A stretch of DNA of 64,000 nucleotides from Escherichia coli (GTDB lineage Bacteria > Pseudomonadota > Gammaproteobacteria > Enterobacterales > Enterobacteriaceae): the NCBI RefSeq assembly GCF_030013205.1, contig NZ_CP122648.1. One strand, written 5' to 3'. A program made the position numbers and the translations under genes. Of the stretch, positions 1 through 64,000 are shown in pieces. The notes under the pieces were generated by a model that saw only the letters and a program-made list of their open reading frames with translations, ran no database searches and was not told the DNA's origin. Numbering within the stretch: position 1 is the stretch's first letter; the number at the start of each line of letters is the position of its first letter.

Positions 1-245
1 CACCGCCGGAGCAGTTCCGTGTGCCGATGATGGTCTGGATGTCAGATAAATATCTAGAAAATCCGGCCAATGCGCAGGCATTTGCGCAGCTGAAAAAAGA
101 AGCCGACATGAAAGTGCCACGCCGTCATGTAGAGCTGTACGACACCATCATGGGTTGTCTTGGCTATACTTCACCGGATGGTGGAATTAACGAAAACAAC
201 AACTGGTGCCACATCCCGCAGGCAAGAGAGGCGGCGGCTAACTAA
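1..245 (+). CDS. eptB: Kdo2-lipid A phosphoethanolamine transferase EptB, C-terminal end. The CDS starts upstream of the window.
   Basis: The open frame runs from the window edge to the stop at 243-245. It has a sulfatase-type C-terminal sequence (..[12 protein letters not shown]..). Its position next to proK and dppA matches K-12 synteny. Confidence 0.8.
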
Positions 246-336
246 GAGGCCTGCTGACTTTCTCGCCGATCAAAAGGCATTTTGCTATTAAGGGATTGAC
301 GAGGGCGTATCTGCGCAGTAAGATGCGCCCCGCATT

Positions 337-755
<419 letters not shown>

Positions 756-1345
756 GCACCGCACTCATTGTGGGATACAGCGTATCCGTCTTATCCGATC
801 TAAACGGCAACACACCACACATTTCCCTGCCAAATTTGCGCCCCATATCTCACTATCCATTAATGGATTTGTGACAGAAACCATTGTCTTTTTTTATATT
901 TGCTTAAATCTTTTTTTGCGTTACTTATGACTGGCGCTGGCATTTTCCGCTGTGCGTTTTAGCGTTCATGGTATTAATCGCTCAGATATCCACCTTTTCC
1001 TCAGATTTTTTTCACTAAATGCATAAAACTTAATCACCAAATGTTGCTAAATATTAAGCTGATTGTTCTGGTCATGTTGGAGTAGCACAAATTTCTCTGC
1101 TGCAAATAGCGGTTTGAAGTTTTTTTAATCTTTGTTTGTGGATTCTCACCGTTGGTGTAAATCCCGGTTGGCTGTATTGACGTTTTCACATTCTGTTGAC
1201 AGATTGTAGGTCACGAGGGGCATTTTATGGAGGATCCGCACTGTTACACTGATGTTAATTAGTACGGCATCCCCACCTCATAACGTTGACCCGACCGGGC
1301 AAAAAACAAAAAAGGTCAGGCGGCGACAACCCACTGCAAAGGGTT

Positions 1346-1370
1346 AAAACAACAAACATCACAATTGGAG
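1346..1370 (+). promoter_or_regulatory. C/A-rich dppA leader element plus Shine-Dalgarno sequence; known GcvB sRNA target region
   Basis: AAAACAACAAACATCACAATTGGAG lies immediately upstream of the dppA ATG. GcvB is known to pair with C/A-rich elements of the dppA leader. Confidence 0.55.
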
Positions 1371-1377
1371 CAGAATA

Positions 1378-2985
1378 ATGCGTATTTCCTTGAAAAAGTC
1401 AGGGATGCTGAAGCTTGGTCTCAGCCTGGTGGCTATGACCGTCGCAGCAAGTGTTCAGGCTAAAACTCTGGTTTATTGCTCAGAAGGATCTCCGGAAGGG
1501 TTTAACCCGCAGTTGTTTACCTCCGGTACTACCTATGACGCCTCTTCCGTGCCGCTTTATAACCGCCTGGTTGAATTTAAAATCGGCACCACCGAAGTGA
1601 TCCCGGGCCTCGCTGAAAAGTGGGAAGTCAGCGAAGACGGTAAAACCTATACCTTCCATCTGCGTAAAGGTGTGAAGTGGCACGACAATAAAGAATTCAA
1701 ACCGACGCGCGAACTGAACGCCGATGACGTGGTGTTCTCGTTCGATCGTCAGAAAAACGCGCAAAACCCGTACCATAAAGTTTCTGGCGGTAGCTACGAA
1801 TACTTTGAAGGCATGGGCTTGCCGGAGCTGATCAGCGAAGTGAAAAAGGTGGACGACAACACCGTTCAGTTTGTGCTGACTCGACCGGAAGCGCCGTTCC
1901 TCGCTGACCTGGCAATGGACTTCGCCTCTATTCTGTCAAAAGAATATGCTGACGCGATGATGAAAGCCGGTACACCGGAAAAACTGGACCTCAACCCAAT
2001 CGGCACCGGTCCGTTCCAGTTACAGCAGTACCAAAAAGATTCCCGTATCCGCTACAAAGCGTTTGATGGCTACTGGGGCACCAAACCGCAGATCGATACG
2101 CTGGTTTTCTCTATTACCCCTGATGCTTCCGTGCGTTACGCGAAATTGCAGAAGAATGAATGCCAGGTGATGCCGTACCCGAACCCGGCAGATATCGCTC
2201 GCATGAAGCAGGATAAATCCATCAATCTGATGGAAATGCCGGGGCTTAACGTCGGCTATCTTTCATATAACGTGCAGAAAAAACCACTTGATGACGTGAA
2301 AGTTCGCCAGGCTCTGACCTACGCGGTGAACAAAGACGCTATCATCAAAGCGGTTTATCAGGGCGCGGGCGTGGCAGCGAAAAACCTGATCCCGCCAACC
2401 ATGTGGGGCTATAACGACGACGTTCAGGACTACACCTACGATCCCGAAAAAGCGAAAGCCTTGCTGAAAGAAGCGGGCCTGGAAAAAGGCTTCTCCATCG
2501 ACCTGTGGGCAATGCCGGTACAACGTCCGTATAACCCGAATGCTCGACGCATGGCAGAGATGATTCAGGCAGACTGGGCGAAAGTGGGCGTGCAGGCCAA
2601 AATTGTCACCTACGAATGGGGTGAGTATCTCAAGCGTGCGAAAGATGGCGAGCATCAGACGGTAATGATGGGCTGGACTGGCGACAACGGGGATCCGGAT
2701 AACTTCTTCGCCACCCTGTTCAGCTGCGCCGCCTCTGAACAAGGCTCCAACTACTCAAAATGGTGCTACAAACCGTTTGAAGATCTGATTCAACCGGCGC
2801 GTGCTACCGACGACCATAACAAACGCGTTGAACTGTACAAGCAAGCGCAGGTGGTGATGCACGATCAGGCTCCGGCACTGATCATCGCTCACTCCACCGT
2901 GTTTGAACCGGTACGCAAAGAAGTTAAAGGCTATGTGGTTGATCCATTAGGCAAACATCACTTCGAAAACGTCTCTATCGAATAA
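1378..2985 (+). CDS. dppA: Periplasmic dipeptide-binding protein DppA
   Basis: The 535-aa ORF has a signal peptide (..ASVQA/KT). The sequence is recognised as E. coli DppA, and it is the first gene of the dpp operon. Confidence 0.98.
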   Translation: MRISLKKSGMLKLGLSLVAMTVAASVQAKTLVYCSEGSPEGFNPQLFTSGTTYDASSVPLYNRLVEFKIGTTEVIPGLAEKWEVSEDGKTYTFHLRKGVKWHDNKEFKPTRELNADDVVFSFDRQKNAQNPYHKVSGGSYEYFEGMGLPELISEVKKVDDNTVQFVLTRPEAPFLADLAMDFASILSKEYADAMMKAGTPEKLDLNPIGTGPFQLQQYQKDSRIRYKAFDGYWGTKPQIDTLVFSITPDASVRYAKLQKNECQVMPYPNPADIARMKQDKSINLMEMPGLNVGYLSYNVQKKPLDDVKVRQALTYAVNKDAIIKAVYQGAGVAAKNLIPPTMWGYNDDVQDYTYDPEKAKALLKEAGLEKGFSIDLWAMPVQRPYNPNARRMAEMIQADWAKVGVQAKIVTYEWGEYLKRAKDGEHQTVMMGWTGDNGDPDNFFATLFSCAASEQGSNYSKWCYKPFEDLIQPARATDDHNKRVELYKQAQVVMHDQAPALIIAHSTVFEPVRKEVKGYVVDPLGKHHFENVSIE

Positions 2986-3000
2986 TTAAAAGCCATACCC

Positions 3001-3033
3001 GGTGGCGCTGCATCTCTGCGTGCAGCGCCATCC
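3001..3033 (+). promoter_or_regulatory. GC-rich stem-loop in the dppA-dppB spacer; likely an intra-operon attenuator or mRNA stabiliser, REP-like
   Basis: GGTGGCGCTGCA..TGCAGCGCCATC forms an imperfect 12-bp inverted repeat with an 8-nt loop. Confidence 0.5.
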
Positions 3034-3135
3034 GGCAGCAATACTTCATTCCCTGTCCGGCACGGGCGGGAATTGATTTGTGAGCAATACAGACACGCAG
3101 TTCCAGGCTGCGGGTCACTACAGAGAATCCGGGTT

Positions 3136-4155
3136 ATGTTGCAGTTTATTCTCCGACGTTTGGGACTCGTCATCCCCACGTTTATCGGTATTACCCTTCT
3201 CACATTTGCCTTTGTCCACATGATCCCGGGCGATCCGGTGATGATCATGGCGGGCGAACGTGGGATCTCCCCAGAGCGTCACGCGCAGCTGCTGGCTGAA
3301 CTCGGCTTAGATAAACCGATGTGGCAGCAGTATCTCAATTACATTTGGAGCGTAATGCACGGCGATTTAGGCATTTCGATGAAAAGCCGCATCCCGGTTT
3401 GGGAAGAGTTCGTGCCGCGCTTTCAGGCCACGCTGGAGCTTGGTGTCTGCGCGATGATTTTTGCGACTGCGGTCGGTATTCCAGTCGGTGTGCTGGCTGC
3501 GGTTAAACGCGGTTCCATTTTCGATCACACGGCGGTTGGTCTGGCGCTGACCGGCTACTCGATGCCGATCTTCTGGTGGGGCATGATGCTGATCATGCTG
3601 GTTTCGGTGCACTGGAACCTGACGCCCGTCTCCGGTCGCGTGAGCGACATGGTGTTCCTCGATGATTCCAATCCGTTAACCGGTTTTATGCTAATCGACA
3701 CCGCCATCTGGGGTGAAGACGGTAACTTTATCGATGCCGTCGCCCATATGATCCTGCCCGCCATTGTGCTGGGTACTATCCCGCTGGCGGTCATTGTACG
3801 TATGACACGCTCCTCGATGCTGGAAGTGCTGGGTGAAGATTACATCCGCACCGCGCGCGCCAAAGGGTTGGCCCGCATGCGGGTGATTATCGTCCATGCT
3901 CTGCGTAACGCGATGCTGCCGGTAGTGACCGTTATCGGCCTGCAGGTGGGAACATTGCTGGCGGGGGCGATTCTGACCGAAACCATCTTCTCGTGGCCCG
4001 GTCTGGGGCGCTGGTTGATTGACGCACTGCAACGCCGCGACTATCCGGTAGTGCAGGGCGGCGTATTGCTGGTGGCGACGATGATTATCCTCGTCAACTT
4101 GCTGGTCGATCTGCTGTACGGCGTGGTGAACCCGCGTATTCGTCATAAGAAGTAA
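3136..4155 (+). CDS. dppB: Dipeptide ABC transporter permease DppB
   Basis: The 339-aa protein starts at the internal ATG (MLQFILRRLGLV..) of the 3073-4155 ORF. It has ABC permease TM topology and dpp operon context. Confidence 0.95.
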   Translation: MLQFILRRLGLVIPTFIGITLLTFAFVHMIPGDPVMIMAGERGISPERHAQLLAELGLDKPMWQQYLNYIWSVMHGDLGISMKSRIPVWEEFVPRFQATLELGVCAMIFATAVGIPVGVLAAVKRGSIFDHTAVGLALTGYSMPIFWWGMMLIMLVSVHWNLTPVSGRVSDMVFLDDSNPLTGFMLIDTAIWGEDGNFIDAVAHMILPAIVLGTIPLAVIVRMTRSSMLEVLGEDYIRTARAKGLARMRVIIVHALRNAMLPVVTVIGLQVGTLLAGAILTETIFSWPGLGRWLIDALQRRDYPVVQGGVLLVATMIILVNLLVDLLYGVVNPRIRHKK

Positions 4156-4164
4156 GGGGACATC

Positions 4165-5067
4165 ATGTCACAGGTTACTGAAAATAAAGTGATTAGCGCA
4201 CCGGTGCCGATGACCCCGTTACAGGAGTTCTGGCACTATTTTAAACGCAACAAAGGCGCGGTCGTCGGGCTGGTTTACGTCGTCATCGTGCTGTTTATCG
4301 CGATCTTTGCCAACTGGATTGCACCCTATAACCCGGCGGAACAGTTCCGCGATGCACTGCTCGCCCCGCCAGCCTGGCAGGAAGGCGGCAGCATGGCGCA
4401 CTTGCTGGGCACCGATGACGTAGGCCGTGATGTGCTGTCGCGTCTGATGTACGGTGCGCGATTGTCACTGCTGGTTGGCTGTCTGGTAGTTGTGTTATCG
4501 CTGATTATGGGCGTTATTCTCGGCCTGATCGCCGGTTACTTCGGCGGCCTGGTCGATAACATCATCATGCGCGTGGTCGATATCATGCTGGCGCTACCAA
4601 GTCTGCTGTTGGCACTGGTGCTGGTGGCGATTTTCGGCCCGTCGATTGGTAACGCCGCGCTGGCGCTGACCTTCGTTGCCTTGCCGCACTATGTGCGCTT
4701 AACACGCGCCGCCGTGCTGGTGGAGGTGAATCGCGATTACGTTACCGCGTCTCGCGTGGCAGGTGCCGGGGCGATGCGTCAGATGTTTATTAACATCTTC
4801 CCGAACTGCCTTGCGCCTCTGATTGTTCAGGCGTCGCTCGGTTTCTCTAACGCCATTCTCGATATGGCTGCTCTTGGTTTCCTCGGCATGGGGGCGCAGC
4901 CGCCAACGCCGGAGTGGGGCACCATGCTCTCCGACGTGTTGCAGTTCGCGCAAAGCGCCTGGTGGGTCGTGACCTTCCCGGGTCTGGCGATCCTGCTGAC
5001 GGTGCTGGCATTTAACCTGATGGGTGACGGTCTGCGTGACGCGCTCGATCCCAAACTGAAGCAGTAA
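4165..5067 (+). CDS. dppC: Dipeptide ABC transporter permease DppC
   Basis: The 300-aa ORF is recognised as the E. coli DppC sequence. Confidence 0.97.
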
Positions 5068-5077
5068 GAGGTTCGAG

Positions 5078-6057
<980 letters not shown>

Positions 6058-6061
<4 letters not shown>

Positions 6062-7062
6062 GTACGCATGAGGCCACCTCGCAACAACCGCTGTTGCAGG
6101 CTATCGACCTGAAAAAACATTATCCGGTGAAGAAAGGTATGTTCGCTCCGGAACGTCTGGTGAAGGCGCTGGATGGCGTTTCGTTTAACCTTGAACGTGG
6201 CAAAACGCTGGCGGTAGTAGGTGAATCCGGCTGCGGTAAATCTACCCTCGGTCGGTTGCTTACGATGATCGAAACGCCCACCGGCGGTGAGCTGTATTAC
6301 CAGGGGCAGGATCTGCTCAAGCACGATCCGCAGGCGCAGAAGCTGCGTCGGCAGAAAATCCAGATCGTCTTCCAGAATCCCTATGGTTCGCTAAATCCGC
6401 GTAAAAAAGTTGGGCAAATTCTTGAAGAGCCGCTGCTTATTAATACCAGCTTAAGCAAAGAACAGCGTCGGGAAAAAGCCCTGTCGATGATGGCGAAAGT
6501 CGGCCTGAAAACCGAGCATTACGACCGCTATCCGCATATGTTCTCCGGCGGTCAGCGTCAGCGTATCGCCATTGCCCGTGGTCTGATGCTCGACCCGGAT
6601 GTGGTGATTGCCGATGAACCGGTTTCCGCGCTGGACGTTTCAGTGCGTGCGCAGGTGCTGAATCTGATGATGGATTTGCAGCAGGAGTTGGGGCTGTCTT
6701 ATGTCTTTATCTCGCACGACCTGTCAGTGGTTGAGCACATTGCCGATGAAGTGATGGTGATGTACCTGGGCCGCTGCGTGGAGAAGGGAACGAAGGACCA
6801 AATCTTCAATAACCCGCGTCATCCGTACACTCAGGCGCTACTCTCCGCGACGCCGCGCCTGAACCCGGACGATCGCCGCGAGCGCATCAAGCTCACCGGT
6901 GAACTGCCAAGCCCGCTCAATCCACCGCCGGGCTGCGCGTTTAACGCCCGCTGTCGTCGGCGCTTCGGCCCCTGCACCCAGTTGCAGCCGCAGCTAAAAG
7001 ACTACGGCGGTCAACTGGTAGCTTGTTTTGCTGTTGATCAGGATGAAAATCCGCAGCGTTAA
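6058..7062 (+). CDS. dppF: Dipeptide ABC transporter ATPase DppF
   Basis: The 334-aa ORF has Walker A GESGCGKS and the signature FSGGQRQR. Its start overlaps the dppD stop (ATGA). Confidence 0.97.
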
Positions 7063-7091
7063 CTCACAAAACCGGGGCCGTGCGCTCCGGT

Positions 7092-8363
7092 TTACTCAAT
7101 CAGCTTCAACAGTGGCGACAAGCATAGCAAAATGCCGTAAAGCAGAATCAGCCAGGCTTTAAATCCGCGAAGTTTTTCCAGTTGTGCGACTTTATAGATC
7201 AGGAAAAACGGAATGAGGCACGACACAATGCCATATAACGGGCTTCCCAACTGAAAGAACACCAGCACCGATACACGAAACGAAACCCAAATCGTCAACG
7301 TAATGACGATAAAAGCGCAGATCGCCAGAGTCAGCACGCGTGAATTAATTTTCTTGGTATCAATAATTCGGCTTAACAGATTGAGAATAATGCCTTTAAT
7401 GGCCTCGTGGAAACCGAGATAAATGCCAAAGAATGCGGTCAGTACGGCAAAGATATTCAGCACCGTAGAGGTGATATGAATGATATGCCCAGGGATCACC
7501 TGCGCGGCCAGTGCCAGTGCCGAGATATTTTGTTCAAAGGCAGAAACGGCTTCTTCGTGGCTAATTGAGAAGGTAAACGAAAAGGCAAAAAACAGGATCA
7601 CCGCAATGAGCGTGATATAACTAATTCGGTGGGTACGCAGCGCGAGCCGGGTTGCCAGTACTTTATCTGCTTCCCGTTTACGATAGGCAATATTCATTGG
7701 GTTAAGTACCTGAATAAATACTGCAGAAAAGAAGCAAAATGGAATGGTAAGCAGGACATCGCGGAAAAAGACGGAGGCTTGCGGGAAGGCGGTTATATTG
7801 GCGAAATTCCAGTGCGGGATCATCGCAAAACCGAACACGACAATAATCCCTACTTTGACCACCACCATTGGCCCGGAAATCTTAAACAGTAATCGTTCAC
7901 CACCAGACGCAATTGCCACCAGTACGGCGAAAATGGCGACTTTATAAAGTAGAGATTGTGAAAGATCGGCATCGGTTAAACCGAAGGTTTTCAGGTACGA
8001 GGCGCTGTCGAAAACCACGGAGAGAGAGTAGATAAAAATCCCGTGGATAATCATCAAAAAGTAGATAACCCCGAGGAAAATTCCCCAGTTCTTCCCCAGG
8101 TAATGACTGATAATATCGGTGTAGTCATTACAGGAATCGCTTTCAGAAAGGGTTTTTAAATAAATGTCCTGCACTACCCAGGTGGCAGGATAAGCAATGA
8201 TCGCTGCGGTAATAAATACCCAAATTCCCTTCAAGCCAATTTGTACTGGCATCAGCACGGTTCCGGCACCAATCGCCATGCCTATGCATAATAAAACCCA
8301 GCCGAAGTCGTAGCGTGTAAACGGCAATTTCTGATTGTGTTTCGGTAGTGTGTTGTGCTGCAT
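7092..8363 (-). CDS. yhjV: Putative amino-acid (serine/threonine-type, HAAAP family) transporter YhjV
   Basis: The 423-aa protein starts at the internal Met ([12 protein letters not shown]..) of the 444-aa ORF. It is a polytopic membrane protein in the K-12 synteny position. Confidence 0.9.
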
Positions 8364-8720
8364 AAAGTCCTGTCCAGAAAGAAGTCGGCCTCGCAAAAAT
8401 GAATAAACCCAGTTTCTCTTGCGCAACAGGTGGAGAAGTCGAATACGCAGTATGTAAAAAATGAGGCAACAGATTCACTGGGGAGGTCGCGAGGAGGCGC
8501 AATTCTACAAAATTGCGCATTTCACTACCAGTCTGGAGTCAGCTCGGATATGAACTGCAACTATTGCAAATAAAGAAATTAAGCTGGAAGGCATCGCGCA
8601 ATGAGGAAGATTGCCGGGTGCTGACGGTAAAAAGCAATCGTAAAATCAGCGGCAAGCCGGAAAGGTTCCGGTGAGGCGCAATGTTGCGGGGGCTTAATCC
8701 CTGGTGGCATTGGTTGCTGG

Positions 8721-8790
8721 AGAGAGAAAACCCCCGCACGTTGCAGGTATGCACCTGACAACATCACGGGGGCTAATCTTGAACCTAGAC
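8721..8790 (-). ncRNA. rdlD: Rdl antisense RNA, copy 1 (ends approximate)
   Basis: The reverse complement reads GTCTAGG..AGATTAGCCCCCGTGATGTTGTCAGGTGCATACCTGCAACGTGCGGGGGTTTTCTCTCT. This matches the remembered RdlD sequence and carries a terminator-like GGGGG hairpin and U-tract. Confidence 0.7.
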
Positions 8791-8838
8791 CACTCAAGAA
8801 TAGCCGCGAAACGTTGTCATTACAACACAGGCGGCTAT

Positions 8839-8946
8839 ATGACGCTCGCAGAACTGGGCATGGCCTTCTGGCATGATTTAGCGGCTCCGGTCATTGCTGG
8901 CATTCTTGCCAGCATGATCGTGAACTGGCTGAATAAGCGGAAGTAA
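8839..8946 (+). CDS. ldrD: Type I toxin Ldr (LdrD-type 35-aa peptide), copy 1
   Basis: It encodes MTLAELGMAFWHDLAAPVIAGILASMIVNWLNKRK, which closely resembles the K-12 LdrD peptide. Confidence 0.9.
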   Translation: MTLAELGMAFWHDLAAPVIAGILASMIVNWLNKRK

Positions 8947-9203
8947 CGTGTCAGACGGGCGTCAGGCTGCCGTAATGGCAAGTTGCGTCCGGATCAGGCC
9001 GCAGGGATAAAACTCTGCGGCCTTTTTCGTAAGAAAAATGCAACGGTTGCAAGCGGATAATATTCTGCGGAATGCGCAGCACAGAGTGAAGACGTGACGG
9101 ATTCCGGAACAGAAAAACAGTCGTAGAATCAGCGGCAAGCCGGAAAGGTTCCGGTGAGGCGCAATGTTGCGGGGGCTTTATCCCTGGTGGCATTGGTTGC
9201 TGG

Positions 9204-9273
9204 AGAGAGAAAACCCCCGCACGTTGCAGGTATGCACCTGACAACACCACGGGGGCCATTCTTGCATCCAAAC
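9204..9273 (-). ncRNA. Rdl antisense RNA, copy 2 (ends approximate)
   Basis: It is paralogous to copy 1, but its 5' part is diverged (..CCATTCTTGCATCCAAAC on the + strand). Confidence 0.6.
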
Positions 9274-9321
9274 AATACAAGAATAGCCGCGAAACGTTGT
9301 CATTACAACAGAGGCGGCTAT

Positions 9322-9429
9322 ATGACGCTCGCAGAGCTGGGCATGGCCTTCTGGCATGATTTAGCGGCTCCGGTCATTGCTGGCATTCTTGCCAGCATGA
9401 TCGTGAACTGGCTGAATAAGCGGAAGTAA
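9322..9429 (+). CDS. Type I toxin Ldr, copy 2
   Basis: The 35-aa peptide is identical to copy 1. Confidence 0.9.
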   Translation: MTLAELGMAFWHDLAAPVIAGILASMIVNWLNKRK

Positions 9430-9686
9430 CGTGTCAGACGGGCGTCAGGCTGCCGTAATGGCAATTTGCGCCCGGACCAGGCCGCAGGGATAAAACTCTG
9501 CGGCCTTTTTCGTAAGAAAAATGCAACGGTTGCAAGCGGATAATATTCTGCGGAATGCGCAGCACAGAGTGAAGAAGTGATGGATTCCGGAACAGAAAAA
9601 CAGTCGTAGAATCAGCGGCAAGCCGGAAAGGTTCCGGTGAGGCGCAATGTTGCGGGGGCTTAATCCCTGGTGGCATTGGTTGCTGG

Positions 9687-9756
9687 AGAGAGAAAACCCC
9701 CGCACGTTGCAGGTATGCACCTGACAACACCACGGGGGCCATTCTTGCATCTAGAC
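9687..9756 (-). ncRNA. Rdl antisense RNA, copy 3 (ends approximate)
   Basis: It is paralogous to copies 1 and 2. Confidence 0.6.
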
Positions 9757-9804
9757 CATTCAAGAATAGCCGCGAAATGTTGTCATTACAACACAGGCGG
9801 CTAT

Positions 9805-9912
9805 ATGACGCTCGCAGAACTGGGCATGGCCTTCTGGCATGATTTAGCGGCTCCGGTCATTGCTGGCATTCTTGCCAGTATGATCATGAACTGGCTGAAC
9901 AAGCGGAAGTAA
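9805..9912 (+). CDS. Type I toxin Ldr, copy 3
   Basis: The 35-aa peptide has one substitution relative to copies 1 and 2 (..ASMIMNWLNKRK). Confidence 0.9.
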   Translation: MTLAELGMAFWHDLAAPVIAGILASMIMNWLNKRK

Positions 9913-9998
9913 CGTGTCATGCGGGCGTCAGGCTGCCGTAATGGCAATTTGCGCCCGGACCAGGCCGCAGGGGTGAAACTCTGCGGCCTTTTTCGTTC

Positions 9999-10836
9999 TT
10001 ATTGCGGGTAAGGCACCCAGTCGCCGCCGTTCAGGCGAACGTACGGTTTATCCTGGTATTGAATAACTACTGCATTTGAGTTCTCGGAGACCGGTGCTGT
10101 TTGTGGTAACCCACTGGTGAGTTTTTTCCAGTCAACATTGTCTTCGGAGAAAATCTTGCCATCAAGAACGCGAACCACCAGATCGGAGATAGCCAGGAAG
10201 CTGCTCGGTTGGTCGATGACAATCGGTGCCCCCTGATGTGGTGCCTTCATGCCGAAGAATTTCACCCCAACGGGGACGTCTGTGATAGACGGGCTAGGGA
10301 TATCACGTAGGCCAGATACCTGCATTCTGTCGCCCTTCAGCGCGCCACCGTGTTCCGGCACCACTACCACCATCACTTTACGACCCGACTTCTCCAGTTC
10401 AGTAAAGAAGGCGTCCAGCTCATCAAAGAATTTCTGTGCTCGCGCTTTGTAATCCGCTGTTTTGCTGACGCCCGGATAATGGTTGCCGTCATGCAGTGGA
10501 AGCGTGTTGTAGAACGTGGCACTACGGCTGTTTTTATCTTTTTCGGTAACGTCCAGCCAGCGGTTAAGCACGGCGGTATCGTCATAAACCGGCGAACCAT
10601 CAAAGCCCAGCAAAATAACCGGCAGATTTGTTTGATCCATCAATTCGGTCTGCATGCCGCCATTTTCGCGAACTTCTTTCAAAAAACCGCCGAACTGGCC
10701 GTTATGTCCCATCATCAGGTGCTGGGTAAAGCCCAGTTTCGACAGGTTATCAAACAGATAGCAGTCATTATTTGCCGGTTGATACAGATTAGTATGCGAA
10801 GTCTGCCCGCAGCTGGCGCGCAGTAAACGGATCGCC
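9999..10836 (-). pseudogene. bcsG: bcsG remnant: only about the C-terminal 278 codons of the cellulose phosphoethanolamine transferase remain
   Basis: The frame ends ..RLNGGDWVPYPQ* as in BcsG (YhjU). Homology continues upstream of the first Met (..IRLLRASCGQTSHTNLYQPANNDCYLFDNLSKLGFTQHLMMGH..) to about 10836. There it abuts bcsC sequence. The N-terminal TM domain is absent. Confidence 0.85.
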
Positions 10837-10837
10837 G

Positions 10838-23463: not shown

Positions 23464-24786
23464 TTACAACGACTGATGTCGCGTCTCATGGGTCAGCAGC
23501 AGGGCGATTAACGTCAAGCCAGCCATCGCCGCCAGATATAACCCCACCGCACCTAACCCGTAGTTAGTCTGCAACCAGGCTGCGATATACGGCGCAACGG
23601 AAGCCCCGAGAATCGACGCTACGTTGTAAGAGAACGATGCTCCGGTGTAACGCACTTCTGTCGGGAACAGCTCTGGTAACAGCGCGCCCATCGGCCCGAA
23701 GGTCAGTCCCATCAGACTTAACCCCAGCAGCAGGAAGGCAAAAACCAGAATCGGGTTGCCAGAACCGAGTAGCGGGTTAAAGGCGAACAGCGCGAACAGG
23801 ATGATCAGCGTGGTGATGATTACCATGCTTTTACGGCGACCAAAGGCATCAGCCAGTAATCCGGCGACTGGTACCATCACGCCAAAACCAATCACTGCCA
23901 TCATCAGCATCCACAACACTTCGTTACGCGGCAGGCCAAGCCCAACTGGCGCGGCGGCGGTACTAAAGGTCATAGAGTAGACCGTCATGATGTAAAACAG
24001 CGTATAGGTTGCCAGCATGATGAAGGTACCGAGCACCGTGACGCGTACGTGTTTGGTCAGCAGCGTACCCAGCGGGATCTTCACCTGCTTTTTCGCTTTA
24101 GCGACTTTCTCAAACACCGGCGACTCATGCAGCGACACGCGAACATACAGGCCGATAATGACCAGCACCGCCGAGAAGATAAACGGCACACGCCAGCCCC
24201 AGCTCATAAACTGCTCGTCGGTCAGTAGCCAGGAAAGCAGCAAGAAAGTGCCGTTGGCAAAGAAGAAGCCAATCGGTGCGCCCAGCTGCGGGAAGGAGCC
24301 ATACAGTGCACGTTTGCGCGGTGGGGCGTTTTCAGTCGCCAGCAGCGCCGCGCCGCCCCATTCACCGCCTAAGCCCAGACCCTGACCAAATCGAGCCAGC
24401 GCCAGCAGCAGCGGGGCGAAAATACCAATCGTGGCATAGCCCGGCAGCAGACCAATCACCACGGTCGAAATCCCCATCGTTAGCAACGAGGCGACCAGCG
24501 TCGCTTTACGCCCAACGCGATCGCCAAAATGACCAAAAACGGCAGAGCCAATGGGGCGCGCGACGAAGGCGATGGCGAAGGTGGCGAGCGACTGGAGCGT
24601 TGCTGCCGTAGGATCGCCCTGCGGGAAGAAGATATGCGGAAACACAATAACGGCCGCAGTGGCGTAAATGTAAAAGTCGAAAAACTCAATGGCCGTGCCA
24701 ATGAGAGAGGCGACAAGGACTTTATTACGCGAGTTGATCGGCGTGTATTCTTGCTCGTGGTCGAGTGTTGTGGCTGTTGCTTGCAT
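23464..24786 (-). CDS. yhjE: MFS (metabolite:H+ symporter family) transporter YhjE
   Basis: The 440-aa ORF has 12-TM MFS features and sits in the K-12 synteny position. Confidence 0.95.
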   Translation of the reverse strand: MQATATTLDHEQEYTPINSRNKVLVASLIGTAIEFFDFYIYATAAVIVFPHIFFPQGDPTAATLQSLATFAIAFVARPIGSAVFGHFGDRVGRKATLVASLLTMGISTVVIGLLPGYATIGIFAPLLLALARFGQGLGLGGEWGGAALLATENAPPRKRALYGSFPQLGAPIGFFFANGTFLLLSWLLTDEQFMSWGWRVPFIFSAVLVIIGLYVRVSLHESPVFEKVAKAKKQVKIPLGTLLTKHVRVTVLGTFIMLATYTLFYIMTVYSMTFSTAAAPVGLGLPRNEVLWMLMMAVIGFGVMVPVAGLLADAFGRRKSMVIITTLIILFALFAFNPLLGSGNPILVFAFLLLGLSLMGLTFGPMGALLPELFPTEVRYTGASFSYNVASILGASVAPYIAAWLQTNYGLGAVGLYLAAMAGLTLIALLLTHETRHQSL

Positions 24787-25101
24787 AATCTTTTCTTATT
24801 TTTTGGCTAACGAATAGCCATATTACGCACAGCAAAAGTGATATTTCAATGTGTAACAAATCGCGGAAATGGTCAAAAACCAGGCAAAAAGGGGATAATG
24901 TTTAGGCCAGTGATTTTTCTTCTATGAAATGCTTCACATAATTTTATAAATAGTGGATAAAACTGGTTTCAGGTTAAATAAAAGTTACCAACTGGATTTA
25001 TATGCTGGGGTTATGAGTTGGCATGAAATTGTTTGCTCCTGAAGAGATGTAGTTTCAGGTGGTTATGTGCATGTCATTGCCTGGCCTCTGGCTGGCTTGT
25101 T

Positions 25102-25140
25102 CCCCCTCACCCTAACCCTCTTCCCGAAGGGGCGAGGGGA
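25102..25140. repeat. GC-rich imperfect palindromic intergenic repeat (boxC-like), copy 2
   Basis: CCCCCTCACCCTAACCCTCTTCCCGAAGGGGCGAGGGGA has the same orientation as copy 1. Confidence 0.6.
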
Positions 25141-25177
25141 TCGACCGTGCGTTTATCAGGCATTATAAACCAATGAA

Positions 25178-26191
25178 TTACCGCTGCGTTTTCCCCGGCA
25201 TTCGCGGGTCGTCTTTATATTCGGCGGTGGCAATCCACGCCGCGCAAAACAGCGTCAAACGGGCGAAGAAGTAGAAAAACGCCATCAGCCCCAGCACGGA
25301 ACCAAATGCTGCGCCAGAGGGGGATTTCATCAGCGATGGCAGGGTGTAGGTCATCACGATTTTAATCACTTCAAAACCAATCGCAGCCAGAAATGTTCCA
25401 CGAATCAGGGCTTTTTTGCGCGGACGGTGGCGCGGCAACCGCCAGAAGATCCAGAAGAAAAGCAGATAGTTGGCGAAGATGGAAATCGCCAGGCCAATCA
25501 ACCGCCAAGTCGGTTTCAGCCACTCAATGCTGTTCAGGTGCAGGGCGCTAATAATCATTTGCTGCGCCGAACCGGCAACCGAGGTGATCGAAAGCGTCAC
25601 AATCAGCGCAATCAACAAACCAATCAGCGAAATAAAATCACGCAGATATTTTACCCAGAACTTCTCCTGATCTTGCGGCGAGCGTTCCCAGACATCGCGC
25701 GACTGGGCGCGAATCGCTTCACGCAGGTTACCCATCCAGTTGATGCCGGAATAAAGCGCCACCGCCAGGCCGACAAGCCCTACAGTCGTACGCTGCTGAA
25801 CGGCGGTGTTGATGGTGTTTTTCAACGTGGCGGCTAGCGTCGGATCGCTGATGTTTTGCAGAATTTTGTCGAAGATATCCTGTAGCAACATCGGATGGGA
25901 GGCCAGCACAAAGCCCCCTGCGGCAAACGACACCATCAAAATCGGGATCATCGACAAAAATGAGAAATAGGTGATAGCCGCACCAAACTGGTTACCCAGC
26001 CGATCGTTAAAGCGCTCTGTTGCGCGAATCAGGTGCGCAATAACCGGTTGGCGTTGGACTTTTTCGGCAGTGGTGGTGACGGTTTCCAGCGCCTGGCTAA
26101 CTTTGCCGCCTTTCTCGCTATTATCCAACTGCTTAATCGGCTCGTGCTCCAGATCCTGGGTGGGACGTTTGATCTCGTTTTCCTGCGTCAT
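25178..26191 (-). CDS. yhjD: Inner membrane protein YhjD (YihY/virulence factor BrkB family)
   Basis: The 337-aa polytopic ORF is recognised as the YhjD sequence. Confidence 0.94.
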   Translation of the reverse strand: MTQENEIKRPTQDLEHEPIKQLDNSEKGGKVSQALETVTTTAEKVQRQPVIAHLIRATERFNDRLGNQFGAAITYFSFLSMIPILMVSFAAGGFVLASHPMLLQDIFDKILQNISDPTLAATLKNTINTAVQQRTTVGLVGLAVALYSGINWMGNLREAIRAQSRDVWERSPQDQEKFWVKYLRDFISLIGLLIALIVTLSITSVAGSAQQMIISALHLNSIEWLKPTWRLIGLAISIFANYLLFFWIFWRLPRHRPRKKALIRGTFLAAIGFEVIKIVMTYTLPSLMKSPSGAAFGSVLGLMAFFYFFARLTLFCAAWIATAEYKDDPRMPGKTQR

Positions 26192-26239
26192 CCGCTCTTT
26201 TGTCCTTCTGTCGTGGTCATTCTTAAAAAGTATAGTCGG

Positions 26240-27139
26240 TCAGTCCAGGTGCTCTTTCATTACGCCAGCCAGCCACTGCATAAACAGGTTTACACGCCGG
26301 GAAAGCTCCCGACGCTGCGGATAAACCAGCGAAAGGGAGAGCGGCTCGGCACGGTAGCCAGGTAATACTTCAATAAGCCTCCCGGCACGCAGGGCTTCGC
26401 GCACGGCAATGCGCGGGATCTGAATAATCCCCAGACCGGCAAGACCGGCGGCGAGATAGTTTTCGCGACTGTTTACCGTCAACATGCCGCCAGACTTAAA
26501 CCACTGGACGCCATTAACGCTGGCAACCTCAAAACCTAACGGATGTACACCCAGGTGCGGTGTGTAGCGCACTATTGCGTGCGAAGTCAGATCGTCGGGG
26601 CTTTGAGGATAACCAAAGCGCGTCAGATAGTGCGGACTGGCACAGTTGACCATGGTCAGTTTGCCGAGGGGACGGGCGATAACGCCATTTTCCGGTAACG
26701 CGCCAGTGCGTATCACGCAATCAAAACCATCGTGAAGAATATCTACCGGACGGTCATGGCTACTCAGCTCCAGCTCAATTCCCGGATGCAGATAGATAAA
26801 TTCCGACAGGCGCGGCAGTAACAGGCTTTTCGCGATTCCTGGCGGGATGTCGATGCGTAATTTACCGCTGATACTGGTGGCATCCTGTTGAAACAGACCG
26901 TCCAGTTCGCTGAGATTACTCAACACATCTTTTGCCCGTTGATAATAGGTCATGCCTTCTGGCGTGAGTTTGACCCGTCGCGTAGTGCGCTGGAGAAGCT
27001 GGGTGCCAAGTTGATGTTCCAGTGCCTGTATCTGGCGCGAAACACTTCCCTTTGGCAAAGCAAAGAAATCCGCCGCGCGGGAAAAACTTTCCAGCTCCGC
27101 GACTTTGATGAACAACTGCATTGCGTGAATTTTATCCAT
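26240..27139 (-). CDS. yhjC: LysR-family transcriptional regulator YhjC
   Basis: The 299-aa protein starts at MDKIHAMQLFIKVAELESFSRAA.., which is a LysR HTH. The longer 323-aa ORF is an upstream extension. Confidence 0.9.
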   Translation of the reverse strand: MDKIHAMQLFIKVAELESFSRAADFFALPKGSVSRQIQALEHQLGTQLLQRTTRRVKLTPEGMTYYQRAKDVLSNLSELDGLFQQDATSISGKLRIDIPPGIAKSLLLPRLSEFIYLHPGIELELSSHDRPVDILHDGFDCVIRTGALPENGVIARPLGKLTMVNCASPHYLTRFGYPQSPDDLTSHAIVRYTPHLGVHPLGFEVASVNGVQWFKSGGMLTVNSRENYLAAGLAGLGIIQIPRIAVREALRAGRLIEVLPGYRAEPLSLSLVYPQRRELSRRVNLFMQWLAGVMKEHLD

Positions 27140-27659
27140 TTCTTTGACCGATTGTTGTTCACAGCGAAACAGTAACGCGCATATCGCATTGTTTATTGTT
27201 TTTTCTAACATCTAATGCCGGGTTTCACAATGTTGTCATGACGAATGTGGCGATTTCTCAGCAGGAAAAGGGCGGAATAGCTTTATGAGAAAGGTGAATT
27301 TCCCTAAACAGAGCGTTTTTTTTCAGCGATTCCCTTTAAAGTGAACAGAGGACGTGTTGGCTATTTGTGCTTATTTTTGTCTCATTGCCATTTGTTATTT
27401 TTGCTTGTGGTCGCGGAGTTTCATTTTTAATTGCATGCGTACTAACCATCAATATAAGGAAATCCTCAAAATTGTTTTAAATAGTGCCCTCGACATGTAA
27501 TTTTAGGCGTTTAGCTGTAACGATTTATATCGGCAACTATTTTCTACGCGTCATCTCTGTAGAATGGCCACCGCCAAATGGCGAATTCTTATTTTTTCTC
27601 GCGGGTAATACCCTTCCACTACTTAAGTCTTTTTAACGTATTCAGGTGGAGATTCAGTT

Positions 27660-28262
27660 ATGCAAATAGTCATGTTTGACAGGCAGTCAATATTTATTCA
27701 TGGAATGAAAATCAGTTTACAGCAGCGTATTCCAGGAGTGAGTATTCAGGGGGCCGGTCAGGCAGACGAGTTATGGCAGAAGCTGGAAAGTTACCCTGAA
27801 GCCTTAGTGATGCTCGATGGCGATCAGGATGGTGAGTTTTGTTACTGGTTGCTGCAAAAAACCGTGGTGCAATTTCCTGAGGTTAAGGTGTTAATTACGG
27901 CGACGGATTGCAATAAACGGTGGTTACAGGAAGTTATCCATTTTAATGTGCTGGCCATTGTGCCTCGTGGTTCAACCGTTGAGACATTTGCGTTGGCGGT
28001 AAATAGTGCGGCGATGGGGATGATGTTTCTGCCTGGAGACTGGCGAACGACGCCGGAAAAGGACATTAAAGATCTTAGATCGTTAAGCGCCCGCCAGCGG
28101 GAGATTTTAACCATGTTAGCGGCGGGCGAATCAAATAAAGAGATCGGCAGGGCGCTGAATATCAGTACCGGAACGGTAAAAGCGCATCTGGAATCACTGT
28201 ATCGCCGTCTGGAAGTGAAAAATCGCACCCAGGCGGCAATGATGTTAAATATCTCCTCCTGA
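27660..28262 (+). CDS. yhjB: LuxR/FixJ-type response-regulator-like protein YhjB
   Basis: The 200-aa ORF has a C-terminal LuxR HTH (LSARQREILTMLAAGESNKEIGRALNISTGTVKAH). Confidence 0.94.
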   Translation: MQIVMFDRQSIFIHGMKISLQQRIPGVSIQGAGQADELWQKLESYPEALVMLDGDQDGEFCYWLLQKTVVQFPEVKVLITATDCNKRWLQEVIHFNVLAIVPRGSTVETFALAVNSAAMGMMFLPGDWRTTPEKDIKDLRSLSARQREILTMLAAGESNKEIGRALNISTGTVKAHLESLYRRLEVKNRTQAAMMLNISS

Positions 28263-28312
28263 AGAGGATAATTTTACAGCCAGCAGGAAGTTAGCGGCTG
28301 GCTGTAAAAATA

Positions 28313-29992
<1,680 letters not shown>

Positions 29993-30245
29993 TTATAGGG
30001 CTTTTCTTTAAGGGTAGTCATTCGCTCCGCCTGGTGGGCGACAAACCGTGCGGTGGATCACGTTTATTAACTTGTCAAAAAATATAACGCACTAATATCA
30101 ATGGAATTTATAAAAATACGGATTTCGTGTTGTTTTTCATTTTCAGAACATTCAATCCTGCTCTCGCCGCAATCATGATATGCCATTCCTGATCTGGGTA
30201 ATAGGCACAGGCTATCTTATTGATAGTTTATATTCATGTAATTGA

Positions 30246-30259
30246 TTGATTCCTATCAA
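30246..30259. promoter_or_regulatory. Candidate FNR box upstream of yhjA
   Basis: TTGATTCCTATCAA is a perfect match to TTGAT-N4-ATCAA, about 110 bp upstream of the yhjA ATG. Confidence 0.6.
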
Positions 30260-30366
30260 AAAGCGTATTTCCCTGTTTTTTATGATGGCTTTGTCTCGCA
30301 GAGACGTTTGCAGCATTCTGGAAAATTTTCTGGGTCACAATAACTCACCACCGTGAGGGAAGAATA

Positions 30367-31764
30367 ATGAAAATGGTCTCACGTATTACCGCGATCGGCC
30401 TGGCTGGCGTCGCGATTTGCTATTTAGGGTTATCTGGTTATGTGTGGTACCACGATAATAAACGCAGTAAACAGGCTGATGTTCAGGCATCTGCTGTCAG
30501 TGAAAATAATAAGGTTTTAGGCTTTCTCCGCGAAAAAGGATGCGACTATTGCCACACGCCTTCGGCAGAATTACCCGCCTATTATTATATTCCTGGCGCG
30601 AAACAGTTGATGGATTACGACATTAAGCTTGGATATAAATCTTTTAACCTCGAGGCCGTGCGTGCGGCTCTGCTGGCTGATAAACCCGTTTCGCAAAGCG
30701 ATCTGAATAAGATTGAATGGGTGATGCAGTATGAAACCATGCCACCAACGCGTTATACCGCGCTACACTGGGCGGGTAAGGTGAGTGATGAAGAGCGGGC
30801 GGAAATACTCGCCTGGATTGCAAAACAGCGCGCGGAATATTACGCCAGCAATGACACTGCACCGGATCATCGTAATGAACCGGTGCAGCCCATCCCGCAA
30901 AAACTGCCTACCGATGCGCAAAAAGTGGCGTTGGGCTTTGCGCTGTATCACGATCCCCGTTTATCGGCGGATAGCACCATTTCATGCGCTCATTGCCATG
31001 CGTTGAATGCGGGGGGCGTCGATGGCAGAAAAACATCGATTGGTGTTGGTGGCGCAGTGGGGCCGATTAACGCGCCGACGGTATTTAACTCAGTATTTAA
31101 CGTTGAGCAGTTCTGGGATGGTCGTGCGGCAACATTGCAGGATCAGGCTGGTGGACCGCCGTTGAATCCGATTGAAATGGCGTCGAAATCCTGGGACGAA
31201 ATTATTTCTAAGCTGGAAAAAGATCCGCAGCTTAAAGCGCAGTTCCTCGAAGTCTATCCGCAAGGTTTCAGTGGCGAAAATATTACTGATGCCATTGCTG
31301 AATTTGAGAAAACATTAATTACGCCGGATTCCCCATTTGATAAATGGTTGCGTGGAGATGAGAATGCGCTGACGGCACAACAGAAAAAAGGCTATCAATT
31401 ATTTAAAGATAATAAATGTGCAACTTGTCATGGTGGTATTATTCTCGGCGGACGTTCCTTCGAACCGTTGGGGCTGAAAAAAGACTTTAACTTTGGTGAA
31501 ATTACGGCGGCGGATATTGGTCGTATGAATGTTACTAAAGAAGAGCGCGATAAATTGCGTCAGAAAGTACCCGGTTTACGTAACGTTGCACTAACGGCAC
31601 CGTACTTCCATCGCGGTGATGTGCCGACGCTGGACGGGGCGGTGAAACTGATGTTGCGCTATCAGGTAGGCAAAGAGCTGCCGCAGGAGGATGTGGATGA
31701 TATCGTAGCTTTCCTGCACAGTCTGAACGGGGTTTACACGCCGTATATGCAGGATAAACAATAA
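30367..31764 (+). CDS. yhjA: Tri-haem cytochrome c peroxidase YhjA (Ccp)
   Basis: The 465-aa ORF has an N-terminal anchor and three CxxCH motifs (CDYCH, CAHCH, CATCH). Confidence 0.96.
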   Translation: MKMVSRITAIGLAGVAICYLGLSGYVWYHDNKRSKQADVQASAVSENNKVLGFLREKGCDYCHTPSAELPAYYYIPGAKQLMDYDIKLGYKSFNLEAVRAALLADKPVSQSDLNKIEWVMQYETMPPTRYTALHWAGKVSDEERAEILAWIAKQRAEYYASNDTAPDHRNEPVQPIPQKLPTDAQKVALGFALYHDPRLSADSTISCAHCHALNAGGVDGRKTSIGVGGAVGPINAPTVFNSVFNVEQFWDGRAATLQDQAGGPPLNPIEMASKSWDEIISKLEKDPQLKAQFLEVYPQGFSGENITDAIAEFEKTLITPDSPFDKWLRGDENALTAQQKKGYQLFKDNKCATCHGGIILGGRSFEPLGLKKDFNFGEITAADIGRMNVTKEERDKLRQKVPGLRNVALTAPYFHRGDVPTLDGAVKLMLRYQVGKELPQEDVDDIVAFLHSLNGVYTPYMQDKQ

Positions 31765-31875
31765 TTAATTTAATCGCCCGAACAGGAATGTTTGGGCGAT
31801 TTTCATTACGATAATAAAGTCTGTTTTTAATATTATCATGTTAAATGTTTATATTATAAAAAGTCGTTTTTCTGC

Positions 31876-31895
31876 TTAGGATTTTGTTATTTAAA
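31876..31895 (+). promoter_or_regulatory. GAD box (GadE binding site) of the gadA promoter
   Basis: TTAGGATTTTGTTATTTAAA matches the 20-bp GAD box as I remember it. It lies about 80 bp upstream of the gadA ATG. Confidence 0.8.
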
Positions 31896-31974
31896 TTAAG
31901 CCTGTAATGCCTTGCTTCCATTGCGGATAAATCCTACTTTTTTATTGCCTTCAAATAAATTTAAGGAGTTCGAA

Positions 31975-33375
31975 ATGGACCAGAAGCTGTTAACGGATTT
32001 CCGCTCAGAACTACTCGATTCACGTTTTGGCGCAAAGGCCATTTCTACTATCGCGGAGTCAAAACGATTTCCGCTGCACGAAATGCGCGATGATGTCGCA
32101 TTCCAGATTATCAATGATGAATTATATCTTGATGGCAACGCTCGTCAGAACCTGGCCACTTTCTGCCAGACCTGGGACGACGAAAACGTCCATAAATTGA
32201 TGGATTTGTCGATCAATAAAAACTGGATCGACAAAGAAGAATATCCGCAATCTGCAGCCATCGACCTGCGTTGCGTAAACATGGTTGCCGATCTGTGGCA
32301 TGCGCCTGCGCCGAAAAATGGTCAGGCCGTTGGCACCAACACCATTGGTTCTTCCGAGGCCTGTATGCTCGGCGGGATGGCGATGAAATGGCGTTGGCGC
32401 AAGCGTATGGAAGCCGCAGGTAAGCCGACCAACAAACCAAACCTGGTGTGCGGTCCGGTACAAATCTGCTGGCATAAATTCGCCCGCTACTGGGATGTGG
32501 AGCTGCGTGAGATCCCTATGCGCCCCGGTCAGTTGTTTATGGACCCGAAACGCATGATTGAAGCCTGCGACGAAAATACCATCGGCGTGGTGCCGACTTT
32601 CGGCGTGACCTACACCGGTAACTATGAGTTCCCGCAACCGCTGCACGATGCGCTGGATAAACTCCAGGCCGACACCGGTATCGACATCGACATGCACATC
32701 GACGCTGCCAGCGGTGGCTTCCTGGCACCGTTCGTTGCCCCGGATATCGTCTGGGACTTCCGCCTGCCGCGTGTGAAATCGATCAGTGCTTCAGGCCATA
32801 AATTCGGTCTGGCTCCGCTGGGCTGCGGCTGGGTTATCTGGCGTGATGAAGAAGCGCTGCCGCAGGAACTGGTGTTCAACGTTGACTACCTCGGTGGTCA
32901 GATTGGGACTTTCGCCATCAACTTCTCCCGCCCGGCGGGTCAGGTAATTGCACAGTACTATGAATTCCTGCGCCTTGGTCGTGAAGGCTATACCAAAGTA
33001 CAGAACGCTTCCTACCAGGTTGCCGCTTATCTGGCGGATGAAATCGCCAAACTGGGGCCGTATGAGTTCATCTGTACCGGTCGCCCGGACGAAGGCATCC
33101 CGGCGGTTTGCTTCAAACTGAAAGATGGTGAAGATCCGGGATACACCCTCTACGACCTCTCTGAACGTCTGCGTCTGCGCGGCTGGCAGGTTCCGGCCTT
33201 CACTCTCGGCGGTGAAGCCACCGACATCGTGGTGATGCGCATTATGTGTCGTCGCGGCTTCGAAATGGACTTTGCTGAACTGTTGCTGGAAGACTACAAA
33301 GCCTCCCTGAAATATCTCAGCGACCACCCGAAACTGCAGGGTATTGCCCAGCAGAACAGCTTTAAACATACCTGA
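31975..33375 (+). CDS. gadA: Glutamate decarboxylase alpha GadA
   Basis: The 466-aa protein starts at [21 protein letters not shown].. Its position next to gadX identifies it as gadA rather than gadB. Confidence 0.97.
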
Positions 33376-33392
33376 TAACATAACGTTGTAAA

Positions 33393-33434
33393 AACCGAAT
33401 GCCCAACTTTTAAAAAACAGCTGGGCATTCGGTT
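33393..33434 (+). terminator. gadA terminator hairpin
   Basis: AACCGAATGCCCA..TGGGCATTCGGTT forms a 13-bp inverted repeat. Confidence 0.6.
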
Positions 33435-33742
33435 GCTTATTAATCGCAATAATATATTGGCTGTCTATTCATCGTGTTGATAAGATATATGTTATATGAA
33501 TGTTTATTAAATGTGCGATTATATTTAATGTAACGGAAATGGATTATTTGCTTACTATTAATTTCCCTGCGTTCTTAAACACGTTTTTGTATTATAAATC
33601 CAGTCATCCTGCCCGTAGAACATCACACATTATCATCCTGTTCTCCCGCTTCGTTTAAATTTATTTATCAATCAATTTGACTTAAGAGAGCGGCGTGCTA
33701 CATTAATAAACAGTAATATGTTTATGTAATATTAAGTCAACT

Positions 33743-34567
33743 ATGCAATCATTACATGGGAATTGTCTAATTGCGTACGCAAGACATAAATATATTCTCA
33801 CCATGGTTAATGGTGAATATCGCTATTTTAATGGCGGTGATCTGGTTTTTGCGGATGCAAGCCAAATTCAAGTGGATAAGTGTGTTGAGAATTTCGTATT
33901 AGTTTCAAGAGACACGCTTTCATTATTTCTCCCGATGCTCAAGGAGGAGGCATTAAAACTTCATGCACATAAAAAAGTTCCTTCATTACTCGTTCATCAC
34001 TGTACCAGAGATATTCCTGTTTTTCAGGAGGTTGCGCAACTATCGCAGAATAAGAATCTTCGCTATGCAGAAATGCTACGTAAAAGGGCATTAATCTTTG
34101 CGTTGTTATCTGTTTTTCTTGAGGATACGCAGTTTATACCGTTACTTCTGAACGTGTTGCAACCGAATATGCGAACACGAGTTTGTACGGTCATCAATAA
34201 TAATATCGCCCATGAGTGGACATTAGCCCGAATCGCTAGCGAATTGTTGATGAGTCCAAGCCTGTTAAAGAAAAAATTGCGCGAAGAAGGTACGTCATAT
34301 TCACAGTTGCTTACTGAGTGTAGGATGCAGCGTGCTTTACAACTTATTGTTATATATGGGGTTTCAATTAAGAGAGTTGCAGTGTCCTGTGGATATCACA
34401 GCGTGTCGTATTTCATTTACGTCTTTCGAAATTATTATGGGATGACGCCCACAGAGTATCAGGAGCGATCGGCGCAGGGATTGTCGAACCGTGACTCGGC
34501 GGCAAGTATTGTTGCGCAAGGGAATTTTTACGGCACTGACTGTTCTGCGGAAGGAATAAGATTATAG
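33743..34567 (+). CDS. gadX: AraC-family acid-resistance regulator GadX
   Basis: The 274-aa ORF (MQSLHGNCLIAYARHKYILTMVNGEYRYF..) is recognised as GadX. Confidence 0.96.
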   Translation: MQSLHGNCLIAYARHKYILTMVNGEYRYFNGGDLVFADASQIQVDKCVENFVLVSRDTLSLFLPMLKEEALKLHAHKKVPSLLVHHCTRDIPVFQEVAQLSQNKNLRYAEMLRKRALIFALLSVFLEDTQFIPLLLNVLQPNMRTRVCTVINNNIAHEWTLARIASELLMSPSLLKKKLREEGTSYSQLLTECRMQRALQLIVIYGVSIKRVAVSCGYHSVSYFIYVFRNYYGMTPTEYQERSAQGLSNRDSAASIVAQGNFYGTDCSAEGIRL

Positions 34568-34583
34568 AGTTTTACTCTGACAT

Positions 34584-34689
34584 AAAAAAAACCCGGCATA
34601 GGGGACCGGGAAGAGGATAGTCTGCCGTCTCCAGACTAATAAACCGTTATAACACTCCCTGTTGGCACGGGAAACTTTGTGCTCTCAGT
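34584..34689 (-). ncRNA. gadY: GadY sRNA, antisense to the gadX 3' UTR
   Basis: The reverse complement reads ACTGAGAGCACAAAGTTTCCCGTGCCAACAGGGAGTG..CCCCTATGCCGGGTTTTTTTT. This matches the remembered GadY sequence, including its terminator. Confidence 0.88.
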
Positions 34690-34935
34690 AAGTTAAATAT
34701 AACTTTTACTGGAAATAAGATCAGCCATTTTTTTATAAACATAAGCTATACGCTGTGCGAAAATATATTCGTGTTGCATTTACTTATTATCAATTAACTG
34801 TTATGCAAAACTACTTTGTGGATAAATTTTGGTCCTACCAAATCTGGCAGTTTTTGCGCTAAGAAACAGTCTGGCATCATTTCATTAGTATACTGAAATT
34901 GAAATAATCGCAGTAATGAAATATAAGGGATAGTC

Positions 34936-35664
34936 ATGACTCATGTCTGCTCGGTGATCCTCGTTCGTCGTTCATTCGATATTTATCATGAACAGCAAAA
35001 AATATCGTTGCACAACGAGAGTATCCTGTTACTGGATAAAAATTTGGCAGACGATTTTGCGTTTTGTTCACCGGATACGCGACGACTGGATATCGATGAG
35101 CTGACAGTTTGCCATTACTTACAAAATATTCGTCAGATACCACGCAATTTAGGGTTACATAGCAAAGACCGTCTGTTAATTAACCAGTCACCCCCCATGC
35201 CGCTGGTGACGGCGATTTTTGATAGTTTCAATGACTCCGGGGTAAATTCACCGATACTGAGCAAAATGCTCTATCTTTCCTGTTTATCGATGTTTTCTCA
35301 TAAGAAAGAACTGATCCCCTTACTTTTCAATAGTATCAGTACTGTTTCAGGAAAAGTTGAACGCCTTATTAGCTTTGATATCGCCAAACGTTGGTATCTG
35401 CGCGATATTGCGGAAAGAATGTATACCAGCGAGAGTCTAATCAAAAAAAAGTTGCAGGATGAAAATACCTGTTTCAGTAAAATATTACTCGCCTCCAGGA
35501 TGTCGATGGCCAGACGATTACTCGAGTTACGTCAAATTCCTCTGCATACTATTGCGGAAAAATGTGGCTATAGCAGTACATCGTACTTTATAAACACATT
35601 TCGACAATATTATGGTGTAACGCCACATCAGTTTGCGCAACATTCGCCAGGTACCTTTTCCTGA
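34936..35664 (+). CDS. gadW: AraC-family acid-resistance regulator GadW
   Basis: The 242-aa ORF (MTHVCSVILVRRSFDIYHEQQK..) is recognised as GadW. Confidence 0.96.
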   Translation: MTHVCSVILVRRSFDIYHEQQKISLHNESILLLDKNLADDFAFCSPDTRRLDIDELTVCHYLQNIRQIPRNLGLHSKDRLLINQSPPMPLVTAIFDSFNDSGVNSPILSKMLYLSCLSMFSHKKELIPLLFNSISTVSGKVERLISFDIAKRWYLRDIAERMYTSESLIKKKLQDENTCFSKILLASRMSMARRLLELRQIPLHTIAEKCGYSSTSYFINTFRQYYGVTPHQFAQHSPGTFS

Positions 35665-36026
35665 CATATTTTGCATTTGAATATTGGTCAGGATCTCACA
35701 CCTGCTTCATGTGAAACTCTTCCCTGATGATTTCTGCCGGGCTACCGGCTAGTTCTCTTTCGCAGTTTGCCAGGCGGTATAGGTATTTTCAGGAGGAAAA
35801 GACTCGGCATGTTTGGGATTATTAAGCTGACAATTCATACGATTACGGGAATGTGGGTCAGTATTGTGTTGTTTAAATTGATGACGAATGGCTGGAGTGG
35901 TTTCTACTTTCAGTGCTGTGTACTAAGCCTGGTATTCCTGACGGTTAGCTGGTTGTTGAGTGGTGAATGGTTAGCGGGAAAGAGTAAGGCTGAACCCTCA
36001 CGTTCAACCTTACTCTCATTTACACG

Positions 36027-39000
36027 TTACGCTTTTTTAAAGCGGGCAAAGAGATGTTCCACTACAACGAAAAAGACCGGAACGAAGTAAATTGCCAGCA
36101 CTGTTGCGGCAAACATCCCGCCCATCACGCCGGTACCTACCGCGTTTTGCGCGCCAGAACCGGCACCATGACTGATAACCAGCGGCAGCACGCCGAGAAT
36201 AAAGGCCAGAGAGGTCATCAGGATTGGGCGTAAACGCATCCGCGCCGCTTCGATGATTGCCTCTATCGGCGTTTTCCCTTCTTTCTGCATCATCTCAACG
36301 GCAAATTCGACAATCAGGATGGCGTTCTTGGCGGAAAGCCCGATGGTGGTCAGCAAACCAACCTGGAAGTAGACGTCATTACTTAAGCCGCGTAGATCGG
36401 TGGCCAGTAATGCGCCAACGACGCCTAACGGTACAACCAACATCACCGAGAACGGAATTGACCAGCTCTCATAAAGTGCGGCGAGGGCGAGGAACACCAC
36501 GACCAGTGAAATGGCATACAGCGCGGGAGCCTGATTTGAGGATAACGCTTCCTGATACGACAGTCCGGTCCATGAGTAGCCGACGCCTGCCGGAAGTTTA
36601 GCGACCAGGTCTGCCATAAATTTCATGGCGTCACCGGTACTTTTCCCGGCCGCCGCTTCACCTAAAATCTCCATTGACGGGATGCCGTTGTAGCGTTCCA
36701 GTCGCGGTGAACCATAGGTCCATTCGGTAGACGAATAGGCAGAAAGCGGTGCCATCGTGCCAGAGGCGTTGCGTACATACCATTGGTTGATGTTATCCGG
36801 CAACATACGGAACGGCGTGCCTGCCTGGACATACACTTTTTTCACCCGCCCCTGGTTGAGGAAGTCGTTCACGTAGCTGCTGCCGAAGGCGGTGGAAATT
36901 GTCTGGTTGATATCAGACAGCGCCACGCCCATCGCTTCAGCTTTCGCGGCGTTGACGTTCACTTTGAACATCGGCGTATCTTCCAGTCCGTTCGGACGTA
37001 CCCCGGTGACTTGATTCGGTGATTGCGCTGCCAGTGATAATAGCTCGTTTCGCGCCTGGGTCAGTTTTTCGTGCCCCAGGTTGCCGTTGTCCAGCAGTTC
37101 CATATCAAAACCTGACGCGGTACCCAGTTCAGCCACCGCGGGTAAGTTGAACGGGAAGACGACGGCTTTATTGATACTGCTTAACGCAATCATTGCCCGC
37201 TGAATGATCGCGGTAACCGAGTTTTCCTCACCGACACGTTCAGACCACGGCTTGAGACTGATAAACGCCAGACCGTTGTTTTGCCCCTGGCCGCTGAAGC
37301 CAAAGCCGCCAACGGTAAACACCGACTGAACATTATCTTTCTCTTTAGTCAGATAATAATCCGTCACCTGTTGCAGCACTTTCGTGGTGTTAACCATGGT
37401 GGCACCGGAAGGTAACTGCGCGGTGGTCATAAATACCCCCTGATCCTCTTCTGGTAAGAAAGAGGTCGGCGTACGCAGGAACAGCACCGCCATCCCAGCG
37501 CAAATCAGCAGGTAGACCACCATGTAGCGACCGGTACAACGCAACAGCGAGCGGGTGCTGTCGGTATAGTGCTGAGTTGATTTTTCAAACAGCGTGTTGA
37601 AGCGTGCGAACAGGGCGTTAGGTTTATGACCGCCTTCCGGCGCGGCTTTCAGAATGGTGGCGCACAGGGCAGGGGTCAGGCTCATTGCCACAAATACTGA
37701 AAGCAGCATGGAGGAGATCAGCGTGATGGAGAACTGGCGGTAGATCTCCCCGGTTGCACCGCTCATAAAGGCCATCGGCATAAACACTGCGGAAAGAACA
37801 ACGGCAATCCCGACCAGCGCACGTTGGATCTGCCCCATCGATTTATGCGTCGCTTCCTTCGGCGGTAGCTTATCTTCCGCAATGACACGCTCGACGTTCT
37901 CCACCACCACGATGGCGTCATCCACCAGTAACCCTATCGCCAGCACCATCCCGAACATAGTTAACGTGTTGATGGTGAAACCGACCGCCGACAAGATCGC
38001 AAACGTCCCGAGAATAACCACCGGTACGGCAATCGTCGGGATGATTGTGGCACGGAAATTCTGCAAAAACAGATACATGACCAGGAAGACGAGGATGATA
38101 GCCTCAACCAGTGTTTTGAAAACTTCCTGAATAGAAATTTCGATAAACGGCGTGGTGTCGTAAGGATAAACCGTCTTCAGACTTGCCGGGAAATAGGCTG
38201 ATAAGCGGTTCAGTTCCTCTTTGACTGCCCGCGAGGTATCCAGGGCGTTTGCTCCGGCAGCCAGTTTGATGGCGATCCCGGCAGCAGGTTTGCCGTTATA
38301 GCGCGCCACGGTGGAATAATCTTCCGCCCCAAGTTCGACGCGGGCGACATCACGCAGCAGCACTTGCGAACCATCTTGCTGAACTTTCAACAGGATTTTG
38401 CCAAATTCTTCCGGCGTTTGCAGACGCGTCTGCACAATGATCGAGGCGTTTAGTTGCTGGTCTGCCGCCTGTGGCATGCCACCCAGTTGACCACCGGAAA
38501 TCTGGTTGTTTTGCACCTTAATCTGGGAAATAACATCGGAAGGTACCAGATTGTATTTATTGAGTTTTTGCGGGTCCAGCCAGATACGCATGGCGTACTC
38601 GGAACCAAAGAGCTGTACGCTACCAACGCCCGCGGTACGGCTTAGCGGGTCTTTGATATTAGACGCTACATAGTCCGCGATATCGTACTGGTTGAGGCTG
38701 CCGTTATCAGAAATAAACGCCGCTACCATCAGAATATTACTGCTCGACTTATCAACGCTAATCCCCTGCTGCTGCACCGCTTCAGGTAATGAAGGCATAG
38801 CGAGTTGCAGTTTATTTTGCACCTGAACCTGTGCGATATCAGGAGATGTCCCAGTCTCGAAGGTCAGAGTGATAGAGGCATTACCCGCCGCATCACTGGT
38901 TGAAGACATGTACATCAGGCCATCAAGCCCATTCATATTTTGCTCAATCACCTGAGTGACCGAGTCTTCTACCGTTTGCGCATCGGCACCTGGATAGGTA

Positions 39001-39140
39001 GCGCTGACGGTAATGGTCGGTGGCGCAATCTGCGGATACTGCGCAACCGGTAAGTTCATGATCGCCAGACCACCTGCAAGCATCATAATAATGGCAAGTA
39101 CCCAGGCAAAAACCGGGCGATCAATAAAATAGTTAGCCAT
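36027..39140 (-). CDS. mdtF: RND multidrug efflux pump inner-membrane component MdtF
   Basis: The 1037-aa AcrB-like ORF ([18 protein letters not shown]..) sits downstream of mdtE. Confidence 0.97.
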
Positions 39141-39164
39141 GAAAGTCCCCTTAAGCCTGCAACG

Positions 39165-40322
39165 TTATTGTTTCGATTCGGTGCTGGCGTTTTCCTGGCT
39201 GGAGGAAATTGCTCGTGCTTTGATACCCGGACGAATGCGTTGCAAACCGGAAACGATCACCCGATCGCCAGCCTGCAAGCCAGAGGTGACAACCCACTGG
39301 TCGCCGATGGCTTTGCTGGCTTCGATTTCGCGTAGCTGCACGACATCGTCTTTATCCAGAATGAGCGCCGTTGCTTTACCCTGGGCGTTGTGGGTGACGC
39401 CTTCCTGCGGCACCAGTAATACATTCTGGCGGCTACCTTCATCCACTAATGCCGTAACGTACATGCCAGGCAGCAAGTCACCATTTGGGTTGGGGAAAAT
39501 CGCCCGTAACGTCACGGAGCCCGTGGTTTCATCCACCGTCGGGTCGGAGAATTTCAGCGTGCCGGTCTGGCTGTAACGTTTACCATTTTCCAGATTGAGC
39601 TGTACTGGCGTACTGCCCTGAACCTGTTTGATTTGCCCACTGGCGACCTCTTCTTTCATACGCAAGAAATCCTGCACCGACTGCGTGAGATCGACATAAA
39701 TCGGGTCCAGACGTTGTACGGTAACCAGCGAATCTGCCTGATTAGCGGTAACGAGTGCGCCGACGGTCACCGACGATTTCCCGCTGACGCCCGTAATCGG
39801 CGAGGTGACATTCGCGTATTGCAAATTGATCGTCGCCTGTTCAACAGCCGCTTTGGCGACGGTGACATTGGCTTCTGCTTCATTCAGCTGGGTGCGCGCG
39901 GTGTCGTAATCCTGACGGCTAACGTAGTTGGTCTTCAGCAACGATGCCTGGCGGTTAAAGGTGATGCGGGCATTGCTGGCGGTAGAGAGCGCTTTCGCCA
40001 GCGTGCCTTTGGCGGAGTTCAGCTCGGCCTGTAAAGGTGCAGGATCAATCTGATACAGCGAATCGCCCTGGTTCACTTTATCGCCTTCGATAAAGTTGCG
40101 TTTAATGATAATACCGCCAACCTGGGGACGTATCTCGGCAACTTCATAAGGAACGGTTCTACCGGGCAATTCGCTCAATACATTGACCGAACCGGGGGAG
40201 AGTGTGACGACACCGACCTCAGGCGTCATGGCGGCGGCGTTTTCCGCCGATTTGTCATCGCAGGCGGTGAGCATCGCGCCGCAGAATAACAACGGTATTA
40301 ACAGCTTTCTTCTTCTGTTCAT
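39165..40322 (-). CDS. mdtE: RND efflux periplasmic adaptor MdtE
   Basis: The 385-aa lipoprotein has a lipobox (LTAC) and an AcrA-like sequence. Confidence 0.97.
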   Translation of the reverse strand: MNRRRKLLIPLLFCGAMLTACDDKSAENAAAMTPEVGVVTLSPGSVNVLSELPGRTVPYEVAEIRPQVGGIIIKRNFIEGDKVNQGDSLYQIDPAPLQAELNSAKGTLAKALSTASNARITFNRQASLLKTNYVSRQDYDTARTQLNEAEANVTVAKAAVEQATINLQYANVTSPITGVSGKSSVTVGALVTANQADSLVTVQRLDPIYVDLTQSVQDFLRMKEEVASGQIKQVQGSTPVQLNLENGKRYSQTGTLKFSDPTVDETTGSVTLRAIFPNPNGDLLPGMYVTALVDEGSRQNVLLVPQEGVTHNAQGKATALILDKDDVVQLREIEASKAIGDQWVVTSGLQAGDRVIVSGLQRIRPGIKARAISSSQENASTESKQ

Positions 40323-40660
40323 TTTAGTCCCTGAAAATTCTTGAGAAATAACGGTTCTTTAAATTGCGCGCGAGGAGAGATATGAGGGATTTACAGACCA
40401 GCGGCATAGTGGGGTTGTCAGCCAGTAAGGTGGGATACAGGCATAGTGATCGACATGGTGAGGTCAACGACAAAAAAAATGTTGCCGTTCTGCCAACAGT
40501 TCCTGCCAGCATTCGGGCAACGAAGGGTTCTACTGGTGGATACACATACCAGGGGAATAAAGTCGTTTTAACCTCTCCTTTAGTAATCACCGGGGGTAAT
40601 GAAATCAGCATCTGCATCCCTCGTCATGCCAGCCATCAATTTCAGTTGCTTATGTCCTGA

Positions 40661-41188
40661 CTAAAAATAAGATGTGATACCCAGGGTGACGATGTCGCTC
40701 ATACGTCTTAGTTTCAGCTTGTACATAATGTTGAATTTCTGAATCTTTAATGTTTGTTGCGAAATATTGAGCGTCGACGTGATATTGCTTTCATTTTTAT
40801 TTTTCAGAATCAGTTGCATAATTTTGAACTGATTATGTGAAAAACATAATTGTGAATTCTTATGGGGCAAGTGTTTACCATAAGTAATCTCAAGAAGATT
40901 TTTGATACTTTCTTTGCGGCTGACAAAATAAATAGGCGCTTTAGCTTTTAGTTTACTGATGTGATAAGGTGCCAAAACAATAATTCTCTCGGCATCTAAT
41001 TTCTCCAGAAATTTAATCGCTTCTTCATCAAGGATATGATTGTGATAGGTATCAATGATAACCTTGAAGGGTTTATTGCCTACTTTTTTGATCTCTGACA
41101 GGGAATTGATTTTTATCATTTCGTGATTATCTTTCAACTGCCAAAAGCCCTGTAAAAGAAAAGAATCTTTCGTCATGAGAAAAATCAT
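40661..41188 (-). CDS. gadE: LuxR-family acid-resistance master activator GadE
   Basis: The 175-aa protein starts at MIFLMTKDSFLLQGFWQLKDNHE.. The 201-aa ORF is an upstream extension. Confidence 0.93.
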   Translation of the reverse strand: MIFLMTKDSFLLQGFWQLKDNHEMIKINSLSEIKKVGNKPFKVIIDTYHNHILDEEAIKFLEKLDAERIIVLAPYHISKLKAKAPIYFVSRKESIKNLLEITYGKHLPHKNSQLCFSHNQFKIMQLILKNKNESNITSTLNISQQTLKIQKFNIMYKLKLRRMSDIVTLGITSYF

Positions 41189-41986
41189 AACTTGCTCCTT
41201 AGCCGTTATCGTTTCGAACATGTCATCCTTTTCATTATTTACATCCTTGTCCGAATCGTTGTTCAATATAGTAAACGCCTATAAGAACTTTGCCCTTCGT
41301 GAACTAATACGTCTATTAACACTAATCAATGCTTCAGATTTATCCATCACACACTCCATATATTGATCCTAAGTAAAATTCCTGGTTGTTATCAGTTTGC
41401 AAACGGCAAACAAAAACTTAACGTTTACGGATTACTGCCCAAGAATAAGTTATCAATAACCAGTTTGTGATCTCTGAAGAATATTACTAAAGTTAAAATG
41501 TAATCCGATTTAAATATCGAGTCTCCTTGTTTCGACTTAAGCTGGCAATTGGATTGCCAGCTTTCTTTTAACGCATTGAAATTACCTGAGTAAATAACTC
41601 ATTCATGTCTTCAGGTTTTTATATAGCGTCTGGAGACACGGATATTTATGCAATGTAATCAACGCCAGTTGCAAAAAAATGAACCCGGATTACTTATTTA
41701 ACCGCCCATAGCATCAACGCTTACGGAACTCTTTGTTCACTTTCCCACAGCACTTTTAAAACATTAAACCTGACTACGGAAAATATCAGCCATGATAATG
41801 TTTGAAATGGCTAATTTGCCATGGAATGAAAAAAATTAGATGAAATTCAGTAGGTTGAAATAATCATCAGCAGGTAATTATTTCAATGATAGTGCGCAAT
41901 TGATCTACAACGCTGTGTAGCGGAGAGAGTATTAATCGGATCATAGTCACATCAAGTGACTATGATCCGGGTGACAACAGGAATAA

Positions 41987-42559
41987 TTATTGCTGCTTAA
42001 CGAACAAACTGGCGAAGCTGAACAGGCTGGCGGCGCTAAATATCAGTTCAATACCCACCAGTGTGGAAACCAAAGTTACAGACACCATCGGCGTTGCACC
42101 AAGGAATATCCATGCAATGACGATATCCAGCACACCAATAACGAGCTGTAGCCAGCTGCCTTTCATTGAACGCTGACGATACCAACTCATCAGGCGAATA
42201 ACCCCTGCAACACAGAACAAACCGGCAATAAATGCCGCAATGGCAAAAATGCCCAGCTCCGGTGCGCGGATGAAGAAATAGCCGATCAATAAATAGGCGA
42301 CTGCGACGAGGAAACCGGATAATACCGGCCAGAAATTATGACTGCGGTTGCTGAATAATCCAACAATAAGCGCAACGCCCGAGCAGATTAATAATGCACC
42401 CACTACCGTGCTTAAAATATCGCCAGAGACGAACGGGAAACTGATACACAGCAACCCGACGATAAACAGCAACACGGCAATAAACTGGATTGCTCTGCGA
42501 TGCTTTTTCAGCATCTCCAGATCAAACTTCAAAATTGTTGCCTTATCTATATATAACAT
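41987..42559 (-). CDS. hdeD: Acid-resistance membrane protein HdeD
   Basis: The 190-aa multi-TM ORF is divergent from hdeAB. Confidence 0.96.
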   Translation of the reverse strand: MLYIDKATILKFDLEMLKKHRRAIQFIAVLLFIVGLLCISFPFVSGDILSTVVGALLICSGVALIVGLFSNRSHNFWPVLSGFLVAVAYLLIGYFFIRAPELGIFAIAAFIAGLFCVAGVIRLMSWYRQRSMKGSWLQLVIGVLDIVIAWIFLGATPMVSVTLVSTLVGIELIFSAASLFSFASLFVKQQ

Positions 42560-42813
42560 AGAACCACCCTATAAAATTAAGAAGAAAATCCCCTGCTATC
42601 AATCTATGCCAAAAACGCGTCTAAGAATGCAGTCGATTTAATAAAAATTTCCTAATTACAGTATCTGATGCATCTGTAACTCATTGTATTGAAATAAAAA
42701 TATCTGATTTTGATATTTTCCATCAACATGACATATACAGAAAACCAGGTTATAACCTCAGTGTCGAAATTGATTCGTGACGGCTCTTTCACTTTATAGT
42801 TGAGGATATTACG

Positions 42814-43146
42814 ATGAAAAAAGTATTAGGCGTTATTCTTGGTGGTCTGCTTCTTCTGCCAGTTGTGAGCAATGCAGCGGATGCGCAAAAAGCAGCTGAT
42901 AACAAAAAACCGGTCAACTCCTGGACCTGTGAAGATTTCCTGGCTGTGGACGAATCCTTCCAGCCAACTGCAGTTGGTTTTGCTGAAGCGCTGAACAACA
43001 AAGATAAACCAGAAGATGCGGTTTTAGATGTTCAGGGTATTGCAACCGTAACCCCAGCTATCGTTCAGGCTTGTACTCAGGATAAACAAGCCAACTTTAA
43101 AGATAAAGTTAAAGGCGAGTGGGACAAAATTAAGAAAGATATGTAA
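42814..43146 (+). CDS. hdeA: Periplasmic acid-stress chaperone HdeA
   Basis: The 110-aa ORF (MKKVLGVILGGLLLLPVVSNAADAQKAADNKKPVNSWTCEDF..) is recognised as HdeA. Confidence 0.98.
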   Translation: MKKVLGVILGGLLLLPVVSNAADAQKAADNKKPVNSWTCEDFLAVDESFQPTAVGFAEALNNKDKPEDAVLDVQGIATVTPAIVQACTQDKQANFKDKVKGEWDKIKKDM

Positions 43147-43261
43147 TTCCGGGAATGCGTTACATCGTACTTCCTTGCATATTGAACAGGCCGGAATATC
43201 TTCTTTAAAAGCAGCTATTCCTCCTGTTCATATATAATCTCTATATTGAATGGGTTACAAA

Positions 43262-43588
43262 ATGAATATTTCATCTCTCCGTAAAGCGTTTATTTTTATG
43301 GGCGCTGTAGCGGCTTTGTCACTGGTGAACGCACAATCTGCGCTGGCAGCCAATGAATCCGCTAAAGATATGACCTGCCAGGAATTTATTGATCTGAATC
43401 CAAAAGCAATGACACCGGTTGCATGGTGGATGCTGCATGAAGAGACAGTATATAAAGGTGGCGATACCGTTACTTTAAATGAAACCGATCTCACTCAAAT
43501 TCCTAAAGTGATCGAATACTGCAAGAAAAACCCGCAGAAAAATTTGTATACCTTCAAAAATCAAGCATCTAATGACTTGCCGAATTAA
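43262..43588 (+). CDS. hdeB: Periplasmic acid-stress chaperone HdeB
   Basis: The 108-aa protein starts at MNISSLRKAFIFMGAVAALSLVNAQSALA.. Confidence 0.96.
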   Translation: MNISSLRKAFIFMGAVAALSLVNAQSALAANESAKDMTCQEFIDLNPKAMTPVAWWMLHEETVYKGGDTVTLNETDLTQIPKVIEYCKKNPQKNLYTFKNQASNDLPN

Positions 43589-43651
43589 TGAGGTACAAGT
43601 AAAAAGGAGTAGCAAGTTGAGCCATCTTGCTGCTCCTTTTTGCTTTTTTAT

Positions 43652-44299
43652 ATGACAGCAGAATTTATTATACGTCTTATACTCGCAGCAATTGCCTGTG
43701 GCGCTATTGGCATGGAAAGGCAAATGCGCGGCAAAGGAGCAGGGTTACGCACACATGTATTAATTGGCATGGGAAGCGCCCTGTTTATGATTGTTTCGAA
43801 ATATGGTTTTGCTGACGTGCTGTCTTTAAATCACGTCGGACTGGACCCCAGCCGTATTGCTGCTCAGGTGGTGACGGGCGTCGGGTTTATCGGCGCAGGT
43901 AACATTCTCGTTCGTAACCAAAATATTGTAGGTCTGACGACGGCAGCGGATATCTGGGTGACCGCCGCCATTGGTATGGTTATTGGTAGCGGTATGTACG
44001 AACTGGGCATTTATGGTTCAGTGATGACCTTGCTGGTGCTGGAAGTCTTCCATCAATTAACCTTCCGCCTGATGAACAAAAATTACCATTTACAGCTGAC
44101 ATTAGTGAACGGTAATACGGTATCAATGCTCGACTGGTTTAAGCAGCAAAAAATAAAAACGGATTTAGTTTCGTTGCAGGAAAGTGAAGATCATGAAGTG
44201 GTCGCCATTGATATCCAGCTTCATGCCACAACGTCGATAGAAGATCTGTTGCGATTATTAAAAGAGATGGCAGGGGTGAAAGGCGTTTCAATTAGCTAA
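43652..44299 (+). CDS. yhiD: MgtC-family inner membrane protein YhiD
   Basis: The 215-aa protein starts at MTAEFIIRLILAAIACGAIGMERQ.., which is an MgtC/SapB motif. Confidence 0.94.
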   Translation: MTAEFIIRLILAAIACGAIGMERQMRGKGAGLRTHVLIGMGSALFMIVSKYGFADVLSLNHVGLDPSRIAAQVVTGVGFIGAGNILVRNQNIVGLTTAADIWVTAAIGMVIGSGMYELGIYGSVMTLLVLEVFHQLTFRLMNKNYHLQLTLVNGNTVSMLDWFKQQKIKTDLVSLQESEDHEVVAIDIQLHATTSIEDLLRLLKEMAGVKGVSIS

Positions 44300-44350
44300 T
44301 CTGTATAGTTATTTATTCACAGGAGTACCAGAGCGGTACTCCTGTTGGTT

Positions 44351-45121
44351 TTAATGATCGAGGACGATCAGTGGTGAATGGTTGGCAGGATCTTTAAGTA
44401 CGGTAATATCCGCGCCGTAGAGCATTGTCAGCGCCTGCTGTGTCAATACGTCCTGCGGTTTACCATTTGCGATAACCTTTCCTTTTTGCATTAATACAAT
44501 ACGGTCTGCATAACGCGCGGCAAGATTTAGATCGTGCAATACGCAGCAAACATTGAACTGCCGTTCGTGAACTAACTGGCGTAATAAACGGAACAAGTGC
44601 TGCTGATGGTGAATATCCAGCGCCGAAGTTGGTTCATCAAGAAATAACCATTTCGGTGAGGGAGTAGGTTCCCAGAGTTGCACCAGCAGGCGCGCTAATT
44701 GTACGCGCTGTTGTTCACCACCGGATAATTGCCGATAGTCGCGGTTTGCTAACGCCTGACAGTCACATAACGCCATTATTTGTGCTGTTTCATTATCCTG
44801 ATTACCAGTACGATGCGGATGCCGACCCATCTGGATAACTTCTTGTACGCTGAATGGAAACGCCATGTGGCTATTTTGACGCATCACGGCCCGGTGTTTC
44901 GCCAGTTCAGTAATCGACCATTCATTTAATGGCTTATTAAACAACCGACATTCGCCGCTATCAGGTTGAAGATAGCCGGTTAACTGGCGAAGCAGCGTAG
45001 ATTTTCCCGCACCATTAGGGCCGAGAATGGCAACAATTTCCCCACCGGGAAAAGTCAGCGAGACATTGTCAGTCAGACGCCGCCCCTGAAGGCTATAAAC
45101 CAGATTCTGGGCGCTGATCAT
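44351..45121 (-). CDS. chuV: Haemin ABC transporter ATPase ChuV (HmuV)
   Basis: The 256-aa protein starts at [16 protein letters not shown].. It has Walker A GPNGAGKS and the signature LSGGEQQR. Its start overlaps the chuU stop. The longer 307-aa ORF is an upstream extension. Confidence 0.92.
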
Positions 45122-46110
45122 GTGATCCTCCGGTTGCGCAGAATCAACCACATAAAATAAGGACCGCCAAGCAGGCTGGTTAATAATCCCACGGGCATTT
45201 CTGCTGGCTGTACCAGCGTGCGGGCAAGCGTGTCTGCCATCAGCAATAAACAGGCTCCGGCGAGGGCGGAGCAAGGGATTAGCCAGCGGTGATTTGCCCC
45301 GGTAGTCATACGAATCAGATGCGGGATCACCAGGCCAATAAAGCCGATAATGCCGCTTACCGATACGGCGGCACCAACGAGCAGTGAGCTCACTAACAGT
45401 AATTGCTGGCGTTTACGCTTAACGTTCACGCCGAGGTAGTGGGCTTCTTCATCACCGAGCTGCAGTAAATTCAGCGTTCCGGCGAGACAAGTTGTTGCGA
45501 TAATGGCCGGTAGGATGAATGAACTGGCAACCAATAACGTCGGCCATTGCGCCTTTCCAAGATTGCCCATCATCCACAATGTGAGTTGTCGTAGCTGCTG
45601 CTCATCGCCGATATAGCTCAGGATGCCGATCGCTGCGCCGCACAGGGCATTGATGGCGATACCGGCGAGTAATAATTGCATCATGCTGCCATCGCGATGG
45701 CGCTGCGTGATGAGAAAAATGATGGTGCAGACCACTAAACTTCCGGCAATGGCAAACACCATTTGCTCATAGAGCACCAGCACCACTGGGAAGGAGAAGG
45801 GCAGCACAATAGCAACGCCAACCATTAATGCAGAACCGCTACTGACGCCGAGTAATCCAGGGTCAGCCATTGGGTTGCGAAAAAGCCCCTGCATAATTAC
45901 CCCGGCGGTTGCCAACGCTGCACCTACCAGCACCGCCAGCAAAACCCGTGGTAGACGAATATTGAGCCAGATATCGCGGTATTCCTCATCAAAAAGGGCA
46001 TCAAAACTGATCTTTAACGCTCCCTGACTGGCACCGAACAGCACCAGGGCAAGCAATAATAGTGATAGCCCCATAAAGACCCTGGCGGATGAAAATGAAT
46101 CCTTGAGCAC
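45118..46110 (-). CDS. chuU: Haemin ABC transporter permease ChuU
   Basis: The 330-aa FecCD-family permease has a GTG start. Confidence 0.93.
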
Positions 46111-46160
46111 GCAAAACTCCGTTATGACGTTGCGGCGCGGAGAGTCTGCGCCGCATGGGA

Positions 46161-46784
46161 TTACGCCGGTTTCAGGTCAGGTTCAATCAGACTGTAGATC
46201 TGCTTGTTGAGTGCTGGCGCGTTTGCCAGTTCATGAATGTGTGCAGCGACATCGGCACGGTGAACAAAACCATGACACTCCTGATTTTGTATCCGTTGTG
46301 CTTTGCCCGTTGCCGCCCCATCAAGCAGACCGCCAGGGCGGAGAATGGCGTAATCAAGCTGGCTGGTTTGCAACCAGCTTTCCGCCAGCGTTTTTTCCCG
46401 TACCGCCTGACCAAACGCAGCCTTTGCCCGCTCCGATAAAAACGGCCAGCTATCGCCGCATCCCAAAGAGGTCACCAGAATCATGCGACTGATGCCGGCC
46501 TTTTCGGCCTCATCAATCACTGTTCTGTGCGCCAGATAATCCTGAGCTCCTCCCATTGTTGAGATGATAAGCGCATCCGGGCCAGCTGCGCGGCAAGCAG
46601 CCGCAACTACGCTGGCATCACAGGCGTCGCCTGTAAAAACCTGTACGCCTTGTTGCGCCAGTTTCGTGGCGGCATCGGCATGACGAACGACAGCAACGAC
46701 CGGACGTTGTTCCGCCAGCGCCAGTTCAAGCGTTCTGGCACCCACACCTTTTCCGCCTGCGCCAAAGAGTAGCCACGGCGTCAT
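46161..46784 (-). CDS. chuY: NAD(P)-binding Rossmann-fold protein ChuY (anaerobilin reductase)
   Basis: The 207-aa ORF has an N-terminal GAGGKGVG nucleotide-binding motif and chu operon context. Confidence 0.88.
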   Translation of the reverse strand: MTPWLLFGAGGKGVGARTLELALAEQRPVVAVVRHADAATKLAQQGVQVFTGDACDASVVAAACRAAGPDALIISTMGGAQDYLAHRTVIDEAEKAGISRMILVTSLGCGDSWPFLSERAKAAFGQAVREKTLAESWLQTSQLDYAILRPGGLLDGAATGKAQRIQNQECHGFVHRADVAAHIHELANAPALNKQIYSLIEPDLKPA

Positions 46785-47278
46785 CAGGCGTGTTCCTTTA
46801 ACGATGCCGCCAGAGCATGGAAAGCGTTGACCTGTTCGCTCAGGAGCTGACGATGGTCATCCCTGCCGAGGAAGATTTTCAGCATGGCGCTGCCTTCCTT
46901 ATTGAAAAAGAGAATAGAGGCGGTGTCCATGCCCATAAATTTACGTTCGATCAAGGCAATATGCGTGCAGTTTTCTGCTTTGATATGCCCGGACATGCCG
47001 TGCTTTCCGCGTAGGTTGAAATAGCCGTGGCGGTGGAAACCCGAAGGCAGTTCGCCGCTAAATTCGAGGATTACATCGGCAGTATGTACTAACGTGGTGA
47101 CGTTGCCCCATTCGCAGACGGTATCCCAGACAGTATCGAATTTATCGCCTGACACTATGGTAGAGGAGGGCAGATTTTTCACTACTTCCAGCAGTGTGGT
47201 GTTGTATTGTTCGGCTACCACCTCCAGCGTACCGTCCGGCTCCGTTTTCAAAAATTCTTGTAACGAGACATGGCTCAT
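46784..47278 (-). CDS. chuX: Haem-binding protein ChuX
   Basis: The 164-aa ORF lies between chuW and chuY. Confidence 0.88.
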   Translation of the reverse strand: MSHVSLQEFLKTEPDGTLEVVAEQYNTTLLEVVKNLPSSTIVSGDKFDTVWDTVCEWGNVTTLVHTADVILEFSGELPSGFHRHGYFNLRGKHGMSGHIKAENCTHIALIERKFMGMDTASILFFNKEGSAMLKIFLGRDDHRQLLSEQVNAFHALAASLKEHA

Positions 47279-47290
47279 AAATCACTCCTG

Positions 47291-48628
47291 TTATGGTTTT
47301 TCACGCACAATCGCTGGCGCATTAAGTACCTGAATTAGTTCATTAAGAGACTGCAAAATATTGCTTGCCCAGAAACGACCTTCATTAGTCAGCCGCAGGC
47401 AAGTTGAAGCATCGCGACTTAAGCCTTTTTGGTGCCATTGAGCCAGTAACGGCGCGAGTTTTTCGGCATGTGGCGTAAGTTCATCCAGCGGTACACGCGC
47501 TGTTTCAACACCTGACTGCAAGGTATGACGCCATTGCGCATCACGTTCGGCGTTACGCATGATCATCATCAGCGGTTTTTTGCCTGCCGCGACGGATTCA
47601 TGCCAGGTCTGAAGATTGCGTTCGTTCATCCAGGAGTAACCATTAATCGAACCGCCGGCTCCGGAACCAAAGGCCAGACAATCGGCACCTTGTTTAATCA
47701 GCAGGTTATAGAGATTGCGTTCGCGTGTGGTACGGCCCCAGTGGCTGTTACTGATGCAGCGCCAACCGGCTTCGTCCATGAAGTCACACCCTTGCAGATA
47801 AAGATCGCGACGTTCTGCCGGAGAGGGCACGGTAGTACGCCCATTTTCCACGGCTTTGCCCAGCGGTGTATTGGGCAGGACATTGAGCGCATAGAGATCG
47901 ACGCCGTCGAGACCGATATCGCGAGCAATAGCCAGATCTTCTCCCCAGGTTTGCGCATCCTGACCCGGCAGGCCAAACAGCAGGTCACAGACCACCGCTG
48001 CACGGTCGCGTTTGACCAGGCTTTCCATAAACGCAATGGCGGTTGGGCCATCCGAGGTGCGGGCCATTTTCTTGCGGATTTTGCTGTTAAACGACTGAAT
48101 ACCAATTGAGAAGCGGTTTGCTCCTGCATCAAGGCAAGCATCGATTCGCTCAGCGTCAAAATTCAGTACCCGGCCTTCGATAGTGATTTCACAATCAGGG
48201 GTCAGTGGCAGCTTTTCTCGTAATGTATTGATAATTCTGGCTAAATCGTGTGCAGAAAGCGCGGAAGGCGTGCCGCCACCGAAATAGACCGCGTGGATGG
48301 GGGCAGACTGATGCAATACGCTGTCCGCTTCCATTTCTATTTCACGAATCAGGGCGTCGGTATAATGAGCACACGCATCTTCATTAAAACGGTTCTGATA
48401 AAAACCACAAAACGTGCAGTGTGTCGCACAAAAAGGAATGTGTAGATAAACCAGTCGCTTACGTGGTGATACCGTTTGATTGATCATCTCTTGCCAGGTC
48501 TGTGCCAGTTGCTCTTTGGCAACCGGAATGGCTCCACGAAACGGCATCATGGCGCGCCTGTCTTTAAATGGCTGATCACCGTCTAAAGCAAAATGTGGCG
48601 TGAGATCCAGGGTGTTATTTGCGTTCAT
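47291..48628 (-). CDS. chuW: Radical SAM anaerobic haem-degrading methyltransferase ChuW (HemN-like)
   Basis: The 445-aa ORF has the radical SAM motif CATHCTFCGFY. Confidence 0.93.
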   Translation of the reverse strand: MNANNTLDLTPHFALDGDQPFKDRRAMMPFRGAIPVAKEQLAQTWQEMINQTVSPRKRLVYLHIPFCATHCTFCGFYQNRFNEDACAHYTDALIREIEMEADSVLHQSAPIHAVYFGGGTPSALSAHDLARIINTLREKLPLTPDCEITIEGRVLNFDAERIDACLDAGANRFSIGIQSFNSKIRKKMARTSDGPTAIAFMESLVKRDRAAVVCDLLFGLPGQDAQTWGEDLAIARDIGLDGVDLYALNVLPNTPLGKAVENGRTTVPSPAERRDLYLQGCDFMDEAGWRCISNSHWGRTTRERNLYNLLIKQGADCLAFGSGAGGSINGYSWMNERNLQTWHESVAAGKKPLMMIMRNAERDAQWRHTLQSGVETARVPLDELTPHAEKLAPLLAQWHQKGLSRDASTCLRLTNEGRFWASNILQSLNELIQVLNAPAIVREKP

Positions 48629-48647
48629 TCGTCTGATTTAAATCCAT

Positions 48648-49562
48648 TTATTGCGGCCAAAGCTGCTGGTGTAAAGACTCAACGACATCAGCAATACGCG
48701 GACCCATTCCCAGAATCAGGTTTTGATCAACGGTGATAATGCGCTGGTTTTTCCATGCGGCAGTGTGGGTAATTCCGGCAATAGAACGTAGCCGATTAAT
48801 ATCGCCATCGACCATTTGTGAGGTTACGACAATCACTTCTGGATTGGCCGCAATCAGTGATTCTGCACTGTAGCTTTTGTACTGCTGGTGGGTTGCGACG
48901 TTTTCTGCTCCGGCAAGCGAAAGAATGGCGTCCGCGACGCTGCCTTTACCGGCAACTTGTGGCGCACTTCCGCCTGCGGAGAGAATAAACATGGCTTTAA
49001 CCGGGGCTTTTTTGGCCGCCACGTTTTGCTGTACTCGCTCCAGGCGTTGGTTGATCTGTGTCACCAGCGCCTCGCCTTGTTCAGGAACCTGTAGCGTTTT
49101 TGCCAGTTGGCGAATGTTGGCGTACATCTGCTCAAGGGTGGCAGGCACACGCGGCAGGGTAACGACGTTGACTTTCTGCGCCCGTAGTTGGTCGAGCACA
49201 ATTTGCGGTCCAGCATCCTGCCAGGTAATTACGCTATCCGGGCGAAGTGACAAAATGCCTTCGCTGCTGAGTTGTTTCCAGTAGCCAATATGCGGCAGTT
49301 TGGCGGTTTCTGGTGGATAAGATGTCGTTTCATCGACACCAACCACGCGTTCGCCAGCGCCCATCGCGTAGATTAGCTCCGTCAGCGATCCTCCTGCGAC
49401 CACGATACGTTCGGCAGCCGTTACGCTAAAAGCCCAGCTAAGAGCCAGTACTGCCGTAAACAATTTTTTTCGTTTTACCGCGGTCTTCGCGGCAGAGGCC
49501 ACGGCTGAAATACATAACGTTAGTGGGGAAAAAAGAAACGGCCTGGTGATGATCCTTGGCAT
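48648..49562 (-). CDS. chuT: Periplasmic haemin-binding protein ChuT. The start is uncertain; the longest ORF extends to 49640.
   Basis: It belongs to the cluster A/class III periplasmic binding protein family. I chose Met27 of the 330-aa ORF because a Fur box lies inside the longer reading frame. Confidence 0.85.
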   Translation of the reverse strand: MPRIITRPFLFSPLTLCISAVASAAKTAVKRKKLFTAVLALSWAFSVTAAERIVVAGGSLTELIYAMGAGERVVGVDETTSYPPETAKLPHIGYWKQLSSEGILSLRPDSVITWQDAGPQIVLDQLRAQKVNVVTLPRVPATLEQMYANIRQLAKTLQVPEQGEALVTQINQRLERVQQNVAAKKAPVKAMFILSAGGSAPQVAGKGSVADAILSLAGAENVATHQQYKSYSAESLIAANPEVIVVTSQMVDGDINRLRSIAGITHTAAWKNQRIITVDQNLILGMGPRIADVVESLHQQLWPQ

Positions 49563-49585
49563 AATATGAGAACTCTTATCAAATT

Positions 49586-49604
49586 GAGAATGATCATGAT
49601 TATC
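49586..49604. promoter_or_regulatory. Fur box, chuT (chuTWXYUV) promoter
   Basis: GAGAATGATCATGATTATC matches 16 of 19 positions of the GATAATGATAATCATTATC consensus by hand count. Confidence 0.75.
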
Positions 49605-49936
49605 ATTTGGGTTATATATGAAATACAACCGTCGATTCAATACGTAAGGCGTTACAAGCGTATTTATTTTTGATTTTTATCAAGATGCTTCGTCAGCTAA
49701 CGTTCTTGTTACCGACTAAATTTCAGCGCGGGAAAAAGCTGAGAACCCAGAGATATCAAGGCTTGCAGAGCAAAGCGAAGAGAAAATTATCACTGTTAAC
49801 GACAAAGTTTAGTGATGAGGTCATGGGGGAATAACCATAAAAACAAAGTGGTTTCCAGGGCGCAGGATAAGTTTCATAACCCCCTGTTTATTGTGTTAAT
49901 GGCGGTTAAAAAAAGCTTGATCATAAAAAATTGATC

Positions 49937-49955
49937 GATAATAATTCTCATTATC
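49937..49955. promoter_or_regulatory. Fur box, chuA promoter
   Basis: GATAATAATTCTCATTATC matches 16 of 19 positions of the Fur consensus. It lies about 290 bp upstream of the chuA ATG, consistent with a long leader. Confidence 0.75.
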
Positions 49956-50222
49956 ACGTTTGCGCTTAACAAAACACGACCATATGGATAACAAAACCAT
50001 AGCATTTGCAAGGGATAACGCACAGCGCTCTTCACTCCTGATGGGGCATATCGTTTTGCCTGACAAAGAGGGCGTGCTTTTGCGTATTTGCCGAGATACC
50101 AGGCAATTTCATGGGATATAAACGCCTGTAAACTCACCCGGCGAATATTATCGCTCTGAATTTTAAATAAATTTATTTTTCGCCAGCCACCCCGGTATTA
50201 ACCCAGGCAGCCAGCATTTTTT

Positions 50223-50240
50223 ATTTTCCTCATGGAGAAT
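50223..50240 (+). promoter_or_regulatory. FourU-type hairpin occluding the chuA Shine-Dalgarno sequence (RNA thermometer candidate)
   Basis: In ATTTTCC-TCAT-GGAGAAT, the U-run pairs with the GGAG SD located 7 nt upstream of the ATG. Confidence 0.6.
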
Positions 50241-50244
50241 CGCT

Positions 50245-52227
50245 ATGTCACGTCCGCAATTTACCTCGTTGCGTTTGAGTTTGTTGGCTTTGGCTGTTTC
50301 TGCCACCTTGCCAACGTTTGCTTTTGCTACTGAAACCATGACCGTTACGGCAACGGGGAATGCCCGTAGTTCCTTCGAAGCGCCTATGATGGTCAGCGTC
50401 ATCGACACTTCCGCTCCTGAAAATCAAACGGCTACTTCAGCCACCGATCTGCTGCGTCATGTTCCTGGAATTACTCTTGATGGTACCGGACGAACCAACG
50501 GTCAGGATGTAAATATGCGTGGCTATGATCATCGCGGCGTGCTGGTTCTTGTCGATGGTGTTCGCCAGGGAACGGATACCGGACACCTGAATGGTACTTT
50601 TCTTGATCCGGCGCTGATCAAGCGTGTTGAGATTGTTCGCGGACCTTCAGCATTACTGTATGGCAGTGGCGCGCTGGGTGGAGTGATCTCCTACGATACG
50701 GTCGATGCAAAAGATTTATTGCAGGAAGGACAAAGTAGTGGTTTTCGTGTCTTTGGTACTGGCGGCACGGGGGACCATAGCCTGGGATTAGGCGCGAGCG
50801 CGTTTGGGCGAACTGAAAATCTGGATGGTATTGTGGCCTGGTCCAGTCGCGATCGGGGTGATTTACGCCAGAGCAATGGTGAAACCGCGCCGAATGACGA
50901 GTCCATTAATAACATGCTGGCGAAAGGGACCTGGCAAATTGATTCAGCCCAGTCTCTGAGCGGTTTAGTGCGTTACTACAACAACGACGCGCGTGAACCA
51001 AAAAATCCGCAGACCGTTGAAGCTTCTGATAGCAGCAACCCGATGGTTGATCGTTCTACAATTCAACGCGATGCGCAGCTTTCTTATAAACTCGCCCCGC
51101 AGGGCAACGACTGGTTAAATGCAGATGCAAAAATTTACTGGTCGGAAGTCCGTATTAATGCGCAAAACACGGGGAGTTCCGGCGAGTATCGTGAACAGAT
51201 AACAAAAGGAGCAAGGCTGGAGAACCGTTCCACTCTATTTGCCGACAGTTTCGCTTCTCACTTACTGACATATGGCGGTGAGTATTATCGTCAGGAACAA
51301 CATCCGGGCGGCGCGACGACGGGCTTCCCGCAAGCAAAAATCGATTTTAGCTCTGGCTGGCTACAGGATGAGATCACCTTACGCGATCTGCCGATTACCC
51401 TGCTTGGCGGAACCCGCTATGACAGTTATCGCGGTAGCAGCGACGGCTACAAAGATGTTGATGCTGACAAATGGTCATCTCGTGCGGGGATGACTATCAA
51501 CCCGACCAACTGGCTGATGTTATTTGGCTCATATGCCCAGGCATTCCGCGCCCCGACGATGGGCGAAATGTATAACGATTCTAAGCACTTCTCGATTGGT
51601 CGCTTCTATACCAACTATTGGGTGCCAAACCCGAACTTACGTCCGGAAACTAACGAAACTCAGGAGTACGGTTTTGGGCTGCGTTTTGATGACCTGATGT
51701 TGTCCAATGATGCCCTGGAATTTAAAGCCAGCTACTTTGATACCAAAGCGAAGGATTACATCTCCACGACCGTCGATTTCGCGGCGGCGACGACTATGTC
51801 GTATAACGTCCCGAACGCCAAAATCTGGGGCTGGGATGTGATGACGAAATATACCACTGATCTGTTTAGCCTTGATGTGGCCTATAACCGAACCCGCGGC
51901 AAAGACACCGATACCGGCGAATATATCTCCAGTATTAACCCGGATACCGTTACCAGTACCCTGAATATTCCGATCGCTCATAGTGGCTTCTCTGTTGGTT
52001 GGGTCGGTACGTTTGCCGATCGCTCAACACATATCAGCAGCAGCTACAGCAAACAACCTGGCTATGGCGTGAATGATTTCTACGTCAGTTATCAAGGACA
52101 ACAGGCGCTCAAAGGCATGACCACTACTTTGGTGTTGGGTAACGCTTTCGACAAAGAGTACTGGTCGCCACAAGGCATCCCACAGGATGGTCGTAATGGA
52201 AAAATTTTCGTGAGTTATCAATGGTAA
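50245..52227 (+). CDS. chuA: TonB-dependent outer-membrane haemin receptor ChuA
   Basis: The 660-aa ORF has a signal peptide, a TonB box (ETMTVTA), plug and barrel regions, and a C-terminal ..VSYQW. Confidence 0.97.
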   Translation: MSRPQFTSLRLSLLALAVSATLPTFAFATETMTVTATGNARSSFEAPMMVSVIDTSAPENQTATSATDLLRHVPGITLDGTGRTNGQDVNMRGYDHRGVLVLVDGVRQGTDTGHLNGTFLDPALIKRVEIVRGPSALLYGSGALGGVISYDTVDAKDLLQEGQSSGFRVFGTGGTGDHSLGLGASAFGRTENLDGIVAWSSRDRGDLRQSNGETAPNDESINNMLAKGTWQIDSAQSLSGLVRYYNNDAREPKNPQTVEASDSSNPMVDRSTIQRDAQLSYKLAPQGNDWLNADAKIYWSEVRINAQNTGSSGEYREQITKGARLENRSTLFADSFASHLLTYGGEYYRQEQHPGGATTGFPQAKIDFSSGWLQDEITLRDLPITLLGGTRYDSYRGSSDGYKDVDADKWSSRAGMTINPTNWLMLFGSYAQAFRAPTMGEMYNDSKHFSIGRFYTNYWVPNPNLRPETNETQEYGFGLRFDDLMLSNDALEFKASYFDTKAKDYISTTVDFAAATTMSYNVPNAKIWGWDVMTKYTTDLFSLDVAYNRTRGKDTDTGEYISSINPDTVTSTLNIPIAHSGFSVGWVGTFADRSTHISSSYSKQPGYGVNDFYVSYQGQQALKGMTTTLVLGNAFDKEYWSPQGIPQDGRNGKIFVSYQW

Positions 52228-52275
52228 TCATCTGCCCCGATATTTCGGGGCATTTATCTGGAAGGAAGAGAGACA

Positions 52276-53304
52276 ATGAACCACTACACACGCTGGCTTG
52301 AGTTAAAAGAACAAAATCCCGGAAAGTACGCGCGTGACATCGCAGGTTTAATGAATATTAGCGAAGCAGAACTGGCATTTGCGCGCGTCACGCACGATGC
52401 GTGGCGGATGTGCGGCGATATCCGTGACATTCTGGCGGCGCTCGAAAGTGTTGGCGAGACCAAATGTATTTGTCGTAATGAATATGCAGTCCATGAGCAA
52501 GTTGGTGCGTTCACAAACCAGCATTTGAACGGACATGCCGGATTGATCCTCAATCCGCGCGCGCTGGATTTGCGTCTGTTTCTCAATCAATGGGCCAGTG
52601 TTTTTCACATTAAAGAAAATACGACTCGTGGCGAACGCCAGAGTATTCAGTTCTTTGATCATCAGGGCGATGCATTACTAAAAGTTTATGCCACCGACAA
52701 TACCGATATGGCGGCATGGAGTGAGCTTCTGGCACGGTTTATCACCGATGAGAATACGTCGCTTGAGTTAAAAGCCGTTGATGCGCCAGTTGTTCAAACG
52801 CGAGCCGATGCCAGTGTGGTCGAGCAAGAGTGGCGGGCGATGACCGACGTTCATCAGTTTTTTACGTTGCTCAAGCGCCACAACCTGACGCGCCAACAGG
52901 CGTTCAATCTGGTGGCAGATGATTTGGCCTGCAAAGTATCCAACAGTGCGTTGGCGCAAATTCTTGAATCTGCACAGCAGGATGGCAATGAAATCATGGT
53001 GTTTGTTGGCAACCGTGGCTGCGTACAGATTTTCACCGGTGTGGTAGAAAAAGTGGTGCCAATGAAAGGTTGGCTGAATATTTTTAACCCGACGTTTACT
53101 CTTCATCTATTAGAAGAGAGCATTGCTGAAACCTGGGTAACCCGTAAACCTGCTAGTGACGGTTATGTGACCAGTCTGGAATTGTTTGCCCATGATGGTA
53201 CGCAGATAGCGCAACTTTATGGTCAACGTACAGAAGGCGAACAGGAGCAAGCGCAATGGCGTAAGCAAATTGCTTCGCTGATACCGGAAGGCGTTACTGC
53301 ATAA
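52276..53304 (+). CDS. chuS: Haem oxygenase / haem-degrading protein ChuS
   Basis: The 342-aa ORF lies downstream of chuA and is recognised as ChuS/ShuS-like. Confidence 0.95.
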   Translation: MNHYTRWLELKEQNPGKYARDIAGLMNISEAELAFARVTHDAWRMCGDIRDILAALESVGETKCICRNEYAVHEQVGAFTNQHLNGHAGLILNPRALDLRLFLNQWASVFHIKENTTRGERQSIQFFDHQGDALLKVYATDNTDMAAWSELLARFITDENTSLELKAVDAPVVQTRADASVVEQEWRAMTDVHQFFTLLKRHNLTRQQAFNLVADDLACKVSNSALAQILESAQQDGNEIMVFVGNRGCVQIFTGVVEKVVPMKGWLNIFNPTFTLHLLEESIAETWVTRKPASDGYVTSLELFAHDGTQIAQLYGQRTEGEQEQAQWRKQIASLIPEGVTA

Positions 53305-53364
53305 CGTATAATTAACGGGAGGTCTGGCTATTTATTGCTGGGCCTCTTTATATTAATCAATCGA

Positions 53365-53895
53365 TCACACCAGATAATCAATATGCTGATGGCGTACCAA
53401 CTCATTGATCCGCTTAAGATTGAGGATCATCATGATATTGTGTTTATGGCAGTAGAACGTTTTTAGCGATATTTTCAGTTTCTCCAGAATATCTTCCGTT
53501 GTCATTTGATTCGCAATGCAGCTCAGAACCTGATGCTGCTTGCGCGAAAGGGACACATCCGCTTCAGGCACAGAGCAGTAACTGCCATTGATGAGTGCGA
53601 CAAAGTCGATGATGGTGATAGTTCGCGGAACAAAGGTCACCGGTACTTTCCCCAGGCAGCGTTTAATATTAAAGGGAGAGAAAATAATCACATGGACAGG
53701 TTTTAATCGTTCAATTTGAGTGAGCAAATTAGAATGAAATACATTATTCATTAATGTATCAATAATGACGAAGGCATGCTGATGCAACATTACGTCGATC
53801 TCTTCTTCGTTCTGTATATGAACGACATTACCTTTACTCAGAATGTTTTTCATCGCAGTGAAGAACATCGTATCCCTGGTAATTATAAGAAACAT
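53365..53895 (-). CDS. dctR: LuxR-family regulator DctR (YhiF)
   Basis: The 176-aa AT-rich ORF has a GadE-like architecture and lies next to slp. Confidence 0.93.
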   Translation of the reverse strand: MFLIITRDTMFFTAMKNILSKGNVVHIQNEEEIDVMLHQHAFVIIDTLMNNVFHSNLLTQIERLKPVHVIIFSPFNIKRCLGKVPVTFVPRTITIIDFVALINGSYCSVPEADVSLSRKQHQVLSCIANQMTTEDILEKLKISLKTFYCHKHNIMMILNLKRINELVRHQHIDYLV

Positions 53896-54047
53896 AACCG
53901 ACTCCTGGTGCGGACATTAACTTTATAATCAGTTTGCCAAAGGTAATTAACAGGACAGGGCTTATAATAATAGTTAGCTGGCTGTGTATTAATTTGATGT
54001 AATGCATGATGCAGATGCTGAGAAAGCATCTGCATCTCTCGGTGGTG

Positions 54048-54614
54048 TTATTTGACCAGCTCAGGTGTTACCTGACTCACCGCATTGGTGTAGTAAGGCG
54101 CGCCCCAGCCTGGTTCCGGCCAGAATGCACCATAGCCGTAATCCCACAGGTTATAGGTGGTATTAACCATTTCTCTCAAATGCCACACCTGAATGCCCTG
54201 CATATTCACTTCCAGGAAGTTATACGGGACTTTATTGATAAAGCCAGGTTGTTCACCCTGAATGGTACCGAGGATGGTAACAAAGTGATTACGATAGTTC
54301 ACTGGATCAAGGAAGCCGCTTTGTCTGGCGAGCAGTCGGCCCTGATAGTTGGCTTCAATATCAGGCTTCGCATAGCTATCCAACGGTAATACAGCGATTT
54401 CTAACAACGTATCCGTTTTGCCATTGATAACGTTGATAACCTTCCCACCAAAGCGCGCTTGTTGACCAACATATAACCCCGGCTGGTTATGAACAGCAAC
54501 AAAACTTTTTTGAATATCAGGTTGGTTATTGCCTTTGATATTTTGCGGAATTGAACTACATGCGGCAAGCAAAAATGAAAGGCTGAGGATGAGTGCACCT
54601 TTTGTCATGTTCAT
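54048..54614 (-). CDS. slp: Starvation-inducible outer-membrane lipoprotein Slp
   Basis: The 188-aa protein starts at MNMTKGALILSLSFLLAAC.., which contains a lipobox. The longer 261-aa ORF is an upstream extension. Confidence 0.95.
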   Translation of the reverse strand: MNMTKGALILSLSFLLAACSSIPQNIKGNNQPDIQKSFVAVHNQPGLYVGQQARFGGKVINVINGKTDTLLEIAVLPLDSYAKPDIEANYQGRLLARQSGFLDPVNYRNHFVTILGTIQGEQPGFINKVPYNFLEVNMQGIQVWHLREMVNTTYNLWDYGYGAFWPEPGWGAPYYTNAVSQVTPELVK

Positions 54615-54858
54615 GTTACTATCCTTATCAACAAATATTAAAACCATAATAGATATTTCTTTATAGTTTTCATCTGATTCTGAGGCGATATGCCTGATAG
54701 TAACGTAAACCTGTCTGATGTTTATATCCCTTCTGTTTAGTTTAATTCTGTTAATTTTGGGGCGTGACATGAGTATCCATCGCCCCATAAAATAGCCTTT
54801 TTTTAAAGGTACATAAAATCTATTTTTATTCAATGATTATAAAGTGCTAATGTTCATA

Positions 54859-56082
54859 TTATGGGATTATATTCTGGTAATGATTTGATAAGCGAATTCT
54901 TTTGCCAGATGGTGTTTCTATTTCCACCCCATAATTTATAGTTTTTTCATCAGGTAGCGATCTCTTTAAATAAGGTGCGTATGACATTTTTTTTGGGTTA
55001 AGCGTCTCGTATTGAAATACTTCGAATTGATATTCAGACATTTCTGCCCATGTTTGAATTTTATTGTATCGGGGTAGTGTCGTAAAGGCTTTAACTTGCT
55101 TATAACATTGTTTTTTGAATTCTTGCTGATATTTTAATATGTCATTGTATGAAATATTGGTTATCCTGGCCTCTAAGAATTTAATTATTGTCGAAGCAAT
55201 TTCCGCTTTTGCTCGTAAAAAGTTGTCATTAATGGTTAATAATGTTGAAAATAAACCTTCGATTTGTTTGTCAAGATATTGTTCGTCTTTATATAATTTT
55301 GGGGTAGGGTGTTCTTTATGTGAAAAAATAGTGTCACCTAAATTTGCGTCAGTGAAATTTATATTAAGTAGATCTTCGAAATAAAACCTTGACAAGGTTA
55401 GAACGAACCCGGACAGGTTCTGTCCTGTCATATTGAAATCAATAAAGTTGGTTCCGGCAAAGACTTTCATCCTGTTTTTATTTTCACTGTGTTCAATATA
55501 TAACTTCGTCATTTTTTGATACAGGCTTTGAATATCTTTTATATTAGTCGGTAAGTCAGCTCGTTGTTCAGCAATAAAATTAGTATCTGAAAATATGGTT
55601 TGGACACTGAATGTTATGGGTATTCCCTCTTCTACGCTAATTTTAGTTATGATTGCCTTGTCGGGTTTAGGATTAGCGACAACAATGATTCGACATTCAG
55701 CACTTTTGTTCTTTTCGTATCTAATGTTATTAATTTGATTAAGTAGTCCCTGTGCCTGCCGCGTAAGTGGTGTCGAACTTATCGATTCAATGTTAGTAAT
55801 AAGACTTACAAGTTGAGCCACAACTTTTGAGTAGTCTGCATTTGTATATGTGGTGTTCGTGTGGCACGCATTAATTTGTTGGAGTTGTTGTTGCGCTAAA
55901 TCAAATTGTTCAGCGTTATATCCTTCTTCAGACAATGAAAAATTAATGGGTTGCTGTTCTTCCTGATTATCACAAGGCCACATCGGTGTGTCTGGTGTTT
56001 TAACATTGTCGGTATCTGTTGTGCGGTTATAAATATCGCCGTGATATGTATTTATCATACCTGGGGTAAAGTCAATTGACAT
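54859..56082 (-). CDS. yhiS: Uncharacterised AT-rich protein YhiS, intact here, with a pentapeptide-repeat-like central segment
   Basis: The 407-aa ORF occupies the position of K-12 yhiS, which is IS5-disrupted there. The segment [43 protein letters not shown] shows a 5-residue periodicity. Confidence 0.75.
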
Positions 56083-56662
56083 AACATTCCTTATTGTTCA
56101 TCTATTTCGCTAAATTTTTGTAAATCGGAGAATTAGAGCAGGAATGGATTTTCTTCTACGCGGAAATAAACACAATGCGTCATATCTTCCTGATATAATT
56201 ATCTTTAACTTCCCTTTCATTTCCACCCGGTAATATTTGTGTATAAAAAAAGGGCAGTGATAGTATCGTAAAGGAAAACGTTAACAACTATCAAAAAGCG
56301 CTCATTTTAAAAAGTTATGATGTTCACCGATAGTGTGTGAAGTGATATTTTTGTGATGTTTTAGATGTGTAATAATGAACCAGGTTAAAGTGTATTTAAA
56401 AATGTGTTGTATTGGCGACTGAAATCTGCCCTTTAAAAGGGGGGATAGCACTGAAACAAAGAGACATTGCTTCTCCGATAAAATGTCAGAGAAGCATGAT
56501 TGCGTGGTGATTGTCGATTGATGACTTACTGACGGATCCGTCATCATTCTCAAAGCATTAGTTAAGTTATTTGTGATTTTTAAGGATTATCCTATCTATG
56601 ATTTTCTACTCAGAAGGATAAGGCACTCACAATGCTCCTTATAGTTTACTGCTGGCATCTAT

Positions 56663-57676
56663 TTAAAATAGCATTTGAGTCAAATAGCCCATCAAGATAG
56701 CCATACCTAATATAACCGTCAGGAATGCAACTATCATCGGTATTCTGAACATTGATTTAAGTAATATCACTTCCGTCAGACTTGCGCCGGCACTGCCGAT
56801 GATTAATGCCATTAATGCCCCCAGACCCATGCCTTTCGTCATCAGAACTGATGCCAGAGGGATAACCGCCTCTGCCCGGATATATAGCGGAATACCGACA
56901 ACGGCGCTCAATGGGATGGCGAAGGGATTATCTGCCCCTGCATGAGCGGCAATCCACTCTGAGGGAATAAAGCCATAAATAAAAGAGCCTATTAATACCC
57001 CTAACAAAAGATATGGCAGTACATCTTTAAACTGTTGCAACGCATCTTTGGTGGCTAGTTTTATGGGATTAATACTTACCACAGCTTTGGTACTGCAACA
57101 GTTTACTACAGGTTTCTCAATGGCTTTAGCCGCTGGACTACAGCAACTCACTTTTATTGGCGTATATGTCGTCCCCGGCGAAGTTTTGGCTGGAGCACAA
57201 CAATTTGCTGATGAGCTTTTACTGGCAATGATATGACGTTCAAATCCCAGGGAATCCAGGATAATACTGGCAAGTACGGAGACGCCGGCGGCGATAATCG
57301 CGTACAACAAGGTAACTTTCCAGCCAAAGGTCACCCACATTAACCCGACGATAATGGGATTAAGTAATGGGGAAACAAATAAAAAAGTGAGGGTCGGACC
57401 GAACCCGGCTTTCGCTGACAACAATCCACGTAACATTGGGATTGTCGAGCAACTACAGAACGGGGTAACGGCTCCCAACAGAGCCGCCAGGAGATAGCCT
57501 CTCCCTTTTCTGGCCCCCATCATCTGCCGGATTTTATGGTCTGGCACCTTTTGTCTTATCAGGCTCACACCGGCACTAATCACTATAAACAGCAAAGAAA
57601 GCTCAACGGCGAGAAACACAAACATCTCTGCGGCATCTTGCAGCATCGCAAGCCAACTACTCATACGTAACCTCAT
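56663..57676 (-). CDS. DUF318/ArsP-like permease with a Cys-rich cytoplasmic loop. An alternative start at 57664 has a better SD.
   Basis: The 337-aa ORF has about 8 TM segments and a TPFCSCS motif in an early TM. A central loop carries three CC pairs. It is divergent from an ArsR-family gene. Confidence 0.8.
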   Translation of the reverse strand: MRLRMSSWLAMLQDAAEMFVFLAVELSLLFIVISAGVSLIRQKVPDHKIRQMMGARKGRGYLLAALLGAVTPFCSCSTIPMLRGLLSAKAGFGPTLTFLFVSPLLNPIIVGLMWVTFGWKVTLLYAIIAAGVSVLASIILDSLGFERHIIASKSSSANCCAPAKTSPGTTYTPIKVSCCSPAAKAIEKPVVNCCSTKAVVSINPIKLATKDALQQFKDVLPYLLLGVLIGSFIYGFIPSEWIAAHAGADNPFAIPLSAVVGIPLYIRAEAVIPLASVLMTKGMGLGALMALIIGSAGASLTEVILLKSMFRIPMIVAFLTVILGMAILMGYLTQMLF

Positions 57677-57689
57677 TGAATAAATCTAT

Positions 57690-57709
57690 ATTTCCAGAAT
57701 AATCGAAAT
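57690..57709. promoter_or_regulatory. Candidate operator 1 (ATTTC-N10-GAAAT palindrome) in the divergent promoter region
   Basis: The sequence is ATTTCCAGAATAATCGAAAT. Confidence 0.45.
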
Positions 57710-57726
57710 GAAATTCAGATCAAGAT

Positions 57727-57746
57727 ATTTCTGGTATTATCGAAAT
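57727..57746. promoter_or_regulatory. Candidate operator 2 (ATTTC-N10-GAAAT palindrome)
   Basis: ATTTCTGGTATTATCGAAAT lies 37 bp from operator 1, and the two sites are about 80% identical. Confidence 0.45.
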
Positions 57747-57771
57747 ATCAACCAGACAAAGGGGGTGTCAT

Positions 57772-58068
57772 ATGCAGTTGGAAGAAGTTGCTAAAGCGCT
57801 GAAAGAGCTAGGTCACCCGAGCCGTTTGTTCATATTCAAACACCTGGTCAAAGCGGGGGAACAAGGTTTGCCCGTCGGTGAGTTGCAAAAGCAGCTTGGG
57901 ATACCCGGCTCTACACTCAGTCACCATATTTCAGCACTGGTATCGGTAGGGCTGGTCAAACAAAACCGTGAGAGTCGAACGCTGATGTGTGTTTCGCAAT
58001 ACGCAATGCTGGAAGCGATAATTGAATTCTTACGCGAGGAGTGCTGCGTAAATAGCAAAATTGCCTGA
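57772..58068 (+). CDS. ArsR/SmtB-family transcriptional regulator, atypical (C-terminal vicinal Cys pair, no ELCVCDL site)
   Basis: The 98-aa ORF has a winged HTH (LPVGELQKQLGIPGSTLSHHISALVSVGLV). Its cysteines are at positions 73, 91 and 92. Confidence 0.85.
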   Translation: MQLEEVAKALKELGHPSRLFIFKHLVKAGEQGLPVGELQKQLGIPGSTLSHHISALVSVGLVKQNRESRTLMCVSQYAMLEAIIEFLREECCVNSKIA

Positions 58069-58144
58069 TGCGCTACGCGCTACAGATTTCATGCCATGCA
58101 CGGTTTTGTAGGTCGGATAAGACGCGTTAGCGTCGCATCCGACA
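58062..58144. repeat. REP/BIME-type extragenic palindromic element
   Basis: It contains GCCTGATGCGCTACGCGC and GTAGGTCGGATAAGACGCGTTAGCGTCGCATCCGACA. Confidence 0.8.
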
Positions 58145-58190
58145 TAAACAAAGCGCACTTTACCAACTATGGGCAGTGGATATCGCCGCT

Positions 58191-58616
58191 TTATTTCAAG
58201 CGTTTACCCGCTTCATCAACCACTTTCTCGCCATCTTCCTTGGTGAACGCGCCTTGTTGCGCATCTGGCAGAATTTCCAGCACGACTTCTGAAGGGCGGC
58301 ACAGGCGAGTTCCCAACGGCGTCACCACAATCGGGCGATTAATCAGAATCGGGTGCTGAAGCATAAAGTCGATTAACCGATCGTCAGTAAATTTATCTTC
58401 TGCAAGGCCCAGTTCCTCATACGGCTCGACGTTTTTACGCAGCAGCGCGCGTACGGAAATCCCCATATCGGCAATGAGTTTGACCAGTTCATCACGCGTC
58501 GGTGGGGTTTCCAGATAATAGACGATGGTCGGTTCTGTACCGCTGTTGCGGATCATCTCCAGCGTATTACGCGACGTACCGCAGGCCGGGTTGTGATAAA
58601 TGGTAATGTTGCTCAT
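58191..58616 (-). CDS. arsC: Arsenate reductase ArsC (glutaredoxin-coupled)
   Basis: The 141-aa ORF (MSNITIYHNPACGTSRNTLEMIR..) is recognised as ArsC. Confidence 0.97.
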   Translation of the reverse strand: MSNITIYHNPACGTSRNTLEMIRNSGTEPTIVYYLETPPTRDELVKLIADMGISVRALLRKNVEPYEELGLAEDKFTDDRLIDFMLQHPILINRPIVVTPLGTRLCRPSEVVLEILPDAQQGAFTKEDGEKVVDEAGKRLK

Positions 58617-58628
58617 ATCAATATCTCA

Positions 58629-59918
58629 TTACAAAGTGAAAGAGAGACGTAGCGCCAGCGCAGCCAGCGTCACAAACAGCACCGGCAGGGTCATGATAAT
58701 CCCTGTACGGAAGTAATATCCCCAGCTGATAGTTATATTCTTCTGCGAAAGTACGTGCAGCCATAGTAGCGTTGCCAGGCTACCAATCGGGGTAATTTTC
58801 GGCCCCAAATCGCAGCCAATTACGTTGGCATAAACCATCGCTTCTTTGATAACGCCAGATGCCGTGCTGCCATCAATGGACAACGCGCCAACCAGTACCG
58901 TCGGCATATTGTTCATAATAGAAGAGAGGAAGGCGGTGAGGAATCCGGTGCCGAGCGTCGCGGCCCACAGGCCATTATCCGCCAGCACGTTGAGTACGCC
59001 AGAAAGATATTCCGTTAGTCCGGCATTGCGCAGGCCATAAACCACCAGATACATGCCGAGCGAGAAGATGACAATCTGCCAGGGCGCACCGCGCAGGACT
59101 TTACCCGTATTAATTGCATGACCGCGTTTAGCGACGGCAAATAATATCAGCGCGCCCACTGCCGCAATGGCGCTGACCGGAATGCCGAGCGGTTCCAGGA
59201 CGAAAAATCCCACCAGCAGAAACAGTAAAACAACCCAGCCAGTTTTGAAGGTGGCAGGATCTTTAATCGCTTCTGCGGGAGATTTCAGCAGCGCCATATC
59301 GTAGTTCTGCGGAATATCTTTGCGGAAATAGAGATGCAACATCACCAGCGTGGCAACAATCGCGGCGATATCCACCGGCACCATCACCGAGGCATATTCG
59401 CGAAAGCCGAGGCCAAAGAAATCTGCGGAAACGATATTCACCAGGTTGGAGACAATAAGCGGCAGGCTGGCGGTATCGGCAATGAACCCGGCCGCCATCA
59501 CGAACGCAAGCGTCGTGCCTTTACTGAACCCTAAAGCCAGCAGCATGGCGATGACAATCGGTGTCAAAATAAGCGCCGCGCCATCATTGGCAAACAGAGC
59601 TGCAACGGCAGCACCGAGCAGGACAATCCAGGTAAACAGCAAGCGACCGCGTCCATTGCCCCAGCGTGAGACGTGCAGCGCCGCCCATTCAAAAAAGCCG
59701 GACTCATCCAGCAGCAGGCTGATGATAATGACGGCAATAAACGCCGCCGTCGCGTTCCAGACGATATTCCACACCACCGGAATATCACCCGGATGTACCA
59801 CGCCCGTAACTAACGCCAGTACTGCGCCAAGCGTTGCACTCCAGCCGATGCCTAAACCTTTCGGCTGCCAGATAACCAATACGATGGTCAGGACAAAGAT
59901 AGCGCCTGCCAGTAACAT
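58629..59918 (-). CDS. arsB: Arsenite/antimonite efflux pump ArsB
   Basis: The 429-aa protein starts at [21 protein letters not shown].. The 436-aa ORF is an upstream extension. Confidence 0.96.
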
Positions 59919-59972
59919 AATGCCTCCCGGAAAAAACACATGTGAAAATCCATATGTGTTTAGATAAATTTT

Positions 59973-60326
59973 TTAACTACAAGTGTTCTTACAGTCTACG
60001 GAACAATTTTGTCTGGCCAGGTTGCGGACAATCACCTGAACCTTTTCCTGTTCGCATCGCCAGGCCTGCTCAATAATTTTCGCGGCCCATGATGGAATAT
60101 GCGGTGATAAGCGGTAATGAACCCACTTACCCTGCTTGCGATCCAGCAACAAACCGCTTTCACGAAGAAGCGCCAGATGGCGGGAGATCTTGGGCTGCGA
60201 CTGGTCGAGAGCAGTGCAGAGATCACAGACGCATAACTCTCCCAGCTCGCTGAGCAGTAAAACGATGCCCAGACGGGTTTCATCAGCAAGAATTTTGAAC
60301 AGTTGGATGGGTAACAGAAATGACAT
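59973..60326 (-). CDS. arsR: Arsenic-responsive repressor ArsR (canonical)
   Basis: The 117-aa ORF has the canonical As(III) site ELCVCDLC. Confidence 0.97.
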   Translation of the reverse strand: MSFLLPIQLFKILADETRLGIVLLLSELGELCVCDLCTALDQSQPKISRHLALLRESGLLLDRKQGKWVHYRLSPHIPSWAAKIIEQAWRCEQEKVQVIVRNLARQNCSVDCKNTCS

Positions 60327-60477
60327 ATTGCGCTCCTGATTGTTGCAGGTAGTGTCTCTCTTCGAAGCGGATAAGTCAAAAACATATATGGTTTAACGAA
60401 TGTGTATGTGCAGAGGAAGGTAATAGGTGTGAATTTTGAGTTGGCTATTTATTTGAAAGGAGGTCTGAATCAGGACG

Positions 60478-60565
60478 TAAAAAAACCGACTTTGCGTCGG
60501 TTTTTTACTTTCCAGCCCTGAGTTGGTGGCTCTGGCCGGAGTGAGAATGCCCACATCTAACGGTT
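60478..60565 (-). ncRNA. agrB: AgrB antisense-type sRNA, the antitoxin of dinQ (ends approximate)
   Basis: The minus strand carries the terminator AACCGACGCAAAGTCGGTT plus a U-run. The 32-nt block at 60529-60560 is identical to 60963-60994 in the dinQ leader, so the minus-strand transcript is perfectly complementary to it. Confidence 0.7.
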
Positions 60566-60635
60566 CAATACTATTAGCCAGTGGCTAACATTGCAAGCGT
60601 TAGCGATTTCTTCAGCTGGCGAAGGGACAGTTTGC

Positions 60636-60688
60636 TATACATGTTGGTGAAAGAGGATTTATATACTTTCATCGGGTCGCTGCCGTAC
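60636..60688 (-). pseudogene. Degenerate relic of a gor 3'-region fragment
   Basis: By hand alignment, 44 of 53 nt are identical to gor 61421-61473. In frame, it reads [19 protein letters not shown] against Gor [19 protein letters not shown]. Confidence 0.6.
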
Positions 60689-60711
60689 CAGGCCTTGTCC
60701 GAATCCGGACG

Positions 60712-60800
60712 TAAAAAAACCGACTTCGCGTCGGTTTTTTACTTTGCAGCCCAGAGTTGGTGGCTCTGGCTGGAGTGAGAATGCCATCATCTAACGCATC
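60712..60800 (-). ncRNA. agrA: AgrA sRNA, the diverged paralogue of AgrB (ends approximate)
   Basis: This is a second copy of the repeat with its own terminator. It has 3 mismatches in the 32-nt block (60764-60795). Confidence 0.65.
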
Positions 60801-60857
60801 AATGCTAATACCATACTGAAACTATTGCAAGGACATGCTGGTTTTATAACCTGTATG

Positions 60858-60877
60858 TACTGTATGATTATCCAGTT
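60858..60877. promoter_or_regulatory. LexA (SOS) box of the dinQ promoter
   Basis: TACTGTATGATTATCCAGTT fits the CTG-N10-CAG pattern. Confidence 0.8.
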
Positions 60878-61068
60878 AGTTCTGAGGCATTTTCACTCTG
60901 GTAATGCGCATAAACGCTTTCAAAGTCCTGGTCAGAAGTACGGGTGGTGCCGTTAACTGATGCTCTGGCCGGAGTGAGAATGCCCACATCTAACAATGGG
61001 GCATGCGCCGTGACAGGCAGTGGATGAGTAAGCGGATGCATTCTCACTCCATCGCATGGAGAAAACGG

Positions 61069-61152
61069 GTGATTGATAAAGCAATCATCGTTCTTGGGGC
61101 GTTAATTGCGCTACTGGAACTGATCCGCTTCCTGCTTCAGCTTCTGAACTGA
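61069..61152 (+). CDS. dinQ: Type I toxin DinQ, a 27-aa membrane peptide
   Basis: The ORF starts at GTG and encodes (M)IDKAIIVLGALIALLELIRFLLQLLN. It is too short for the ORF track. Confidence 0.8.
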   Translation: MIDKAIIVLGALIALLELIRFLLQLLN

Positions 61153-61205
61153 TAGCGGAAACGTAGCTAAGGGCTAAGAGCACACTACTCTTAGCCCTTT
61201 AACAT

Positions 61206-62558
61206 TTAACGCATGGTCACGAACTCTTCTGCCGCCGTCGGGTGAATGGCGACGGTATTGTCGAAGTCTTTTTTGGTTGCGCCCATCTTCAGCGCCACCG
61301 CGAAGCCCTGCAACATTTCATCCATACCAAAACCAATGCCGTGAATTCCGACAATCTTCTCTTCCGGTCCAACGCATACCAGTTTCATGCGGCACGGCTG
61401 GCGGTGAGTGGTGACTGCGGTATACATCGCGGTGAAAGAGGATTTATACACTTTCACCTGATCGTCGCCGTACTGCTCGCGCGCCTGCGGTTCCGTTAAA
61501 CCAACAGTCCCAATCGGCGGATGGCTGAAGACCACGGTCGGAATGTTGCTGTAATCCAGATGCTCATCCGGCTTGTTATTAAACAGGCGTTCAGAGAGAC
61601 GGCGACCCGCTGCAACTGCTACCGGTGTCAGTTCCACTGCCCCCGTGTTATCGCCCACCGCGTAAATACCTTCAACGTTGGTATTTTGATATTTATCGAC
61701 GACGATATAGCCTTTTTCGTTAGTTTTAACGCCAGCGGCTTCCAGGTTGATGTTGTTATTGGCAGGCTCGCGACCAATCGCCCAAATCAGGCAATCTACC
61801 GTTTCACTGCGACCATCTTCCAGCTCCAGCGTCAGGCTGCCGTCGGCATTTTTCACCACCGCTTTCGGGATGGCGTTGGTGTGCAGCTGCGGGCCTTCGG
61901 CGTTCATCACTTCGACCAGCGTTTCAGAGATCATCGGGTCGAAGCTGCGCAGCGGCGCATGTTTACGCACAAACAGATGCGTTTTCGCGCCGAGGCCGTT
62001 AATCACGCCCGCCAGCTCAACGGCGATGTAACCCGCGCCAACAACCGCCACGCGCTCTGGCAAAGCAGGAAGGGCGAAGAAGCCATCAGAATCAATACCG
62101 TATTCCACGCCCGGAATATCCGGGTGGCTCGGACGACCGCCGGTGGCGATCAGAATATGATCGGCCGTGATGGTTTCGCCGTTTACCTCCAGCGTTTTGG
62201 CATCAACGAAGCGGGCAAAGCCTTTGATTACATCAACGTTATTTTTACCGAGCACGTTTTCATAGGAAGTATGAATACGGTCGATATAGGCGGTACGCCT
62301 GGCGATCAACGTTTCCCAGTTGAATTTATTTATAGTGGTATCGAAACCATAATCCGGACCGTACATGTGGATCGCTTCACGGATTTGCGCCGCGTGCCAC
62401 ATCACTTTCTTCGGTACGCAGCCGACGTTCACGCAGGTGCCGCCCAGCTCTTTGGCTTCAATCAGCGCGCATTTCTGGCCGTACATAGCCGCGCGGTTGA
62501 TGGAGGCGATACCGCCGCTGCCGCCGCCGATGGCGATGTAATCATAGTGTTTAGTCAT
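61206..62558 (-). CDS. gor: Glutathione reductase Gor
   Basis: The 450-aa ORF has an FAD motif (GGGSGG) and the redox-active site [10 protein letters not shown]. Confidence 0.98.
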
Positions 62559-62629
62559 GACAGAGTGTCCTTATCGTTGATTACTGCGATTGTAGCGCGA
62601 GACGTAATAGGTGCCAGCAATGGCTGCAA

Positions 62630-63472
62630 TTACTCCGGCACGATCCAGCTTACGGTGGCGTGCCCGGTGCCTGCCGGAACCAGTTTGCTGTGCAGCCACG
62701 GCAGCACGTTATTCATCTGCTGTTCCAGCTTCCACGGCGGGTTAATCACAATCATGCCGGAAGCGGTCATACCTCGGCGATCGCTGTCTGGCAGCACCGC
62801 CAGTTCAATTTGCAGAATTTTGCGAATGCCGGTCGCTTCCAGGTCGTGGATCATGCGCTTAATTTGCTGGCGCAGCACCACTGGATACCACAATGCGTAA
62901 GTGCCAGTGGCGAAACGTTTGTAGCCTTCTGCTATCCCGCTGACCACCGCCTGATAGTCGGTTTTCATTTCATACGGCGGGTCGATAAGGATTAAACCAC
63001 GGCGGGAAACCGGCGGCAGCTTGGCCTTAAGCTGCTGGAAACCGTCGGCTTTTTCCACGCGCGCACGGCTGTCTTTCTGAAATTCAGAACGCAGCAACGG
63101 GTAATCGCTCGGGTGCAGTTCGGTTAGTTGCAGGCTGTCCTGTTCACGCAGTAACTGACGGGCAATCAACGGTGAACCGGGGTAGTAACGCAACTGACCG
63201 CTACGGTTAAAGTGTTTTACCACATTGATGTACGCCTCCAGCTCTGCAGGCAAATCGTCCTGCTGCCAGATACGGGCGATACCTTCGAGATATTCGCCGG
63301 TACGCTCGGCATGTTCGCTGCCTAACTGATAACGCCCGGCCCCAGCGTGGGTATCGAGATAGAGAAACGGTTTATCTTTCTCTTTCAGCGACTCGATGAT
63401 CAGGCTCTGAACGGTATGTTTAAGGACGTCGGCGTGGTTGCCAGCGTGAAAGCTGTGGCGATAACTGAGCAT
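62630..63472 (-). CDS. rlmJ: 23S rRNA m6A2030 methyltransferase RlmJ (YhiR)
   Basis: The 280-aa protein starts at MLSYRHSFHAGNHADVLKH.. and has the DPPY motif. Confidence 0.94.
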   Translation of the reverse strand: MLSYRHSFHAGNHADVLKHTVQSLIIESLKEKDKPFLYLDTHAGAGRYQLGSEHAERTGEYLEGIARIWQQDDLPAELEAYINVVKHFNRSGQLRYYPGSPLIARQLLREQDSLQLTELHPSDYPLLRSEFQKDSRARVEKADGFQQLKAKLPPVSRRGLILIDPPYEMKTDYQAVVSGIAEGYKRFATGTYALWYPVVLRQQIKRMIHDLEATGIRKILQIELAVLPDSDRRGMTASGMIVINPPWKLEQQMNNVLPWLHSKLVPAGTGHATVSWIVPE

Positions 63473-63674
63473 GGGTAAAGGTGTTCCGGTAAGTAAAAAT
63501 CGGCCCGTATTCGGGGCGCACAAAAGCCTATCAGGACAGTATACCGAAAAGAGGCCGCCGCCGCGAAAGCGTAACGTTTCTCATTGAAATTCACTACACT
63601 TAACCCCATGCTACACACATTATGTAAAGCGCCTGTTGAGCGCTTCCTTAACCTCTTTAACCAGGACTGCGCTA

Positions 63675-64000
63675 ATGACGAATCCGTTACTGACTCCCTT
63701 TGAATTGCCTCCGTTTTCTAAAATTCTCCCGGAACATGTCGTTCCAGCCGTGACTAAGGCGCTGAACGACTGCCGCGAAAATGTGGAGCGCGTAGTAGCG
63801 CAAGGGGCACCGTACACCTGGGAAAATCTCTGCCAGCCGTTGGCGGAAGTGGACGATGTGCTGGGGCGTATCTTCTCCCCGGTCAGCCATCTGAACTCGG
63901 TGAAAAATAGCCCGGAACTGCGTGAAGCGTACGAACAAACCCTGCCGCTGCTGTCAGAATACAGCACCTGGGTAGGGCAACATGAAGGGCTGTATAAAGC
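63675..64000 (+). CDS. prlC: Oligopeptidase A PrlC, N-terminal part. The CDS runs off the window.
   Basis: The ATG at 63675 starts MTNPLLTPFELPPFSKILPEHVVPAVTKALNDCRENVERVV.. The frame stays open to the window end. It is absent from the ORF track because there is no stop. Confidence 0.9.
   Translation, partial: MTNPLLTPFELPPFSKILPEHVVPAVTKALNDCRENVERVVAQGAPYTWENLCQPLAEVDDVLGRIFSPVSHLNSVKNSPELREAYEQTLPLLSEYSTWVGQHEGLYK

What the first reader, a model, noticed from the sequence alone, without database searches (positions are those of the whole stretch)
56663..58068. Extra divergent ArsR-family regulator and DUF318/ArsP-like permease module adjoining arsRBC: candidate organoarsenical or soft-metal efflux unit
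**Location.** Between yhiS and arsC lies a divergent gene pair that, as far as I recall, is not present in K-12.

**The permease.** It is 337 aa with about 8 TM segments. It carries the T-P-F-C-S-C-S motif in an early TM, which is characteristic of the DUF318 family. That family includes ArsP, the methylarsenite and roxarsone efflux permease described in Campylobacter.

**The regulator.** The 98-aa ArsR/SmtB protein lacks the canonical alpha-3 ELCVCDL As(III) site found in the neighbouring ArsR at 59973-60326. Instead it has a vicinal Cys91-Cys92 pair at the extreme C-terminus, plus Cys73. This is reminiscent of the alternative C-terminal sensor sites in Acidithiobacillus AfArsR and of the two-cysteine, MAs(III)-selective Shewanella ArsR.

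**Inference.** The locus would then hold two sensor/exporter circuits side by side: inorganic As(III)/Sb(III) via ArsR-ArsB-ArsC, and trivalent organoarsenicals or another thiophilic species via the second pair. The substrate assignment is inference only.
Basis: partly seen in the sequence, partly recalled or inferred. Interest (0 to 1): 0.55.

Follow-up and report, generated by a model that had tools for sequence, protein, structure and literature searches.

The report
ArsR-type repressor with ArsP-like efflux permease
Next to the classical arsenic-resistance genes arsRBC, this E. coli strain carries an uncharacterised, self-regulated pump gene pair that most likely exports a trivalent, probably organic, arsenic compound; K-12 lost the pair by deletion, but about 41% of E. 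coli genomes, hundreds of resistance plasmids and at least one phage carry it.

Summary
**Observation:** confirmed. A PF03773 (ArsP_1) permease gene lies at 56663-57664(-), 333 aa from the likely true start. It is divergent from a 98-aa ArsR/SmtB regulator gene at 57772-58068(+).

**Permease:** 37% identical over its full length to Campylobacter ArsP, the characterised methylarsenite exporter. It is only remotely related to the Cu/Zn exporter SO_0444. It shares the TPFCSCST motif and has three Cys-Cys pairs in its central loop.

**Regulator:** its best solved relative is Acidithiobacillus AfArsR, and Cys91-Cys92 align with AfArsR Cys95-Cys96. Cys73, Cys91 and Cys92 are invariant in 55 of 55 orthologues.

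**Control region:** the intergenic region holds two copies of an ATATTTC-N10-GAAATAT palindrome over overlapping divergent promoters. The motif is conserved across phyla.

**Arsenic linkage:** in 24 of 79 species the permease sits beside ars genes, in at least five different arrangements.

**Distribution:** the pair is complete in 2224 of 5426 complete E. coli genomes. K-12 keeps a decayed 3' stub of the regulator, so the pair is ancestral at this locus rather than extra. Related copies ride on 647 plasmids and on a Citrobacter phage.

**Verdict:** a new member of the ArsR-ArsP kind. The substrate is inferred, not shown.

The parts
56663..57664 (-). Permease gene of the ArsP clade of PF03773, 333 aa from the likely true start (the longest ORF runs to 57676, 337 aa). 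It has 4+4 hydrophobic segments, TPFCSCST in the second segment, and a central loop with three Cys-Cys pairs.
57772..58068 (+). ArsR/SmtB-family winged-helix repressor gene, 98 aa. Cys73 lies in strand beta-2. Cys91-Cys92 follow directly after helix alpha-5. All three are invariant in orthologues.
57724..57749 (.). Operator A, nearest the regulator gene: a perfect 8-10-8 palindrome, GATATTTC-N10-GAAATATC. It abuts the -35 of the permease promoter and lies in the regulator's 5' leader.
57688..57709 (.). Operator B, nearest the permease gene: ATATTTC-N10-GAAAT. Its spacer contains the -10 hexamers of both divergent promoters. With operator A it forms the 37-nt tandem duplication 57688-57724 / 57725-57761.
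57696..57723 (-). Predicted permease promoter: -35 TTGATC (57723-57718), 16-nt spacer, -10 TATTCT (57701-57696). TTGAC and TATACT-like elements sit at the same places in orthologous intergenic regions.
   Evidence: consensus reading; no transcript data
57676..57703 (+). Predicted regulator promoter: -35 TTGAAT (57676-57681), 16-nt spacer, -10 AATAAT (57698-57703). It overlaps the permease -10 on the other strand.
58191..60326 (-). Context, not part of the module: the canonical arsR (59973-60326), arsB (58629-59918) and arsC (58191-58616) operon. It is convergent with the regulator gene.

Best explanation
The pair is a self-contained, inducible efflux unit of the ArsR-ArsP kind.

**Repression (inferred from anatomy).** The 98-aa ArsR/SmtB dimer binds two ATATTTC-N10-GAAATAT operators. 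These cover the overlapping, divergent promoters of its own gene and of the permease gene, and keep both off.

**Induction (inferred).** A thiophilic trivalent arsenical binds the cysteine thiolates at the C-terminal end of helix alpha-5, Cys91-Cys92. Invariant Cys73 possibly contributes from the partner subunit. Binding releases the repressor.

**Export (inferred).** The 8-TM permease then exports the compound. The intramembrane C-S-C pair of TM2 is the same pair that sits in the characterised CjArsP. The Cys-Cys-rich central loop is a likely capture or hand-over site.

**Substrate.** The most likely substrates are methylarsenite and aromatic trivalent arsenicals, complementing ArsB, which handles inorganic As(III)/Sb(III). 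Inorganic As(III)/Sb(III) as inducer or substrate is not excluded.

**Shown here:** family membership, Cys conservation, operator conservation, linkage to ars genes, and distribution.

**Inferred:** ligand, substrate and direction of transport.

**How sure I am of each step.** The stated confidence of 0.55 is for the whole statement. Taken separately: about 0.85 that this is a repressor-operator-permease unit, about 0.6 that the ligand is an arsenical, and about 0.4 that it is specifically an organoarsenical.
For: **Permease**
- PF03773, E 2.4e-52.
- 37% identity over the full length to CjArsP, 210 bits. Against SO_0444 only 51-bit fragments.
- A neighbour-joining tree puts its clade next to TCDB (Transporter Classification Database) members 2.A.119.1.4/1.5 and CjArsP, with SO_0444 as a distant outgroup.
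- NCBIfam scores are 108 against a 300-bit cut-off for SO_0444 and 84 against 325 for SaoE.
- The TPFCSCST motif is identical in CjArsP.

**Regulator**
- Best PDB sequence hit is AfArsR (6J05), E 1e-9, with Cys91-92 aligned to AfArsR Cys95-96.
- The AlphaFold2 model has pLDDT 93.9. Its best Foldseek match is 6J05, TM-score 0.87.
- Cys73, Cys91 and Cys92 are invariant in 55 of 55 neighbour regulators, and in a second set of 40 homologues.

**Coupling of the two genes**
- 54 of 79 species-level loci keep a regulator with at least 50% identity within 600 bp of the permease.
- The 7-10-7 palindrome occurs twice in nearly all of the divergent intergenic regions read, from Enterobacterales to Desulfovibrionaceae, Deferribacteraceae and Coraliomargarita.

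**Arsenic linkage**
- 24 of 79 loci have arsA, arsB, arsC, arsD or acr3 within 8 kb, in at least five architectures.
- In some the permease is embedded inside the operon, as arsR-arsD-arsA-perm-acr3 or arsR-arsD-perm-arsA-acr3.
- No other functional gene class recurs across taxa.
- The theme recurs on a Staphylococcus epidermidis plasmid and in Citrobacter phage Chris1.
- These operons already carry Acr3 or ArsB, which argues for a non-redundant substrate.
Against: - 55 of 79 loci, and the IncF and IncHI2 plasmid copies, have no ars gene nearby.
- 37% identity does not fix a transporter's substrate.
- Cys-Cys-rich loops also occur in the Cu/Zn exporter SO_0444.
- Three invariant cysteines fit a three-coordinate As(III)/Sb(III) or soft-metal site at least as well as a two-coordinate MAs(III) site.
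- The permease structure model was unusable, pLDDT 44.
- No expression or phenotype data were found.
Confidence: 0.55

Rival explanations
1. The architecture is the same, but the physiological ligand and substrate are inorganic As(III)/Sb(III). In this reading Cys73' from the partner subunit plus Cys91/Cys92 form a three-thiolate site. The permease is an alternative arsenite carrier, in some taxa a membrane partner of ArsA.
For: - Cys73 is as invariant as Cys91/92.
- The model puts Cys73 in beta-2, just before alpha-5, and the Cys-Cys pair just after alpha-5. In the antiparallel alpha-5/alpha-5' dimer interface of this fold these positions can face each other (established knowledge of SmtB/CzrA alpha-5 sites; inference here).
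- In Chromobacteriales and Endozoicomonas the permease sits directly beside arsD-arsA.
- A review notes a published proposal that ArsP couples with ArsA (PMC6205960).
Against: - Those same operons also carry acr3, and the E. coli locus carries arsB. An arsenite carrier would therefore be redundant.
- CjArsP, the nearest characterised relative, does not transport As(III) (PMC6205960).
- The dimer geometry was not modelled.
Confidence: 0.2
2. It is a soft-metal (Zn, Cu, Cd, Hg, Pb) sensor and exporter, like the SO_0444 branch of PF03773, and its neighbourhood to ars genes is incidental.
For: - The same Pfam family contains genetically supported Cu/Zn efflux proteins, SO_0444 and Shew_3410.
- Cys-Cys-rich loops are shared with SO_0444.
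- The C-S-C motif is superfamily-wide.
- Most loci are stand-alone.
- Cys3 ArsR/SmtB sensors for Cd/Pb exist, for example CmtR and CadC (general knowledge).
Against: - Only remote similarity to SO_0444: 51-bit fragments, and 108 against a 300-bit NCBIfam cut-off.
- The SO_0444 branch is paired with ZntR/MerR-type regulators, not ArsR.
- The only recurrent neighbours are ars genes, in 24 of 79 loci across about six lineages. No czc, cad, mer or cop genes recur.
- The CmtR NCBIfam score is 17 against a 150-bit cut-off.
Confidence: 0.13
3. It is a thiol-redox, persulfide or electrophile sensor of the BigR/SqrR/YgaV type, controlling export of a sulfur or organic compound.
For: - YgaV and BigR are the second and third best PDB sequence hits.
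- Three conserved cysteines could form a disulfide or polysulfide switch.
- An AhpC/redoxin gene lies next to the Shewanella copy.
Against: - The BigR NCBIfam score is 38 against a 155-bit cut-off.
- The regulator has no Cys in alpha-2, where BigR and SqrR have their first sensing Cys.
- No rhodanese, sulfide:quinone oxidoreductase, persulfide dioxygenase or TauE neighbours recur.
- Vicinal Cys-Cys pairs are poor disulfide formers and classic arsenical ligands (general chemistry).
Confidence: 0.07

Closest known systems
Campylobacter jejuni ArsP (TCDB 2.A.119.1.1, UniProt B5LWZ8), the methylarsenite and trivalent roxarsone efflux permease
   Same: - Same Pfam family and 4+4 TM layout.
- 37% identity over the full length.
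- Identical TPFCSCST motif in the second hydrophobic segment.
- A Cys-Cys pair in the central loop.
- Found beside arsR, arsC and acr3-type genes.
   Different: - The window protein has three loop Cys-Cys pairs (relatives have 0-9) against one in CjArsP.
- It has its own dedicated divergent regulator instead of sitting inside the ars operon.
- Its substrate is untested.
Shewanella putrefaciens SpArsR, the MAs(III)-selective ArsR with a two-Cys site (Cys101-Cys102); from my own recollection of Chen et al. 2017, a paper I could not open, it controls arsP and arsH
   Same: - A vicinal Cys-Cys pair at the position of AfArsR Cys95-96.
- No third Cys downstream of the pair (46 of 55 orthologues, window included).
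- SpArsR's properties are taken from PMC11868830 and PMC13236881.
   Different: - An additional invariant Cys73 in strand beta-2.
- No S. putrefaciens protein appeared among the 120 best relatives of a Shewanella member of this family.
Acidithiobacillus ferrooxidans AfArsR (PDB 6J05), with the type-2 C-terminal As(III) site Cys95-Cys96-Cys102
   Same: - Best sequence and fold match: E 1e-9, TM-score 0.87, 30% identity.
- The Cys-Cys pairs align.
   Different: - The window protein has no Cys102 equivalent. It ends CCVNSKIA.
- AfArsR has no Cys at the Cys73 position (alignment).
Shewanella oneidensis SO_0444, and Shew_3410: Cu/Zn efflux proteins of PF03773
   Same: - Same superfamily.
- A C-S-C motif.
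- A Cys-Cys-rich central loop.
   Different: - Only 22-27% identity, in fragments.
- Score below the family cut-off.
- The motif context differs: LPLCSCG.
- SO_0444 has extra TM segments and is 491 aa long.
- It is paired with a ZntR/MerR regulator.
E. coli chromosomal and R773 ArsR-ArsB (the neighbouring circuit at 58629-60326)
   Same: An ArsR/SmtB repressor controlling a metalloid exporter.
   Different: - Its sensing site is the type-1 ELCVCDLC site in alpha-3.
- Its exporter is ArsB (PF02040), an unrelated fold.
- It is co-directional in an operon rather than a divergent pair.

Membership tests
ArsP organoarsenical exporter family (TCDB 2.A.119 / Pfam PF03773, CjArsP branch) | PF03773 domain over the whole protein with a 4+4 TM layout | tested here: met
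   E 2.4e-52 over residues 13-334. Eight hydrophobic segments, four on each side of the central loop.
ArsP organoarsenical exporter family (TCDB 2.A.119 / Pfam PF03773, CjArsP branch) | The conserved cysteine pair of TM2 (CjArsP Cys65 and Cys67 in TPFCSCS). That mutation of the two conserved cysteines abolishes transport is my recollection of the abstract of Chen et al. 2015; the paper was not readable here. | tested here: met
   The window has VTPFCSCSTIPMLRGLL and CjArsP has LTPFCSCSTIPLLRAFL. The pair is invariant in 11 of 11 and 79 of 79 relatives. The motif is superfamily-wide, so it is necessary but not sufficient.
ArsP organoarsenical exporter family (TCDB 2.A.119 / Pfam PF03773, CjArsP branch) | Closer to CjArsP than to members of PF03773 with a different known function | tested here: met
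   210 bits and 37% identity over the full length to CjArsP, against 51 bits to SO_0444. The tree agrees.
ArsP organoarsenical exporter family (TCDB 2.A.119 / Pfam PF03773, CjArsP branch) | Genomic association with arsenic-resistance genes | tested here: met
   24 of 79 species-level loci, in at least five architectures. The association also holds in the window itself, in phage Chris1 and on a S. epidermidis plasmid.
ArsP organoarsenical exporter family (TCDB 2.A.119 / Pfam PF03773, CjArsP branch) | Transports MAs(III) and Rox(III) but not As(III) or pentavalent species | not testable with these tools
   This needs MIC, accumulation and everted-vesicle assays.
SO_0444 family Cu/Zn efflux transporter (NCBIfam NF033936) | Score at or above the curated equivalog cut-off | tested here: not met
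   107.7 bits against a cut-off of 300.
SO_0444 family Cu/Zn efflux transporter (NCBIfam NF033936) | Paired with a ZntR/MerR-type regulator | tested here: not met
   The partner is ArsR/SmtB-type in 54 of 79 loci. The ZntR pairing of SO_0444 and Shew_3410 comes.
ArsR/SmtB metalloregulators (NCBIfam NF033788 subfamily) | Winged-helix alpha1-alpha2-alpha3-alpha4-beta1-beta2-alpha5 fold, and a score above the cut-off | tested here: met
   59.8 bits against 55. The model (pLDDT 93.9) has exactly this order of elements. Foldseek's top hits are all ArsR/SmtB proteins.
Type-1 As(III) site (R773 / E. coli ArsR, ELCVCDLC in alpha-3) | [quoted passage not shown] | tested here: not met
   There is no Cys before residue 73.
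Type-2 As(III) site (AfArsR Cys95-Cys96-Cys102) | A vicinal Cys-Cys pair at the C-terminal end of alpha-5 | tested here: met
   Cys91-92 align with AfArsR Cys95-96 and lie directly after alpha-5, residues 77-90.
Type-2 As(III) site (AfArsR Cys95-Cys96-Cys102) | A third Cys a few residues downstream (Cys102) | tested here: not met
   The window protein ends CCVNSKIA. 46 of 55 orthologues have no Cys within 12 residues after the Cys-Cys pair.
SpArsR-type MAs(III)-selective repressor | Only the two vicinal cysteines conserved, and selective response to MAs(III) | tested here: inconclusive
   The Cys-Cys pair without a downstream Cys fits. A third invariant Cys, Cys73, is present.
BigR/SqrR persulfide sensors (NCBIfam NF040642) | Score above the cut-off, and a sensing Cys in alpha-2 paired with one in alpha-5 | tested here: not met
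   38.4 bits against 155. There is no Cys in alpha-2, residues 16-31.

The most novel reading that the evidence does not exclude
The regulator may define an unrecognised sensing-site class within ArsR/SmtB. In this class an inter-subunit three-thiolate site is built from a beta-2 cysteine (Cys73') and the vicinal pair at the end of alpha-5 (Cys91-Cys92). It would be read out through a phylum-spanning ATATTTC-N10-GAAATAT operator and coupled to an ArsP-clade exporter with a loop holding several Cys-Cys pairs. The unit rides on conjugative IncF and IncHI2 resistance plasmids and on a temperate phage. It could therefore be a hidden co-selection determinant, for example under organoarsenical feed additives, or it could sense a thiophilic toxicant other than those known for ArsR proteins.
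Probability: 0.3. Interest if true: 0.65.

Novelty: new member of a known kind. Interest (0 to 1): 0.45.

Why it matters
**Why it was overlooked.** E. coli is the reference organism for arsenic resistance, yet its laboratory strain K-12 has deleted this unit. The unit is therefore annotated only as 'permease' and 'ArsR/SmtB family transcription factor'.

**How widespread it is.**
- It is complete in about 41% of complete E. coli genomes.
- Related copies sit on 647 plasmids in the PLSDB collection, mostly conjugative, in Escherichia, Salmonella and Klebsiella.
- One copy sits in a Citrobacter phage alongside arsRDABC.

**If it exports methylarsenite or aromatic arsenicals.**
- It would extend enterobacterial arsenic resistance to the most toxic arsenic species.
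- It would give a concrete candidate for co-selection of resistance plasmids by organoarsenicals.
- It would provide a compact sensor and operator pair for biosensors.

**Structural question.** The invariant Cys73 raises a testable question about how ArsR sensors build their sites.

Tried and rejected
**Led nowhere**
- The AlphaFold2 model of the permease, from an 11-sequence alignment, had pLDDT 44 and pTM 0.37. It was too poor for topology or cavity analysis, and no fold search was run on it.
- The PDB sequence search for the permease gave no hit at E up to 1.
- The primary papers on ArsP (Chen 2015) and SpArsR (Chen 2017) are not held, by DOI or by PMC id.
- I tried to find SpArsR by searching with a Shewanella member of the regulator family. 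No S. putrefaciens protein appeared among the best 120 hits.
- The supplement of PMC13236881 holds no sequences.
- Full-text searches for the RefSeq accessions of the pair found nothing. 'CjArsP' and 'vicinal cysteine' found nothing relevant.
- The sidedness of the central loop is unresolved. Both loop 1 (7 K/R) and the central loop (10 K/R) are positively charged, which a simple 4-TM first half cannot satisfy.

**Considered and rejected**
- Type-1 ArsR site: no cysteines in alpha-3.
- BigR-type sensor: the score and the Cys positions do not fit.
- Recent insertion into the ars locus: K-12 carries a deletion remnant.
- Pseudogene or decaying remnant: the ORFs are intact and strongly conserved in 2224 genomes.

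**Left as anecdote**
- Poultry sources are frequent among the plasmid hosts. I did not test enrichment, so this remains an anecdote.
Full report
**1. What is in the sequence**

Between the yhiS-like ORF (54859-56082) and arsC (58191-58616) lie two divergent ORFs.

*The permease, on the minus strand.*
- It matches Pfam PF03773 (ArsP_1) with E 2.4e-52 over residues 13-334.
- It has 4+4 hydrophobic segments.
- It has exactly eight cysteines: C74-S-C76 inside VTPFCSCST, plus three Cys-Cys pairs (159/160, 178/179, 193/194) in a lysine-rich central loop.
The real start is almost certainly the ATG at 57664, giving 333 aa.
  - A GAGG sits 7 nt upstream of it, and the ATG at 57676 overlaps that Shine-Dalgarno sequence.
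  - NCBI's PGAP annotation and all homologues begin at this Met.

*The regulator, on the plus strand (57772-58068).*
- It is a 98-aa ArsR/SmtB protein: HTH_20 E 1e-13, and NCBIfam metalloregulator subfamily 59.8 against a 55-bit cut-off.
- It has no cysteine before residue 73. It has Cys73, Cys91 and Cys92.
- The neighbouring ArsR (59973-60326) carries the classical ELCVCDLC site.

**2. The control region**

The 107-bp intergenic region contains a 37-nt tandem duplication, 57688-57724 and 57725-57761. Each copy holds an ATATTTC-N10-GAAAT(AT) palindrome.
- The copy next to the regulator gene (57724-57749) is a perfect 8-10-8 inverted repeat.
- I extracted the intergenic regions of the loci where the regulator and permease genes are divergent. 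The same motif, consensus ATATTTCGATAATACYAGAAATAT, appears twice in nearly every one. The taxa include Enterobacterales, Aeromonas, Oceanospirillales, Desulfovibrionaceae, Deferribacteraceae and Coraliomargarita.
- A TTGAC-like -35 directly follows the first copy. A TATACT/TATTCT-like -10 lies inside the spacer of the second copy.
- In the window the permease promoter reads -35 TTGATC (57723-57718) and -10 TATTCT (57701-57696).
- The regulator promoter reads -35 TTGAAT (57676-57681) and -10 AATAAT (57698-57703).
- The two -10 elements therefore overlap inside operator B.

This is the anatomy of an autoregulated repressor that also shuts off the divergent transporter gene. The promoter assignments are consensus readings, not transcript data.

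**3. The permease is on the ArsP side of its superfamily**

PF03773 holds proteins of different function.
- C. jejuni ArsP exports MAs(III) and Rox(III) but not As(III) (PMC6205960).
- SO_0444 and Shew_3410 protect Shewanella from Cu and Zn and are paired with ZntR.
- The C-S-C tripeptide is conserved across all of them.

I recovered the TCDB (Transporter Classification Database) reference sequences from the supplement of PMC7176098 and compared them with the window permease.

| Reference | Result |
|---|---|
| CjArsP | 37% identity over the full length, 210 bits, E 8e-70 |
| TCDB 2.A.119.1.4 and 1.5 | 40% identity |
| SO_0444 | 22-27% identity in fragments, 51 bits |

- NCBIfam gives 108 against a 300-bit cut-off for SO_0444 and 84 against 325 for SaoE.
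- A neighbour-joining tree of 37 relatives plus the TCDB set puts the window clade next to 1.4/1.5 and CjArsP, with SO_0444 as a distant outgroup.
- A Cys-rich central loop is a clade feature. 58 of 77 relatives have two or more Cys-Cys pairs, and the rest have 4-8 single cysteines. The loop is hypervariable in length and sequence.

**4. The regulator**

- Its best solved relative by sequence is AfArsR (6J05, E 1e-9). Query EFLREECCVNS aligns to AYLTENCCHGT, so Cys91-92 correspond to the As(III) ligands Cys95-96.
- An AlphaFold2 model from 40 homologues is confident (pLDDT 93.9). Its elements are alpha-1 3-13, alpha-2 16-31, alpha-3 35-42, alpha-4 46-58, beta-1 62-67, beta-2 70-75 and alpha-5 77-90.
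- Foldseek again ranks 6J05 first, TM-score 0.87.
- Cys73 therefore lies in beta-2, and the Cys-Cys pair lies immediately after alpha-5.
- The protein lacks AfArsR's third ligand, Cys102. In that respect it resembles SpArsR, whose two-Cys site makes it MAs(III)-selective (PMC11868830 and PMC13236881).
- However, in 55 of 55 regulators encoded next to the permease, and in a second set of 40 database homologues, Cys73 is as invariant as Cys91 and Cys92. AfArsR has no Cys at that position.
- In this fold the alpha-5 helices pack antiparallel in the dimer. A residue just before alpha-5' can therefore approach the end of alpha-5, as in the SmtB/CzrA alpha-5 metal sites.
- A Cys73'-Cys91-Cys92 three-thiolate site is thus plausible. 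It is inference, because I could not model the dimer.
- I could not obtain the SpArsR sequence, so orthology is untested.

**5. Genomic context elsewhere**

A scan of one genome per species found 79 loci with a permease at least 45% identical. They span Gammaproteobacteria, Desulfovibrionaceae, Deferribacteraceae, Alistipes, Fusobacterium, Thermoguttaceae and a methanogen.
- 54 loci keep the Cys-bearing regulator within 600 bp.
- Clustering all neighbour ORFs shows that the only gene classes recurring across taxa are ArsR-family, Acr3 (SBF, PF01758), ArsA, ArsD, ArsC and ArsB.
- 24 of 79 loci have at least one of these ars genes within 8 kb.
- ars-linked and solitary members are interspersed in the tree, so the linkage arose repeatedly.
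- From general knowledge, an ars locus covers about 0.1% of a genome. The chance expectation is therefore well under 1%. This figure is an estimate, not a computed control.
- The ars-linked operons already carry Acr3 or ArsB, which argues that the permease adds a different specificity.
- More distantly, a S. epidermidis plasmid has an arsR-permease operon (36% identity) divergent from arsDA-arsRBC.
- Against the arsenic reading, 55 of 79 loci are solitary, as are the plasmid copies.

The ars-linked loci fall into these architectures:

| Architecture | Taxa |
|---|---|
| arsRBC beside the pair | Escherichia, Shigella, Buttiauxella |
| Permease divergent from regulator-arsR2-arsD-arsA-acr3-arsC | four Aeromonas species |
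| arsR-arsD-arsA-perm-acr3, or arsR-arsD-perm-arsA-acr3 | Crenobacter, Craterilacuibacter, Deefgea |
| acr3-arsD-arsA-perm | Endozoicomonas |
| arsA-arsB-perm | a Pseudomonas metagenome-assembled genome |

**6. Distribution in E. coli and on mobile elements**

- The whole 1.8-kb region is present in 2224 of 5426 complete E. coli genomes.
- MG1655 lacks window 56392-57998. It still has, next to the REP element and arsC, an 88%-identical remnant of the last 63 bp of the regulator gene, with the Cys-Cys pair decayed to Tyr-Cys. K-12 therefore lost the pair by deletion, and the pair is not an insertion in this strain.
- A copy about 84% identical at the DNA level sits alone on IncF-type plasmids, between repA and a ProQ/FinO-like gene.
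- 647 plasmids in the PLSDB collection carry it, 457 of them conjugative: 400 Escherichia, 186 Salmonella and 32 Klebsiella.
- IncHI2 plasmids carry a second paralogous pair (48% identity) whose regulator again has the beta-2 Cys and EECC.
- Citrobacter phage Chris1, and matching prophages, carry arsRDABC plus the pair as cargo between the replication genes and dinI/rusA.

**7. Verdict**

Its interpretation is supported as far as computation can go.
- The unit is best filed as a new, uncharacterised member of the ArsR-ArsP kind.
- Two features deserve an experiment: the invariant third cysteine in the sensor, and the loop with several Cys-Cys pairs in the exporter.
- The repressor-operator-permease logic is well supported. 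That the ligand is an arsenical is likely. That it is specifically an organoarsenical is the leading but unproven reading.
- Names in public databases are generic, and I found no paper on this pair. The search library is limited, so prior work cannot be excluded.

Noticed in passing
window 58096-58145 (core 58107-58144): A REP-like palindromic element lies between the regulator's stop codon and arsC. Its 38-nt core matches many unrelated places in E. coli chromosomes (rows H19-H25). It is retained in K-12 next to the regulator remnant.
   Followed up: partly
L093 (K-12 MG1655) 4664-5291 of the locus; corresponds to window 57999-58068: K-12 keeps an unannotated, decayed 3' stub of the regulator gene, translating as MLDAIIGISRREYCVNSKIA*. 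It may also keep a 17-nt trace of the permease gene (16 of 17 matched, E 0.015). These are scars of a 1.6-kb deletion.
   Followed up: yes
window 54859-56082 (-): The yhiS-like ORF is intact here (407 aa, no Pfam or NCBIfam hit). It is split by IS5 in K-12. Its counterpart is annotated as frameshifted in ETEC1748, the strain whose pair region (56400-58200) is 100% identical to the window.
   Followed up: no
L094/L095 (Citrobacter phage Chris1, ON041214.1); L004-L006: A sequenced temperate phage and matching Citrobacter prophages carry a complete arsR-arsD-arsA-arsB-arsC operon plus the regulator and permease pair. The seven genes sit as cargo between replication gene P and dinI/rusA.
   Followed up: partly
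L096 (Salmonella Agona IncHI2A plasmid CP119482.1) 5566-7026: A second, paralogous divergent pair: the permease is 48.7% identical, and the regulator has the same beta-2 Cys and EECC. It is flanked by IS elements and lies near repHI2. Its regulator is closest to those of the halophiles Nitrincola and Salinicola (L087, L091).
   Followed up: partly
L013 (Shigella flexneri CP182556.1) 7132-8972: The permease match starts only at residue 15, and no regulator ORF was detected in the 878 bp between arsC and the permease. The pair may be decaying in this Shigella genome.
   Followed up: no
window 60463-60576 and 60697-60810: Two 114-nt repeats upstream of arsR match the K-12 small RNA genes agrA and agrB (the dinQ antitoxin RNAs) at 86-89% identity.
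   Followed up: no
L016, L020, L022, L030 (Aeromonas spp.): In these species the Cys-bearing regulator lies directly upstream of, and co-directional with, a second ArsR-family gene followed by arsD-arsA-acr3-arsC. One intergenic region may therefore control both the permease and a full ars operon.
   Followed up: no
PLSDB hits: Many plasmid carriers come from chicken, turkey, duck or pig sources. This would be interesting given the use of roxarsone and nitarsone, but no background-corrected enrichment test was done.
   Followed up: no
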